Virus genome (UHGV): UHGV-0479444 | Strand: one strand, 5' to 3' | Origin: a virus | Length of the DNA stretch: 48,324 nucleotides | Part shown: piece by piece, positions 1-48,324 of the stretch | How positions within the stretch are numbered: position 1 is the first letter of the stretch | Layout: each line of letters begins with the position of its first letter | Made by a program: the position numbers and the translations under genes | The notes under the pieces: generated by a model | What the model was told of the DNA's origin: nothing | The model's input: the letters and a program-made list of their open reading frames with translations, nothing else | The model's database searches: none

Positions 1-147
1 CGGTAATACATATCCGAAGATATGCAATCTGAAGCCAAGAATATTGTATCATCTTCGGGACAGCTACACAATCCAGAACATTTGTTCATGTGCTGGCTGT
101 TATTTTTGTACCCAAATTTAAATACAATAACATAGGAGTGTGATACA

Positions 148-1680
148 ATGTCTTATTTTATCTACGCCAGAAAATCCAGAAAAGACGCCGAACTGGAAGC
201 GCTAGGGATTGATGTTCTGGAACGCCACATTACTACCCTGTTAGAGTTGGCAAAGGCTCTCTCTCTTCCGATCGGTGCGATTTACCGGGAAGTTGTGTCC
301 GGAGACAGTATCGATGCCCGTCCAGTCATGACGCAAGTACTATCCGAGGTGGAAGCCTGTATGTGGGATGGTGCCCTCGTAATGGACGTAGATCGTCTGG
401 CCAGAGGTGATACGATCGATCAGGGGCGTGTGCAGCGTGCATTTTTTTATTCCAACACCCGGATTGTAACACCGAATAAAACCTACGATCCTGCAAATGA
501 GTATGATAATGAGTACTTTGAGTTCAGTTTATTTATGAGCCGCCGGGAGTACGCCACAATCAAGCGCAGAATGCAGCGTGGCAGGGAACGTTCCAGTTCT
601 GACGGTTATTACGTTGGCAATGTTGCCCCTTATGGATGGGAGCGCGTCATTGCGCCGGATGGAAAACACTACTCTCTCGCCCCACATCAGACAGAAGCAC
701 CCGTCCTTGATCTAATGTATGATCTGTGCGGAAATAAGCAGTACGGATACCAGAAAGCCTGTACCTATATGTCCAATATGGGAATCCTTGCAAGGAGTGG
801 CAAACCTTTTACGCCCTCTACTTTAAAAGGGATTATCTCAAATCCAGCAAACATCGGTAAAGTCCGCTGGGGGCATCGTAAGACTGTCAGAGCTGTAAAA
901 GATGGGCGCGTAGTAAAGTCCCGTCCAAAAGCCACAGATTACATCCTCTCAGATGCGGCATGGGCGCCACGGATCAGCCCAGACTTATTTAAACGCGCGA
1001 ACCAACCAAAAGGATGTTTTTCTGCTCCAGTCAGAAACGACAGACCGATACAAAATCTATTTGCAGGTCTGGTCAGATGCTCACAATGCGATCGGCTTAT
1101 GGTCCGCAAGAAAGCGCAAACGAAAACGCCCTATGATATGCTGATTTGTCAGTATACAGAGTGCTCCACAGTAGGTATCCGGATTGATGAACTGGAAGAA
1201 GCTCTTCTGGGGTGGCTGAAAGACTACATAGCCAAATATGAATTTGCTGACACTCATGAGGAAGATACTGCTGCTATTGCCGCAAAAGAATTGATCGTCA
1301 CAAATTTTGAGACTGAACATCAGATGCTTTTAAAACAGAGGGAATCCTTATTCGATTTTTTAGAGCAGGGAATTTACACAAAAGAAATTTTTATTGAGCG
1401 TTCGAATGCACTGGAGCAGCGGATCAGAGACTGCATGAATAACATCACTGCTGCCCGTGAAGATTTGCATACCACAATCGCAAGACAGGCAAACCGGAAA
1501 AATTTTGTGCCGAAGTGCAAGAATTTATTGAGTGAGTGGGACTCTCTGACTGTCTCGGAAAAGAACAGCGCCTTGAGACAGCTGATTGACAGGATTGTTC
1601 TGACTAAGACGAAACGGAACAAGAAAAACCAGAAAAACTCTGAATTCACAATCGATGTGTACCCGAAAGTGCCGAAATAA
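148..1680 (+). CDS. Large serine recombinase (prophage integrase), 510 aa
   Basis: N-terminal resolvase-type catalytic region with Ser nucleophile in YARKSRKD. C-terminal Cys cluster CSQCDR...CQYTEC (recombinase zinc-ribbon) followed by coiled-coil. Sits at the prophage edge. RBS GGAG upstream. Confidence 0.9.
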   Translation: MSYFIYARKSRKDAELEALGIDVLERHITTLLELAKALSLPIGAIYREVVSGDSIDARPVMTQVLSEVEACMWDGALVMDVDRLARGDTIDQGRVQRAFFYSNTRIVTPNKTYDPANEYDNEYFEFSLFMSRREYATIKRRMQRGRERSSSDGYYVGNVAPYGWERVIAPDGKHYSLAPHQTEAPVLDLMYDLCGNKQYGYQKACTYMSNMGILARSGKPFTPSTLKGIISNPANIGKVRWGHRKTVRAVKDGRVVKSRPKATDYILSDAAWAPRISPDLFKRANQPKGCFSAPVRNDRPIQNLFAGLVRCSQCDRLMVRKKAQTKTPYDMLICQYTECSTVGIRIDELEEALLGWLKDYIAKYEFADTHEEDTAAIAAKELIVTNFETEHQMLLKQRESLFDFLEQGIYTKEIFIERSNALEQRIRDCMNNITAAREDLHTTIARQANRKNFVPKCKNLLSEWDSLTVSEKNSALRQLIDRIVLTKTKRNKKNQKNSEFTIDVYPKVPK

Positions 1681-1808
1681 CGGTGCTTTCGGAGTATATT
1701 TATTAGCTGCATCTTTTACGAGCGTATTCTTTCGCACATCTAAGATGCAACTAATACACATTAAATAAGTAGTAACTTTTTGATAAAAATAAGATTGATA
1801 CAATATTC

Positions 1809-1994
1809 TCAGGACGGCAACTCCATCCGCCCAACACTCATATACGCAGCCCGTAAAAAGGTGTGCATCATTTCGGTTGTCAGGATCATCCCTTCTGGCA
1901 GCCGGAACTTGAATGTATTACCTGGTATCTCCAAAAACTCTTGGTAAAGCAAAAATGTATCGTAAGATTCGTATATTTGATATTCCATATCTAT
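1809..1994 (-). CDS. Small hypothetical protein (61 aa), divergent from the accessory operon
   Basis: ATG at 1994 preceded by GGAGGGG RBS. An extended -10 (TGATATAAT) lies upstream on the - strand. No recognisable domain. Confidence 0.4.
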   Translation of the reverse strand: MDMEYQIYESYDTFLLYQEFLEIPGNTFKFRLPEGMILTTEMMHTFLRAAYMSVGRMELPS

Positions 1995-2051
1995 CCCCTC
2001 CATTTATTCCATTATATCATAAAAATATTTTAAAAACTTTTCATTTTCCTA

Positions 2052-2080
2052 TTGACTTTACGCCTTATAAGACGTATAAT
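2052..2080 (+). promoter_or_regulatory. Sigma70-type promoter TTGACT-17-TATAAT with overlapping inverted-repeat operator
   Basis: TTGACT at 2052-2057 and TATAAT at 2075-2080 with an exact 17-nt spacer. Inverted repeat GCCTTAT-N10-ATAAGGC (2062-2085) overlaps the -10. AAAGGAG RBS before the 2115 ATG. Confidence 0.6.
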
Positions 2081-2114
2081 AAGGCCATAAGATAAAGCAA
2101 AGGAGATACGAAAA

Positions 2115-2540
2115 ATGAAAAAATACAACTTATCAAAAATTATGAAAAGAGCATGGGAACTGGTAAAGAAAACATCCTTCGGAATCTCCGAAGCTTTAAA
2201 GAAAGCATGGAAAGAAGCGAAAATGGGAGGAACAAAAATGACAGGAACAGAGAAACAGATCAGTTTTGCAAACGATCTGATCAAAAAAATGAACGAGCAG
2301 TTTGATGCTCTGATCGCAGAGTGCAAGGCAAAATATCCGGAAAGCGTGAGCATGTGGGAATCTCGCAAGGAAGAATACAACAGAATCCTTTCCGAATCTG
2401 ATGCCGGACTCGTAATTGATCTGCTGAAGTGGAACAATGAAACAGCTTACATGAAATACTACCAGAGACTTATGTTTGATCTTAAACACGAACGCAATAC
2501 AATGTGCAGAAGAATTTTAAGTGAAGTTTACGGAAAATAA
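2115..2540 (+). CDS. Hypothetical protein (141 aa), first gene of the int-proximal accessory operon
   Basis: Strong promoter and RBS. Helical, Lys/Glu-rich sequence. No motif recognised. Confidence 0.6.
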   Translation: MKKYNLSKIMKRAWELVKKTSFGISEALKKAWKEAKMGGTKMTGTEKQISFANDLIKKMNEQFDALIAECKAKYPESVSMWESRKEEYNRILSESDAGLVIDLLKWNNETAYMKYYQRLMFDLKHERNTMCRRILSEVYGK

Positions 2541-2618
2541 TTACAAGAAAGACATTGTAGCAAGACGCAAGTGATGTATATGCTGACCTATCGGCTACGG
2601 GGAGAAAGAGGTAGAAAA

Positions 2619-2912
2619 ATGAAAATCAATGGAATCGGAACAATTAAAAAAGAAGAAGCAATGAAGATTTTAACGAGAGAAGGAAGGGAGGCAGTTAAAT
2701 CTGGGGAAATTACAACTGAAGAGCTTGGACGCATGTATAAGCTGGAAATGGTTAAGAAATTATCTAAAATCGGAAAATACGGTTGTACGTTTGCCGAAAA
2801 TTATAATAGAGTGCCGCAAGAAATCGCCGATAAGTTATCACCGGAAGAGATTGCCGAATTAGTAGATAGTTTTTATGATTGCTATAGTGATGGGAGAAAG
2901 AGGGGTGAATAG
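2619..2912 (+). CDS. Hypothetical protein (97 aa)
   Basis: ATG at 2619 with GGAGAAAGAGG RBS. Same operon as 2115-2540. Confidence 0.55.
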   Translation: MKINGIGTIKKEEAMKILTREGREAVKSGEITTEELGRMYKLEMVKKLSKIGKYGCTFAENYNRVPQEIADKLSPEEIAELVDSFYDCYSDGRKRGE

Positions 2913-2913
2913 A

Positions 2914-3117
2914 ATGAGGGAACATTTAAGCAGCGTGCAAAGATTAAGAAAGGCTACAGGGCTAACGCAACAAGAACTTGCCAATAAGACTGGTATTAAC
3001 ATTCGGCAGATACAGAAATACGAGTACGGAGAGTACGATACCGGAAAAATGATGCTCAGGAACGCAATTGCTCTGGCAGATGCGCTGGAATGCGATGTAC
3101 GGGAATTGATCAGATAA
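2914..3117 (+). CDS. XRE-family helix-turn-helix DNA-binding protein (67 aa)
   Basis: Motif GLTQQELANKTGINIRQIQKYEYG is a classic XRE HTH. ATG at 2914 follows GGGAGAAAGAGGGG. Stop/start spacing of 1 nt with the upstream gene. Confidence 0.7.
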   Translation: MREHLSSVQRLRKATGLTQQELANKTGINIRQIQKYEYGEYDTGKMMLRNAIALADALECDVRELIR

Positions 3118-3307
3118 AAAGAAAAGGATAAGCATTAAGCCTATCCCTATCTTTTAGCTATTTAAAGCTACTTCTAATATTTCAATCCGCGAAACTGTGA
3201 TTTGCTCAGTCTCCGCAATACAGAGCATCATCTGTATTGGACAGTTTTATAATACCACATTTGTACGGGTGTGTAAATACATTAGTAGTAATTGCGTGGA
3301 AATTTCA

Positions 3308-3340
3308 CCCCTCAGAGAACGATCTCCGAGGGGATTTTTA
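3308..3340. terminator. Bidirectional rho-independent terminator between the + accessory operon and the - lysis genes
   Basis: Hairpin CCCCTCAGAGA-acga-TCTCCGAGGGG followed by ATTTTTATT on the + strand. The complement gives a T-containing tail after the endolysin stop. Confidence 0.6.
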
Positions 3341-4147
3341 TTAAATAGATGTGGTCTCTTTACTGTAAATTACCGACATGAGCCTTGCATACCATGGCGC
3401 TTTAGGACTCCACTTGTAACACGGAATGTCCTTACCATTGTTGTCCTTGTAAATCTTCTGGATGATTTTTAATTCGTCTGGATGACCCAATGTTATTACT
3501 TTTTGACCGTCAAAATAATACACTGCACCTTTTCCCTCTACTGTAAATAAACATTTCATCTCTTCTTCTCCTTCCTGTTCGATTCCTGTATTCTGGTTAT
3601 TTTTTTGTTCGCTGCATGCAGACGCTCTACTGTCGATCGCCTTTGCAATCAGCTCAGCAATTCCTTTTGTGCCTAAATTCCGATACCGTGCTACATCATC
3701 TGTGCCGGTGCAAAATAATGTCTCTACGATCATGCCAGGCATATTAGATGCATTCAGATCATGGTATCCCGAACTGTACTTTACACCACGGTTAGTAAAT
3801 CCTTTTCCTGCAAAATTATTACAGATGTTGCTTGCGATTGTGTTCATTGTCTGGTTAGATGCATCGTATAACCACACCTCTGTACCGCCAGCTGACGCCG
3901 CTCCTGCCGCATTCATGTGCAAGGTGACATAGATATCACATCCCGCACTATTCGCCTTATTTGTTCCGTCAGATAACTCGCTGGACACATTGGATGCATT
4001 GGAATTACAATCAACCACAGTATGACCGACAGCCTGCAACATTGGTGCAAGCTCATTGTAGATCTTCCGCACTTCTGCCTGCTCATCGATCAGACCTATT
4101 GCACCTTTACAATTCGGGGAATGCCCTCCCCTTAAGCCAATTTTCAT
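3341..4147 (-). CDS. Endolysin: N-acetylmuramoyl-L-alanine amidase (Amidase_3/CwlA-like) with C-terminal ~70-aa putative wall-binding domain
   Basis: N-terminus MKIGLRGGHSPNCKGAIGLIDE resembles the zinc amidase_3 start motif. Adjacent to the holin. Confidence 0.85.
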   Translation of the reverse strand: MKIGLRGGHSPNCKGAIGLIDEQAEVRKIYNELAPMLQAVGHTVVDCNSNASNVSSELSDGTNKANSAGCDIYVTLHMNAAGAASAGGTEVWLYDASNQTMNTIASNICNNFAGKGFTNRGVKYSSGYHDLNASNMPGMIVETLFCTGTDDVARYRNLGTKGIAELIAKAIDSRASACSEQKNNQNTGIEQEGEEEMKCLFTVEGKGAVYYFDGQKVITLGHPDELKIIQKIYKDNNGKDIPCYKWSPKAPWYARLMSVIYSKETTSI

Positions 4148-4233
4148 TCTTTCTCTTCCTCCTGCTCTTCTGTTTCAAATGCTTTTTCCAGTTCCTCTGC
4201 GGATACTCTGCCAAATTCGTTCTGTTCGCTCAT
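4144..4233 (-). CDS. Tiny acidic ORF (29 aa, MSEQNEFGRVSAEELEKAFETEEQEEEKE) coupled to the endolysin
   Basis: AAGGAGGTGAGAAC RBS. Its TGA stop overlaps the endolysin ATG (ATGA). Confidence 0.35.
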   Translation of the reverse strand: MSEQNEFGRVSAEELEKAFETEEQEEEKE

Positions 4234-4276
4234 GTTCTCACCTCCTTGTGCGATGTCGCACAATAAAAGAGGACGA

Positions 4277-4729
4277 TTACTCGCCCTCCTGCTCCTGTGA
4301 TTTATTTGTTAAAACATCCAGTGCTTTTTTTAACGCTTCCGGATATTTCACGCCCATAATTCCAACATTTTCCAAAATCGAGATACCCTCATTTGCTATA
4401 AATGCCAGTACCACGGCTGTACGGATGTAGTCTACGCCGAGAGTAACATCCAGCCGATATGCAATAAGTACGATCAGTAGGGATACCCCTTTTCTGCACA
4501 AACCTTTCCACGCTGAGTAGCTGCTTAGCGCACCGTTCTCTGATTTGTTGCTCTTTTTCCAAAAGGCAGCGATCAGCAATCCAAGAACAAAGTCTACTCC
4601 CATAAAAATAAGTAATGTAGTCAAATCCTCGGACCATCCTCCAATCAGGTTTACGAATCCTCCAGCAATAGCTCCAAACACCATGCATAAAAACGCTTTT
4701 ACATTTGCCAACTGCTCCATTTTCTTCAT
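4277..4729 (-). CDS. Holin, toxin-secretion/phage-lysis holin family (TcdE/holin_4_1-like), 150 aa
   Basis: Three predicted TM helices. Conserved ISILENVG motif. Start MKKMEQ at 4729 with AGTGAGGA RBS. Confidence 0.8.
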   Translation of the reverse strand: MKKMEQLANVKAFLCMVFGAIAGGFVNLIGGWSEDLTTLLIFMGVDFVLGLLIAAFWKKSNKSENGALSSYSAWKGLCRKGVSLLIVLIAYRLDVTLGVDYIRTAVVLAFIANEGISILENVGIMGVKYPEALKKALDVLTNKSQEQEGE

Positions 4730-4811
4730 ATCCTCACTTTCCTTTCTGTTTTTAAAGTATAAAAATAAGACCATCACGGTCTTGCTCTAATCTCCATATT
4801 CGCTCCTTTAA

Positions 4812-7800
4812 TCAATCATCTGTAATCCACGTGAACGTTGCGTGACGTTCTGTCCATGCGGCATTCTCCACATAAATCTTGATCCCCCCATCTTTTCTTA
4901 TGCCGTATCTTCCCGTTCCAAATATGTTAGATCCTGAAACTTCACTATAGGGAGCAAAGAAATCCACAACCGGTCGATATCCTACTGGAATTTTCACTTC
5001 GTTGAATGGCCCGTATTCGCCACTTCCCGGAAATTGTGCAATCATTGTGATCTTGCATGTTACCATACATCCTCTTCTTTTTAGTTCCACACGGATGTTA
5101 TTAGCGGAGTTTGTACTTGTATATGGACCTTTCACGGTACCGGAATCGTAAGAGATAGATTTTGTAAGCTGCTTAATTGTCCTAATAAGCCATATGCTAT
5201 CTCCATTTATGTTTGTCACCGAAAAGTCTCGCATCTCCTCATCTCCGCGAATAGAGCATACCATAGATCCATTCGCGATATCATCCGCCATGCTACTGCC
5301 GCCGGAATAAAATTCTAATCCAGAGTAGTTTAATCGACTCCCCCAGTACCTAGACGGTGTAAACGATCTTACCATGTCAATATTCTCTTTTTTTACAAAA
5401 ACGGAAATTGTACCGTCACTGCTTTTAGACACGATCTCTCCGGTGTCTACATTTATGTAAAAGTGTCCACCCTTACTCTTAATAAGTCCGGCTGTTACAG
5501 TTCCAAGGTTGGCAACGATCGCACTGAGCGTTTGCACGTCCAGATTCTCGACTGCGATATAATGGATCACCCACCTACTTCCATCCCACCGCTTGATCGG
5601 CTGACCGGATGCTGTCTGCCATAACTGGCCAACTTTAGGATTTGACGGAGCCGTAGAAGATACAATTATGCCACTTGGTCCTGTTGCTCCTTGTGGTCCT
5701 GTCGCACCTTGTTCTCCTTTAATCTTCGCCCACTTATAAGATCCAACACTTGTAGGATCGGACTGATTGTAATCCACACAAGTACCGATATACGTTCCCA
5801 CATCTTCTCCGCTGTTTCCGGTAAACGTTTTTCCTCCATCATTAGAATATTTAATGTGAAGATAGCTTGTCTTGCCGTTTGCGCCATTTGTCCCCGGAAT
5901 CCCCTGCGTTCCCTGTGGTCCTTGCACTCCCTGGAAGCGTGACCAGGTATATTTCTTTGGATCCGTGCTATCTTCCTGTGTGAAGTCTACGTAAGTACCA
6001 ATATATGTGTTAGGTATCTCTGTCATCTGGTTAGAGGTGGTTGGATTCGATACTGCGGAATACTTGATGTGAAAATAGGTGCTCTTCCCTTTAATATTGG
6101 TTCCGCTTGGTACAGGTCTGCTATCTAAGACAGGTGCTGTCTGCTTATAATTTCCATTCTGCCATGTATATCCTGTTGGCTTAGGTGTCCAGTTGACCAC
6201 AAAATCAGTCTTTACAAAGTATTTACCGCCACCTCTTAAATATAATACAGGGATTGATCCATAAGTCAGTTGTTTATAGCTGGCAGGCGACACTGAACAA
6301 AATGAATACGTGTCTGCATAAATAATACATTCGCCAGAAGTAGTTCCCCACCCAGATCCAATGGAAGCCAGATCTAAATTCACCGAGAATCCGCTAACAT
6401 GTGTACTCCAGGATGGTTTTGTTCCACTATTTAAAGACACATTAACCAAAATACGATTATAAACACTCGTTGGAAGCTGACTCCCCACAACGGGATACCA
6501 TTTATTTACATCGTAAGTTTTGGTATCAGATAAGTCTATCGTTGCTGATGATCTCCAGTAGTTTACACCTGCAGCTCCAGTATCTCCTTTGGGACCCTGT
6601 ATCCCCTGTTCACCTTTAGGACCTTGTATTCCCTGCAAACCCGGGACTCCCTGAGGACCACGTTCCCCCTGTTCGCCTTTTATTTTTGTCCATGTATACT
6701 TCGTAGCATCTGTACTATCTGCCTGTGTATAATCCGTGTACTGCCCGATATAGAGCTTATTTGTACCATCCGTGGTGGAAAATCCCGTCTTGCCATCTGC
6801 ACTGTTTGCGTAGGCGATATGTAGATACGGGGTCTTTCCATCAGCTCCCGGCTTTCCGGGTGTTCCGATCGCCCCGTCTGTGCCTTTGATCTTACTCCAT
6901 GCGTATTTTGTCGGGTCTGCGCTGTCATTTTGCGTAAAATCAACATACATTCCGATATATTCCCGATTACTGTCGGATACAGAAAAATCTTTAGACCCAT
7001 CTGCGCTGTTTGCATAAGCAATGTGGGTGTACTGTGTTTTTCCGTCCTTCCCATCTTTTCCCGGGATTCCCTGATCCCCTTTTGGACCCTGTATACCATC
7101 CAATCCCGGAGCGCCTTGTGGACCCGGAGGTCCCTGTTCGCCTTGCTCTCCTTTCTCACCTTGCGGACCCTGTTCTCCGTCTTTTCCATCCTCTCCATCC
7201 ATTACATCCGTGATCGTAACCTCGTAATACCCTCTACGCACGCCGTTTTCAAACGCCGTAAAAGAGTACACTACTTTTACATCCACATCCTCTGCATTAA
7301 CCGTAACGCTCTTACCAACGTAAAACTCTGTCCCATCTTTACTCCACCGGATTTCCAGATTTCCTGTGACGTCCACGCCGTTATCGTAAGCGTAAGCGGT
7401 CAGAGTAGTGCTACCGATGCCATTTTTAAAAATAATGCCGTTGTTTGTTGAGATAGAGCAAGTATAAACCTTATTTTTATTAATAAGGTCTTGCATCCTC
7501 TGTAATAAGCTGTCCGAAATTTCGGATGTAAGCTCTTTGTAGTTTGTAAATACCGTCTTTGCTGTCTTTGGATTTGTAAGACTGCGCACCTGTTCGGACA
7601 CTCTCGCCTGTAGATAAAGCACTGGTGTCCACTCCTGATCCTGCATCCTCACGGTGTCCCCGATGTTGGTGTCAAAATATCCGTCCACCTCGTAAGTCAC
7701 CACCGGTTCAGATGCTGTTTTAAGATCAGACAGAGCCATGCTATAGAGCTTGTCCTTGCTGTCTGTATCGTACTCTTTACGCATCAGGATATAAGCATCA

Positions 7801-8627
7801 GCCTTATTTACGATGTTGGATGGGAACCGGTCCCTTGCCTGTGGTGCGCGGATGATCGCACCGTCTGTAAAGTACTCGATATTGCCGTTCTCATCGTATT
7901 CTTTTTTGTCCAGTCCATTGATCGTCAGCCCGTCTTTCCCGGTCGGCTGGATACAGGTGTAAAGCTTCTCGGCATCTGTGGTTTTTCGAATTCCGGTAAT
8001 TCCTTTCCCGTACCGCAGTACAATGTCATTCCGGTATTCTCCGACTCCGCTGTCTGTATCGGAGTGTTTCCGATATACATTTAGGACAATCTCTTTTAAA
8101 GAGTAGTCTCTGTTCAGTACTGTCTCAAATTCGATCTCCGCAGAAAAGACATTAGCCAGGGAGAATAATCTCTTTAATACGGACGTTGTACCTGTCCATT
8201 CGTTGGTGATCCGCTTATCTGATACCTCGTTAAGTCCTAATTTTAGTGTTCTCTCGGCGTCAAATACGGTAAGGTACTCTTCAAAGCTCATGGCTTTTCC
8301 AGCTTTGTATTCTCCAGCATCCTCGTTAATAAGCTCAAACGGCAGTGACCATGCCGTAGCAGTAATCGTCTGTTCCGTTTTATCGGTATTTACAATGTTT
8401 AAGTAGTATGATTTCCCCTTGTAAGTAAATGCCACCTTATTCCCAGCTTTGATATGCTGTGCGTCTGGATGCTTTGCATTTACCGTAAAAGTGTAAGTAT
8501 TCGCCGTACCCTGTAAGTATTCGTGTAGATCATCATTCCAGTAGTGCATGGACTTTTTATGTGCATTATCCATAAACGCTACTGGCGTGTTATTTGCGCT
8601 TAAAATCGCAATTCTGATGTTATCCAT
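4812..8627 (-). CDS. Tail-associated lysin/tail fibre (Tal-type 'prophage tail endopeptidase' N-terminal region), 1271 aa, with collagen-like G-X-Y segments and four ~50-aa repeats
   Basis: Lies directly after Dit. N-terminal ~400 aa resemble siphovirus Tal. Three G-X-Y triplet runs (e.g. GEQGPQGEKGEQGEQGPPGPQGAPG). Four copies of Y(L/T/F)HI(A/K)Y...YIG.Y.D(F/Y)TQ.DS.D..KY.W.KIKG. Confidence 0.8.
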   Translation of the reverse strand: MDNIRIAILSANNTPVAFMDNAHKKSMHYWNDDLHEYLQGTANTYTFTVNAKHPDAQHIKAGNKVAFTYKGKSYYLNIVNTDKTEQTITATAWSLPFELINEDAGEYKAGKAMSFEEYLTVFDAERTLKLGLNEVSDKRITNEWTGTTSVLKRLFSLANVFSAEIEFETVLNRDYSLKEIVLNVYRKHSDTDSGVGEYRNDIVLRYGKGITGIRKTTDAEKLYTCIQPTGKDGLTINGLDKKEYDENGNIEYFTDGAIIRAPQARDRFPSNIVNKADAYILMRKEYDTDSKDKLYSMALSDLKTASEPVVTYEVDGYFDTNIGDTVRMQDQEWTPVLYLQARVSEQVRSLTNPKTAKTVFTNYKELTSEISDSLLQRMQDLINKNKVYTCSISTNNGIIFKNGIGSTTLTAYAYDNGVDVTGNLEIRWSKDGTEFYVGKSVTVNAEDVDVKVVYSFTAFENGVRRGYYEVTITDVMDGEDGKDGEQGPQGEKGEQGEQGPPGPQGAPGLDGIQGPKGDQGIPGKDGKDGKTQYTHIAYANSADGSKDFSVSDSNREYIGMYVDFTQNDSADPTKYAWSKIKGTDGAIGTPGKPGADGKTPYLHIAYANSADGKTGFSTTDGTNKLYIGQYTDYTQADSTDATKYTWTKIKGEQGERGPQGVPGLQGIQGPKGEQGIQGPKGDTGAAGVNYWRSSATIDLSDTKTYDVNKWYPVVGSQLPTSVYNRILVNVSLNSGTKPSWSTHVSGFSVNLDLASIGSGWGTTSGECIIYADTYSFCSVSPASYKQLTYGSIPVLYLRGGGKYFVKTDFVVNWTPKPTGYTWQNGNYKQTAPVLDSRPVPSGTNIKGKSTYFHIKYSAVSNPTTSNQMTEIPNTYIGTYVDFTQEDSTDPKKYTWSRFQGVQGPQGTQGIPGTNGANGKTSYLHIKYSNDGGKTFTGNSGEDVGTYIGTCVDYNQSDPTSVGSYKWAKIKGEQGATGPQGATGPSGIIVSSTAPSNPKVGQLWQTASGQPIKRWDGSRWVIHYIAVENLDVQTLSAIVANLGTVTAGLIKSKGGHFYINVDTGEIVSKSSDGTISVFVKKENIDMVRSFTPSRYWGSRLNYSGLEFYSGGSSMADDIANGSMVCSIRGDEEMRDFSVTNINGDSIWLIRTIKQLTKSISYDSGTVKGPYTSTNSANNIRVELKRRGCMVTCKITMIAQFPGSGEYGPFNEVKIPVGYRPVVDFFAPYSEVSGSNIFGTGRYGIRKDGGIKIYVENAAWTERHATFTWITDD

Positions 8628-10096
8628 TACAAATATACCTCCCGTATTTTTGCTTTAATATGCGGCGGTGGAGATGAAAAGGAAGAATAGCAGAACTGGA
8701 CTTCCGTTGTCCCCGGTGGAACTTTTGGATAATTGGATCCATTAATCTCATCTCCTTTTGCCGGCATCCCGTTTACATAGACCTTTGTACTCTCTCCGTC
8801 TATAGACACCACATCTCCGGCACGATACCGGTTCGGCACATCCTTATACTTATCGACATTGTCTTTCCGGAATCGGATGCTTTTTAAATAGTTGTGTGTG
8901 ACGTACTGGTTTGATAGATTTCGGTCTCCCCACTGCCCGATCCAGATCTGGATTTTTTCGCATTCCATATCCTTAATCTCTGGTATGTTTCGCTCCATAT
9001 AACTTCCATACCAGAAAATCCGCAGCTTTTCTCCCTCTTTTAAAAAGTCATTATGGCATCCCATTTTTAGGTTAAACGGATTGCCCTCGTAGGCTGTCGG
9101 CTGGAATTCTTCTCGTCTGATTAAGGTGTTCCCGGGGGCAAACCACTCGATACGTGCCGTATTTCCCGTGGAATCACTCTTGTTAATAGACATGGCACAG
9201 ATCACTTTGTTATCTCCGGTCAAAAAAGCGATTGTCTGTGCTCCTGTCTGCCCCATCAAGCCGGTTTCGAACCAGTGCTGGGTGTAACAGTAAAAGTTCT
9301 TCGCTCCACGTCTGCCCTCGCTGTCCACCGGGATAGTAAGGGTTTTCATTCCACCGTTCCAGTATCCGGATGTTGCTTGTCCACCTTTTAATGCCATCAC
9401 ATTGTATCCAGCAACATTCTTGACTTCAAGTGTTCCCTGTGTGGTGTTTTCCGGATTCTGATAAGAGGTCCCATGATCGTCTTGAAACAGACTGTAACCG
9501 TTAAACAGTTCTTCAGATGCTTCGTAATTCTCTCCGTCCGCCTCTTCTTGCTTGCCTAGCTGGATCACTCCATACTGGCTTACCAGTCCGATAAAGCCGT
9601 TTTCGTGCTGATGTGCGATCTCGTAGTCCACGTCTGCCCATTCGGTTCCGTTGTTTTGGATGGTGATTGTCTGGTAGCCGTCTTTTTGTACTCCGTCAAA
9701 GGAGAATTCTGCGGTAGAGTATGCTACTCCGTCCGGGATGAGCCATGTGATTGTTCCCTCTCCCAGAAATTCCGTTTCTTCACTGAATTCTAAAGTACCA
9801 CTTGGAATCGCATAAAAACATTTGTTCGGAACATTTCCAAACACTAACTTTTTTGGTTCATCTACTTTTAATGCTTTCTGTAAAGCATCGTACTTCTCTT
9901 CCAGATTACCCTCAATCGTAAACGGCATCACAATTTGTTTGTTCTCGTATGACGTGTAAGCAAAATCACTTCCATTCTGTTTTTCTGCCTTCACAAACGA
10001 TGGATTCCAGTCAGCACCGACAAACGGTGTAAATCCCTGTAGTACTTCGATGTACTTTCCTAATTCGATGTCATTGAACTTCACAGAAAGTGTCAT
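8627..10096 (-). CDS. Distal tail protein (Dit, siphovirus tail component) with C-terminal extension, 489 aa
   Basis: Position between tape measure and Tal. N-terminus MTLSVKFNDIELGKYIEV is typical of Dit. Overlaps neighbours by 1-4 nt. Confidence 0.7.
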   Translation of the reverse strand: MTLSVKFNDIELGKYIEVLQGFTPFVGADWNPSFVKAEKQNGSDFAYTSYENKQIVMPFTIEGNLEEKYDALQKALKVDEPKKLVFGNVPNKCFYAIPSGTLEFSEETEFLGEGTITWLIPDGVAYSTAEFSFDGVQKDGYQTITIQNNGTEWADVDYEIAHQHENGFIGLVSQYGVIQLGKQEEADGENYEASEELFNGYSLFQDDHGTSYQNPENTTQGTLEVKNVAGYNVMALKGGQATSGYWNGGMKTLTIPVDSEGRRGAKNFYCYTQHWFETGLMGQTGAQTIAFLTGDNKVICAMSINKSDSTGNTARIEWFAPGNTLIRREEFQPTAYEGNPFNLKMGCHNDFLKEGEKLRIFWYGSYMERNIPEIKDMECEKIQIWIGQWGDRNLSNQYVTHNYLKSIRFRKDNVDKYKDVPNRYRAGDVVSIDGESTKVYVNGMPAKGDEINGSNYPKVPPGTTEVQFCYSSFSSPPPHIKAKIREVYL

Positions 10097-13000
10097 GTAC
10101 GTTCTCCTTTCAGTAATTTCTTAAAATCTGTAATTCTTTGCTGTTCTGTCAGCATTGGAGCTGCTGTTTCTTTAATCAATTCTCTTCCATTCAGTGTTGT
10201 GCTTACTTCGATCGGACGTTTTGCCAGATCAGAAAGTCCTGCCACTGCACTCATAATCGCCTGATTCTGCTGCTGAAGCTTTCTGATTTCTGCGTTATCC
10301 ATCTTGTACTGCATAACAGATGTTACTGGACGATTCGCTACTCTGGATGCATTAAAAGCCATGACCTCTCGCATCCGTGCTGAAACAGTAGATAGGTCAA
10401 TAGATTCCAGTGCTGCGTTTGAAATATTTCGGGAAGATTTTACAACTGACTTTTCTTCATCCTTAATACCCAACGCCAGACCTTTACTGAAGAATTGACC
10501 AAATTCCCTTGTCTTTTTGGATGGGGAACGCTCATCAAGTTCCCTTTTCGCTGCTGCCAGTGCAGAAGAAGCAACTGCGATAGCTGCGGAAATAGCCGCG
10601 GAGCTTCCAGCCGAAATACCATTGGCAAGACCATAGGAAAAATTCAATCCCTGATCGTATGCCTCGCTTTTCATTCCAACGCCCTTTAAACCAGATACCG
10701 CTCCGTCTCCCAGGCTTTTACTGGATGACTCCACGTTTTTCTTTCCGGAATCAATCCCACTCTTTAAACCATCACCAAGTTTCTTTCCTTCCTGTTTTCC
10801 TTTTTCGGAAAGCTTGACATTTGACAATGCCACCGCTGCATTGCCGCCTAATGTAGATGCCGCCGCATTTACTGATCCAGAACCACCAACAATTCCATTT
10901 GCAAGCGCGTTTGCAATCTGACTTCCCATTGCCTGCGCTTGTCCCGAAACATTTGCAGATGAAAGTCCTGATAAAGCCGCATTTTCCAATCCTGATGCAG
11001 CCGCCTGCACAACTGGGGCTTGACCGCTCAAAGAGGATGACAGTCCAAAACCTACGTTGTTTCCAAATCCTGCCGTAGCTGACAACATATCCATGCCATT
11101 CAGTCCTTGTGGAATCTGACCGCCTAAGGAAGCCGCTGCCGTCAATACGGCATTGGAATTCGCATGCAACGCATCAATTAGAGACTGTGTTGCCTCACTT
11201 CCTTTGCTGGAAGGAACCGTTGTCGTATCTGTAGTACTTGCACCTGTATTGATCTCATTCACAGCGCTTTTTGCTGCTTCATTGATCGCAGTTTTTCCAC
11301 TGTTTACAGAATTCGCAGTACTATCCGCCGCCTCTTTTCCTTTTTGAGCAGGAACCGTAGAAGTATCTGCCTCTGCCGCTCCCTCACTGACGCCACCCTC
11401 GATAGTGTCTTTTGCTGCTTGCTTCACTGGTTCTTTTCCCTCTTGTAAAGCGTTCGTTGCAGCTTCTGTGGTTTCTTTCGCTTCTTGGGCTGCTGCTTCT
11501 GGATTGCCTGAATTTCCGAGTAATTGATTGATTTCATTTTGATAAGCTTCAATCGAAGCGATATTATTAGTAGATCCCTTTTCGTATTCAATTTGAGCCA
11601 TGAGCCACATGATACGAGCTTGAGTCACCATTTCATTCGTTACTCCAGAACCTTTTTCCGCCGCTGCTGCACGCATATCGTCATAACTTTGCAGAAAACT
11701 TTCAGCTTGTTCTTTCAAAGCTTCTTCGCTCGCTTCCCCAGCGCGTTTCATATCATTTGCCAATGCCAAAACAGAAAGAGCGGCATTTTCACTTCCGGAT
11801 TCAACTGCCCCCATTGCGGCTTCGTAATTTGATATCGTAGTCAAATACTCATTGGAAGCAGTTTTCGCATTATCAAATGCCTTTTCCGCTTCAAGTAATT
11901 CTGCATCAGCTTCCATCTGTGCTTGTTGAAGACGCATGATTTCAAAAGAACCTGCTGCCTGTTCTGTAGTCATTGACGCAGTGGCATCTTCCAACTTTCT
12001 TGTTGCTTCTTCGGATGCTCTTAGTGCCTCAGAATAATCGTCAAATGTGCGAGAAACTTCTTTTGCTGCTTGTGTCTGATTCTTTATCGCTGTAGTATAA
12101 TCATCCTCATAAGCGGACAATATTGCCTCTGCTTTTTTCTTTTGAATAACTTGATCTATGGATTGCGTTAACTCACCATACTTCTGTATTACTCCATCTG
12201 TCGTTTCAATCTCTACGCCAAGTGCTTCGGATAATGTGGATGTAATAAAGGCTGCACGTTCCTCATATCCTTCCTTTATCTTCCCATTTTGGTCAACAAT
12301 TCCCTGTAACTCATCCCATAGTTGCTGATAATAACCAAACTGCGTCTGAATTCCGGCAACTTCATCTTGTCTTGCAGCCTGAGTTTCTCGGATTGCTTCT
12401 GCCTGCTCTGCCAGTTTTTTATTGGCTTTATCTGTAGCAGACTCCGCTTCTTTCTGCGTCAAAGCATAAACACCAAGACCTGCTGCCAGAGCTGCTACCG
12501 CAGAAATCACAAGACCAATCGGATTCGCTTTCATAGCAACGTTCCAAAGAGTTTGTGCTTTTGTGGCTAAATTCACCTTTCCTGTAAACATGCCAACAAC
12601 TGCTTGCCCGGCTGTAAGTGTAGCGTTTGTTGCAACACCACTTTCCATAGCCAGAAGCTGTGCAGCATAGTAAGCATCCACTGCTGCAGAAGCGGTCTTC
12701 CATGTTTTCACACCTTTTTTCAATATAGATGTTGTTTCATTGACAACTTTGTACCCCTTAAAAGCGGTAAAAGCTGCCGTTGCTGATGCTGCGATCAAGT
12801 CCAGATTCTCTCCTGCAAAGTCCAGCGCCTTTGTCAGCGGCGGGAGCGCTTTATCAGCCAGATTTCCAACAGCATCTACTACATTACTTAAAGTATCAAC
12901 CGCTGTTTCTCCAGCTTCCCTCAAGCCACCGTCACTCAATGACTCTGCCACTGCATCAATCGCATCCTCAACCGGCTCTTGCAGTTTGGATGGTAACAAC

Positions 13001-14310
13001 TCTGCCAAACCGGATGCCATAGACTCCGCCATCTCTCCGGCCGCACCGAGAATTCTTCCTTTGTTCGAAGCAATTCCAGAAGCAAATGCTTCTATAAAAT
13101 CAACTGCTGTGTCTACCATTTCTGGGGCATGGGATGCTGCTTCTACTGCAAGATTTGCAAATTCATCACCTGCTGTCTGGATTGCTTCATTCAGACCACC
13201 GTTGTTGAAAGAATCTGTAATATTGTTGATGCTTTCTGTTGCCGTATTTGCTGCATTTTTCAGATTGTTTGCTACGCTGTTGTAAAACGCCAGCCCCAAT
13301 GTTTCTGCTGATCCACTAAGCTGCTCCAACGCACCAGATAGATTGTCCTGCATCGTTTCTGCAGCCTTTTGTGCTTCACCATCACAACTCCTGTATGCCT
13401 CTGTCAATTCTCCTAGAGAACCTTCTCCCTCATTGATCAATGCCAGCATACCGGACAATGCTTCTTGTCCATACAGGGTGACCAGATAATTATTTTTCTG
13501 CTCATCCGTCATTCCCTCTGTTGCCTGTCTGAGCATTCCAACCTGTTCCGTCAGGGATTTCATTTTCCCGTTGGAATCGTAGAAGGAAATTCCAAGTTCA
13601 TCCATAGCCTCAGACATGTCTTTCGTTGGCTTTGAAAGCCGTGATAACGCTCCTCTTAAAGAAGTACCAGCCTGACTGCCATTCACTCCGGCATTCGCCA
13701 TGATTCCGATTGCCGCTGCTGTCTCTTCCAAACTAAGTCCTGCTGCCCTTGCAAGAGGAGCTATATACTTCATTGCCTCTCCGGTATCTGCTACAGAGGA
13801 ATTCGTACGGTTTGCATTCGCCGCCAGAACATCCGCAACGTGTGCTGCATCGGATGCCGCCAGTCCAAATCCTCTTAACGTTGATGCTGCAATATCCGAA
13901 CTGCTCGCCAGATCTTCACCGGATGCCGCTGCCAGATTTAAAAGTCCCGGCATTGCATTCATGATCTCGGATGTGGTAAAACCAGCTGCTGCCAGATTCT
14001 CCATTCCCTCTGCTGCCTGACTAGCAGAAAATGAGGTATCAGCACCTAACTGCATTGCCTGTGCCTTTAATTGCTCGAATTCTTCTCCTGTTGCTCCGGA
14101 GATAGCCTTAACTCTAGACATCTGAGATTCAAAATCAGAACCCACCTTGATTGCCGCTGCTGCAACTCCACCAAGTGCTGCTGCAGTTCCCGTGATCGCT
14201 ACCGTTGCCGCTTTCATCCCTTTTGCTGTTATACTCCCAAGCTTGGAAAGTCCTTTTTCTATCCCGGAAGAATCCAGATCGGTTTCAATTACAACTTTTC
14301 CATCTGCCAT
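10093..14310 (-). CDS. Tail tape measure protein, 1405 aa
   Basis: Very long Ala/Gly/Ser/Glu-rich coiled-coil protein upstream of Dit. Size and composition typical of a tape measure protein. Confidence 0.85.
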   Translation of the reverse strand: MADGKVVIETDLDSSGIEKGLSKLGSITAKGMKAATVAITGTAAALGGVAAAAIKVGSDFESQMSRVKAISGATGEEFEQLKAQAMQLGADTSFSASQAAEGMENLAAAGFTTSEIMNAMPGLLNLAAASGEDLASSSDIAASTLRGFGLAASDAAHVADVLAANANRTNSSVADTGEAMKYIAPLARAAGLSLEETAAAIGIMANAGVNGSQAGTSLRGALSRLSKPTKDMSEAMDELGISFYDSNGKMKSLTEQVGMLRQATEGMTDEQKNNYLVTLYGQEALSGMLALINEGEGSLGELTEAYRSCDGEAQKAAETMQDNLSGALEQLSGSAETLGLAFYNSVANNLKNAANTATESINNITDSFNNGGLNEAIQTAGDEFANLAVEAASHAPEMVDTAVDFIEAFASGIASNKGRILGAAGEMAESMASGLAELLPSKLQEPVEDAIDAVAESLSDGGLREAGETAVDTLSNVVDAVGNLADKALPPLTKALDFAGENLDLIAASATAAFTAFKGYKVVNETTSILKKGVKTWKTASAAVDAYYAAQLLAMESGVATNATLTAGQAVVGMFTGKVNLATKAQTLWNVAMKANPIGLVISAVAALAAGLGVYALTQKEAESATDKANKKLAEQAEAIRETQAARQDEVAGIQTQFGYYQQLWDELQGIVDQNGKIKEGYEERAAFITSTLSEALGVEIETTDGVIQKYGELTQSIDQVIQKKKAEAILSAYEDDYTTAIKNQTQAAKEVSRTFDDYSEALRASEEATRKLEDATASMTTEQAAGSFEIMRLQQAQMEADAELLEAEKAFDNAKTASNEYLTTISNYEAAMGAVESGSENAALSVLALANDMKRAGEASEEALKEQAESFLQSYDDMRAAAAEKGSGVTNEMVTQARIMWLMAQIEYEKGSTNNIASIEAYQNEINQLLGNSGNPEAAAQEAKETTEAATNALQEGKEPVKQAAKDTIEGGVSEGAAEADTSTVPAQKGKEAADSTANSVNSGKTAINEAAKSAVNEINTGASTTDTTTVPSSKGSEATQSLIDALHANSNAVLTAAASLGGQIPQGLNGMDMLSATAGFGNNVGFGLSSSLSGQAPVVQAAASGLENAALSGLSSANVSGQAQAMGSQIANALANGIVGGSGSVNAAASTLGGNAAVALSNVKLSEKGKQEGKKLGDGLKSGIDSGKKNVESSSKSLGDGAVSGLKGVGMKSEAYDQGLNFSYGLANGISAGSSAAISAAIAVASSALAAAKRELDERSPSKKTREFGQFFSKGLALGIKDEEKSVVKSSRNISNAALESIDLSTVSARMREVMAFNASRVANRPVTSVMQYKMDNAEIRKLQQQNQAIMSAVAGLSDLAKRPIEVSTTLNGRELIKETAAPMLTEQQRITDFKKLLKGERT

Positions 14311-14390
14311 TTACTCACCACCTCGTGTTAAAAATTTGTATAAAAAGAGCACCTACCATTTCTGATAGATGCCCTGATTACTGTATTTAG

Positions 14391-14534
14391 TTATTTGACC
14401 GGATTTCCAGTACAGCCTTGCATAAAGGCATATACGCGATTTATATGACATTCGTCCATTTCTTTCAGCTTGCTGATAATGAAGTTCTTCTTATATTTAG
14501 CCGCTGTGCTTAATTTCTCTCTATTCTCTTTCAT
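14391..14534 (-). CDS. Hypothetical small protein (47 aa)
   Basis: ATG overlaps the upstream stop (TAATG). No domain. Located just before the tape measure protein. Confidence 0.3.
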   Translation of the reverse strand: MKENREKLSTAAKYKKNFIISKLKEMDECHINRVYAFMQGCTGNPVK

Positions 14535-14953
14535 TACGCCACCTCACTACTTGCCAGATTTTTAGCGAACCGTTCTACAAGTTCCAAACACTCTTCATTT
14601 TCCATATTCTCCACAATCTTCACAATGGATTTCTTACGATCACACTGCTCTGTATCTGGAAGTCTGTCACGTTTATCCAAATACCTGTATAAGATTGCTT
14701 CTATCTGGCGTTTAATTTTATAATCTTCTAATCTTAACTGCGACAAAAGGCTCTGCAACTGATTATTCTCCGCTTTAGTCTTATTCACTTTTTCTGCTCT
14801 CTGCGCTTGCATATATCCGAATCTGAATGACGATAAAGCAAGATCAAATTCACTTGGAGCATGGTTCAACAAATCTTCTGCCTGTTCAAATTTCATTCTA
14901 AATGCAACAGGGATCATCAAGTTTTCTCTCTTAATTTTTTCATATAAATTCAT
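14534..14953 (-). CDS. Hypothetical protein (139 aa)
   Basis: Start MNLYEK at 14953 with GGAGGTGG RBS. Coiled-coil/charged. No motif. Confidence 0.5.
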   Translation of the reverse strand: MNLYEKIKRENLMIPVAFRMKFEQAEDLLNHAPSEFDLALSSFRFGYMQAQRAEKVNKTKAENNQLQSLLSQLRLEDYKIKRQIEAILYRYLDKRDRLPDTEQCDRKKSIVKIVENMENEECLELVERFAKNLASSEVA

Positions 14954-14954
14954 C

Positions 14955-15782
14955 TTACGCCACCTCCTGATATACAACTTTGCATTTATTTGTATTACCA
15001 TTTGATAACCGATGCTCAATGAGTGTGGGATACCCATTTTCCTCCAGCCATTCTTTTACTTTCTGGAAAACAGAATCTTTATATTGAACAGTAACGCCGT
15101 CATGTCCATTCCTGCTATAAGCTGTCTTTACAATTTCGTCCTCTGAAACATCCAACTTCTGAATGATAGCACTTACTGCCTTATCGTGTGGTCTGCCACT
15201 TTCCGATAAAATACCAAACTCTTTCGCCATCGTAGTACAATCCCACAAGACCGGAACTTCTGAAACCAGCGGCACTTTCACTGGATACCCGTTGTCTGAA
15301 TAAATACGGATAATTTCAGCAGCTATGTACTTAGAGTCTACTCCTGCATCATTGAGAGCACCTTTGATGTTCTTTACCATTTGATTGACTGATGGGAGTT
15401 TTTCTTTGTGGGCAGGTTTCTTCTTTGGCATTTCATAGGAGCCCGTCTTTCTGATAGACGGAATAACATCCAGCGCAAGCCAGTTTTGAAATTTTTCAGC
15501 TGCTGGGTTGCTTGCCTTCATTCCAAGACGATAAAACAGTGATTCTGGAATGTAATCATCTTTCGCCCACTTGTGGGCGAAGCCACATTCTTCGCTAAAA
15601 CCATTCATTCTTTCCCATCTGATAGATGTATACTCTTTCCCATTTCTCTTTTCAGTTCTACACCATCCGAATCCAATTGCAGTATCTTCTGCACTAATAG
15701 AAATACTTCCATCTGGATTTGGCAACGTTCTTACTTGTAATCCCAATTCCTTATTATTAAATACTTGTACGTTATTTCCCAT
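14955..15782 (-). CDS. Bro-N/ORF6N-type phage antirepressor-like protein (275 aa)
   Basis: N-terminus VFNNKELGLQVRTLPNPDGSISISAEDTAIGFGW resembles Bro-N/ORF6N DNA-binding domains. Followed by a C-terminal antirepressor-like region. Confidence 0.6.
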   Translation of the reverse strand: MGNNVQVFNNKELGLQVRTLPNPDGSISISAEDTAIGFGWCRTEKRNGKEYTSIRWERMNGFSEECGFAHKWAKDDYIPESLFYRLGMKASNPAAEKFQNWLALDVIPSIRKTGSYEMPKKKPAHKEKLPSVNQMVKNIKGALNDAGVDSKYIAAEIIRIYSDNGYPVKVPLVSEVPVLWDCTTMAKEFGILSESGRPHDKAVSAIIQKLDVSEDEIVKTAYSRNGHDGVTVQYKDSVFQKVKEWLEENGYPTLIEHRLSNGNTNKCKVVYQEVA

Positions 15783-15794
15783 GATCGATTCCTC

Positions 15795-16466
15795 CTACTT
15801 ATTTGAAACTACACTAAACAATTTTCTCAATCTTCTTTTTGGCTTCTGAACTTTATATCTCTCACCTGTTTCGTTATTCACCAGATAATTTCCTTCCTTA
15901 TGATAGGTAGGAATAGAAATACCTTGTTCTTCCATGAATTCTACGAAAATATCACGTCCACCATTTAGACGGTGCATCTGATTGATGATTCCCATCCAAT
16001 GAATTGCGTATTCCATAATGTGAGGATTCCAGTACTCCAGTAAAAACTCGCTGGCTTTTTCCTCTCCGATAGGTGCATCATATCCCAAACGTGCCATATA
16101 ATCTTTGGTATAGAAATAATCTTTACACCCATATTTTTCACCATCATAGTCCTTGGCAATAGGAAATATCTCCATGAACTGTCTCGGTGTGATTTTTGCA
16201 ACCATCTGATTGATAAATTCTACAATGAAGAACCACGATTGTGTTTCCTGTTGAGAGCAGTCAGAATTATTGTCAAAAACATGTTCAATAAATTTAATGG
16301 ACAGGTATAATATTTGTTTGAATTGATCCGGTCTTTCCTGCCAGAGTCTTTCTAAATCATAACCGCCATTTGCATCTGTAATTCGCTCCAACGCTCTTGC
16401 GTAGTGTTCTCTTTTCGGCTTGTAATCGATCAGTTTCTTTCCATCTAATACATAGAAATTGTACAT
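15795..16466 (-). CDS. Hypothetical protein (224 aa)
   Basis: ATG at 16466 with AAAGGAG RBS 7 nt upstream. No domain recognised. Confidence 0.55.
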   Translation of the reverse strand: MYNFYVLDGKKLIDYKPKREHYARALERITDANGGYDLERLWQERPDQFKQILYLSIKFIEHVFDNNSDCSQQETQSWFFIVEFINQMVAKITPRQFMEIFPIAKDYDGEKYGCKDYFYTKDYMARLGYDAPIGEEKASEFLLEYWNPHIMEYAIHWMGIINQMHRLNGGRDIFVEFMEEQGISIPTYHKEGNYLVNNETGERYKVQKPKRRLRKLFSVVSNK

Positions 16467-16589
16467 AAAATTTCTCCTTTTCATTGATTTCACGAAAAGG
16501 ATGTGTTATATTATAAATAGCACAACCTTTTCGTTGTGTTTTTTCATTAGAGATTCGTTAAACTTGGTAGGTGGGCGAATCTCTTTTTT

Positions 16590-16781
16590 CTATTGTTTGA
16601 ATTTGTCAAGTACGATTTCATCATAAATTTTCTTAATACCTCTTCTTATGATGTCCGCCTTTGTTAATCCGGTTTTACTACTACAAAACTCCAGCATATT
16701 CGCTTCTTGCTCTGATAGTCTTATCCTCGTGTCAATATTTTTCGGATTCTTTGACGGCGGCCTCCCTTTTGCTGGTGACAT
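16590..16781 (-). CDS. Small DNA-binding protein, probable ribbon-helix-helix (63 aa)
   Basis: Motif RIRLSEQEANMLEFCSSKTGLTKADIIRRGIKKIY fits a beta-strand plus two helices (RHH-like). Has its own promoter and AAAGGAG RBS. Confidence 0.45.
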   Translation of the reverse strand: MSPAKGRPPSKNPKNIDTRIRLSEQEANMLEFCSSKTGLTKADIIRRGIKKIYDEIVLDKFKQ

Positions 16782-16832
16782 CTCGCTTCTCCTTTCTGGT
16801 TACACAATTATTTATTTAACGGTTACACATTT

Positions 16833-16861
16833 AATATAACAATCGTATAGCAAGATGTCAA
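16833..16861 (-). promoter_or_regulatory. Sigma70-type promoter (TTGACA-17-TATATT) driving the RHH gene
   Basis: - strand TTGACA (16861-16856) and TATATT (16838-16833) with a 17-nt spacer. Two direct TGTGTAACC repeats (16798-16806, 16821-16829) lie between the -10 and the RBS. Confidence 0.55.
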
Positions 16862-17018
16862 GAGGTTTTTCAAAATTTTCCCATCCTACCTTATGGAATT
16901 AAAATAAGACACAGCATTTCGCCATGTCTTTCTGTTCTTTCCGGGGAGATCAGGAACATGCCCTGAAAGGACTCCTCCCCAATATTCAATTAACTTCATT
17001 TATGTTCTCCTTAAAATT

Positions 17019-17051
17019 GGGTATAAGAAAACCACCTACTTATGCAGGTGG
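17019..17051 (-). terminator. Rho-independent terminator after the 183-aa lipoprotein gene
   Basis: - strand hairpin CCACCTGCATAAGTAGGTGG followed by TTTTCTTAT. Confidence 0.55.
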
Positions 17052-17081
17052 CACCGTTCGTATTTTGTATTTCATAAACTA

Positions 17082-17633
17082 CTATGATGTTTTTGGAGTT
17101 ATACTAAATAACGGACTCGGAAAAGATACTTGCTTAATTTTGTAATCACCTATTTCTAACTCCGTAATTTCATTTGACACCATACTGGCTATCTGCTCTA
17201 TTTCATCATCAGAAAACTTAAATTCTGACAGATATACAATTCCTGTAAGCAATTCTGCATATTCATCAAGTTCCCCTTCTCCTATCGATAAGTATAACCT
17301 CTTCAATTTTTCTTTGTCCAGATCATATGTAAAGGCTAATTCCACTCCAGTAGCACTGTTGTACGATACAGTGAAAATATTTTCATCCACTTTCGCATCC
17401 TTAAGTTGAAGTTCCGGACTCTCGACAACACCTGCTCTCAGCATATTTTCTGGCAACTGCGTAGTTACAATCTCCGCAATATTGCTTGTAATCTCTGCTT
17501 GATTATCGAGTCTTTCTTTTTCCAATCCATTTGTTTGCTTAATATTTTCAGTGCCTTCTTTCTTATTGCTACATCCAACTGCTAAACTGCAAGACATACA
17601 AATAAGCAATAGAGCACAAAGTATTCTATTCAT
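17082..17633 (-). CDS. Lipoprotein (183 aa), moron
   Basis: Signal peptide with lipobox LAVGC. Its own terminator downstream. Confidence 0.7.
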   Translation of the reverse strand: MNRILCALLLICMSCSLAVGCSNKKEGTENIKQTNGLEKERLDNQAEITSNIAEIVTTQLPENMLRAGVVESPELQLKDAKVDENIFTVSYNSATGVELAFTYDLDKEKLKRLYLSIGEGELDEYAELLTGIVYLSEFKFSDDEIEQIASMVSNEITELEIGDYKIKQVSFPSPLFSITPKTS

Positions 17634-17700
17634 AATTTTTCTCCTGTATTTTATATTGCATCATTATGTGTAAAGGCGGATAATTCGTATCTTACTTCTG

Positions 17701-17731
17701 CGAAAAAATCTGACTGGGGAATTTTCCCCAG
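17701..17731 (-). terminator. Rho-independent terminator after the 368-aa lipoprotein gene
   Basis: - strand hairpin CTGGGGAAAATTCCCCAG followed by TCAGATTTTTTCG. Confidence 0.55.
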
Positions 17732-17793
17732 TGAAAGTTGTTTGCAATATCTACGAATATCTTTTATCAAGTCATTGTGTGCTTTTTCTATAC

Positions 17794-18900
17794 TTACTGT
17801 GCAACGATCTGCGCTCTGCTTAATTTTAAATACTGTCCATCCTGTACTGTCAAATACACTTCTCCTTCGAAGTTGTCATTTGCAATTATCGTTCCTAAAT
17901 CTCCTGTTGAGTTAGCGGTAACTTCATAATAGCCGCCATTCGCAGCTGATACTTTATACTCTCCTGCCGGAATATCTTTTCCTACAAGATACATTCCATC
18001 TGGATATGTACCATTAACCGGAGTGAATGCAGCCGCCTCACTGACGGGAACTGCCGTTCCGTCAAACTGGAAATACTGTCCGTCTTGTACTGTAACATAG
18101 GCTCTATTCCTATAATTGTCATTGCTGATGATTGATTCCAAACTTCCGCTGGAATCGGCTGTCACTGCATAATAGCCGCCAGAAGATGTGATAAGATATT
18201 CTCCCGCCGGCATGTCTGTACCTATTTTGTACATTCCGGTTTGATATCCAACCGGCTCCTCTACTTCGCTCTCTGGAGTTGCTTTAAACTGATCTGCTAT
18301 CGCTTTTTCCTTCAAGTATTGCTCGTAATCTTCTTTTGTTTCATCGTCTCTTTCTACTTGCAGTCTATACTCATAATCTGGATCTGTTCCAGATTTAGTC
18401 AGAAAGTAAGTAACACCTTCTATCACTTCATGCTTTGAGTCTCCGATATCTGTTCCCATATTCTTTAAATTTTCTGCTGATAAGTATGTCAAAAAATCTC
18501 CCAAATCAGCAGATAATACATCTGTTATCATTAACGCCATAATCCCTACGCCAACAAAAGTCGTTTCATCCTTTGCTGTGGTAGATACTATTGTTATGTT
18601 GCTGTTTTCATTCCCAATTAACGTCATAAAACTTCCATTAGAGCTATCAACCAATGTTTCTAATTTTCCACCATCATCCAAAGTACTTACACCAGAGGAT
18701 GTAAAGTTGCATTTTCCTCCTGCTTGTAGTGTGGCCAATACTTCGTGCGCATCATCAAAAGTTCTGTCAAAAGGTAACTCAATTTCGCTTTCTTCTTCCT
18801 TTTTGCTCTCCACCTCACCAGCATCTTTCTTCTCCCCACATCCTGTCAGCATCCCCACACAAAGAACTGCTGCCAGCAAGACACTTAGTACTCTCTTCAT
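17794..18900 (-). CDS. Lipoprotein (368 aa) with tandemly duplicated ~70-aa C-terminal domain
   Basis: Signal peptide with lipobox LTGC. Two homologous segments: ...YKIGTDMPAGEYLITSSGGYYAVTADSSGSLESIISNDNY...VTVQDGQYFQF and ...YLVGKDIPAGEYKVSAANGGYYEVTANSTGDLGTIIANDNF...LTVQDGQYLKL. Confidence 0.7.
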   Translation of the reverse strand: MKRVLSVLLAAVLCVGMLTGCGEKKDAGEVESKKEEESEIELPFDRTFDDAHEVLATLQAGGKCNFTSSGVSTLDDGGKLETLVDSSNGSFMTLIGNENSNITIVSTTAKDETTFVGVGIMALMITDVLSADLGDFLTYLSAENLKNMGTDIGDSKHEVIEGVTYFLTKSGTDPDYEYRLQVERDDETKEDYEQYLKEKAIADQFKATPESEVEEPVGYQTGMYKIGTDMPAGEYLITSSGGYYAVTADSSGSLESIISNDNYRNRAYVTVQDGQYFQFDGTAVPVSEAAAFTPVNGTYPDGMYLVGKDIPAGEYKVSAANGGYYEVTANSTGDLGTIIANDNFEGEVYLTVQDGQYLKLSRAQIVAQ

Positions 18901-19037
18901 AACCTTCCTCCTACCCTATACCATTCACCACATACATATTATACCGTGAGGACTGTGGAATCGCAAGGATGGAATATGGTGGAGAGATCGCCACCTCATG
19001 CTTTATTTCATGATAACGTGGTAATCTCATCACTACG

Positions 19038-19070
19038 TTTAAAATAAAATACCGCCGGACATCCAGCGGT
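19038..19070 (-). terminator. Rho-independent terminator downstream of the 168-aa gene and repeat element
   Basis: - strand hairpin ACCGCTGGATGTCCGGCGGT followed by ATTTTATTTT. Confidence 0.55.
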
Positions 19071-19080
19071 TAAATCATTC

Positions 19081-19308
19081 ATATTCAAGGATAAGAAGAT
19101 ATTCGGTGGGTGTGCCCCTTCCCACATTTCTTTTGACCACTCGGGTGCGTAGCAGCACAATCTCTACTTCAAATATCTTAATAAAGTAGGAAGTTATCCG
19201 GCAGGCGTCGCCTCTCCTGCATCTCTTTTGACCACTTGGGTGCGTGGTTGCAACGAATTTTACCACCTCGAATAACTTCCTACTTATTGTATTCAAATTA
19301 TATAACAT
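19081..19308 (-). repeat. Structured repeat element in a 3' untranslated position
   Basis: Two 24-nt direct repeats (19127-19150 and 19222-19245, 21/24 identical). A perfect 14-bp inverted repeat AAGTAGGAAGTTAT/ATAACTTCCTACTT (19184-19197 and 19272-19285) encloses repeat 2. Extra local hairpins (GTGGG...CCCAC). Lies between a gene stop and a terminator. Confidence 0.35.
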
Positions 19309-19815
19309 CTATTCCTTTTTGTAAAGAATTGTTTTGTTCCTCAAATAGTTTTGCAGTCTTTTTTCACTAATCTCCCAACATGAAATTACTGAATTTTTAT
19401 AATTCGGATCATCATTTGAAGTGCATATTCTCAATACCATTTGAGCATATTCATTTCCTGTTTTGATCTTCTTTACAACTAACCCCGTATTTTTATGCTT
19501 ATCCTTTATAATAAGATCCGGTTCCCGTATAATATCTGACAAATAATCAATCACTTCTTTATAGGCCTCAGGGTGCCTATCCAATATATGTTGCATTTGA
19601 TTCTCTGTAATAATGACATCATCTGTAACAATATCTTCTGTGATACACCTATAAATATTACGATTTATTTTTCCTACTAAATGCACTTCAACAGCCTCTT
19701 TCGTCTTGAATACATTCATTATATCAGAATTTAGGGTTTCCGCAATATCCTTTTCTACGACTCGCCCACTTATTGGCGAAACAGGAGCGTCCAATAATGG
19801 ACACACCCACTGCAA
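19309..19815 (-). CDS. Hypothetical protein (168 aa; possibly starts at MNVFKTKEAV)
   Basis: Contains HILDRHPE and later EYAQMVLRICTS/ISCWEISEKRL. No confident family assignment. Confidence 0.5.
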   Translation of the reverse strand: MQWVCPLLDAPVSPISGRVVEKDIAETLNSDIMNVFKTKEAVEVHLVGKINRNIYRCITEDIVTDDVIITENQMQHILDRHPEAYKEVIDYLSDIIREPDLIIKDKHKNTGLVVKKIKTGNEYAQMVLRICTSNDDPNYKNSVISCWEISEKRLQNYLRNKTILYKKE

Positions 19816-19892
19816 TTACAGGTAGTCTCAGTCTGTGACCACCATTTTAACGGATGCTCAGTTTGAACCCCCGCTCAATTTGAGAGGGGGAG

Positions 19893-20546
19893 TTACGCTG
19901 CAATCTGCATTGTATTATTTTTCTGTATAAACTCCTTGATTTGATCGTATCCCCATCCACAATCTACAAGTCCACTTACCAAACATTCCATTGACTGAAT
20001 TGCTTTTAAATCTTCTACCGAAAGATAGTCTCTCAAATTGTCCTTCTTTCCAATTCCAAGATTCTCACGAAGTTGCTTTGCATTTACACCGAACAATACT
20101 TTATAAATACAGTTGGTGTAAGTAGAGTAAGCATGTCCGTGCATCCGCTCATTCTCTGTGGACTGTTGCAGTGCTTTTGTAAGTGATTGCCTGACAGCAA
20201 TTCCTTTTTCTCGTTCAACAAGTTTGCCTTGTAGGATTTTTTCCATAGCATTGAATTGCTTGATGTAGGCAAGTTTGAACTTCATAGCTTTCGCCCCCGT
20301 GTAACCCATTGCTAAAAGAGTAAAGCCGTCTCTTGTCATAAGATACATTGGATTCATTTTTCCATTGGATGCCTTGTAAGAATCCAAATAAAATAGAGCG
20401 GAAAATTCCGCTGTACTTATAGTAGACTCTATATTCCTTATAGACTCCATTACATCTCGATGATTCTTGTCAAATGTATCTGATACATCCAAACTTGATA
20501 CAACTGTCATTTCCATTTTATTCACTCTTTTTACTTCTACTAACAT
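19893..20546 (-). CDS. Rha-family phage regulatory protein (antirepressor-like)
   Basis: N-terminal ...MEMTVVSSLDVSDTFDKNHRDVMESIRNIE matches the Rha pattern (TSLEIAE.FGK.H.NVLRDI). ATG at 20546 has AAAGGA 9 nt upstream. The ORF tracker start at 20582 is TTG. Confidence 0.7.
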   Translation of the reverse strand: MLVEVKRVNKMEMTVVSSLDVSDTFDKNHRDVMESIRNIESTISTAEFSALFYLDSYKASNGKMNPMYLMTRDGFTLLAMGYTGAKAMKFKLAYIKQFNAMEKILQGKLVEREKGIAVRQSLTKALQQSTENERMHGHAYSTYTNCIYKVLFGVNAKQLRENLGIGKKDNLRDYLSVEDLKAIQSMECLVSGLVDCGWGYDQIKEFIQKNNTMQIAA

Positions 20547-20651
20547 ATTTTCAATCCTTTCGCTGAATCTCGTCAGTGTCAATTTGACACTATCTGTTTT
20601 TTAAGTATTAAAATAAGGTGCGGCACTTCGCCACACCTTTACACACACTCT

Positions 20652-21278
20652 CTACGTTCGTACGTTTTTCGTACGAAGCAATTCACTCACATCGCCGCCA
20701 TTGAGAAGCGCATCTTCAATCTGTCTTGTCCGATCATCCATAGCGGGTGCCTGTTCCAGACCGTAATACTTCTGCATTGCCCGGTAGAACTCCCTCTCCT
20801 CTTTTGAGAGGTTCTTATTAGACACGTCCATTGTACGGTACTCAATGACCTTTGACAGCCTTGTATCTTCTCCCAGATTCTCTAGAAGCAGCATAAACTT
20901 CCACCAGTGCATCTCTTCTGCCTGCAAGTCAATTCCGTACTGCTGGATGAAACCGGCATAGATCAGTCCCGCATCCTCTTGAAAGTCAAACGGTTGCTTA
21001 TCATTGACCCCTGCGATCTTCCGCGGGAATTTCTTCTTTGACTGCTCCTTGCCACAGGAAAAGAACCAAAACATCTGATCCACATGTTCTTCCGTGAAAT
21101 AATCACAATCTCTGTAAAACAACAGCAGCACTTTCAGTAAAGAATCTCCCGTCAATTCTTCTACGCTTTCTATGATTTCATTGCATTTTAAAACGGTGCG
21201 GAAGTCCCAATTTACAGACCACTCCGCACCATTCACGATCAAAAACTCTGGAAATTTTTCTATTAAGAGATTCATCAT
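20652..21278 (-). CDS. Tail assembly chaperone, Gp15-like (208 aa)
   Basis: Position after the major tail protein. ATGA-coupled to the upstream 117-aa ORF. Acidic helical protein typical of gpG/gpT-type chaperones. Confidence 0.5.
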   Translation of the reverse strand: MMNLLIEKFPEFLIVNGAEWSVNWDFRTVLKCNEIIESVEELTGDSLLKVLLLFYRDCDYFTEEHVDQMFWFFSCGKEQSKKKFPRKIAGVNDKQPFDFQEDAGLIYAGFIQQYGIDLQAEEMHWWKFMLLLENLGEDTRLSKVIEYRTMDVSNKNLSKEEREFYRAMQKYYGLEQAPAMDDRTRQIEDALLNGGDVSELLRTKNVRT

Positions 21279-21628
21279 TTTTCTACAGGAGCATTTTCCA
21301 TTGATAACATTTTCAATCTTCCCATGATCTCGTTGTACTGATTATCCTGTCTGATCTGCTCTGTGACCAACTGCTCATAAACTGCCATGCAAGTAAGCAG
21401 GTCATTTCCTTTTCCGCATACACAATCACCCGTACCCTCTCCAAATACAACATCAAACATCTGCTTCACTCTGCCACACAGAAATCTATTCTGCTCCAGT
21501 TCTGTTCCTTCTGGCAGCTCTTCTGCAACATGCTTCATCTTCTCTAACTCAGCTCTATATCGTTCTTTCAACTCTGGATTCTCCAGATCATACAGGTTGA
21601 ATTCCAATTCTACTCCATTGATAATCAT
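21275..21628 (-). CDS. Tail assembly protein/hypothetical (117 aa)
   Basis: Directly downstream of the major tail protein. Overlaps the next ORF by 4 nt. Confidence 0.4.
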   Translation of the reverse strand: MIINGVELEFNLYDLENPELKERYRAELEKMKHVAEELPEGTELEQNRFLCGRVKQMFDVVFGEGTGDCVCGKGNDLLTCMAVYEQLVTEQIRQDNQYNEIMGRLKMLSMENAPVEK

Positions 21629-21704
21629 GTTCTTGCGCTCCTTCCTTTTCCAATTCTTGCCTTACCTACTACTCCCACGCCAACCAAGGCATTATCGGCG
21701 GGGA

Positions 21705-22232
21705 TTATACTTCCCCCACCGTAAAGTTCTTTGTAGATGTATCAAACTGTCCATCTTCCCAGTCAGATACACCAAGTAAATTTCCAGAGCCCTGAATCTC
21801 ACCATCGTTGTCCGAGAAATCTGACACCTCGATGGCTACTTTTCTTCTCTTTGCATAAAACTTATTCTGCTGTTCTGCCACAGGCTTTTCCATGAACACC
21901 TTCACATAATAAGTTTCTGCATCCGTCCCTGTCTTTTCATTTTCTCCGATATCTGCAATAAATTCGATTGCTTTTTCGGAGCGGATCAGGTCAAACTCCA
22001 ATGGTGCGGTCCATTCATAAGAACCGATTCTCTGTGTTGCTGACTTCTGATTGACATATCTTTTGGAAGTTGGCTGCGCAGATGGAGAATCATCCAACTG
22101 AGTCACTCCAAATCCCAGAAGCTCATAAGTCCCGCTCAGATCTTTAGAAACATCCAGATATCCCGGATGCTGCCACCTTCCTACGACACCAGTTTCACCT
22201 GTTTCCGCAAAAAACTGAATATTCATTTTCAT
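21705..22232 (-). CDS. Major tail protein (175 aa from MKMNIQFFAE)
   Basis: Start at 22232 with GGAGGTAGTGAAAGT RBS. N-terminal NIQFFA motif common in Firmicutes phage tail/structural proteins. Synteny: neck proteins, major tail, chaperones. Confidence 0.65.
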   Translation of the reverse strand: MKMNIQFFAETGETGVVGRWQHPGYLDVSKDLSGTYELLGFGVTQLDDSPSAQPTSKRYVNQKSATQRIGSYEWTAPLEFDLIRSEKAIEFIADIGENEKTGTDAETYYVKVFMEKPVAEQQNKFYAKRRKVAIEVSDFSDNDGEIQGSGNLLGVSDWEDGQFDTSTKNFTVGEV

Positions 22233-22239
22233 ACTTTCA

Positions 22240-22668
22240 CTACCTCCGTTTATAATAAATAAATTGACATTGTATCCTGTACTGGCACTTCGTCTCCTGT
22301 GCGTCATACAGATATCCGTCTGTTGTTGCCCGAATAGATTTGCTTTGCAGTTTTCCCGTCAATTCCGGCAGAGCACCTGATTTCGTGCACTCATCCAACC
22401 AATCCGCAAATTTCTCATAGAATTCCGATGTGTCCCTGTTTTCTTCGTCTCCGTAAAGCACTCTGGAACATAACGAAAATACATACTGTCTGACAGTATC
22501 ACCGTTTGCGTACCGCTTTAAGATTGGTGCTGCTGGCGTACTTTCAATACTGTATGCAGTCACATCTTCCTCCAACATATCTACATTCACAACAGGGAAC
22601 ATCTCCTGAAACTCCTGCAGAAATGGACATCCGGCAATAAACTCCGCCACTTGGTTTGTTATGCTCAT
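22240..22668 (-). CDS. Tail terminator/tail completion protein (142 aa)
   Basis: Synteny immediately before the major tail protein. Size typical. Confidence 0.45.
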   Translation of the reverse strand: MSITNQVAEFIAGCPFLQEFQEMFPVVNVDMLEEDVTAYSIESTPAAPILKRYANGDTVRQYVFSLCSRVLYGDEENRDTSEFYEKFADWLDECTKSGALPELTGKLQSKSIRATTDGYLYDAQETKCQYRIQCQFIYYKRR

Positions 22669-23012
22669 TTCGCCTTACCTCCACAATATTTCGCAACAGA
22701 CTGCACAATTTCTTTCCCGCGATCCACCCACATCCGTTCTGTCCAGTGGCTACCGGCACGAGCATGTTTAGACCTATTTTTTCCCTTATTCTCATAGTAC
22801 TGTCTCCTTGCATAAGGAGTGTCATAAATGATAGAAGACGCTGTTTCCGTCACACTGTCCATTGACAGATTACCACTTAATCTCGGCACATACGGTGTAG
22901 ACAGACGTCTTACCTCATGGGTAAAGAACTTCTGCCCTGCTCCATTCTTATTTAGATTTCTCTTCAGTAGAATTTTATCCACAGGATCTATATCCAGCCT
23001 AATCTTCGCCAT
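22665..23012 (-). CDS. Neck protein, HK97 gp10-family (115 aa)
   Basis: Motifs ...TPYARRQYYENKG... and RLSGNL resemble the HK97 gp10 family. Synteny. Confidence 0.55.
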   Translation of the reverse strand: MAKIRLDIDPVDKILLKRNLNKNGAGQKFFTHEVRRLSTPYVPRLSGNLSMDSVTETASSIIYDTPYARRQYYENKGKNRSKHARAGSHWTERMWVDRGKEIVQSVAKYCGGKAK

Positions 23013-23425
23013 TAAGAACCACCACCTATCCTGATATGCTTAGAAGAACCAAAAAAGTTCTCGGAGTGACTGAGTACTTTCCCAATCGTTCCAGAGAACC
23101 TTTTCCTGATATCTTCTATTCCGGTGACATTTCCTCCATCCCATTCTCCCAGAATAAAGAAATCACCATTTCGCACAGTCCATTTTCCATACACTGCTGT
23201 TAACCGGTTGAACTCATCCGGTGAAATCCAGTCAGCACATTCTGAATATGGAATCCGGATCTGGTATTCATCTGCGCTTCTTAATCCATTTTCTCCTACG
23301 GTGCTTTTCTGGTTCGTGTGAAACCAGACCTTATGGATGACATGAGGAATAAACACCATCTTCCTGTTCTCCCGATCTGGCCACTGATTAAAAATCGTAA
23401 TCTTAGCATTCGTAAGCATTGACAT
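23012..23425 (-). CDS. Head closure/head-tail joining protein (137 aa)
   Basis: Synteny between the connector and the gp10-like protein. Confidence 0.45.
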   Translation of the reverse strand: MSMLTNAKITIFNQWPDRENRKMVFIPHVIHKVWFHTNQKSTVGENGLRSADEYQIRIPYSECADWISPDEFNRLTAVYGKWTVRNGDFFILGEWDGGNVTGIEDIRKRFSGTIGKVLSHSENFFGSSKHIRIGGGS

Positions 23426-23801
23426 TCACCCCCAGATAAAGCAGTCCTGTATGCGCTAGATAACGGCGGATGACCGCGTAGATTTTCGTTTGCAGAGCGT
23501 CTACTGCAATCTTCCCCGCCTCCGCTTCAGTCGCGTAATTCACGGAATATCCATCTGTGTTTTCCGACTGCACTTCCCTTCCTCCATGTTCCATTCGGTT
23601 CATATCATCCTGATAGATCATGTCAGCAAGTTCACACAGGCAAAGCTTCACTAACTCCATATCGTTCTCACTCGGCTGTAAATGCATCACTTGATTCAGA
23701 TAGGTGTTAGCTTTCAAGATCGGCTGTTTCAATGACCGTTCGTCCTCGATTATAATTCCATTGTATTCTTCTACGTAAAACTGAAAATCTACACGTATCA
23801 A
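23403..23801 (-). CDS. Head-tail connector (gp6/gp15-like) protein (132 aa)
   Basis: First gene after capsid/decoration. Size and helical character. Confidence 0.5.
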   Translation of the reverse strand: MIRVDFQFYVEEYNGIIIEDERSLKQPILKANTYLNQVMHLQPSENDMELVKLCLCELADMIYQDDMNRMEHGGREVQSENTDGYSVNYATEAEAGKIAVDALQTKIYAVIRRYLAHTGLLYLGVNVNAYEC

Positions 23802-23814
23802 CGCCTATTCCTCC

Positions 23815-24153
23815 TTACGAATTCGCCATAATCCCCTGTTTTTTCATTTCAGCAAGAATTGCATTGATTTTATTTTTTAAATCAGCCCCTGTTTCTGTGG
23901 ACAAATCTGCAATCAAAGCCATCTGTTTTACGCCACCAAGCGTTGTCTTGTTTGCTGCTGGAAGAGTGTAACTTGTTCCAGCAGGTCCCTGCGCACCCGG
24001 ATCGCCTTTTTCGCCTTTTGCCCCTGCTGGTCCTGCTGGTCCCGCTGGTCCTGCTGGTCCAACCTGCTCATTCTTCACGCCCTGCTCTAATTTATTCATT
24101 TTTTCTGCTGTCATAACGTCTCCATCACTCCATGTTGTTGGTGTATATGCCAT
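23815..24153 (-). CDS. Small collagen-like repeat protein (112 aa), putative head decoration/fibre
   Basis: G-X-Y run GPAGPAGPAGPAGAKGEKGDPGAQGPAGT. Located right after the major capsid gene. Confidence 0.6.
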   Translation of the reverse strand: MAYTPTTWSDGDVMTAEKMNKLEQGVKNEQVGPAGPAGPAGPAGAKGEKGDPGAQGPAGTSYTLPAANKTTLGGVKQMALIADLSTETGADLKNKINAILAEMKKQGIMANS

Positions 24154-24237
24154 ATCTACTACCTCCGTTATATTATTTCGCTTTTCCTACTTTTGCCTTG
24201 CCAACTTTCGCAGTTCCTACTTGTGCCAAATCGTCAT

Positions 24238-25104
24238 CTAGGCCTTTTTTTTTACAACTGCGTAGTTCTTGTCTCCAAGACGGTATCCGGTACAGATTTC
24301 CACCTGTGCAAGAGTTCCGTTGAAGTTCTCAGAGTCTTTCAGTCTTGCCATAGATAACAGGTCAATGATATGCAGTCCTCTCCAGTCATACATGATATAC
24401 TCTACCTTTGACAGATCTTCTGTCTGAAGCGTTTCTGTATAATCGTAGTATTTTGCTGCCGATGTCAGATCAAGCATATTACATTCTACCCACAGCATTC
24501 CGAGGTAATATCCCATCTGTCCGGTACGGATGATCTCGTCATTCTTTACCGGAGTAAATTTGTCCCCTGCAACTTCCAGCATCGTACTGTATGTCTCTAC
24601 AGATGCCATGACCACATTCGCGGACGCTTTCTGTTTACGGATTGTTTTTCTTCCTGCGATTATCTTACTGATAATGTTGGACGTTGTAATTGCTTCTGTG
24701 TCTTCCATTGCAGTTCCTTCGTGCACCAGACATGCAAGACCAGACTGCTGCCACCCTTCTTTGCAAACCTGTGTAGACTGTGCGAGATGAGCATCCGCTG
24801 TATCGAATGGTACGGCACTCGCCTGTACATTGTAGATTTTTGTTGATTCCTGCTGTGAATTGTTCATCAATACTGAAATCAGTTCATTTCCTGCAGTTCC
24901 ATGCTCAAAGTCAGATGCTGGCTTTTTCGGATCTTTTGCAGCCTTAGCAGCCAGACGGAATACTTTTACTGCTCCCGCTCCTTCCGCATCTCCCTGATAC
25001 TGATCGTTAAATGTCATTCCCGGCTGAAAAATTGCATCAAAATAAAAATTTGGTGCAACGATTGAACTGTATTTTTCACTTACATTATATCCGCCATATT
25101 TCAT
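24238..25104 (-). CDS. Major capsid protein (288 aa)
   Basis: Position after the scaffold gene. Size. RBS present. Confidence 0.65.
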   Translation of the reverse strand: MKYGGYNVSEKYSSIVAPNFYFDAIFQPGMTFNDQYQGDAEGAGAVKVFRLAAKAAKDPKKPASDFEHGTAGNELISVLMNNSQQESTKIYNVQASAVPFDTADAHLAQSTQVCKEGWQQSGLACLVHEGTAMEDTEAITTSNIISKIIAGRKTIRKQKASANVVMASVETYSTMLEVAGDKFTPVKNDEIIRTGQMGYYLGMLWVECNMLDLTSAAKYYDYTETLQTEDLSKVEYIMYDWRGLHIIDLLSMARLKDSENFNGTLAQVEICTGYRLGDKNYAVVKKKA

Positions 25105-25123
25105 ACTCTGTCATTCTCCTTTT

Positions 25124-25747
25124 CTATTTCGCATATTTGTTGTTTCCATATTTTCTTGAGAGGTAAGCTTCTTCTTCGGATTTTGTTTCCGGTCTATAAG
25201 TACCATGAGTTCCTCTTACCCACGTCTTTTTTCCTCCATCCGGTTCTTCCTGTTCGAACTCATCTGGGTATTTCTCTTTGACGCCTTTCATGTACTCATC
25301 TGCGCCAACAAAAGCACCATCTTTAAACTCCATCTTCTGTTCCAGAAACTCGTGTAAGATTGTCTTTCTGGATAAAGGAGATTTAATCTTCTGTGTATCC
25401 AGAAATCTCTCCGCTGCAAACATCTTGCGGTCTGATTCAATCTGGTCATTCAGTGCTTTTGTGTCTTCGTTGTACTTTTTCTCCCAGTCAGCGGCAGACT
25501 GCTTGATTCCGTCAATATCCATGTCCTTGTAAGACTTAATCGTAGTGTTTGCTTCGCCGAGCTGCGTCTCCAGTCCATTGGCTCTCGTCTCAAGGCTCTG
25601 GTACTTTTCCTTGCTGATATAGCCGCCATCTGATAAATCCACGAATCTGACATGCTTCAGCTTATCCTCGATTCCGTTGTTATGCTCCTGAATCTTTGCA
25701 TCTACCTGTCCGAAAAGTTCTTCTCCTAATACGTCTCTTAACTGCAT
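25124..25747 (-). CDS. Scaffolding protein (207 aa from MQLRDVLG)
   Basis: ATG at 25747 with AAGGAAAGGA RBS. Highly charged coiled-coil. Lies between MuF/portal and the capsid gene. Confidence 0.6.
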   Translation of the reverse strand: MQLRDVLGEELFGQVDAKIQEHNNGIEDKLKHVRFVDLSDGGYISKEKYQSLETRANGLETQLGEANTTIKSYKDMDIDGIKQSAADWEKKYNEDTKALNDQIESDRKMFAAERFLDTQKIKSPLSRKTILHEFLEQKMEFKDGAFVGADEYMKGVKEKYPDEFEQEEPDGGKKTWVRGTHGTYRPETKSEEEAYLSRKYGNNKYAK

Positions 25748-25999
25748 CTTTATTCCTTTCCTTGACCACTGTTTATTATCGCGGTGTCTCCGCTGGCCGT
25801 GGCAGTTATTCTCCCATGCCACAGGGGATGTTTTCCCGCAGTTTAAATGTCTTGAGGGTTGATCGGACAAATACTGTCCCCAAAATTGAGGAAAGCGTAT
25901 AAAAATAGCACCTACCACACTGGATAGATGCTAAATTTATTGTTTTTATTTTTGAAATTGGCATAAAAATACCACTCACTCAATTAAGAATGAATGGTA

Positions 26000-26191
26000 T
26001 CATCTCTTTTCCGCCGGTTCCATATGAATCTTAAAATTACAGGTTGTACAATTGAAATATGTACTTGTTTTTGGATTATAAGGTGTAATGATTTTACCTG
26101 TTTTACATTCCGGACAAATTACTTCTTTTCCATCCCGTAACGCCTTTATCATCATTCCAATTTCTTTTGGTGTCATTACTTTAGCCTCCAT
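26000..26191 (-). CDS. Small zinc-ribbon protein (63 aa), coupled to the MuF gene
   Basis: CPEC...CTTC (two CxxC pairs). Start overlaps the MuF 3' end by 16 nt. Confidence 0.5.
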   Translation of the reverse strand: MEAKVMTPKEIGMMIKALRDGKEVICPECKTGKIITPYNPKTSTYFNCTTCNFKIHMEPAEKR

Positions 26192-27813
26192 TCACGATCT
26201 GAATATCTTCCTTTTACTGATTTTATTATATTCCTAATGTCTTGTCCCGTCAATTTACCTTTCGTATGTAATTCAGCAAAATAGTCACAAACAGCTTCTG
26301 CGTGTTGATCTCCACCTATATCTAATCGGATATGCGTTGCTTCATGGATAATCGTTTCCGCCGTCTTCCGTATGCTTTGTGTTTCCACCCCATTGATATA
26401 GATATGATTTCCAATACATGATCCATACAGTCCTTCCAGTCCCGTTTCTGAAATTGTATTGCTGCTATAATATACGTTAACGGAAATATGATTCGTTTTA
26501 ATAAAATCAAGAACTGTCTTTCCAACATTTGACTTATTAAGATTTTTGTATAAGTTAGCTGCGAGTACTGTATCCATTTCTTTTGTAATCTCTACATCGA
26601 ATATTTTTTCTGCTGTCTTCTTTTTTATATTAGAAATTCTTGACTCAAATATTCTTCCCGGCAACACTCTTCCAAGTCCATCCATATAGACTCTCTGCAT
26701 CTGCTCTGGAAGCTCCATCTTTTTAGAAAACCCCTGATATTCCCGGAGTGTGTTCAGATACTTCGCTTGGGCTGCCTGTATGTCTAACTGACTGGCTTTT
26801 CCCTTTTTTAGAAGATCAATGTCACTTCTCTGCTTTCTCATTCTGGTTTCAAGCACTCTCTGCCGCTGCTGCGCTTCATAGGCATTGTATGATTTTCCAT
26901 GATAAGACCTTGTAATTTGTTCGTTTGCTTCCATTTCCCGTAATTGTTCTGGTGTATACGTTCTGACAGATACCCCTTCCACAAATGCAAAGTAGCTATG
27001 CTTACAGTTTGCCCCACACAGACCATCCACATCTCCTAAACGGCAGATCGAGATCAATTCCTGTTTGGTGTATACATTCCCTCCCCACCAGTGAGAAGGT
27101 CGATGCCCGGCATGCCATGTCACCTCATAAGTATCTGTCCCTAAATCCTTTGCCACCTGTTCATTGATCTGAGCAGCCAGTTGATGTACACCAGTCATGA
27201 CAGCGCGTCTGACTGCTACAGGAACACGATTCCCGTATCCTGATGCATAATTTACTGTCCGTATCCCACTGGCTGTCATTTCCTTTACTACACGCCTGAG
27301 AACGGTATTGTAATCGAACGCTCCGGTTACAATGTCCATACATGCACGATCAAGATACTTCTGATAGTACTCCGAAAATGGAGTGAATACTTTCTTTCCT
27401 CCGTAATCCAAAGCAAATCCCATTGATCGTGTGATATTCTGTATCTCATGTTTTGTCTGACTTAGAATTGCTTTCGCCCATGTCTGCATCTGCTCATTAT
27501 CTTCATAAGGTGTGAAATTGGCGTTCACCTGCTCGTAAATTTCTTTTACTCTGGTGTAATCCTTTTCAATCACTGTATCATAAATTTCCCACAGTTCTGG
27601 ATCAGTAAGCCCTGAAAGACGTTTGATTTCCGATTCAATGAACTCCGTGGAATTTCCAATGATCTGTATTCGGTTCAGCTGATAATCTGCTGTAGAAGTA
27701 ATCCCACCTGTCTTTTTAATTCTCCTGACCACATCCCTCATAATCCGGTTTTGCAGTTCAAGAAACATCTTCTCAAGCTGCAGTGGCAGGTGTTCCATTT
27801 CCTTTGGCTGCAT
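26176..27813 (-). CDS. Minor head protein, SPP1 gp7/Mu F family, with ~160-aa C-terminal HExxH extension (545 aa)
   Basis: Position immediately after portal. N-terminal 380 aa are head-morphogenesis-like. C-terminal TIIHEATHIRLDIGGDQHAEAVCDYFAE carries an HExxH...E zincin-like signature. Confidence 0.75.
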   Translation of the reverse strand: MQPKEMEHLPLQLEKMFLELQNRIMRDVVRRIKKTGGITSTADYQLNRIQIIGNSTEFIESEIKRLSGLTDPELWEIYDTVIEKDYTRVKEIYEQVNANFTPYEDNEQMQTWAKAILSQTKHEIQNITRSMGFALDYGGKKVFTPFSEYYQKYLDRACMDIVTGAFDYNTVLRRVVKEMTASGIRTVNYASGYGNRVPVAVRRAVMTGVHQLAAQINEQVAKDLGTDTYEVTWHAGHRPSHWWGGNVYTKQELISICRLGDVDGLCGANCKHSYFAFVEGVSVRTYTPEQLREMEANEQITRSYHGKSYNAYEAQQRQRVLETRMRKQRSDIDLLKKGKASQLDIQAAQAKYLNTLREYQGFSKKMELPEQMQRVYMDGLGRVLPGRIFESRISNIKKKTAEKIFDVEITKEMDTVLAANLYKNLNKSNVGKTVLDFIKTNHISVNVYYSSNTISETGLEGLYGSCIGNHIYINGVETQSIRKTAETIIHEATHIRLDIGGDQHAEAVCDYFAELHTKGKLTGQDIRNIIKSVKGRYSDREWRLK

Positions 27814-27824
27814 ATCTTCACGCC

Positions 27825-29204
27825 CTATTCCATTGTATCTTCCAGGTTAAATTGTGACGCCTTCTGCAACATAATAATTGCCTGTTCCTCTGTTTCTCCA
27901 AAACGCTTCATTCGATATTCCACGGGACCAACAACCCCAAGACTATAATCTGTCCGAAGCTGTTCCGTCTCATATTTCTTGTCTGTTACAAGGGAATCAT
28001 CCCAACTGCAGGATACTTCTACCTTTCCATCTGCAGAAATGCCGCCAAGCGACATCCATACTTCCACTGCTGCCACAAGATTCTCAAGTGCGTTCCCAAG
28101 GCTATTCTGAATAGATTTTACCGTTGCGTAAGAGCGTTGCTTACTGGCCTTAATTTCTTCTGCTGTCTTATCCACTACCTGTGGATCTGAAAGAGTTCCA
28201 TAAGCCAGACCACAGTTAAACTCTACTTTCTGTATGATCCTGTTGTACCCGTTGAAGAAGCTCTCATCCCGGATTTCCGGTGAATACGCATTAAAAAAGG
28301 GATTTCCATCCCTACTCATCACATTCGGCCCCATTGCCCGGTAAAGCCGTTCTTTCCCTTTTGGCAGGATAACTTCTCCCTGTCGATTCTTCCGAAAGAA
28401 TTCGTCTGCTGCCTGAATTGCCGTTTCCTTTGATTTGTATTCCCACAACACTGCTCCATACTGCTCATCAGCATCCCTGATCTGATTCACGGCTCTTGCA
28501 TAGATCGATACACCAAGAGGAGAATGGATGTCTGTATTGTTTGCCAATGGAATTTTGAAGTAAGAAAACAGCATCCTGTCCGCATTCTGAAACTCGACAT
28601 AAGGGGCAATATCTGACCATTCCGGTACTTCTTCCAGATTGATCTCCTGTCCGAGATTTACGATATCATCCGTTTTTACCATTGCTTTCTTACTGATAAA
28701 AGCTTTGTTCACAATGCTGTATCTATCGCCCTGTAATGCGTGATATTCAAGTCTTGTATAAAGATTCTTTCCAGCGCGCTTAAATTCTGGGAAGATAGCC
28801 GCTGTAATCTCTCCTGCGCTGTTAAACTCTACCGGATAAAAGTCACCGGCTCTCACTACATCTATCTCAATCCCTTTCTGGGATAAATACGGTTTAAAGA
28901 CCACACCGCCTGTACTGCAGGCAAACTCTGTGTAGTTTGAAATCTCATTTAGAAACGGCTGCATCCCCTCTTTAATCATTTCAGCTTTGCTTCCGCCCGT
29001 AATATTGATACTGGATTCCATTGTCACCAGTCTTGCCATTTCGGAGCAGATTGCTGCCGGGAGGTTCAATCCCTTTACATCATCATTCAACCAGGAGGAT
29101 TCGTTGATATACATCTTCGACCAACGATAGATTGCCTGTGCCATTCTCTGGGATACCGCAACATCCACTCCCATTGCCTGTTTTATAGTTTCATACTGTA
29201 TCAA
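27825..29204 (-). CDS. Portal protein (459 aa)
   Basis: Immediately downstream of and overlapping TerL. Size and acidic C-terminus typical. Confidence 0.75.
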   Translation of the reverse strand: MIQYETIKQAMGVDVAVSQRMAQAIYRWSKMYINESSWLNDDVKGLNLPAAICSEMARLVTMESSINITGGSKAEMIKEGMQPFLNEISNYTEFACSTGGVVFKPYLSQKGIEIDVVRAGDFYPVEFNSAGEITAAIFPEFKRAGKNLYTRLEYHALQGDRYSIVNKAFISKKAMVKTDDIVNLGQEINLEEVPEWSDIAPYVEFQNADRMLFSYFKIPLANNTDIHSPLGVSIYARAVNQIRDADEQYGAVLWEYKSKETAIQAADEFFRKNRQGEVILPKGKERLYRAMGPNVMSRDGNPFFNAYSPEIRDESFFNGYNRIIQKVEFNCGLAYGTLSDPQVVDKTAEEIKASKQRSYATVKSIQNSLGNALENLVAAVEVWMSLGGISADGKVEVSCSWDDSLVTDKKYETEQLRTDYSLGVVGPVEYRMKRFGETEEQAIIMLQKASQFNLEDTME

Positions 29205-30559
29205 CGTTCCTCACCTCTTTCTGATATTGGCAACATAAATTTAATCTGGTTCCACATCCCAACACACAGATACCTGCTTCCATCAAGCGCATGATCGTTC
29301 TCTTTTACTGGTATCTCAACGCCTTTTTTAATTCCATCTGTATTGTACTGATAAAGTCCAAACTCCTTGATCAGCATCTTCTGTTTCTCGCTGACGATCA
29401 TTCTTCCGAAAGACAACAACTTCTGCACACGGCTGATCCCCAACTTGACATCATTCTGCGCCGGTATAACCGGTATATGGGGGATGACTCTCCGTATTTC
29501 CTCAATCAGACCTGCTGCCGATGGATCCACGAATATGTAGCTGACTACACGGTCATACTCCTGTTCTATCTTGTCGCAGAATGTTTTCATATTCTGTGCA
29601 TACTCCGAAGGAGATTTCTGTGTTCCACTTTCTCGCCCAGAATAGTAATACTCATCGATTCCACGCAGGACCTGATTTTGATAGTCAATGCCGAACGCTT
29701 CATAGACTGTTGCATTCTGCTGACCGTAATCCACTCCAATTCCAATCTCCCCAATGCTTCGTTTCTCTTCCTCAATGTAATCTTCCGGCTGATAAATATG
29801 CTTCTCTGCTGAAAACATATAGTAGATCAGATCATCAACTCCCGTAGGCTCTCCTAACCATGTCCACCGGTACATCTTGATATCCGCTCGCATCATAGCT
29901 TCTGCAGAATCAATCAGATCCTGTCCTAACCAATCAACCGGAACATCTTTATAGCTTGTGTGAATATGGATGCAGTCCTCCCGCTCTTCCATCTTCTTAC
30001 ACCAGAGGTTGATCGGAGCATTCGGATTCTTCGGCGGATTGTAAAGATAGATCATCTGGAAACCAGCTTTATTTCCACGGACGAACGTTGCTTCTATATT
30101 CGCCAGTTCATCTTCCCCTTCCCCGTCATCAAAGAACTCTGTCAGCTCATCCAATACTACTAACTTGATCGGCTTGTCCTCATCGATGATACCCTTTGTA
30201 TCGTCAATCCCGTCAGAACCGGAGAAATACATCGTTGTATTGTGCTTTTTATATGTAATCTCCATCGGTGATTTTCCGATCTTGAAATATGACTTGGGGA
30301 TTTCTAGCCGGTTAATGCCCCGAAGCATTTCTTTGTACACTGTTTTCCGCAGCTTATTGTGATGCTTGCGAAGAACTACTGCTGAACCATTCGCATCATC
30401 CACCAACTGGAAGATTCCTCTGACTCCTGCATAACTGGATTTTGTACCGGCACGGCCAGATGTCAGGATAATATGTTTATGCTGTTTATCGTTAAATAAA
30501 GGCAGATATTTCGGAATGATCAGATCTGATATTCTAACCTGTTTCTTTGTCTGCATCAT
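29201..30559 (-). CDS. terL: Terminase large subunit (452 aa)
   Basis: Walker A ILTSGRAGTKSS near the N-terminus. C-terminal nuclease-like acidic residues. PBSX/SPP1-like arrangement. Confidence 0.9.
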   Translation of the reverse strand: MMQTKKQVRISDLIIPKYLPLFNDKQHKHIILTSGRAGTKSSYAGVRGIFQLVDDANGSAVVLRKHHNKLRKTVYKEMLRGINRLEIPKSYFKIGKSPMEITYKKHNTTMYFSGSDGIDDTKGIIDEDKPIKLVVLDELTEFFDDGEGEDELANIEATFVRGNKAGFQMIYLYNPPKNPNAPINLWCKKMEEREDCIHIHTSYKDVPVDWLGQDLIDSAEAMMRADIKMYRWTWLGEPTGVDDLIYYMFSAEKHIYQPEDYIEEEKRSIGEIGIGVDYGQQNATVYEAFGIDYQNQVLRGIDEYYYSGRESGTQKSPSEYAQNMKTFCDKIEQEYDRVVSYIFVDPSAAGLIEEIRRVIPHIPVIPAQNDVKLGISRVQKLLSFGRMIVSEKQKMLIKEFGLYQYNTDGIKKGVEIPVKENDHALDGSRYLCVGMWNQIKFMLPISERGEER

Positions 30560-30983
30560 TGATAATCTCTACTCCTTCCGTTTCATCCTCACTACTGCAA
30601 TCTCTGTTCAGCTTATCTGCGTTTGCCCGTTTCAATTCTGTATCTGCTTCTCGGTTGCGTCTGTTCTCATCCGGTTCCGGTGATTGCCCTGCATACTTCG
30701 CTACGAACGTAGCCGCCTGTGTATTTCCGCTCAGCGCTTCTTTGATCTGTGCCATCAAAAGAGCCGATTCCAGAGTGCACTCAACACCAAGTGACTCTAA
30801 AACCGGCTTCCATTCTTCACTATCTATTTCTGCAGTAAGCATCAGGTTCAGCGTTTTCCGAAAATTTGCTTTCCTTCTTCTTGCTTCGCCACTTGCTTTA
30901 CCCGCTTTTATTGCTAACTCCCGCCGTTCCTCCGCGGTTTTCTTATCAAATCCATGATCTTTTATGTTATCATAACCTGCCAC
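30534..30983 (-). CDS. Putative terminase small subunit (~149 aa, GTG start)
   Basis: GGAAGGTGG RBS before GTG at 30983. N-terminal GFDKKTAEERRELAIKAG resembles the TerS HTH region. Overlaps TerL. Confidence 0.5.
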   Translation of the reverse strand: MAGYDNIKDHGFDKKTAEERRELAIKAGKASGEARRRKANFRKTLNLMLTAEIDSEEWKPVLESLGVECTLESALLMAQIKEALSGNTQAATFVAKYAGQSPEPDENRRNREADTELKRANADKLNRDCSSEDETEGVEIINDADKETG

Positions 30984-31010
30984 TTCACCACCTTCCAATC
31001 TGTTAATTTT

Positions 31011-31042
31011 TAGCGCAAAAAAGAGACACCGAAGTGTCTCCT
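31011..31042 (-). terminator. Rho-independent terminator after the membrane-protein moron, abutting the TerS start
   Basis: - strand GAGACAC-TTCG-GTGTCTC followed by TTTTTTGCGC. Confidence 0.6.
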
Positions 31043-31044
31043 TG

Positions 31045-31779
31045 TTACAATATATTTTCTTCTTTCAGGATTTCATATAATTCTCTATATTCTTTGTATT
31101 CTTCTTTAAGTCCTTCGCTGAAGTAATTAAATCCTATCACTGAAGTATAGTATGTAGGGTTCCACTCTGTTACTTCTAAAAACCTGTTCACTGTAAACTG
31201 CAGCCTATCCAAACTCCTAGTGCCATCCATGCCTTCAAGCAGTATATAATATGTCAAAGTAACATCTTCGAAGTGTTCATTTTCCTTATTTAATTTCAAA
31301 GTTAATACTCTTTCAGGATCTTCGTATTCTTCTGTTCTAATTGTCGCTGCATTTACAGGATCTATGTCCTCAATTCTATTGTTACTAAATTCGATAATTG
31401 AAAATTTATACACCTCTCCTGTACGAACATCTATTTTTATTGGAATTTGTAAATCAGCTCTTTCTAAATTATTTTGAATATTTCTTATTGCATCTTTAGA
31501 CGGTTGCACATACGAGTAAGTCAATTTTTCTATTAAACGTGAATGAGCATCCTGATCCTTTTGATGATTGTAACTATTGAGACTCAACAAATTTGCAATT
31601 AATGCTATACTTATTGTTACCAGACAACCAATATTTTTCTCAAATAATACAAAGATATGGTCATCTCGTTTTTCTTTTTTTCTTATATACTTAAACATAC
31701 AGCATATTGTATATAAAAAAATGATAACAAAAACAAAACCAAGAAGTGCAAGCATTCCCCACAACAAATATATACTCAT
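31045..31779 (-). CDS. Membrane-anchored hypothetical protein (244 aa; two N-terminal TM helices plus cytoplasmic domain), AT-rich moron
   Basis: Start MSIYLLWG with AGAGGGA RBS. Has its own promoter and terminator. Visibly more AT-rich than neighbouring genes. Confidence 0.6.
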   Translation of the reverse strand: MSIYLLWGMLALLGFVFVIIFLYTICCMFKYIRKKEKRDDHIFVLFEKNIGCLVTISIALIANLLSLNSYNHQKDQDAHSRLIEKLTYSYVQPSKDAIRNIQNNLERADLQIPIKIDVRTGEVYKFSIIEFSNNRIEDIDPVNAATIRTEEYEDPERVLTLKLNKENEHFEDVTLTYYILLEGMDGTRSLDRLQFTVNRFLEVTEWNPTYYTSVIGFNYFSEGLKEEYKEYRELYEILKEENIL

Positions 31780-31810
31780 AGTTATTCCCTCTTTTCTCGA
31801 ATTAATTTCC

Positions 31811-31839
31811 ATGATACTCTATTCTATGAACTTTTTCAA
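31811..31839 (-). promoter_or_regulatory. Sigma70-type promoter TTGAAA-17-TATCAT for the membrane-protein gene
   Basis: - strand -35 at 31839-31834 and -10 at 31816-31811 with a 17-nt spacer. Confidence 0.5.
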
Positions 31840-31937
31840 CTTTTTTGATATTTAGAACTACCACAAAAATGAAATACGTAACTTGGCAACTTTACTGGAT
31901 TCTATAACACAAGGAGGGAACTTGCGGTAGTCCACAA

Positions 31938-32011
31938 TCCGGACAACGGGAATCGAACCCGTGACACACAGCTTATAAGGCTGCCGCTCTGACCGACTGA
32001 GCTATGTCCGG
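31938..32011 (-). tRNA. tRNA-Ile, anticodon UAU (reads AUA)
   Basis: Hand-folded cloverleaf. Acceptor CCGGACA/TGTCCGG. D-stem GCTC/GAGC with GG in the loop. Anticodon stem GCAGC/GCTGT and loop CTTATAA (U33, A37). 5-nt variable loop. T-arm ACGGG-TTCGATT-CCCGT. Discriminator A. No encoded CCA. Confidence 0.8.
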
Positions 32012-32211
32012 TAGGATGCCTTTTATTGACATCCTTTTACCCTATCCGCACTCGGGTACGCTGATTACACTAAATATAGATTGCTGAATCTATTTTTGTT
32101 TGTTTTGCAGATCTGCGGATATCTGCGTTTTGGTACCATTTGTGATGTAAAGCCGGTGTGCACTCCCTACAGCAACCCCCAGCTGGTAAGCCGCAAACCT
32201 TACATCACAAA

Positions 32212-32255
32212 ACCGTGTGCAGGGATCGAACCTGCTTGTCCCAACTGACCACGGC
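32212..32255 (-). other. tRNA-like fragment (acceptor-like stem plus perfect T-arm), possible pseudo-tRNA or minihelix
   Basis: - strand GCCGTGG-TCAGTTGGGACAA-GCAGG-TTCGATC-CCTGC-ACACGGT. T-arm is canonical but D and anticodon arms are missing. Followed by a long 11-bp hairpin (32141-32209). Confidence 0.3.
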
Positions 32256-32298
32256 ATAAAAACACCGCCAGACGAGAAAGGGTGAAAGCCCGGCGGTG
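32256..32298 (-). terminator. Terminator at the end of the early operon
   Basis: - strand CACCGCC-(22-nt loop)-GGCGGTG followed by TTTTTAT. Confidence 0.5.
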
Positions 32299-32395
32299 CT
32301 TCGAATGTTTGGAAAGATTTTGAAGTCTTTCTTCTGACTCCATGTTATACTATATATTATTTAAAACGAACAATGTGAACAAAACGAACAAACTT

Positions 32396-32812
32396 TTATT
32401 TTTCTTTCATCCACCTCTGAAATTCCATTCTTGCACTATCTCCCGTGCAATTTCCTTTCATTTTCGCAGCCACTTCATCCCACGTCAGTCCTTGCATGAC
32501 CTTGAACCGGATAATCCTCTGCATCCTTACCGGAGCTTTATTGATTACTCGCTCTGCTTTTACTTTAATCTGCTTTGCGTTCAGCTTTCGTTCCTCCAAC
32601 AACCGTTCCTCTTCGTCTATATTCACCGTGTTCTCTACACATCCAGAGATATTAAAGCTCTGTGGCTGGTACGGGAACTCTGGATTGCTGCCTGTCACTT
32701 TATCCTGCACAAACGTCTTTCTTCTGTGCCGTCTGATATCTTCCTCTGTCTCTTTCACAAGTGCTTTCGCATCCATGTACTCATAGATTATATTCTTATC
32801 CACCTCAATCAC
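32396..32812 (-). CDS. ArpU-family / sigma-70 region-4-like late transcriptional activator (138 aa, GTG start)
   Basis: C-terminal RIIRFKVMQGLTWDEVAAKM looks like a sigma region 4 HTH. Canonical position just upstream of the packaging/late region. Confidence 0.6.
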   Translation of the reverse strand: MIEVDKNIIYEYMDAKALVKETEEDIRRHRRKTFVQDKVTGSNPEFPYQPQSFNISGCVENTVNIDEEERLLEERKLNAKQIKVKAERVINKAPVRMQRIIRFKVMQGLTWDEVAAKMKGNCTGDSARMEFQRWMKEK

Positions 32813-32984
32813 CTCCCGGAATTGGCTTTTTGATGTTGTACTTGCTTGCTATGTATTCCAGAGTGTCCGTATTTGTTCTGTCAGCCCTTTTAAAATCACA
32901 GGCAAAGGCTTTATGCTCCTGTTGCTTTAAAGCGGTCTCACAGGGCTTTCTCGTTGCCATAGTGTATGCTTCTATTTTCTTCAT
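32805..32984 (-). CDS. Hypothetical protein (59 aa)
   Basis: ATG at 32984. TGA overlaps the GTG start region of the ArpU-like gene. Confidence 0.4.
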   Translation of the reverse strand: MKKIEAYTMATRKPCETALKQQEHKAFACDFKRADRTNTDTLEYIASKYNIKKPIPGGD

Positions 32985-33020
32985 GATGTCCGCTGTCTCC
33001 TTTCTGCATCTAGCTTATTA

Positions 33021-33464
33021 TCACCATTCACTCACCCTCACAGGAAGTATGATGCCTATTATTTCTCCGTAGCGTGTAAACACGGCATCGTAGTATTCAG
33101 AGTTTCCTTGGTATTTAATAAGATTTGGCGTGCATCCGTCAAACATTTTCAAATATTTATTATCAAACCAAGCGTATTCCCCTGTTGTCTCGTCTCTTAT
33201 TGCTCTCAGAATGCTTTTGCCAGTTGTAAGCATTCTGTTTGACAACTTGGCCGCCCTCATTTGGCTCTGAATATTTTCTGTGGAAAAATGTTTCACCCCA
33301 TCTTCTGGCAATTTCTTCTGCTTATCTATGTCGAGCAAGAAATCTTCTTTCTTCACAAATACAATATATCTACCTTGCGTAATCATCACTTTTCCGTCTA
33401 TCTCGCCCATCATATACGATCTTGTTTTCACTGCTTCTATCTGCACTTTATCTTCAATTAGCAT
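33021..33464 (-). CDS. Hypothetical protein (147 aa)
   Basis: Intact ORF in the early operon. No motif. Confidence 0.5.
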   Translation of the reverse strand: MLIEDKVQIEAVKTRSYMMGEIDGKVMITQGRYIVFVKKEDFLLDIDKQKKLPEDGVKHFSTENIQSQMRAAKLSNRMLTTGKSILRAIRDETTGEYAWFDNKYLKMFDGCTPNLIKYQGNSEYYDAVFTRYGEIIGIILPVRVSEW

Positions 33465-33501
33465 TTTCTCTTCTCCTTCCTGCGTCTCATGGTTTCCCTG
33501 T

Positions 33502-34098
33502 TCATTCCGTTACCTCAATTTCCTCTCCTGTCAGCTCTTCCAACTTCTGTCGCATTTCTTCCACTGTCATTTTCTTTGGTTCTTTGCGCTCCCAGATGAG
33601 TTCGAGGTTGCCTTTAATAAACACATCTTCTATGCGTCTGAGTGATTCCGGAGTAATCCTATAGACTTTAACGATGTCTCCTCCTGTATAACCTTCCCAT
33701 TTCAAGTCATCATCATAACCGCCTATATGATTGCGTCCGCCTCTTCTCACTACCATCCCGGCCAATACAAGATACATTTCACCATTTCTTTGCTCAACTA
33801 CCATCCCATCTCTCAGATCTGCCTTGGTAAATTCTTTGTCCATGTAATCACTCCATTCTAAGATTTTATAATTGTACTTTTCCGCAAAATCACGAGTCGA
33901 ATATTCTCCGCTTCCGTAATAACACGTTCCTTCGTTGCGCATATAATTTGTATTTTTCAAATAACTTTCTCCGTTACACCACTTCATTCTATGTTCGTGC
34001 ATCTGCTTACAAAAGTCTACCGCTTCCTCCTCAGTCTTACAGTACACCGCAATCTTATTGTCTTTATTTTTAAATTCGTTCCAATTAAATTTTTTCAT
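33502..34098 (-). CDS. Hypothetical protein (198 aa)
   Basis: Intact ORF. No motif. Confidence 0.5.
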   Translation of the reverse strand: MKKFNWNEFKNKDNKIAVYCKTEEEAVDFCKQMHEHRMKWCNGESYLKNTNYMRNEGTCYYGSGEYSTRDFAEKYNYKILEWSDYMDKEFTKADLRDGMVVEQRNGEMYLVLAGMVVRRGGRNHIGGYDDDLKWEGYTGGDIVKVYRITPESLRRIEDVFIKGNLELIWERKEPKKMTVEEMRQKLEELTGEEIEVTE

Positions 34099-34102
34099 CT
34101 TC

Positions 34103-34294
34103 CTACCTCACTATCTTTCGCACAATCCAATCCAAAAACACCACAAATAGCAGTATCGGGAATCCCGCAGCCATCAGGTAATCCGCACCTTCTAGTTTTA
34201 CATCCTCTTCCAATCCTGCCTTTAAAGTAATCACGGTTCCCGGTCCCAATATGTAGTAAAGGGTCAAAAATGCGATTGTGATTAAAATGTCCAT
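34103..34294 (-). CDS. Small membrane protein (63 aa)
   Basis: Two hydrophobic helices. Confidence 0.4.
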   Translation of the reverse strand: MDILITIAFLTLYYILGPGTVITLKAGLEEDVKLEGADYLMAAGFPILLFVVFLDWIVRKIVR

Positions 34295-34295
34295 G

Positions 34296-34760
34296 TTATT
34301 CCTCCTTGTATGGTTCTGGAAGTGGCTGCCATGCTACAACCTTTTCATACCCCAATTCATCATTTGTACTAAACTCCGTATCAACAAATCCTAAACTTGT
34401 CGAATCGTAAATATCATGCCAAAATCCAAATCCATATTCACTATCATACTGGCAGAACATCGGCAAATCCTCTTCGTGATTTTCGACAATACACATATAG
34501 AATCTCATATCATCATCTTCTGGCAATCTATCTTCTACTGAAATCCAGTCTTTATCTTTCTTCCCGTCTTCATATCCGATCTGATACTGCTTTCTTCGAC
34601 TGCAATCTCCGCAATTTGGAATATCGTCCATGTGAGAACGGATGATTTCCTCGATCTTTTTAGTTCCGATCGCTTTAAAGTATTTATGCGGTAATCCTAC
34701 AGTAGACACTTTAATTGATGCATTTCCTATCTCTTCCAAAATCTTCTCTAGTACGTTCAT
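34296..34760 (-). CDS. Hypothetical protein (154 aa)
   Basis: Intact ORF. Cys/His-containing. Confidence 0.5.
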   Translation of the reverse strand: MNVLEKILEEIGNASIKVSTVGLPHKYFKAIGTKKIEEIIRSHMDDIPNCGDCSRRKQYQIGYEDGKKDKDWISVEDRLPEDDDMRFYMCIVENHEEDLPMFCQYDSEYGFGFWHDIYDSTSLGFVDTEFSTNDELGYEKVVAWQPLPEPYKEE

Positions 34761-34945
34761 TCCGTATCCTCCTTATCCACATACTTCTCCACGACATCTA
34801 CTGCACAAGTCAGCCCGTAAATATAGCTTTCCAGCTCTTCTGCTGTTTTGCTCGCTCCGTGTTTTCGCTTTTCTTCTTTCAACGTTTCGTAGGCATCATT
34901 TTTCATGGATTCGATTTCTTCTAAAATCTTCTCTAATGCGTTCAT
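34757..34945 (-). CDS. Hypothetical protein (62 aa)
   Basis: Coupled small ORF. Confidence 0.4.
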   Translation of the reverse strand: MNALEKILEEIESMKNDAYETLKEEKRKHGASKTAEELESYIYGLTCAVDVVEKYVDKEDTE

Positions 34946-34948
34946 ACT

Positions 34949-35143
34949 TTATTTCTCGTTTTCCAGCGCTTCTTTCAGCACTCTTTCCACTTCTTCCGTT
35001 TCTTTTCCCCATGATTCCGCACATCTTTTTACACCTTCCGCGTAAGCTGTAAGACTCATTACTAAGTGTTCTTCCGCACTTGCATTTGTCCAAGTTCTGC
35101 ATTCTCCATTTTTGCGCAATATAGTTATCATTATTTTCATCAC
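34949..35143 (-). CDS. Hypothetical protein (64 aa)
   Basis: Coupled small ORF. Confidence 0.4.
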   Translation of the reverse strand: MMKIMITILRKNGECRTWTNASAEEHLVMSLTAYAEGVKRCAESWGKETEEVERVLKEALENEK

Positions 35144-35293
35144 TCTACCTCCAACAATCCCGCTTCTATAAATACACCTTCTAATAACTCACTCATTTTA
35201 TTAGTATCAATGGTAATCGGCTCACGCGGAAACTCTTCCTGATTTCCACAGCACGCATACAATTTTGCAATTAAAATATCATATTTTTTCATC
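35141..35293 (-). CDS. Hypothetical protein (50 aa, MKKYDILIAKLYACCGNQEEF...)
   Basis: GGAGGTGGAGTG RBS. TGATG overlap with the next gene. Not in the ORF track because it is shorter than 60 aa. Confidence 0.4.
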
Positions 35294-35355
35294 ACTCCAC
35301 CTCCAACAGTTCAAAATATTTTTCCAAATGCTCTTCTGAAATTTGGAATAATAAT

Positions 35356-35574
35356 TTACTTTTCCATCACTTCCTCAAACATTTTTTTGGGGAGTATCTT
35401 ATGACAGTTGATACATTGTTTTCTACGCCCCGCATAGTCTGTCATATCTTCTGTTCCTCCGATCGGTTCACCGTCAAAATTAAACAATAAAGCTCTATGT
35501 ACTCTTTCCAGCATATAATATCCTCTGTCGGAATCGCAAAATGGGCATTTCTTTAATTCTCCCATGTTATTCAC
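35356..35574 (-). CDS. Lar-like zinc-ribbon protein (72 aa)
   Basis: LKKCPFCDSD...CINCHK. Paralogous N-terminus to the 36100-36288 protein. Confidence 0.5.
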   Translation of the reverse strand: MNNMGELKKCPFCDSDRGYYMLERVHRALLFNFDGEPIGGTEDMTDYAGRRKQCINCHKILPKKMFEEVMEK

Positions 35575-35945
35575 TCCACCTCCAACAGCTCTGGATTGTC
35601 AAAAATGTTTCCTGCCACTTCCGTCTGGTAACTCCAATAGTTATCAAAATCAACAGTTAATCCATCCCCATTCATAACAAATCTTGCGGCGTCTTCTTCC
35701 CATTTACATGTAAAATAACCTTCTTCATCTGGAAGTTCTACAATATCATTCTCCCAGATTTTCTTGTCGTTCTTGTCGGTAAGTCCGATGTACTGGCATA
35801 TGGTGTCTGAATCGCATCTATAACACTTTTCTCCACGCACATCTACAATCCAGATTACATCATCATATTTCGTACGCTCTAAATCCCCTTCCACCCATTC
35901 ACCATTATCTATTCTCTTCGCTTTAAAAAGGATTTCTCTATTCAT
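35571..35945 (-). CDS. YopX-family protein
   Basis: N-terminal ILFKAKRIDNGEWVEGDL and C-terminal IGNIFDNPELLE are characteristic YopX motifs. Start taken as MNREILF (35945). The ORF tracker begins at a TTG. Confidence 0.65.
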   Translation of the reverse strand: MNREILFKAKRIDNGEWVEGDLERTKYDDVIWIVDVRGEKCYRCDSDTICQYIGLTDKNDKKIWENDIVELPDEEGYFTCKWEEDAARFVMNGDGLTVDFDNYWSYQTEVAGNIFDNPELLEVE

Positions 35946-35947
35946 AA

Positions 35948-36103
35948 TTAAACCCGCTCCCATGACCAATTAACCTGTTCCATAACCATATCTCTCATAG
36001 CTTCTTCGATTTCCTCATCAGTTACATCATCACCAAACTCTTCTTCAAATGTCATATTTGTTCCAGCAAAACCATAATTTGCCTCCGCTTTTACTTTAAT
36101 CAT
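35948..36103 (-). CDS. Small acidic protein (51 aa)
   Basis: GGAGAGTGGAAGA RBS. ATGA overlap with the upstream Lar gene stop. TAA abuts the YopX ATG. Confidence 0.35.
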   Translation of the reverse strand: MIKVKAEANYGFAGTNMTFEEEFGDDVTDEEIEEAMRDMVMEQVNWSWERV

Positions 36104-36288
36104 TCTTCCACTCTCCTATTCCATTTCCCCATAGCAGTTGTTTCTAAAGCACATCTTCGCGTTGCGACTCCGCATTCTTCGCAGTACACGAAAGCTGATA
36201 TAACTTTTTCGTCAAATCCATAATGGATTTTCAGCATTGCTTCTCCGCCACAAAACGGGCATTTCTTTAATTCCTCCATGCTACTCAC
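36100..36288 (-). CDS. lar: Lar-family restriction-alleviation-type zinc-ribbon protein (62 aa)
   Basis: MEELKKCPFCGGEA...YCEECG is the classic Lar-family N-terminal zinc ribbon. Confidence 0.55.
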   Translation of the reverse strand: MSSMEELKKCPFCGGEAMLKIHYGFDEKVISAFVYCEECGVATRRCALETTAMGKWNRRVEE

Positions 36289-36574
36289 TCCAATCTAATC
36301 TCTGTCCGCAATCCCAACAATAGTTTGTGTTCTGTCTTTCATTCATCATTTCTGTCAACAGACAGTTACCGCAAGTCTGACAAGTGTAATATTTTGTTTT
36401 CTTAATTAAGCCATCACTCATTCCATTTTCCCTAGGTCTCTTCGGCAACTGCTTTTCCAGTGCTTCAATTGCAGTTTCATAATATTTAGGAATATGCTTA
36501 AATCCCATTCCTTCCATATCGAATAACATTATTTTAAAATACTCTATCGCTTCTCTAACTTTCTTCTCATCCAT
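36281..36574 (-). CDS. Zinc-finger protein (97 aa)
   Basis: YYTCQTCGNCL...YCWDCGQ (four Cys). Confidence 0.45.
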   Translation of the reverse strand: MDEKKVREAIEYFKIMLFDMEGMGFKHIPKYYETAIEALEKQLPKRPRENGMSDGLIKKTKYYTCQTCGNCLLTEMMNERQNTNYCWDCGQRLDWSE

Positions 36575-36749
36575 CTAATTTTCCTCCCGTTATTTCCAAC
36601 CATAAACCACTCTCTCCATCTTTTTCGTGGAGAAAATCTGTCTCTATACAGCAGGATGCCAACTCATTCATTGTCCTCACGCAATCATCTGCATCAGCGC
36701 ATTTGATCGTGTCACCTTTTCGCAAGCGCGTTTCTTTCACTTTTGGCAT
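36567..36749 (-). CDS. Hypothetical protein (60 aa)
   Basis: Coupled ORF. Cys-containing. Confidence 0.35.
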   Translation of the reverse strand: MPKVKETRLRKGDTIKCADADDCVRTMNELASCCIETDFLHEKDGESGLWLEITGGKLDG

Positions 36750-36764
36750 TAGTCATTCCTCCTA

Positions 36765-38126
36765 CTACGCAAACCTAATTTGCTGCTCGTCCTCGTATAT
36801 TTCTATGTTCGGCACCCTATTCCCGATTTTTAAATACGGGCAGTTTGCTTCTACCAGTTTCTGTGCCATGATTGGCACTACACTGTTTCCGATTCTAGCC
36901 ACTTGTTTTGCGATCGGATATCTCCTGTATTTGTAATCCCTGTCAATAATGTAATCCTCCGGAAATCCCTGCATTAATTTAAGTTCTTCCGGTTTTAACA
37001 TTCTCAGGAAAATATCCTTCATGGCATACTTTTCGCCTTCGATATCCAGAATCACATTTACCAGTCCGAAACGATCTTTTGTAGTAATCGTTGCAAGCGG
37101 ATTTGAAAGTTCTTGCCCTCCGCCAGTTCCGTAATACTTAATTAAAAACGCAGATATCAATCCAAAATGTCCAGGTGATGTTGTGATTGTGTGTAAAGGT
37201 TCGTTGCATCCCTGTCCGATTCCACTCTTATAAAATTTTGTAATAAAAGCTGTCACCAGCCCGTACCTGTTTGACGTGTCGATTGTTTTAATTGGTTCTG
37301 TCAGCAACTGTCCTCTTGATTCTCCAATTTTTGTTTCTCCGTGATATTGAATCATAAATGCAACAGCATCTTTACTTCTCACGATATAGGGAGATGGATT
37401 GTCTATTACATATTTTCTGATTCCATTTGCAATCCTTTTCATCGTTGCATCTGCCAACGGTTTTGGTCTATCAAATATCGTTTTCCCTAAATCAGACCAA
37501 TCGATATATGCCCCGCATTCCTGCCATTTCGGATCTCTGGATTTAAAATTCGTCTTTTCTGGCCACACGATGTCTTTTCCATCTCTTCGAAATATTGCAT
37601 ACCAGCGCTTTCTTGTAGTTGGTGCCCCATAGTCTGCCGCAATAAGCTCTCTGCAGTCAAAAATATATCCAAGACTTTTCATAGCCGTAATGAACTTCTT
37701 ATAATCTTCCCCACGCCGTTCCTTAATCGGATGCCCGTTTTCATCCAGAGGCCCCCACTGCTGAATCTCTTCCACGTTTTCCATGATAATCACATCGGGG
37801 AGGATTGCTTTTGCGTGCTTGTATACCGCCCAAGGCAAAATCCGAAGCCCTTTTTCCCTCGGCTTCCCACCTTTCGCCTTACTGTGGCTGGTACAATCAG
37901 GACTCGCCCACATTAAAGCAACTCGCTTTCCTTTCACATATTTCTTCAAATCCACCTTGAAGATATCTTCTGTGAGATGCAATGTTTTCGGATGGTTTGT
38001 CTTGTGCATCAAAATTGCATCCGGATCGTGATTAATTGCAATATCTACTTGTCTTCCAAGTGCCATTTCTATTCCTACGCTCGCTCCACCTCCTCCGGCG
38101 AAGCAATCTATAATCAAATTTTCCAT
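36765..38126 (-). CDS. DNA (cytosine-5)-methyltransferase (453 aa), orphan phage methyltransferase
   Basis: Motif I DCFAGGGGAS, a catalytic Cys region (SPDCTSHS) and motif VI IIMENVEE. No adjacent endonuclease gene. Confidence 0.9.
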   Translation of the reverse strand: MENLIIDCFAGGGGASVGIEMALGRQVDIAINHDPDAILMHKTNHPKTLHLTEDIFKVDLKKYVKGKRVALMWASPDCTSHSKAKGGKPREKGLRILPWAVYKHAKAILPDVIIMENVEEIQQWGPLDENGHPIKERRGEDYKKFITAMKSLGYIFDCRELIAADYGAPTTRKRWYAIFRRDGKDIVWPEKTNFKSRDPKWQECGAYIDWSDLGKTIFDRPKPLADATMKRIANGIRKYVIDNPSPYIVRSKDAVAFMIQYHGETKIGESRGQLLTEPIKTIDTSNRYGLVTAFITKFYKSGIGQGCNEPLHTITTSPGHFGLISAFLIKYYGTGGGQELSNPLATITTKDRFGLVNVILDIEGEKYAMKDIFLRMLKPEELKLMQGFPEDYIIDRDYKYRRYPIAKQVARIGNSVVPIMAQKLVEANCPYLKIGNRVPNIEIYEDEQQIRFA

Positions 38127-38201
38127 TTTCTCAGAAGCCCGGTATACCCTTGCCCCGGCCGGAGGCTGGCTCCTTTCTATTTTTCGCTTATTTTTTATAG
38201 T

Positions 38202-38684
38202 CTACTGTAAATACCTCCGCATTAATATCCGGTTTGGATTCGACATCGCCCTGTTGAGTCGGCAACTTGTCCGCACCCAACCCTCGTGAAACTCCATGTA
38301 ATTTGCGATTGTTCCAAAGATATCCTTAACCGAAGTTTCTTGTTTCTTTGACTCAGGCAGCATATCATTGTCTTTTAAAAAGTTTTTGAACGTTTCAATA
38401 CTTGCATCGATTCCGCTCTCTTCTCTTATTGCTGCATAGATGTTCTGGATCGTAAGTCCGTATTCGATCATGCACTTAATTTCTCCCTTGTACGGTTCGT
38501 ATTGTTTTCTTTTATTTTCCATTTTTCTTAACCACATCCTCTTGTTTGCTATTACCCTCTTTTTCACTTCTTTTCCAGTAATATCCTCAAGTACTCTGCA
38601 GATATGCTCATCCGTGCATCCGAGTTTTACCATCTCTTCGATCTGGAACCGGTACGGATCCAGAAAGTTCGCTGGTCTACTCAT
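38202..38684 (-). CDS. Hypothetical protein (160 aa)
   Basis: Intact ORF. Confidence 0.5.
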   Translation of the reverse strand: MSRPANFLDPYRFQIEEMVKLGCTDEHICRVLEDITGKEVKKRVIANKRMWLRKMENKRKQYEPYKGEIKCMIEYGLTIQNIYAAIREESGIDASIETFKNFLKDNDMLPESKKQETSVKDIFGTIANYMEFHEGWVRTSCRLNRAMSNPNRILMRRYLQ

Positions 38685-38809
38685 TTTCCTCTCACCTTCT
38701 TCTTTCTCTTGCGCTTGGTACTGCCGTACATATATGCTGCCATATTCCCCTGTTTAAATCCGGCTGACCGCTTCATTCTGCCGCTAAAGCTATATTTCCC
38801 TCTATCCAT
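38681..38809 (-). CDS. Tiny highly basic protein (42 aa, ...STKRKRKKKVRGK)
   Basis: AAGGAGGAGAACC RBS. TGA overlaps the next ATG. Confidence 0.4.
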   Translation of the reverse strand: MDRGKYSFSGRMKRSAGFKQGNMAAYMYGSTKRKRKKKVRGK

Positions 38810-39389
38810 GGTTCTCCTCCTTTAAACTCCACCATGCTTTCACATTCTTTCCGTACCCTGTAGTCTGGATTCTTACTCCAAGTTCTGCTTTCGCTTTCAT
38901 GATGTCCGACCTTTTAATTCCTGCCGCTTCTGACTCTATGAGCAACTTCGCCCCGTCATAGCGCCCACCTTCCATCTTGTCTTGCAGCCACTCTAATGCT
39001 TTGTCGTAGTCGGTCTTTGACATCGTATTGACCTTGTCCTTGATTCTTTCCAGTTGGACGGTGTTGGTGTTCATCTTGTTCCAGATCTTTTCAAAATTCT
39101 CCTGCATGATTCTTCGGTTTTCTAAAATCTCATCCCGGATGACTGTAAGTGCCTGTGCTGCGGTCATGCCTTTCTTTTCCGGATCTTTTACCAGACTTCC
39201 CGGTTTAAGTCCGAGAAGTAAACACATGGTTCTTTCAAAATCTTCTGTCTGTTCCGGGTTCTTCGCCATATTGCAGACAAAAGACTTGCTTCTCCCGAGT
39301 TCTGCCGAGAATTTCTCTTTCGTCTTGCCCTGCTTTTCTAGTTCCTTGCAGAGCAAAGCGTAATTTATCGTTACTTTCTTCGGTTCCAT
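38802..39389 (-). CDS. Hypothetical protein with N-terminal HTH-like segment (195 aa)
   Basis: YALLCKELEKQGKTKEKFSAELGRSKSFV is HTH-like. Replication-module position. Confidence 0.5.
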   Translation of the reverse strand: MEPKKVTINYALLCKELEKQGKTKEKFSAELGRSKSFVCNMAKNPEQTEDFERTMCLLLGLKPGSLVKDPEKKGMTAAQALTVIRDEILENRRIMQENFEKIWNKMNTNTVQLERIKDKVNTMSKTDYDKALEWLQDKMEGGRYDGAKLLIESEAAGIKRSDIMKAKAELGVRIQTTGYGKNVKAWWSLKEENHG

Positions 39390-39398
39390 AATTCCTCC

Positions 39399-40271
39399 TT
39401 AATTTGACTTCAACAACTGCTCTTCCAGAGAGTCCATGTCGTATCCTCTGCGCTCAAAGTTGTTTAGGTTTCTGCTTACTGGCGGTTTTGATTGCTTTGC
39501 ATCTTTGTTTTTATAATTCCCATCCAGAATCTTTGCCATATTTGCATCATTCATCATCCAATCAAAGGTTGCCGACCAATTCCGGTTATTTTCCCCTTTC
39601 AGAAAATCACTTTCCTCTGCAAGCTCAAATCCCCTCTTAATGTCATCAATGGAATATTTTCTTAATCTTGCTTTAATTGCTCGTTTTCTTTTTTCAGATA
39701 ATCGTGTTAAGCGAGGGAATGACACGCAAGTGGCATTATACATATCAGCTATTTGCTGATAATCTACTCTATTACCTCTTATATCTCTTTCTTTATCTTT
39801 ATCTTCTTCTTTATCTATATCTGTAGCGTGACTTCCCAAATTTGTCACACTTACGTCACGTGACATTTCTGTGACACACTCAATTTTTTGTTTTTCCCTC
39901 TGTTTTTGCTTCCTAATCCGGTTCTGCTCCCTGATTTTCTCGAGGGCTTCCGCGTTCTGGTGCTCTTCCCAACCCGGAATAGTAAAAAATCCATTGTCCG
40001 TCACGATCATTTCAAGCTGCTCCAGTGATTGCAAAGCTAATTTCACGGTATTCTCTTCAAAATCCAACTCGTCTGCCAGCATTTTAGGCGTGTACGGGAT
40101 GTTTTGCGTTAAAAATACCATGCCGTTACTATTACACCGGCCAGCCATCGTGAGTAGCATTACCCAGATCAGGACAATATTGTTCCCGTCCGGTAATTTC
40201 CGCAGATGCTTGATTTTGCGATTATCAAACATATCCGTTGTAATCTTGATCCACTTTACCTCTGCCATCAC
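39399..40271 (-). CDS. Phage replisome organiser/replication initiation protein (290 aa)
   Basis: N-terminal WIKITTDMFDNRKIKHL matches the phage replisome-organiser N-terminal domain. Confidence 0.65.
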   Translation of the reverse strand: MMAEVKWIKITTDMFDNRKIKHLRKLPDGNNIVLIWVMLLTMAGRCNSNGMVFLTQNIPYTPKMLADELDFEENTVKLALQSLEQLEMIVTDNGFFTIPGWEEHQNAEALEKIREQNRIRKQKQREKQKIECVTEMSRDVSVTNLGSHATDIDKEEDKDKERDIRGNRVDYQQIADMYNATCVSFPRLTRLSEKRKRAIKARLRKYSIDDIKRGFELAEESDFLKGENNRNWSATFDWMMNDANMAKILDGNYKNKDAKQSKPPVSRNLNNFERRGYDMDSLEEQLLKSN

Positions 40272-40678
40272 TCATCCTCCGCAATATAGACAACCACGCA
40301 AGGCGTATCCGAATATACCTTTTCAATCTCCAGACTGGTCACCTGCTTATCATCGGTGTATGCGACTCCGTTCAGTCCATCCAGAATGATTTTTGCGATA
40401 TTATCCAAGTCCGGCTTCTTATTCGGCTTTATTTCGCCTTTTAATGCTTTCTCCTTGTTCTTCTTAGACCAGCTCTCTGGAATCGGAAATTTCGCTAAAA
40501 TTCGAACTCTCAGAGGTATCTCTGTATAAAGAACACCTGCGCTTTGTTTATAAATCCTCGCAACTTCCTTTTCATATTTCTTGGTTGCGGGTGGTGTGTA
40601 TGTAATGACCTTAAATCCGGCTCTGCGGAATTTCGGTCTTGCTTTTCCAACCGGCTTACCCGGAATTGTAATTATCAT
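40268..40678 (-). CDS. rusA: RusA-family Holliday-junction resolvase (136 aa)
   Basis: IPGKPVGKARPKF... and DLDNIAKIILDGLNGVAYTDDKQV are characteristic RusA motifs. Confidence 0.8.
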   Translation of the reverse strand: MIITIPGKPVGKARPKFRRAGFKVITYTPPATKKYEKEVARIYKQSAGVLYTEIPLRVRILAKFPIPESWSKKNKEKALKGEIKPNKKPDLDNIAKIILDGLNGVAYTDDKQVTSLEIEKVYSDTPCVVVYIAEDE

Positions 40679-40791
40679 TCGTTCTCCTTTCTGCTCCCGG
40701 AGTTACCGGGAGACAATGAATCTGGCTTACTTAAGGTATTTGTGACGTACTACACAGCAGCCATGAACGGGTTACAATTTATAGCAAAGGT

Positions 40792-41172
40792 TTAACCCTT
40801 ACTAACATAGTGAAATTCTTTCCGGAACTGTTCTTCTGTTCCGTAGTGCTGCAAATAATACTCTTTGCAGCGTTTTCTTAAGTATCGGTCTACTTTCGAT
40901 GCATTCTTCCCTGCCCTTGTTCCGTTTGGATGCAGATCCGGTCTCAGTGGAGCTATGAATCCGTAATCTTCCGAAAGTTCAATTTCTTTCGATGTGTGAC
41001 TAAAAACATGATGCCTCTCCACTCCGTAAGCTCCGGTGTGCATGCAGTGATCCATATCTTCTGTAAATATGCTCCACAGCTTCTTTGGTCTGCCGGATGC
41101 TCTTTGATGACCTTTTTTCTTTTTCTTTCGCTTCGGCTTTGGGAATGCCATGTCACTGTAATCAATACTCAC
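40792..41172 (-). CDS. Hypothetical protein (126 aa) with HH...N...H pattern, possibly HNH-like
   Basis: KRKKKKK basic tract followed by CMHTGAYGVERHHVFSHTS...HPNG. Confidence 0.4.
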   Translation of the reverse strand: MSIDYSDMAFPKPKRKKKKKGHQRASGRPKKLWSIFTEDMDHCMHTGAYGVERHHVFSHTSKEIELSEDYGFIAPLRPDLHPNGTRAGKNASKVDRYLRKRCKEYYLQHYGTEEQFRKEFHYVSKG

Positions 41173-41711
41173 AGTTCAATCCCCCATTTTTGTCTAAGCT
41201 CTTCTTTTTCATCTGGGGTCAAAAGGTCTGCATCTGGTATTCCAACCTCTCTGCAATCTTCCAACACGCCTTTGATGAGTCTGCTCATTTCTTTGGTGTT
41301 ATACTTGCTTGACCCTTTGTAGCATTGCAGAGTGTGTAATGTTTCAGCTCTCCCTTTTAGGTCTTTTACTTCCTGTGCTCCACGATCTATCACAATCCGG
41401 AACACTGACTGTGCCAGATAGATGTCTTTTTCCCTGAGCGGTATGTACTCAAAAGCACCGTGGGATTTTAATTCATTTAGGTACGCTTGCCACCTGGTGA
41501 TGTCCAACTTTTCCGCTAATTTATCGAGTAACACCCACAAGTAAGAGTTTGCGTCAAGGCTTCTCTTTGCTCTGTATGGCTTTATTTCAAGCGTTAATTT
41601 CTCATAATCTTTCAACTCATCATAGGCTTGTCGGAAGTCCTCTTCGGATTTGAATAGGATGGTGTGGCAATCTATCAAACGGCCTTTTAATTTTCCTGTG
41701 AATTTCATCAA
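41169..41711 (-). CDS. ninB: NinB/Orf-family recombination mediator (180 aa)
   Basis: RSLDANSYLWVLLDKLAEK parallels lambda NinB RSLDQNRKLWACLGDVS. Confidence 0.65.
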   Translation of the reverse strand: MMKFTGKLKGRLIDCHTILFKSEEDFRQAYDELKDYEKLTLEIKPYRAKRSLDANSYLWVLLDKLAEKLDITRWQAYLNELKSHGAFEYIPLREKDIYLAQSVFRIVIDRGAQEVKDLKGRAETLHTLQCYKGSSKYNTKEMSRLIKGVLEDCREVGIPDADLLTPDEKEELRQKWGIEL

Positions 41712-42328
41712 TCATCACCGTAAGTCCTTTTTATTGTGCTTAACATTGTTGCAGCTTCTGTCTCGGTAAGTGTCTGCTCAGTCCTATTGTTTTCTCTCAA
41801 CCAGCGTTCAAGATTGATGCCGTGAGATACGCATAGATTCTTGAGAGTCTTGATTTTCGCTTCAGACGCTCTGTTTTCCCCCGTTTCCGGTATTTGAGCA
41901 TACATCTTGTTGTATTCCTCTTTAAGCCACAAATCGAACCCTAAGCCGGTATGTATTGCTACGCACTTCACAAACGCCCTGCACATGCTGTTCCAGACTC
42001 TTTGCTGACTCATAGAGTTGTCTTTTACAGGGTTTGCCCCATTCATCACAGGTGTTTGCATCTCGTACACTTGATCATCTATCACAACACGGATTCTGGT
42101 CTCGTAACATCTATTTTCAACTCCGTTTTTATCTTTAAACACCGCTTTTGTCATCCTTAGACTACTTCCTGTTTCTGGGTCTGGAATCGGAGTAAAATAA
42201 ACATTTTCAGCCCCATTTTTATGCAATAAATCAATGCACATTGCCCAGTTTAAATAGTCCATACCATCTCTTTTTTCGAGGTATGGTTTTACATCTACTT
42301 TCCTCATTTCTTCATAGCTTTTAAGCAT
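41708..42328 (-). CDS. Putative single-strand annealing/recombination protein (206 aa), uncertain family
   Basis: Synteny only (next to NinB and RusA). No motif verified. Confidence 0.35.
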   Translation of the reverse strand: MLKSYEEMRKVDVKPYLEKRDGMDYLNWAMCIDLLHKNGAENVYFTPIPDPETGSSLRMTKAVFKDKNGVENRCYETRIRVVIDDQVYEMQTPVMNGANPVKDNSMSQQRVWNSMCRAFVKCVAIHTGLGFDLWLKEEYNKMYAQIPETGENRASEAKIKTLKNLCVSHGINLERWLRENNRTEQTLTETEAATMLSTIKRTYGDD

Positions 42329-42506
42329 AGGTTTCCTCGCTTTCTTCCTTTACCCAATTCCCGGAGTAAAACCATTCCACCAGCATTGTTTTAAACTCTT
42401 CCTGGTCATCCGGTGTTCCATGCAAGCATCTTTCCAGTGCGTAATCAAATGCTTGGTCATCCGTTACTACCGTGTCTTTCTCCGGTCCGATACCTACATA
42501 CATCAT
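42321..42506 (-). CDS. Hypothetical protein (61 aa)
   Basis: Coupled ORF. Confidence 0.35.
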   Translation of the reverse strand: MMYVGIGPEKDTVVTDDQAFDYALERCLHGTPDDQEEFKTMLVEWFYSGNWVKEESEETYA

Positions 42507-42766
42507 TCGTCCTCCGCCTTGTCCACTGCTATTTCCAGTAATCCTTTGACTGCATCGATTGCGTTATCTAAGGCGTAATCCGACTCGATTTTTATGTTTA
42601 AATCGTAGTCACCTACCGCAAATCCGTTTTTCATAGCGTATAAAGAGATTCTGTCTCCGAAATTCGAAAAATCAATTTCTATGTACGGGAATCCGTTTTT
42701 GCCTTTTCCGCGATCTTGAATGTCAAGAACTAAATCCAAAAGCTCATGTATTTTCTTTCTATCCAT
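42503..42766 (-). CDS. Hypothetical protein (87 aa)
   Basis: GGAGGA RBS. Confidence 0.4.
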   Translation of the reverse strand: MDRKKIHELLDLVLDIQDRGKGKNGFPYIEIDFSNFGDRISLYAMKNGFAVGDYDLNIKIESDYALDNAIDAVKGLLEIAVDKAEDE

Positions 42767-42853
42767 TGCTTATCCTCCTAAAATCTGTTAATATAGAATC
42801 GTATTTTTTCCTGAGTACCTACGGCTCCCCAGCCTTTTTGTAGGTGCTCATTT

Positions 42854-43039
42854 TTAATACCCAAATATCAACCACCATCCGATCAACGCCAGCACGAACC
42901 CGATCACAGCTGCTGCAACCTTATGCCAGTAGGGCTTGTCCTGCTCCGGTAACTCAACAGATACGGAGCGGATATCCCAGCTATTTAATGTGTTGGGGTG
43001 GTGGGTAGTCTGGCAGTGGTAGGTTCCTTTAATTTCCAT
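42854..43039 (-). CDS. Small membrane protein (61 aa)
   Basis: C-terminal TM helix VAAAVIGFVLALIGWWLIF. Confidence 0.35.
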   Translation of the reverse strand: MEIKGTYHCQTTHHPNTLNSWDIRSVSVELPEQDKPYWHKVAAAVIGFVLALIGWWLIFGY

Positions 43040-43060
43040 GCTTGTCCTCCCTTCTACCGC

Positions 43061-43255
43061 CTAAGCGGTTTTCTCTTTTCGTATCAATGCTCCCTGAATA
43101 ATCCGGCAACATCCATCTATAAGTTTTTTAACTTCCTCTTCTGTGCGATCCACATAACAATCATCATGTACTCGGATTGTTGCATTTTTTACTTTTACTG
43201 TTTCTACGATCAAAATCATCACCTCTCTACTATGTATGCAGGTTGGATTGTCCAA
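43061..43255 (-). CDS. Hypothetical protein (64 aa)
   Basis: Small ORF in the operon. Confidence 0.35.
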   Translation of the reverse strand: MDNPTCIHSREVMILIVETVKVKNATIRVHDDCYVDRTEEEVKKLIDGCCRIIQGALIRKEKTA

Positions 43256-43269
43256 GGTATGTTGTCCAT

Positions 43270-43461
43270 TTAATCTTGTTTACGCTTCGTTCCAAATCTA
43301 TCAATTATCATGTTTGTCACATCGGTAACAAAGTCCATGTTGACATCAAGTAAATGATCAACAGCCTTCTGGATAATGCTCATAGACTCCCGTGTCACCA
43401 CGAGACTTGTAACGATTGATGTTATGATCGAGCAGATAACGCTTGCTATTACAATCTCCAT
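43270..43461 (-). CDS. Small membrane protein (63 aa)
   Basis: N-terminal TM helix. Confidence 0.35.
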   Translation of the reverse strand: MEIVIASVICSIITSIVTSLVVTRESMSIIQKAVDHLLDVNMDFVTDVTNMIIDRFGTKRKQD

Positions 43462-43462
43462 G

Positions 43463-43858
43463 TCAGTCCTCCAATTCTATAACCAGCGTGTCAATAATGG
43501 TTCTTATTGTTTTCACAGGTTTTTCCAAAAATTTGGGGTCTTCTCCGGAAATGCTTCCAGGTTCATATATATTTACTGCCGTACCCATTCCAGTTTGGTA
43601 TACAACTCTCACGGGTGCATCTTCTCCAATTACATTTGCCAAGTCCGCCAACCTCAATGAAGATGGCTTGTCCGCCTTAATAGTTCCAACTTTGATATCG
43701 GACGGCTTATCGTCCTTACAAAAAACCCGAACATCCATATTTACTGTAAGTTCTGCGATATCATCTCTCTCTTTCTGTTCTAATTTGTATGATTTCACGC
43801 ATTTAAGTTTCTTGCCGTCTAAAATTACCCCGTTTTCTATTTTTACAGTGCTAAACAT
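43463..43858 (-). CDS. Hypothetical protein (131 aa)
   Basis: Intact ORF. Confidence 0.45.
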   Translation of the reverse strand: MFSTVKIENGVILDGKKLKCVKSYKLEQKERDDIAELTVNMDVRVFCKDDKPSDIKVGTIKADKPSSLRLADLANVIGEDAPVRVVYQTGMGTAVNIYEPGSISGEDPKFLEKPVKTIRTIIDTLVIELED

Positions 43859-43872
43859 TGTGTTTTCCCTCC

Positions 43873-44235
43873 TTATTTAAATTCTGACTGAAGTACTTCT
43901 ATCTTCGGAATCAGTTCTTCCAGAGATTGACTTATCTCCTGATCAGTACTCCGAGAATCCATGTAATAGTCATGGATAGTTGAATACTGTCTTGACATAT
44001 TCACAACTGAAAATGAAGCAAAAATCACAAAGACAACAAGTGTTACAAGCAGACAGAGGGTCTTATGTTTTAGGCTATCTACTTCTGTTTTAAGTCCTTC
44101 TACTTCTTTTTTTAACGCATCAAACTCAATTCGATCCATTCTCTGCGATTGAGCATTGTACATCTTTCCTGTACGTTTTTCTGCTTCTTGAACGGGATCC
44201 ATTCCCGGTGTTCCCGGACTGCCACTCCAACACAT
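43873..44235 (-). CDS. Membrane-anchored hypothetical protein (120 aa)
   Basis: AAGGAGG RBS. Coiled-coil then one TM helix. Confidence 0.45.
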   Translation of the reverse strand: MCWSGSPGTPGMDPVQEAEKRTGKMYNAQSQRMDRIEFDALKKEVEGLKTEVDSLKHKTLCLLVTLVVFVIFASFSVVNMSRQYSTIHDYYMDSRSTDQEISQSLEELIPKIEVLQSEFK

Positions 44236-44256
44236 CCTCTTTTTCCTCCTTTTCTT

Positions 44257-45018
44257 CTATGCAACTCCGTATTTAATAGCCAGTTCTTTTACAATAGCCG
44301 TATATCCCTCAATCAGTTTCTTATCATCAGCAATCACATCAAGATAATTCAATTTGTCTCTTCTGGATTTGCAAACACCCTCATCTGCCATTCTTCTGCG
44401 CTTGTTTGTGAGTCTCTGTTTTACATTCACTCCCATACGTTTTTCTAACAACTGATAGGATTCTGCCCTTACATCTTGATAAGACTTGCTGTCTCCGCAC
44501 TCCATACCGATTTTTCTCAAGATTCTTCCGGTATCTTCTCTCCATGATGTTGTATCGATTGCAACAACCTCACGGATGCTTTCAATCCGTTCTTCCACGT
44601 GCTCAAGCTTCTCTGCCTGACGCTTCTGCTCGATTTCCAAGTTGATCATGACCTGTAACTGCGGTGAGAGCTCTTGTGTGGCAAGAGATGCCGCTTTGTA
44701 TTTCTTTTCTACCAGAATGAAGTATCTGCGCACTTGCTTTCCTTTTTCGTTCCGCTCAAGCATTGCCATTTCTTTGGCAGTATCCAGTTTGATGATGTGG
44801 TCTTTTTTAGTCTGACCGGAAGGTGCGCAAATTTGAGCGGCTTCAAAATCTTCGTTTTCTACAGCGTCAATATCGTTTAATCTGCGTGTAGACCAGTCTT
44901 TATAAGGCGTCCTCACTCCCAGAACCTCATGCAGTTCTGATCCGTATACTACTTTTTCTCCTGTGCTTGTCTCGTATACTGGGACAAGTTCGTTTTCAAT
45001 TACTGTTAAATTATTCAC
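44257..45018 (-). CDS. Phage antirepressor (ORF6N N-terminal domain plus KilA-C/ORF6C-like C-terminus), 253 aa
   Basis: LTVIENELVPVYETSTGEKVVYGSELHEVLGVRTPYKDW matches the ORF6N domain. Canonical position after cro. Confidence 0.7.
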   Translation of the reverse strand: MNNLTVIENELVPVYETSTGEKVVYGSELHEVLGVRTPYKDWSTRRLNDIDAVENEDFEAAQICAPSGQTKKDHIIKLDTAKEMAMLERNEKGKQVRRYFILVEKKYKAASLATQELSPQLQVMINLEIEQKRQAEKLEHVEERIESIREVVAIDTTSWREDTGRILRKIGMECGDSKSYQDVRAESYQLLEKRMGVNVKQRLTNKRRRMADEGVCKSRRDKLNYLDVIADDKKLIEGYTAIVKELAIKYGVA

Positions 45019-45028
45019 TGCTTCTCTC

Positions 45029-45229
45029 CTACTTTAATAATTCATCAATAGTGCACCCTAGCACCTTTGCTACTTTGGACAGACTTCTTATTGTTGGACT
45101 CACTGTATTCCACTTATAAATGCTTCCGGTAGAAACGCCAGCCTGACTTTCTAATAAATTGATAGAAATTCCTTTTTCTGCCGCTCTCTTAGATACCTTG
45201 TCGAAAATATTATTTTCCGTATCAATCAC
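45029..45229 (-). CDS. Cro-like XRE-family HTH regulator (66 aa, GTG start)
   Basis: ISINLLESQAGVSTGSIYKW HTH. Divergent from the cI-like gene. Confidence 0.7.
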   Translation of the reverse strand: MIDTENNIFDKVSKRAAEKGISINLLESQAGVSTGSIYKWNTVSPTIRSLSKVAKVLGCTIDELLK

Positions 45230-45459
45230 TCCTTTCTTTTTGATTGAGTTCTGAAAATATCACAATTTTATATTGACTAAGTTCTGAAAATATTCTATAA
45301 TCTAGTTGTCAAGCAAAATTACAAAATAAATTCCAGCATTCTTATTATCGCAATTTTTTGCGATTTTTTCAGAACCCTATAATCACATTATACGCGATAA
45401 TTTCAGAATGTCAAGAAATATTTTGCGATTTTTTCAGAATTTTGAAAGGAGTCTACATA
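45230..45459. promoter_or_regulatory. Genetic switch region: divergent promoters and at least five TTCTGAAAA operator half-sites
   Basis: + strand TTGACT(45273-45278)-17-TATAAT(45296-45301). AGTTCTGAAAATAT occurs at 45247 and 45280. TTGCGATTTTTTCAGAA(C/T) occurs at 45357 and 45424. Partial TTTCAGAA at 45400. Confidence 0.6.
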
Positions 45460-45881
45460 TGACACTGAGAGAACGCGTAAAACATCTGTGCAAAGAACAT
45501 GGAATTTCAATGAATAAATTGGAAAACGAACTTAATTTTGGAAAAGGGTACATAAGCAAATTAGGTTCAAGTCAACCAAATGTTAACAAGCTCCAGCAAA
45601 TCGCTGATTACTTCAGCGTATCGTTGGATTATTTAATGTCTGGAGCATCTAATGGTGATAATCCGTCATCACTCACGGCGAAAGATGAGCGCGACATTGC
45701 AAAAGATATGGAAAACATCAGAAATAAGTTGAAAAACAATGAAGAAGGTCCTGCTTCTTATGATGGTCAAGCTATTCCAGAAGAAGATATTGACTTGCTT
45801 CTTGGGCAAATCGAGCTGATGATGAGAAGGTTGAAACCGATTAACAAAGAAAAGTACAACCCTAACAAAAATAAAAAGTAG
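45460..45881 (+). CDS. cI-like XRE-family repressor (140 aa)
   Basis: GAAAGGAG RBS. N-terminal HTH (ISMNKLENELNFGKGYISKL). Followed by ImmA (ImmR/ImmA-type pair). Confidence 0.75.
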
Positions 45882-46325
45882 GTGTATAAATTGAGAACAA
45901 ACGATATTAAGCGTTTAGTTGAATACTACATAAAGAAATTTAATACAAGAAATCCTTTTAAACTTGCAAACTGTTTAAATGTCGAAGTTCAATTAGGACC
46001 TTTGGGAAGTCGAGCTGGATGCTATATGTTTCTGAAGAATCACAAATGTGTTTTCTTAAATGAAGATTTAGAGGAACATGAGCTGAATCTTGTAATGGCT
46101 CACGAGTTAGCACACTCCATTCTTCACAGAAAAGAAAATTGCTACTTTATCAGAAACAAGACTCTTCTGTTATCTTCTACCAATGAAATAGAAGCTAACA
46201 CATTTGCCGCAGAACTTCTCATACCAGATTCTTTAATCTATGAGAATCCAGGCATGACAAAAAGCCAGATTGCGAGGCTGGCTGGATATGATGAAAAGAT
46301 TATGGAATTTAAAAGCGTATTGTGA
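45882..46325 (+). CDS. immA: ImmA/IrrE-family metallopeptidase (147 aa)
   Basis: HEXXH motif HELAHSILH with downstream EIEANTFAAELL. Adjacent to the XRE repressor. Confidence 0.8.
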   Translation: MYKLRTNDIKRLVEYYIKKFNTRNPFKLANCLNVEVQLGPLGSRAGCYMFLKNHKCVFLNEDLEEHELNLVMAHELAHSILHRKENCYFIRNKTLLLSSTNEIEANTFAAELLIPDSLIYENPGMTKSQIARLAGYDEKIMEFKSVL

Positions 46326-46383
46326 TTCCTATATAAAAAAACGCCTTTTATCGAACTGGTGTTTTTTTAGAAAGAGTGATATA

Positions 46384-47274
46384 ATGAACACTAAAGAGAA
46401 TCTAAATTCATACATTGTAACTCGGTACTTTTTAAATAAAGACGCGCAAATGCATATGGATGATATGCTCATGCCAAAAACAAAAGAACAAATTTTTTCA
46501 GAAGTTCTTTTGCAATTAAAAAATGAAAAATATATCTGTGGATTTATTGGAACCCAACAATATCGCATATATTTTTCGAAAACCTTCTCAGATACAAGAC
46601 TACTATTAAAATTTGCAAAAAGAAAAGATATTACTCTTAATACGGCTACGGAAACTGATATCAATAAGGTTAATAAGGATGACTATCCTTTTTCTTATAT
46701 TATAGTAGATACTAATAAACAGTTATTTCTTATTCAGAAAAATAAAGAGATATCTACAAATAGTCAAACGCTTGTTAATTCTGTTGAAAAAATTTTTTCT
46801 TCGTTTTTAATAAAAAGATCTATTTCATTACGGCTTACACCTATCACTAAAAGAGGCACTTTTTGGGACGCAGTCGAAAAAAACATGGGAAAAATATCTT
46901 CTTTAGAATTCGAATTTCTTTCTCCAAATTATCTCGGTCAATCCTATAAAATAAACGAGTTAATGAAAGAATTGAAAAGTGAAACTAATACAGACTCTAT
47001 GAAAATGGCTATAAAAAACGAAAAAGGGAATCTTACTATTTTAAACAAATATCATTTTTTCAAAGATTCTTTGCAGTACATTTCTAACGGCGGTGGGAAA
47101 TGGAAAATGAAGTTTTTAGGTGGAGGAAATATAACAAGCGAAGAAAAGCCTGTGGAACAAACTGTAGATATCTCTATCATGCAAAACAATTCAGATGCAA
47201 ATGACAAATTACAAGAAGTATTTCAAAATATTGACTTAATAGAAGGTGATAACCATGAAGAGGATGTTTCATAA
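46384..47274 (+). CDS. Hypothetical protein (296 aa), AT-rich, in the lysogeny operon
   Basis: ATG at 46384. Possible degenerate PD-(D/E)xK-like stretch YIIVDTNKQLFLIQKNKE. No confident domain. Confidence 0.55.
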   Translation: MNTKENLNSYIVTRYFLNKDAQMHMDDMLMPKTKEQIFSEVLLQLKNEKYICGFIGTQQYRIYFSKTFSDTRLLLKFAKRKDITLNTATETDINKVNKDDYPFSYIIVDTNKQLFLIQKNKEISTNSQTLVNSVEKIFSSFLIKRSISLRLTPITKRGTFWDAVEKNMGKISSLEFEFLSPNYLGQSYKINELMKELKSETNTDSMKMAIKNEKGNLTILNKYHFFKDSLQYISNGGGKWKMKFLGGGNITSEEKPVEQTVDISIMQNNSDANDKLQEVFQNIDLIEGDNHEEDVS

Positions 47275-47713
47275 TCCTATATTTAAAATATGCTTATTGT
47301 TAATAATATCGATTTCTTTGTCAATAGCTTTCGACTATTCAAAAAATCCAATTATTCAATATGATTATGTGCTCACTACCAACATAGCTCTTTTTTCCCT
47401 TGCTCTTGCTGTAACAACCATTTTCTTTACAATTCTTGATAGATATCAGCAGGCACTGCATAATCGCAAAAAAGACGCACTTATTAATAGTATAACAAGT
47501 GAAATGGGGGATAATACACACTCTCTACTTATCTTAACTGCTGTAACTTTTATAACATCACTTTTTCAAGATGCCTTAAATAAGATACCTGAAGTCGATG
47601 TTAATTCATGTATTTTAATATTTATTTTATCCCTTACACTACTAACTACTTATGACATTACTAGAGCAACCGTAACACTAATTAAAAATATTTTTTTATT
47701 AAGGGATTTATAA
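47255..47713 (+). CDS. Small integral membrane protein (152 aa, ~4 TM helices), translationally coupled to the upstream gene
   Basis: AGAAGGTGA RBS. Overlaps the upstream ORF by 20 nt. Confidence 0.5.
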   Translation: MKRMFHNPIFKICLLLIISISLSIAFDYSKNPIIQYDYVLTTNIALFSLALAVTTIFFTILDRYQQALHNRKKDALINSITSEMGDNTHSLLILTAVTFITSLFQDALNKIPEVDVNSCILIFILSLTLLTTYDITRATVTLIKNIFLLRDL

Positions 47714-47786
47714 TATGGCTTTCAAAAAATATAACCGCTTCGGCGTTTATATATATAAATTGTGGGAAAAGTACAGAGGAAGAGAG

Positions 47787-48290
47787 GAAATTATGAAAAA
47801 GAAAATTATAGCTATGTTATTAACTGGAGCTATTGTATTGTCCATTACAGCATGTGATGGAAATACGGACTCCGAAAAAGATAACAAGGCAAATGCAGAA
47901 ACCACAACAAAGCAAGAAGAACCAGAGGCTGATGTTACGTATCAAAGTATTCTCGATGATTATACAAAGAAGATTGCTGATGCGACTCCGGGACTTGTGG
48001 AAGAATATAATAACGAAGCTGCTCCGATTGCCGGAGACTTAAATGCACTTGCTGAATTATCAAATAGCAAAGTAGGAAAATTAGCCGAAATTTCCAACCA
48101 GGGAGTTTCCGAAATGGCTACACTGATGCAGAAGAATGGAGACGAGTACAGCGTCTATGAGGAATGGTCATTAAAGTTAACTGATGTGTATACACAGTAC
48201 GCCACACAAATTACTGATGCATACACTGCCTCTGCTGCTGGAATGAGCACAGAAGACATAATGAATTCATTAAATTCTTTAGGAGAATAA
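47787..48290 (+). CDS. Lipoprotein (167 aa)
   Basis: Signal peptide with lipobox SITAC. AGAGGAAGAGAGG RBS. Confidence 0.6.
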   Translation, partial: EIMKKKIIAMLLTGAIVLSITACDGNTDSEKDNKANAETTTKQEEPEADVTYQSILDDYTKKIADATPGLVEEYNNEAAPIAGDLNALAELSNSKVGKLAEISNQGVSEMATLMQKNGDEYSVYEEWSLKLTDVYTQYATQITDAYTASAAGMSTEDIMNSLNSLGE

Positions 48291-48324
48291 AATAAAAACC
48301 GCCCCGGTGCTACCAACACCGAGA

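Follow-up and report, generated by a model that had tools for sequence, protein, structure and literature searches.

MuF toxins are widespread in human gut prophages, and the biology of SPP1 gp7 and Mu F suggests that MuF proteins are packaged in the virion and ejected with the DNA. A comparable genetic arrangement is found in nuclease colicin operons, where the order is toxin gene, immunity gene (directly 3′ of it) and terminator; transcripts of the immunity gene arise together with those of the toxin, and in addition from a constitutive promoter of its own that lies within the toxin structural gene. Temperate phages encoding MuF polymorphic toxins were described by Zhang et al. 2012 (PMC3482391) and Jamet et al. 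2017 (PMC5576092), and a metallopeptidase domain was reported in 20% of MuF toxins (PMC5576092). Apk2 and Bxa are characterised MuF toxins (PMC11699363, PMC12226406), and the small ORFs 3′ of both genes were identified by experiment as encoding immunity proteins (PMC11699363). As of that 2024 paper, the only MuF toxins with experiments were alarmone synthetases (Apk2) and the ADP-ribosyltransferase Bxa, which the paper itself describes, with no metallopeptidase among them (PMC11699363), and the Tox-MPTase1-5 entries of Zhang et al. come without an immunity family (PMC3482391).

Here, we have analyzed a locus within a 48,324-nucleotide stretch of viral DNA (UHGV virus genome UHGV-0479444, referred to below as the window), in which the portal gene, the MuF gene and the cassette features described below lie on the minus strand. 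The gene order is large terminase (29201-30559; gene order, Pfam/PHROG matches), portal (27825..29204; phrog_533, E 6.6e-112, with a weak PF05133 match), MuF-family minor head protein (26176..27813, 545 aa plus stop; PF06152, E 1.7e-94; phrog_581 'minor head protein', E 9.6e-100), zinc-ribbon partner, scaffold and capsid. The MuF ORF starts 11 nt past the portal ORF, and the placement of the 545-aa protein next to the portal, at the position where MuF proteins belong, was correct in the preliminary description of this DNA. The phage carries lysogeny genes (a large serine recombinase, an HTH repressor with ImmA/IrrE, and an AntA antirepressor) and is temperate; it is probably a siphovirus of gut Clostridia. 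An N-terminal MuF-superfamily domain, a gene directly past the portal and a temperate phage are all features that the locus shares with the known MuF polymorphic toxins.

The conserved N-terminal part of the protein (aa 1-387; 26653..27813) contains PF06152 (Phage_min_cap2), which covers aa 1-362 with 317 bits against a cut-off of 26.3 and corresponds to 'MuF2' as defined by Jamet et al. (PMC5576092). A short conserved stretch ending in ...MDGLGRVLPG follows this domain, and aa 1-387 are presumed to be a module for capsid and portal targeting. In some related loci the MuF gene is split, and a search of these loci against Rfam found neither an intron nor another RNA family.

Beyond the MuF2 domain approximately 180 residues are left, of which about 158 (aa 388-545; 26179..26652) form the variable part, close to the extra ~160 C-terminal residues originally proposed. 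This polymorphic region comprises a linker (~aa 388-412) and a zincin-like HExxH domain (~aa 413-545). Alignment to MuF homologues agrees with the suggestion that the C-terminus is polymorphic and the N-terminus conserved, since two sibling phages (L051 and L058) show 97-100% amino acid identity to the window protein up to residue ~387 and only noise-level similarity beyond it, and such siblings carry unrelated small ORFs downstream as well. DNA homology to these phages (94-99%) ends at window position 26653/26652 and picks up again at 26010 (L051) and 26169 (L058); the swapped DNA (window 26011-26652, ~640 bp) has a GC content of 33.8%, compared to 43.9% in the flanks. Across 37 related loci, at least six different MuF tails were found. 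That unrelated C-termini occur on such nearly identical N-termini argues against a structural role of the C-terminus within MuF. It would be extremely unlikely for this region to be a structural head component or a required prohead-maturation protease, with the small ORF an unrelated gene of the head module. The gene does sit in a head-morphogenesis operon, the phrog_581 profile aligns as far as MuF residue 494, and no separate prohead protease was seen between the portal and capsid genes in the ORF listing or by Pfam. However, phages whose portal, scaffold and capsid DNA is 94-99% identical have unrelated C-termini, some of just 109 residues; a VgrG-like protein encoded on a bacterial chromosome also carries the HExxH domain; and the 24 loci without the domain also lack the ribbon gene. 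A conserved structural C-terminus in which the H and E positions vary, raised earlier as an alternative, was looked for, and the reverse pattern of swapped C-termini and invariant H and E residues was observed.

The HEATH motif (H490, E491 and H494, aa 490-494; 26332..26346) is predicted to be zinc-binding and catalytic and is invariant in 140 of 140 domain sequences and all 68 full-length proteins. It had been reported together with a downstream Glu in the string TIIHEATHIRLDIGGDQHAEAVCDYFAE (aa 487-514); the motif holds, but the conserved Glu is E506 (26296..26298), not E514. E506, which is 99-100% conserved, is the predicted third zinc ligand, as in gluzincins. Relatives that keep HExxH and E506 are found at as low as ~24% identity to the window domain (140 domains, 68 full-length), and the conservation of H490, E491, H494 and E506 down to this level indicates that the HExxH is not a chance match. 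C509, H516 and Y537 are 90-100% conserved in the same two samples, and position 513 is Glu in 84% of homologues and Ala in the window. The model contains a helix bearing HExxH (aa 482-498) and a second helix (aa 504-519) with E506 at its start, and aa ~413-545 are modelled as a zincin fold, namely a mixed beta-sheet packed on the active-site helix. The domain is predicted to bind zinc and may have peptidase activity.

With its minimal zincin core, made of an HExxH helix and a Glu in the next helix, the domain is similar to Tox-MPTase1-5, Tox-HopH1 and PVC-metallopeptidase (Zhang et al. 2012), and it also resembles the zincin MPTases of polyvalent proteins (Iyer et al. 2017, PMC5512222) in its minimal core, its C-terminal location on a delivery scaffold and its use of several scaffolds. 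It has no significant Pfam match to any Tox-MPTase family and, unlike Tox-MPTase1-5 as listed by Zhang et al., is accompanied by a conserved partner. No usable match was obtained when the C-terminal region was compared with Pfam, NCBIfam and PDB sequences, and the window domain had no match at E <= 10 in Pfam, including curated peptidase families, DUF6782 and Tox-MPTase1-5. Matches to BFVD by Foldseek were weak (all E >= 0.025), and tblastn with three family members against 50,697 GenBank phage records returned zero matches. Only 8 close relatives were retrieved by a word-index protein search, whereas an exhaustive profile search reached the family. PF20573 (DUF6782, a putative metallopeptidase) produced weak matches in 13 of the 68 full-length relatives and in most isolated domains tested; these cover profile positions ~27-124, including the HExxH helix, and are all sub-threshold (best 25.3 bits against a gathering threshold of 27). 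No mention of DUF6782 was found in the literature searched.

Several zincins act alongside DNA, such as ArdC, Wss1/SprT and CapP-type proteins, but their likeness to the window domain is limited to the general fold, and no DNA-binding domain was identified in the window protein. Wss1/SprT (WLM) proteases were considered and rejected, as the HExxHx5H pattern that distinguishes them is absent from HEATHIRLDIG; one relative has the only SprT-like Pfam match, a marginal one (E 0.11). The YbeY endoribonuclease was likewise rejected, because its H-x3-H-x5-H triad is lacking: HEATHIRLDIG has Gly at +6 from the second His, plus a catalytic Glu. More generally, a metal-dependent nuclease (a YbeY-like RNase) or another non-peptidase hydrolase on a zincin scaffold is regarded as very unlikely.

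Different scaffolds carry the HExxH domain at the C-terminus, including MuF2 (29 proteins), MuF1 (24), VG15 (9) and a VgrG-like spike (1), and this sharing of one domain by several delivery scaffolds is a further resemblance to MuF polymorphic toxins. The VgrG-like carrier contains Phage_GPD and Phage_base_V, has a DUF4280 gene upstream and is located in a bacterial chromosome; it is the sole non-phage example.

Immediately downstream of the MuF gene lies the partner gene (26000..26176, 58 aa plus stop), whose longest ORF extends to 26191. The preliminary description had recorded a 63-aa ORF with two CxxC pairs and a 16-nt overlap with MuF. Such an ORF is present (26000-26191, CPEC...CTTC), but the protein made is most likely 58 aa, with translation starting at the second ATG (26176), which overlaps the MuF stop codon as TAATG. 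A Shine-Dalgarno sequence, GGAGG (26185..26189), can be read 8 nt upstream of this ATG within the last MuF codons, and the start at 26176 is preferred because the first ATG (26191) falls within the ribbon's own Shine-Dalgarno. The same N-terminus as in the 58-aa protein, MTPKEIG, opens the longest ribbon ORF in L015 and L016 and also heads the called gene in L003. Four cysteines (C21-x2-C24 ... C43-x2-C46) are invariant in 25 and 55 homologues, and the AF2 model (pLDDT 81.6) shows an N-terminal helix (residues 3-14) along with three strands. Judged from sequence and model together, the partner is a zinc-ribbon protein with two CxxC-type knuckles on beta-hairpins. None of the curated families searched (Pfam and other profiles) matched it above its threshold, and the ribbon proteins are a four-Cys family without source annotation. 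The C-terminal domain, which belongs to no curated family, and this four-Cys zinc-ribbon partner both set the locus apart from the known MuF toxins.

Related loci were gathered with a 15-sequence sub-alignment of the 68 full-length proteins. The full set of 101 loci, which is not phylogenetically independent and takes in loci fetched via the ribbon itself, includes 66 with both domain and ribbon, 24 with neither, 9 with the ribbon only and 2 with the domain only. The ribbon gene thus adjoins the domain in 66 of 68 domain-bearing loci (the two exceptions being a contig end and a divergent ribbon) and is absent from the 24 loci having other C-termini, a pattern that supports the earlier proposal that the small ORF is the partner of the C-terminal domain. 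A variable C-terminal enzymatic domain with a co-varying downstream small ORF is also typical of MuF polymorphic toxins. The ribbon accompanies the domain to MuF1-type and VG15-type scaffolds and possibly to the VgrG-like scaffold, where the ORF 3′ of the fusion scores 18 bits against the ribbon profile.

Intact ribbon genes were also found without the domain. In L058, a window-type ribbon lies behind a different cassette; this orphan is located in 99%-identical DNA, so that its presence could simply reflect recent recombination and not selection. An abundant orphan copy is present in L088-L091, only a promoter-bearing toxin-gene fragment and the ribbon have been kept in the chromosomal loci L096-L098, and intact ribbons without the HExxH domain occur in the chromosomal loci L092-L095. 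In addition, an abundant chromosomal ribbon homologue (P0204) is situated between ftsY and a HIRAN-domain gene, and no HExxH domain was found nearby. In one locus (L049), domain and ribbon are contained in a single ORF; this was rejected as an informative Rosetta-stone fusion, since the copy is truncated and degenerating and the locus is considered to be decayed.

A near-consensus promoter of the sigma-70/sigma-A type is predicted inside the toxin ORF, ~50 nt upstream of the ribbon start (26225..26253), on the basis of a scan and conservation. It consists of TTGACG (26253-26248, codons L521-T522), a 17-nt spacer and TATAAT (26230-26225), the latter covering the third base of codon 528 as well as I529 and I530. 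Among 38 distinct loci, 31 match at 11-12 of the 12 hexamer positions, and when lineages are delimited at <60% identity, 6 of the 11 have the promoter. The entire window holds just 6 sites of this quality, counting both strands; in 12 loci with other cassettes the promoter was sought and is absent. Codon usage at these positions is strongly skewed: for L521, 36 of 42 genes use TTG (background 19.6%), for I529, 40 of 43 use ATA (background 34.8%), and codon 528 ends in T in 37 of 44 despite a variable amino acid. The embedded promoter is thus under selection at the nucleotide level, seen at synonymous sites, and it is presumed to be active. The translational coupling to MuF that had been suggested for the ribbon is consistent with the TAATG overlap, but coupling would not be its sole route of expression, given the conserved promoter of its own.

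The ribbon gene is followed by an intrinsic-terminator-like hairpin (25963..26000), with a 13-14 bp stem and a T-run; the stem opens with the final nucleotide of the ribbon stop. RNAalifold predicts 14 pairs, 6 of them with compensatory changes, and an invariant GGTATTTTT comes after them. The hairpin follows every cassette type and is the conserved right flank of the cassette. A downstream partner gene, a promoter inside the toxin ORF and a terminator after the partner gene are the arrangement of nuclease colicin operons, although delivery is proposed to be by a phage capsid instead of secretion and receptor-mediated import, and the toxin chemistry and immunity fold differ. The conserved promoter that the partner has within the toxin ORF is a further difference from known MuF toxins.

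The best explanation, to which we give a probability of roughly 0.65, is that the locus is a MuF-type polymorphic toxin cassette, in which a metallopeptidase effector is encoded together with an immunity protein that has a transcript of its own. Through its MuF2 part (aa 1-387), the protein would be incorporated into the procapsid at the site of the portal, and it would exit the virion together with the DNA, by analogy with other MuF proteins. A flexible linker of ~25 residues would bear a minimal gluzincin-like metallopeptidase domain of ~130 residues (HExxH and E506), which would serve as a cytoplasmic effector once a new cell has been infected and would be toxic there, and the 58-aa ribbon protein, a candidate immunity protein, would be the cognate partner that neutralises it. 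The ribbon might be produced by two routes: translation coupled to the MuF stop during late expression (via TAATG and the Shine-Dalgarno inside MuF), and transcription from its own constitutive-looking promoter in the 3′ end of the toxin ORF, bounded by the terminator hairpin. The second route would supply it in lysogens, and soon after the DNA has entered a cell, with no need for the toxin. Toxin domain, promoter and ribbon gene move jointly as a ~640-bp low-GC cassette, with the conserved MuF core and the conserved terminator as the borders of the recombining segment.

The ribbon may instead be a cofactor, folding chaperone or packaging adaptor needed for the activity or loading of the HExxH domain. 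Tight adjacency and translational coupling would be expected of obligate partners in general, metal binding is predicted for both proteins, and the two are fused in the decayed L049. Yet that fusion is a truncated, degenerating copy, the intact ribbons without the domain (L058, L088-L091, and the chromosomal L096-L098 and L092-L095) would have no obvious use as cofactors, and a dedicated promoter would provide the ribbon while the toxin is silent. Orphan copies and a separate promoter are typical of immunity genes and favor immunity over a chaperone role, so that an accessory function seems unlikely. It is somewhat less probable still that the HExxH domain serves in self-processing or release, as a peptidase that cuts MuF or packaged proteins within the head or once ejected, without a target in the host. 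The flexible linker preceding the domain would suit such a role, and autoprocessing or release has been proposed for zincins of phage polyvalent proteins (PMC5512222) and PVC toxins (PMC3482391). However, the domain is the last in the protein and leaves no downstream cargo to release, non-peptidase C-termini suffice in sibling phages whose head genes are almost the same, and a dedicated, separately transcribed partner with orphan copies would be unexpected for housekeeping processing.

Several points count against the polymorphic toxin explanation: a phage toxin harming the cell that the phage has just entered is paradoxical, the window domain matches no curated peptidase family, Ala stands at position 513 where most homologues have Glu, and the ribbon homologue P0204 occurs with no HExxH domain nearby. 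A tentative reading, for which the chances are low, is that the pair serves as an infection timer and kin shield. The protease would act only in the first minutes after DNA entry, for instance by cutting a host defence or regulatory protein, and would then be stopped by the ribbon, which the incoming genome would produce from the constitutive promoter within its toxin gene. Lysogens, as well as cells or phages with orphan ribbons, would already be safe from protease injected by sibling virions, and the chromosomal ribbon homologues P0204 and P0261 might represent host-captured antidotes to phage-injected proteases.

If the toxin and immunity assignment is true, a zinc-ribbon inhibitor of a zincin would fill a gap, as metallopeptidase polymorphic toxins lack an assigned immunity family. 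The HExxH domain and the ribbon look like an undescribed family of a known toxin/antidote kind, which the metallopeptidase count of Jamet et al. may include. The cassette is compact and well bounded (a ~130-residue zincin domain, a 58-residue partner, and a predicted promoter and terminator) and is therefore directly testable, and the near-identical phages with swapped tails provide natural 'swap' controls. The promoter, written in conserved Leu-Thr...Ile-Ile codons, is a clean case of dual-use coding sequence and offers a testable account of how an antidote could be produced while the toxin operon is silent. The tail of L058 contains a second, unrelated HExxH with weak likeness to Tox-MPTase4 (15.9 bits), and this tail has a zinc-ribbon partner as well.

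On the minus strand of the window, the large terminase (29201-30559) and the portal (27825-29204) are followed by the 545-aa MuF ORF (26176-27813) and a small Cys-rich ORF (26000-26191), with the scaffold and then the major capsid gene next. Residues 1-362 of the MuF protein match Pfam PF06152 Phage_min_cap2 (E 1.7e-94), the protein also matches phrog_581 'minor head protein', and the HEATH motif occupies residues 490-494, which confirms the preliminary description of a MuF protein with HEATH and a Cys-rich ORF overlapping its 3′ end by 16 nt.

When viral contigs were queried with MuF residues 1-381 alone, phages were found whose MuF proteins are 97-100% identical to that of the window until residue ~387 (...MDGLGRVLPG) and unrelated beyond it, so that the variable C-terminus anticipated on a conserved N-terminus was indeed observed. 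In six loci the tail is 109 residues long and a 64-aa acidic ORF comes next, the HExxH tail of the sibling phage L058 is of another type (LFHEKQH, with a weak resemblance to Tox-MPTase4) and has its own zinc-ribbon ORF behind it, and more distant relatives have additional tail types, DUF6883 among them. DNA homology between the window and a second sibling, L051, is 96% up to a break at 26653 and 95% from 26010 on; the exchanged segment is therefore 26011-26652, comprising codons 388-545 and nearly the entire small ORF, with a GC content of 33.8% vs 43.9% in the flanks. Since the portal, scaffold and capsid genes of siblings with unrelated tails are near-identical to those of the window, a requirement for the HExxH domain in head assembly or maturation was rejected; the MuF C-terminus is a polymorphic region and not a structural one. 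This HExxH domain follows MuF2 in 29 proteins, MuF1 in 24 and VG15 in 9, and it also ends one 1079-aa VgrG-like protein on a bacterial chromosome, with a DUF4280 gene adjoining. That locus (L050, 3112-8484) has two VgrG-like genes and the DUF4280 (PAAR-like) gene, the domain being on the second VgrG-like protein.

The MuF C-terminal region had no matches in Pfam, NCBIfam or PDB sequences, and an exhaustive profile search with this domain retrieved 274 cluster representatives (159 at E < 1e-10). In all but one of 157 proteins examined, the domain ends no more than ~20 residues from the C-terminus. H490, E491 and H494 are invariant in 140 domain sequences, E506 is 99% conserved in this set and invariant in an alignment of 68 full-length proteins, and C509, H516 and Y537 are 90-100% conserved across homologues. 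An AlphaFold2 model (pLDDT 77) has a disordered linker (aa 382-412) followed by a compact alpha/beta domain, with HExxH on one helix and E506 beginning the next. The HExxH...E layout is that of gluzincin peptidases, and the predicted model may be set beside lugdulysin, deuterolysin and minigluzincins, as well as CapP, Spartan and ArdC. Membership of YbeY or Wss1/SprT was rejected, as the second His is followed at +6 by Gly and their signature motifs are thus absent. The best score of any relative against Pfam DUF6782, described as a putative metallopeptidase family, is 25.3 bits, below the cut-off of 27, and the HExxH family therefore counts as uncurated; tblastn did not detect it in 50,697 GenBank phage records, and no mention of DUF6782 was found in the literature searched.

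Although the 16-nt ORF overlap stands, the 63-aa start previously assigned to the small protein probably does not, because its first ATG lies inside the Shine-Dalgarno sequence. The second ATG, at 26176, has GGAGG 8 nt upstream and a TAATG overlap with the MuF stop; the longest ribbon ORF in L015 and L016, two related loci, starts with MTPKEIG, as does the gene called in L003. On these grounds, the product is most likely 58 aa. In loci retrieved via the HExxH domain, with domain identity to the query down to ~29%, a 53-76-aa ORF overlaps or abuts the stop codon, almost always with the pattern L-[RK]-x-G-E-x-V-x-C-x2-C-x-K-G ... F-x-C-x2(4)-C. The four Cys are invariant in homologue alignments, and an AF2 model (pLDDT 81.6) places a ribbon of three strands after an N-terminal helix. 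Source annotation of the family is uninformative, with only generic or evidently automatic labels on a few members.

Profiles of the domain and the ribbon were run on all 101 fetched loci, a set that has near-duplicates in it as well as loci that the ribbon search had brought in: both were present in 66 and neither in 24, whereas nine had the ribbon alone and two the domain alone. The ribbon is specifically linked to this domain, and the pattern holds across 11 domain lineages (<60% identity). Of the two domain-only loci, L044 is a contig end and the other is the VgrG locus, whose downstream 75-aa ORF matches the ribbon profile at 18 bits across the helix and first knuckle. Orphan ribbons also occur: in L058 a window-type ribbon gene remains intact after its different cassette, the very abundant homologue P0186 (L088-L091) is an orphan of this kind too, and all that precedes the chromosomal P0261 is a remnant of 76 residues from the C-terminal part of the candidate toxin domain. 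The chromosomal P0204 (L092-L095, 3001-3186) has ftsY on one side and a HIRAN-domain gene on the other, and no HExxH domain in its vicinity; this conserved 61-aa homologue (73 bits, on >500 contigs) could be a host-captured antidote or reflect an ancestral cellular role of the family. In L058 (4663-5275), the LFHEKQH tail is unrelated to that of the window between flanks 97-99% identical, and the 58-aa zinc-ribbon ORF belonging to it matches the window-type profile at 17 bits; MuF metallopeptidase tails may thus commonly have zinc-ribbon partners.

A putative promoter, TTGACG-17 nt-TATAAT (26253-26225), lies within the candidate toxin ORF, ~50 nt before the ribbon start codon. Over the final 150 nt of this gene, the best site matches at 11-12/12 in 31 of 38 distinct loci, always with a 17-nt spacer, a score reached in at most 1% of shuffled-sequence trials. 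The hexamers overlie the conserved L521-T522 and I529-I530, and synonymous positions are conserved too: L521 is encoded by TTG in 36 of 42 genes (background 19.6%), the I529 codon is ATA in 40 of 43 (background 34.8%), and codon 528 ends in T in 37 of 44, the amino acid there varying among nine residues. No match above shuffle level was detected in 12 loci with other cassettes, and the L050 VgrG-like copy has no embedded promoter. The toxin-gene fragment in the chromosomal remnant L096 retains a perfect 12/12 promoter match, which would explain the survival of this piece of the gene. Only six sites of at least 11/12 occur in the whole window, the two strands taken together, two of them at the repressor/early-gene switch. 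These facing sites, at 45273 (+, 11/12) and 45414 (-, 12/12), border an HTH repressor and ImmA/IrrE pair (45408-46325, +) and leftward early genes, a junction that is likely the lysis-lysogeny switch.

Directly 3′ of the ribbon stop, a hairpin of 13-14 bp precedes GGTATTTTT (26000-25963, minus strand), an element resembling an intrinsic terminator. Every cassette type is followed by it, with compensatory changes at six pairs, and it is a conserved right-hand flank open to cassette exchange. Translation of this region accounts for recurrent spurious 'SGIFIPIFKK' ORFs. In the window and at the equivalent position in L001-L083, the hairpin and T-run separate the MuF cassette from the scaffold gene, so late transcription would have to read through or restart beyond them.

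MuF polymorphic toxins are an established class, for which PF06152 was defined as MuF2, metallopeptidase domains were reported in 20% and small downstream ORFs in 89% (Jamet et al., PMC5576092). MuF- or capsid-delivered effectors and zincin toxin domains were also described by Zhang et al. (PMC3482391) and Iyer et al. (PMC5512222), with no immunity family given for Tox-MPTase1-5. As of 2024, only Apk2 and Bxa had been characterized experimentally among MuF toxins, and their downstream ORFs are immunity proteins (PMC11699363, PMC12226406). The zincin family, the zinc-ribbon partner family and the codon-embedded promoter appear to be undescribed.

Entry into the capsid is an established property of SPP1 gp7 and Mu F; by analogy, the MuF2 module would bring the protein into the capsid, from which the linker-tethered zincin would be delivered together with the DNA and be neutralized by the ribbon protein. 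Coupling to MuF would yield the latter in stoichiometric amounts in the late phase of expression, and the embedded promoter would supply it separately in lysogens and from genomes that have just entered a cell. An immunity role rather than that of a cofactor or chaperone is favoured because its expression would be separate from that of the toxin and orphan copies persist. Colicin genes and their immunity genes have a similar arrangement. Comparative evidence thus supports the proposed MuF effector domain with a small partner.

The window is a temperate phage with a serine recombinase, a repressor with ImmA, and an antirepressor. Its left end carries the large serine recombinase (148-1680, +) and an Amidase_3 endolysin and holin (3341-4147, -; 4277-4777, -), and GC skew reverses at ~4 kb and ~46 kb. 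As near-identical IMG/VR contigs are 44-49 kb long, it probably spans almost the entire prophage. A 112-aa ORF (23815-24153, -) has a collagen-like GPAGPAGPAGPAG... repeat, and its DNA is 82-93% identical to Ruminococcus gnavus phage 'head fiber protein' genes, a likeness that points to a Lachnospiraceae host. In the relatives L001 (4307-6130), L002 and L003 (~4150-6000), the MuF gene is split into ~254-aa and ~280-aa ORFs, ~262 bp around a conserved SHxWxG...C..NC.H motif giving way to a ~1.8-kb insert with 3-5 small ORFs (NikA-like, ORF6N and unknowns); Rfam detected no intron in these loci, and the HExxH domain and ribbon are still intact downstream.
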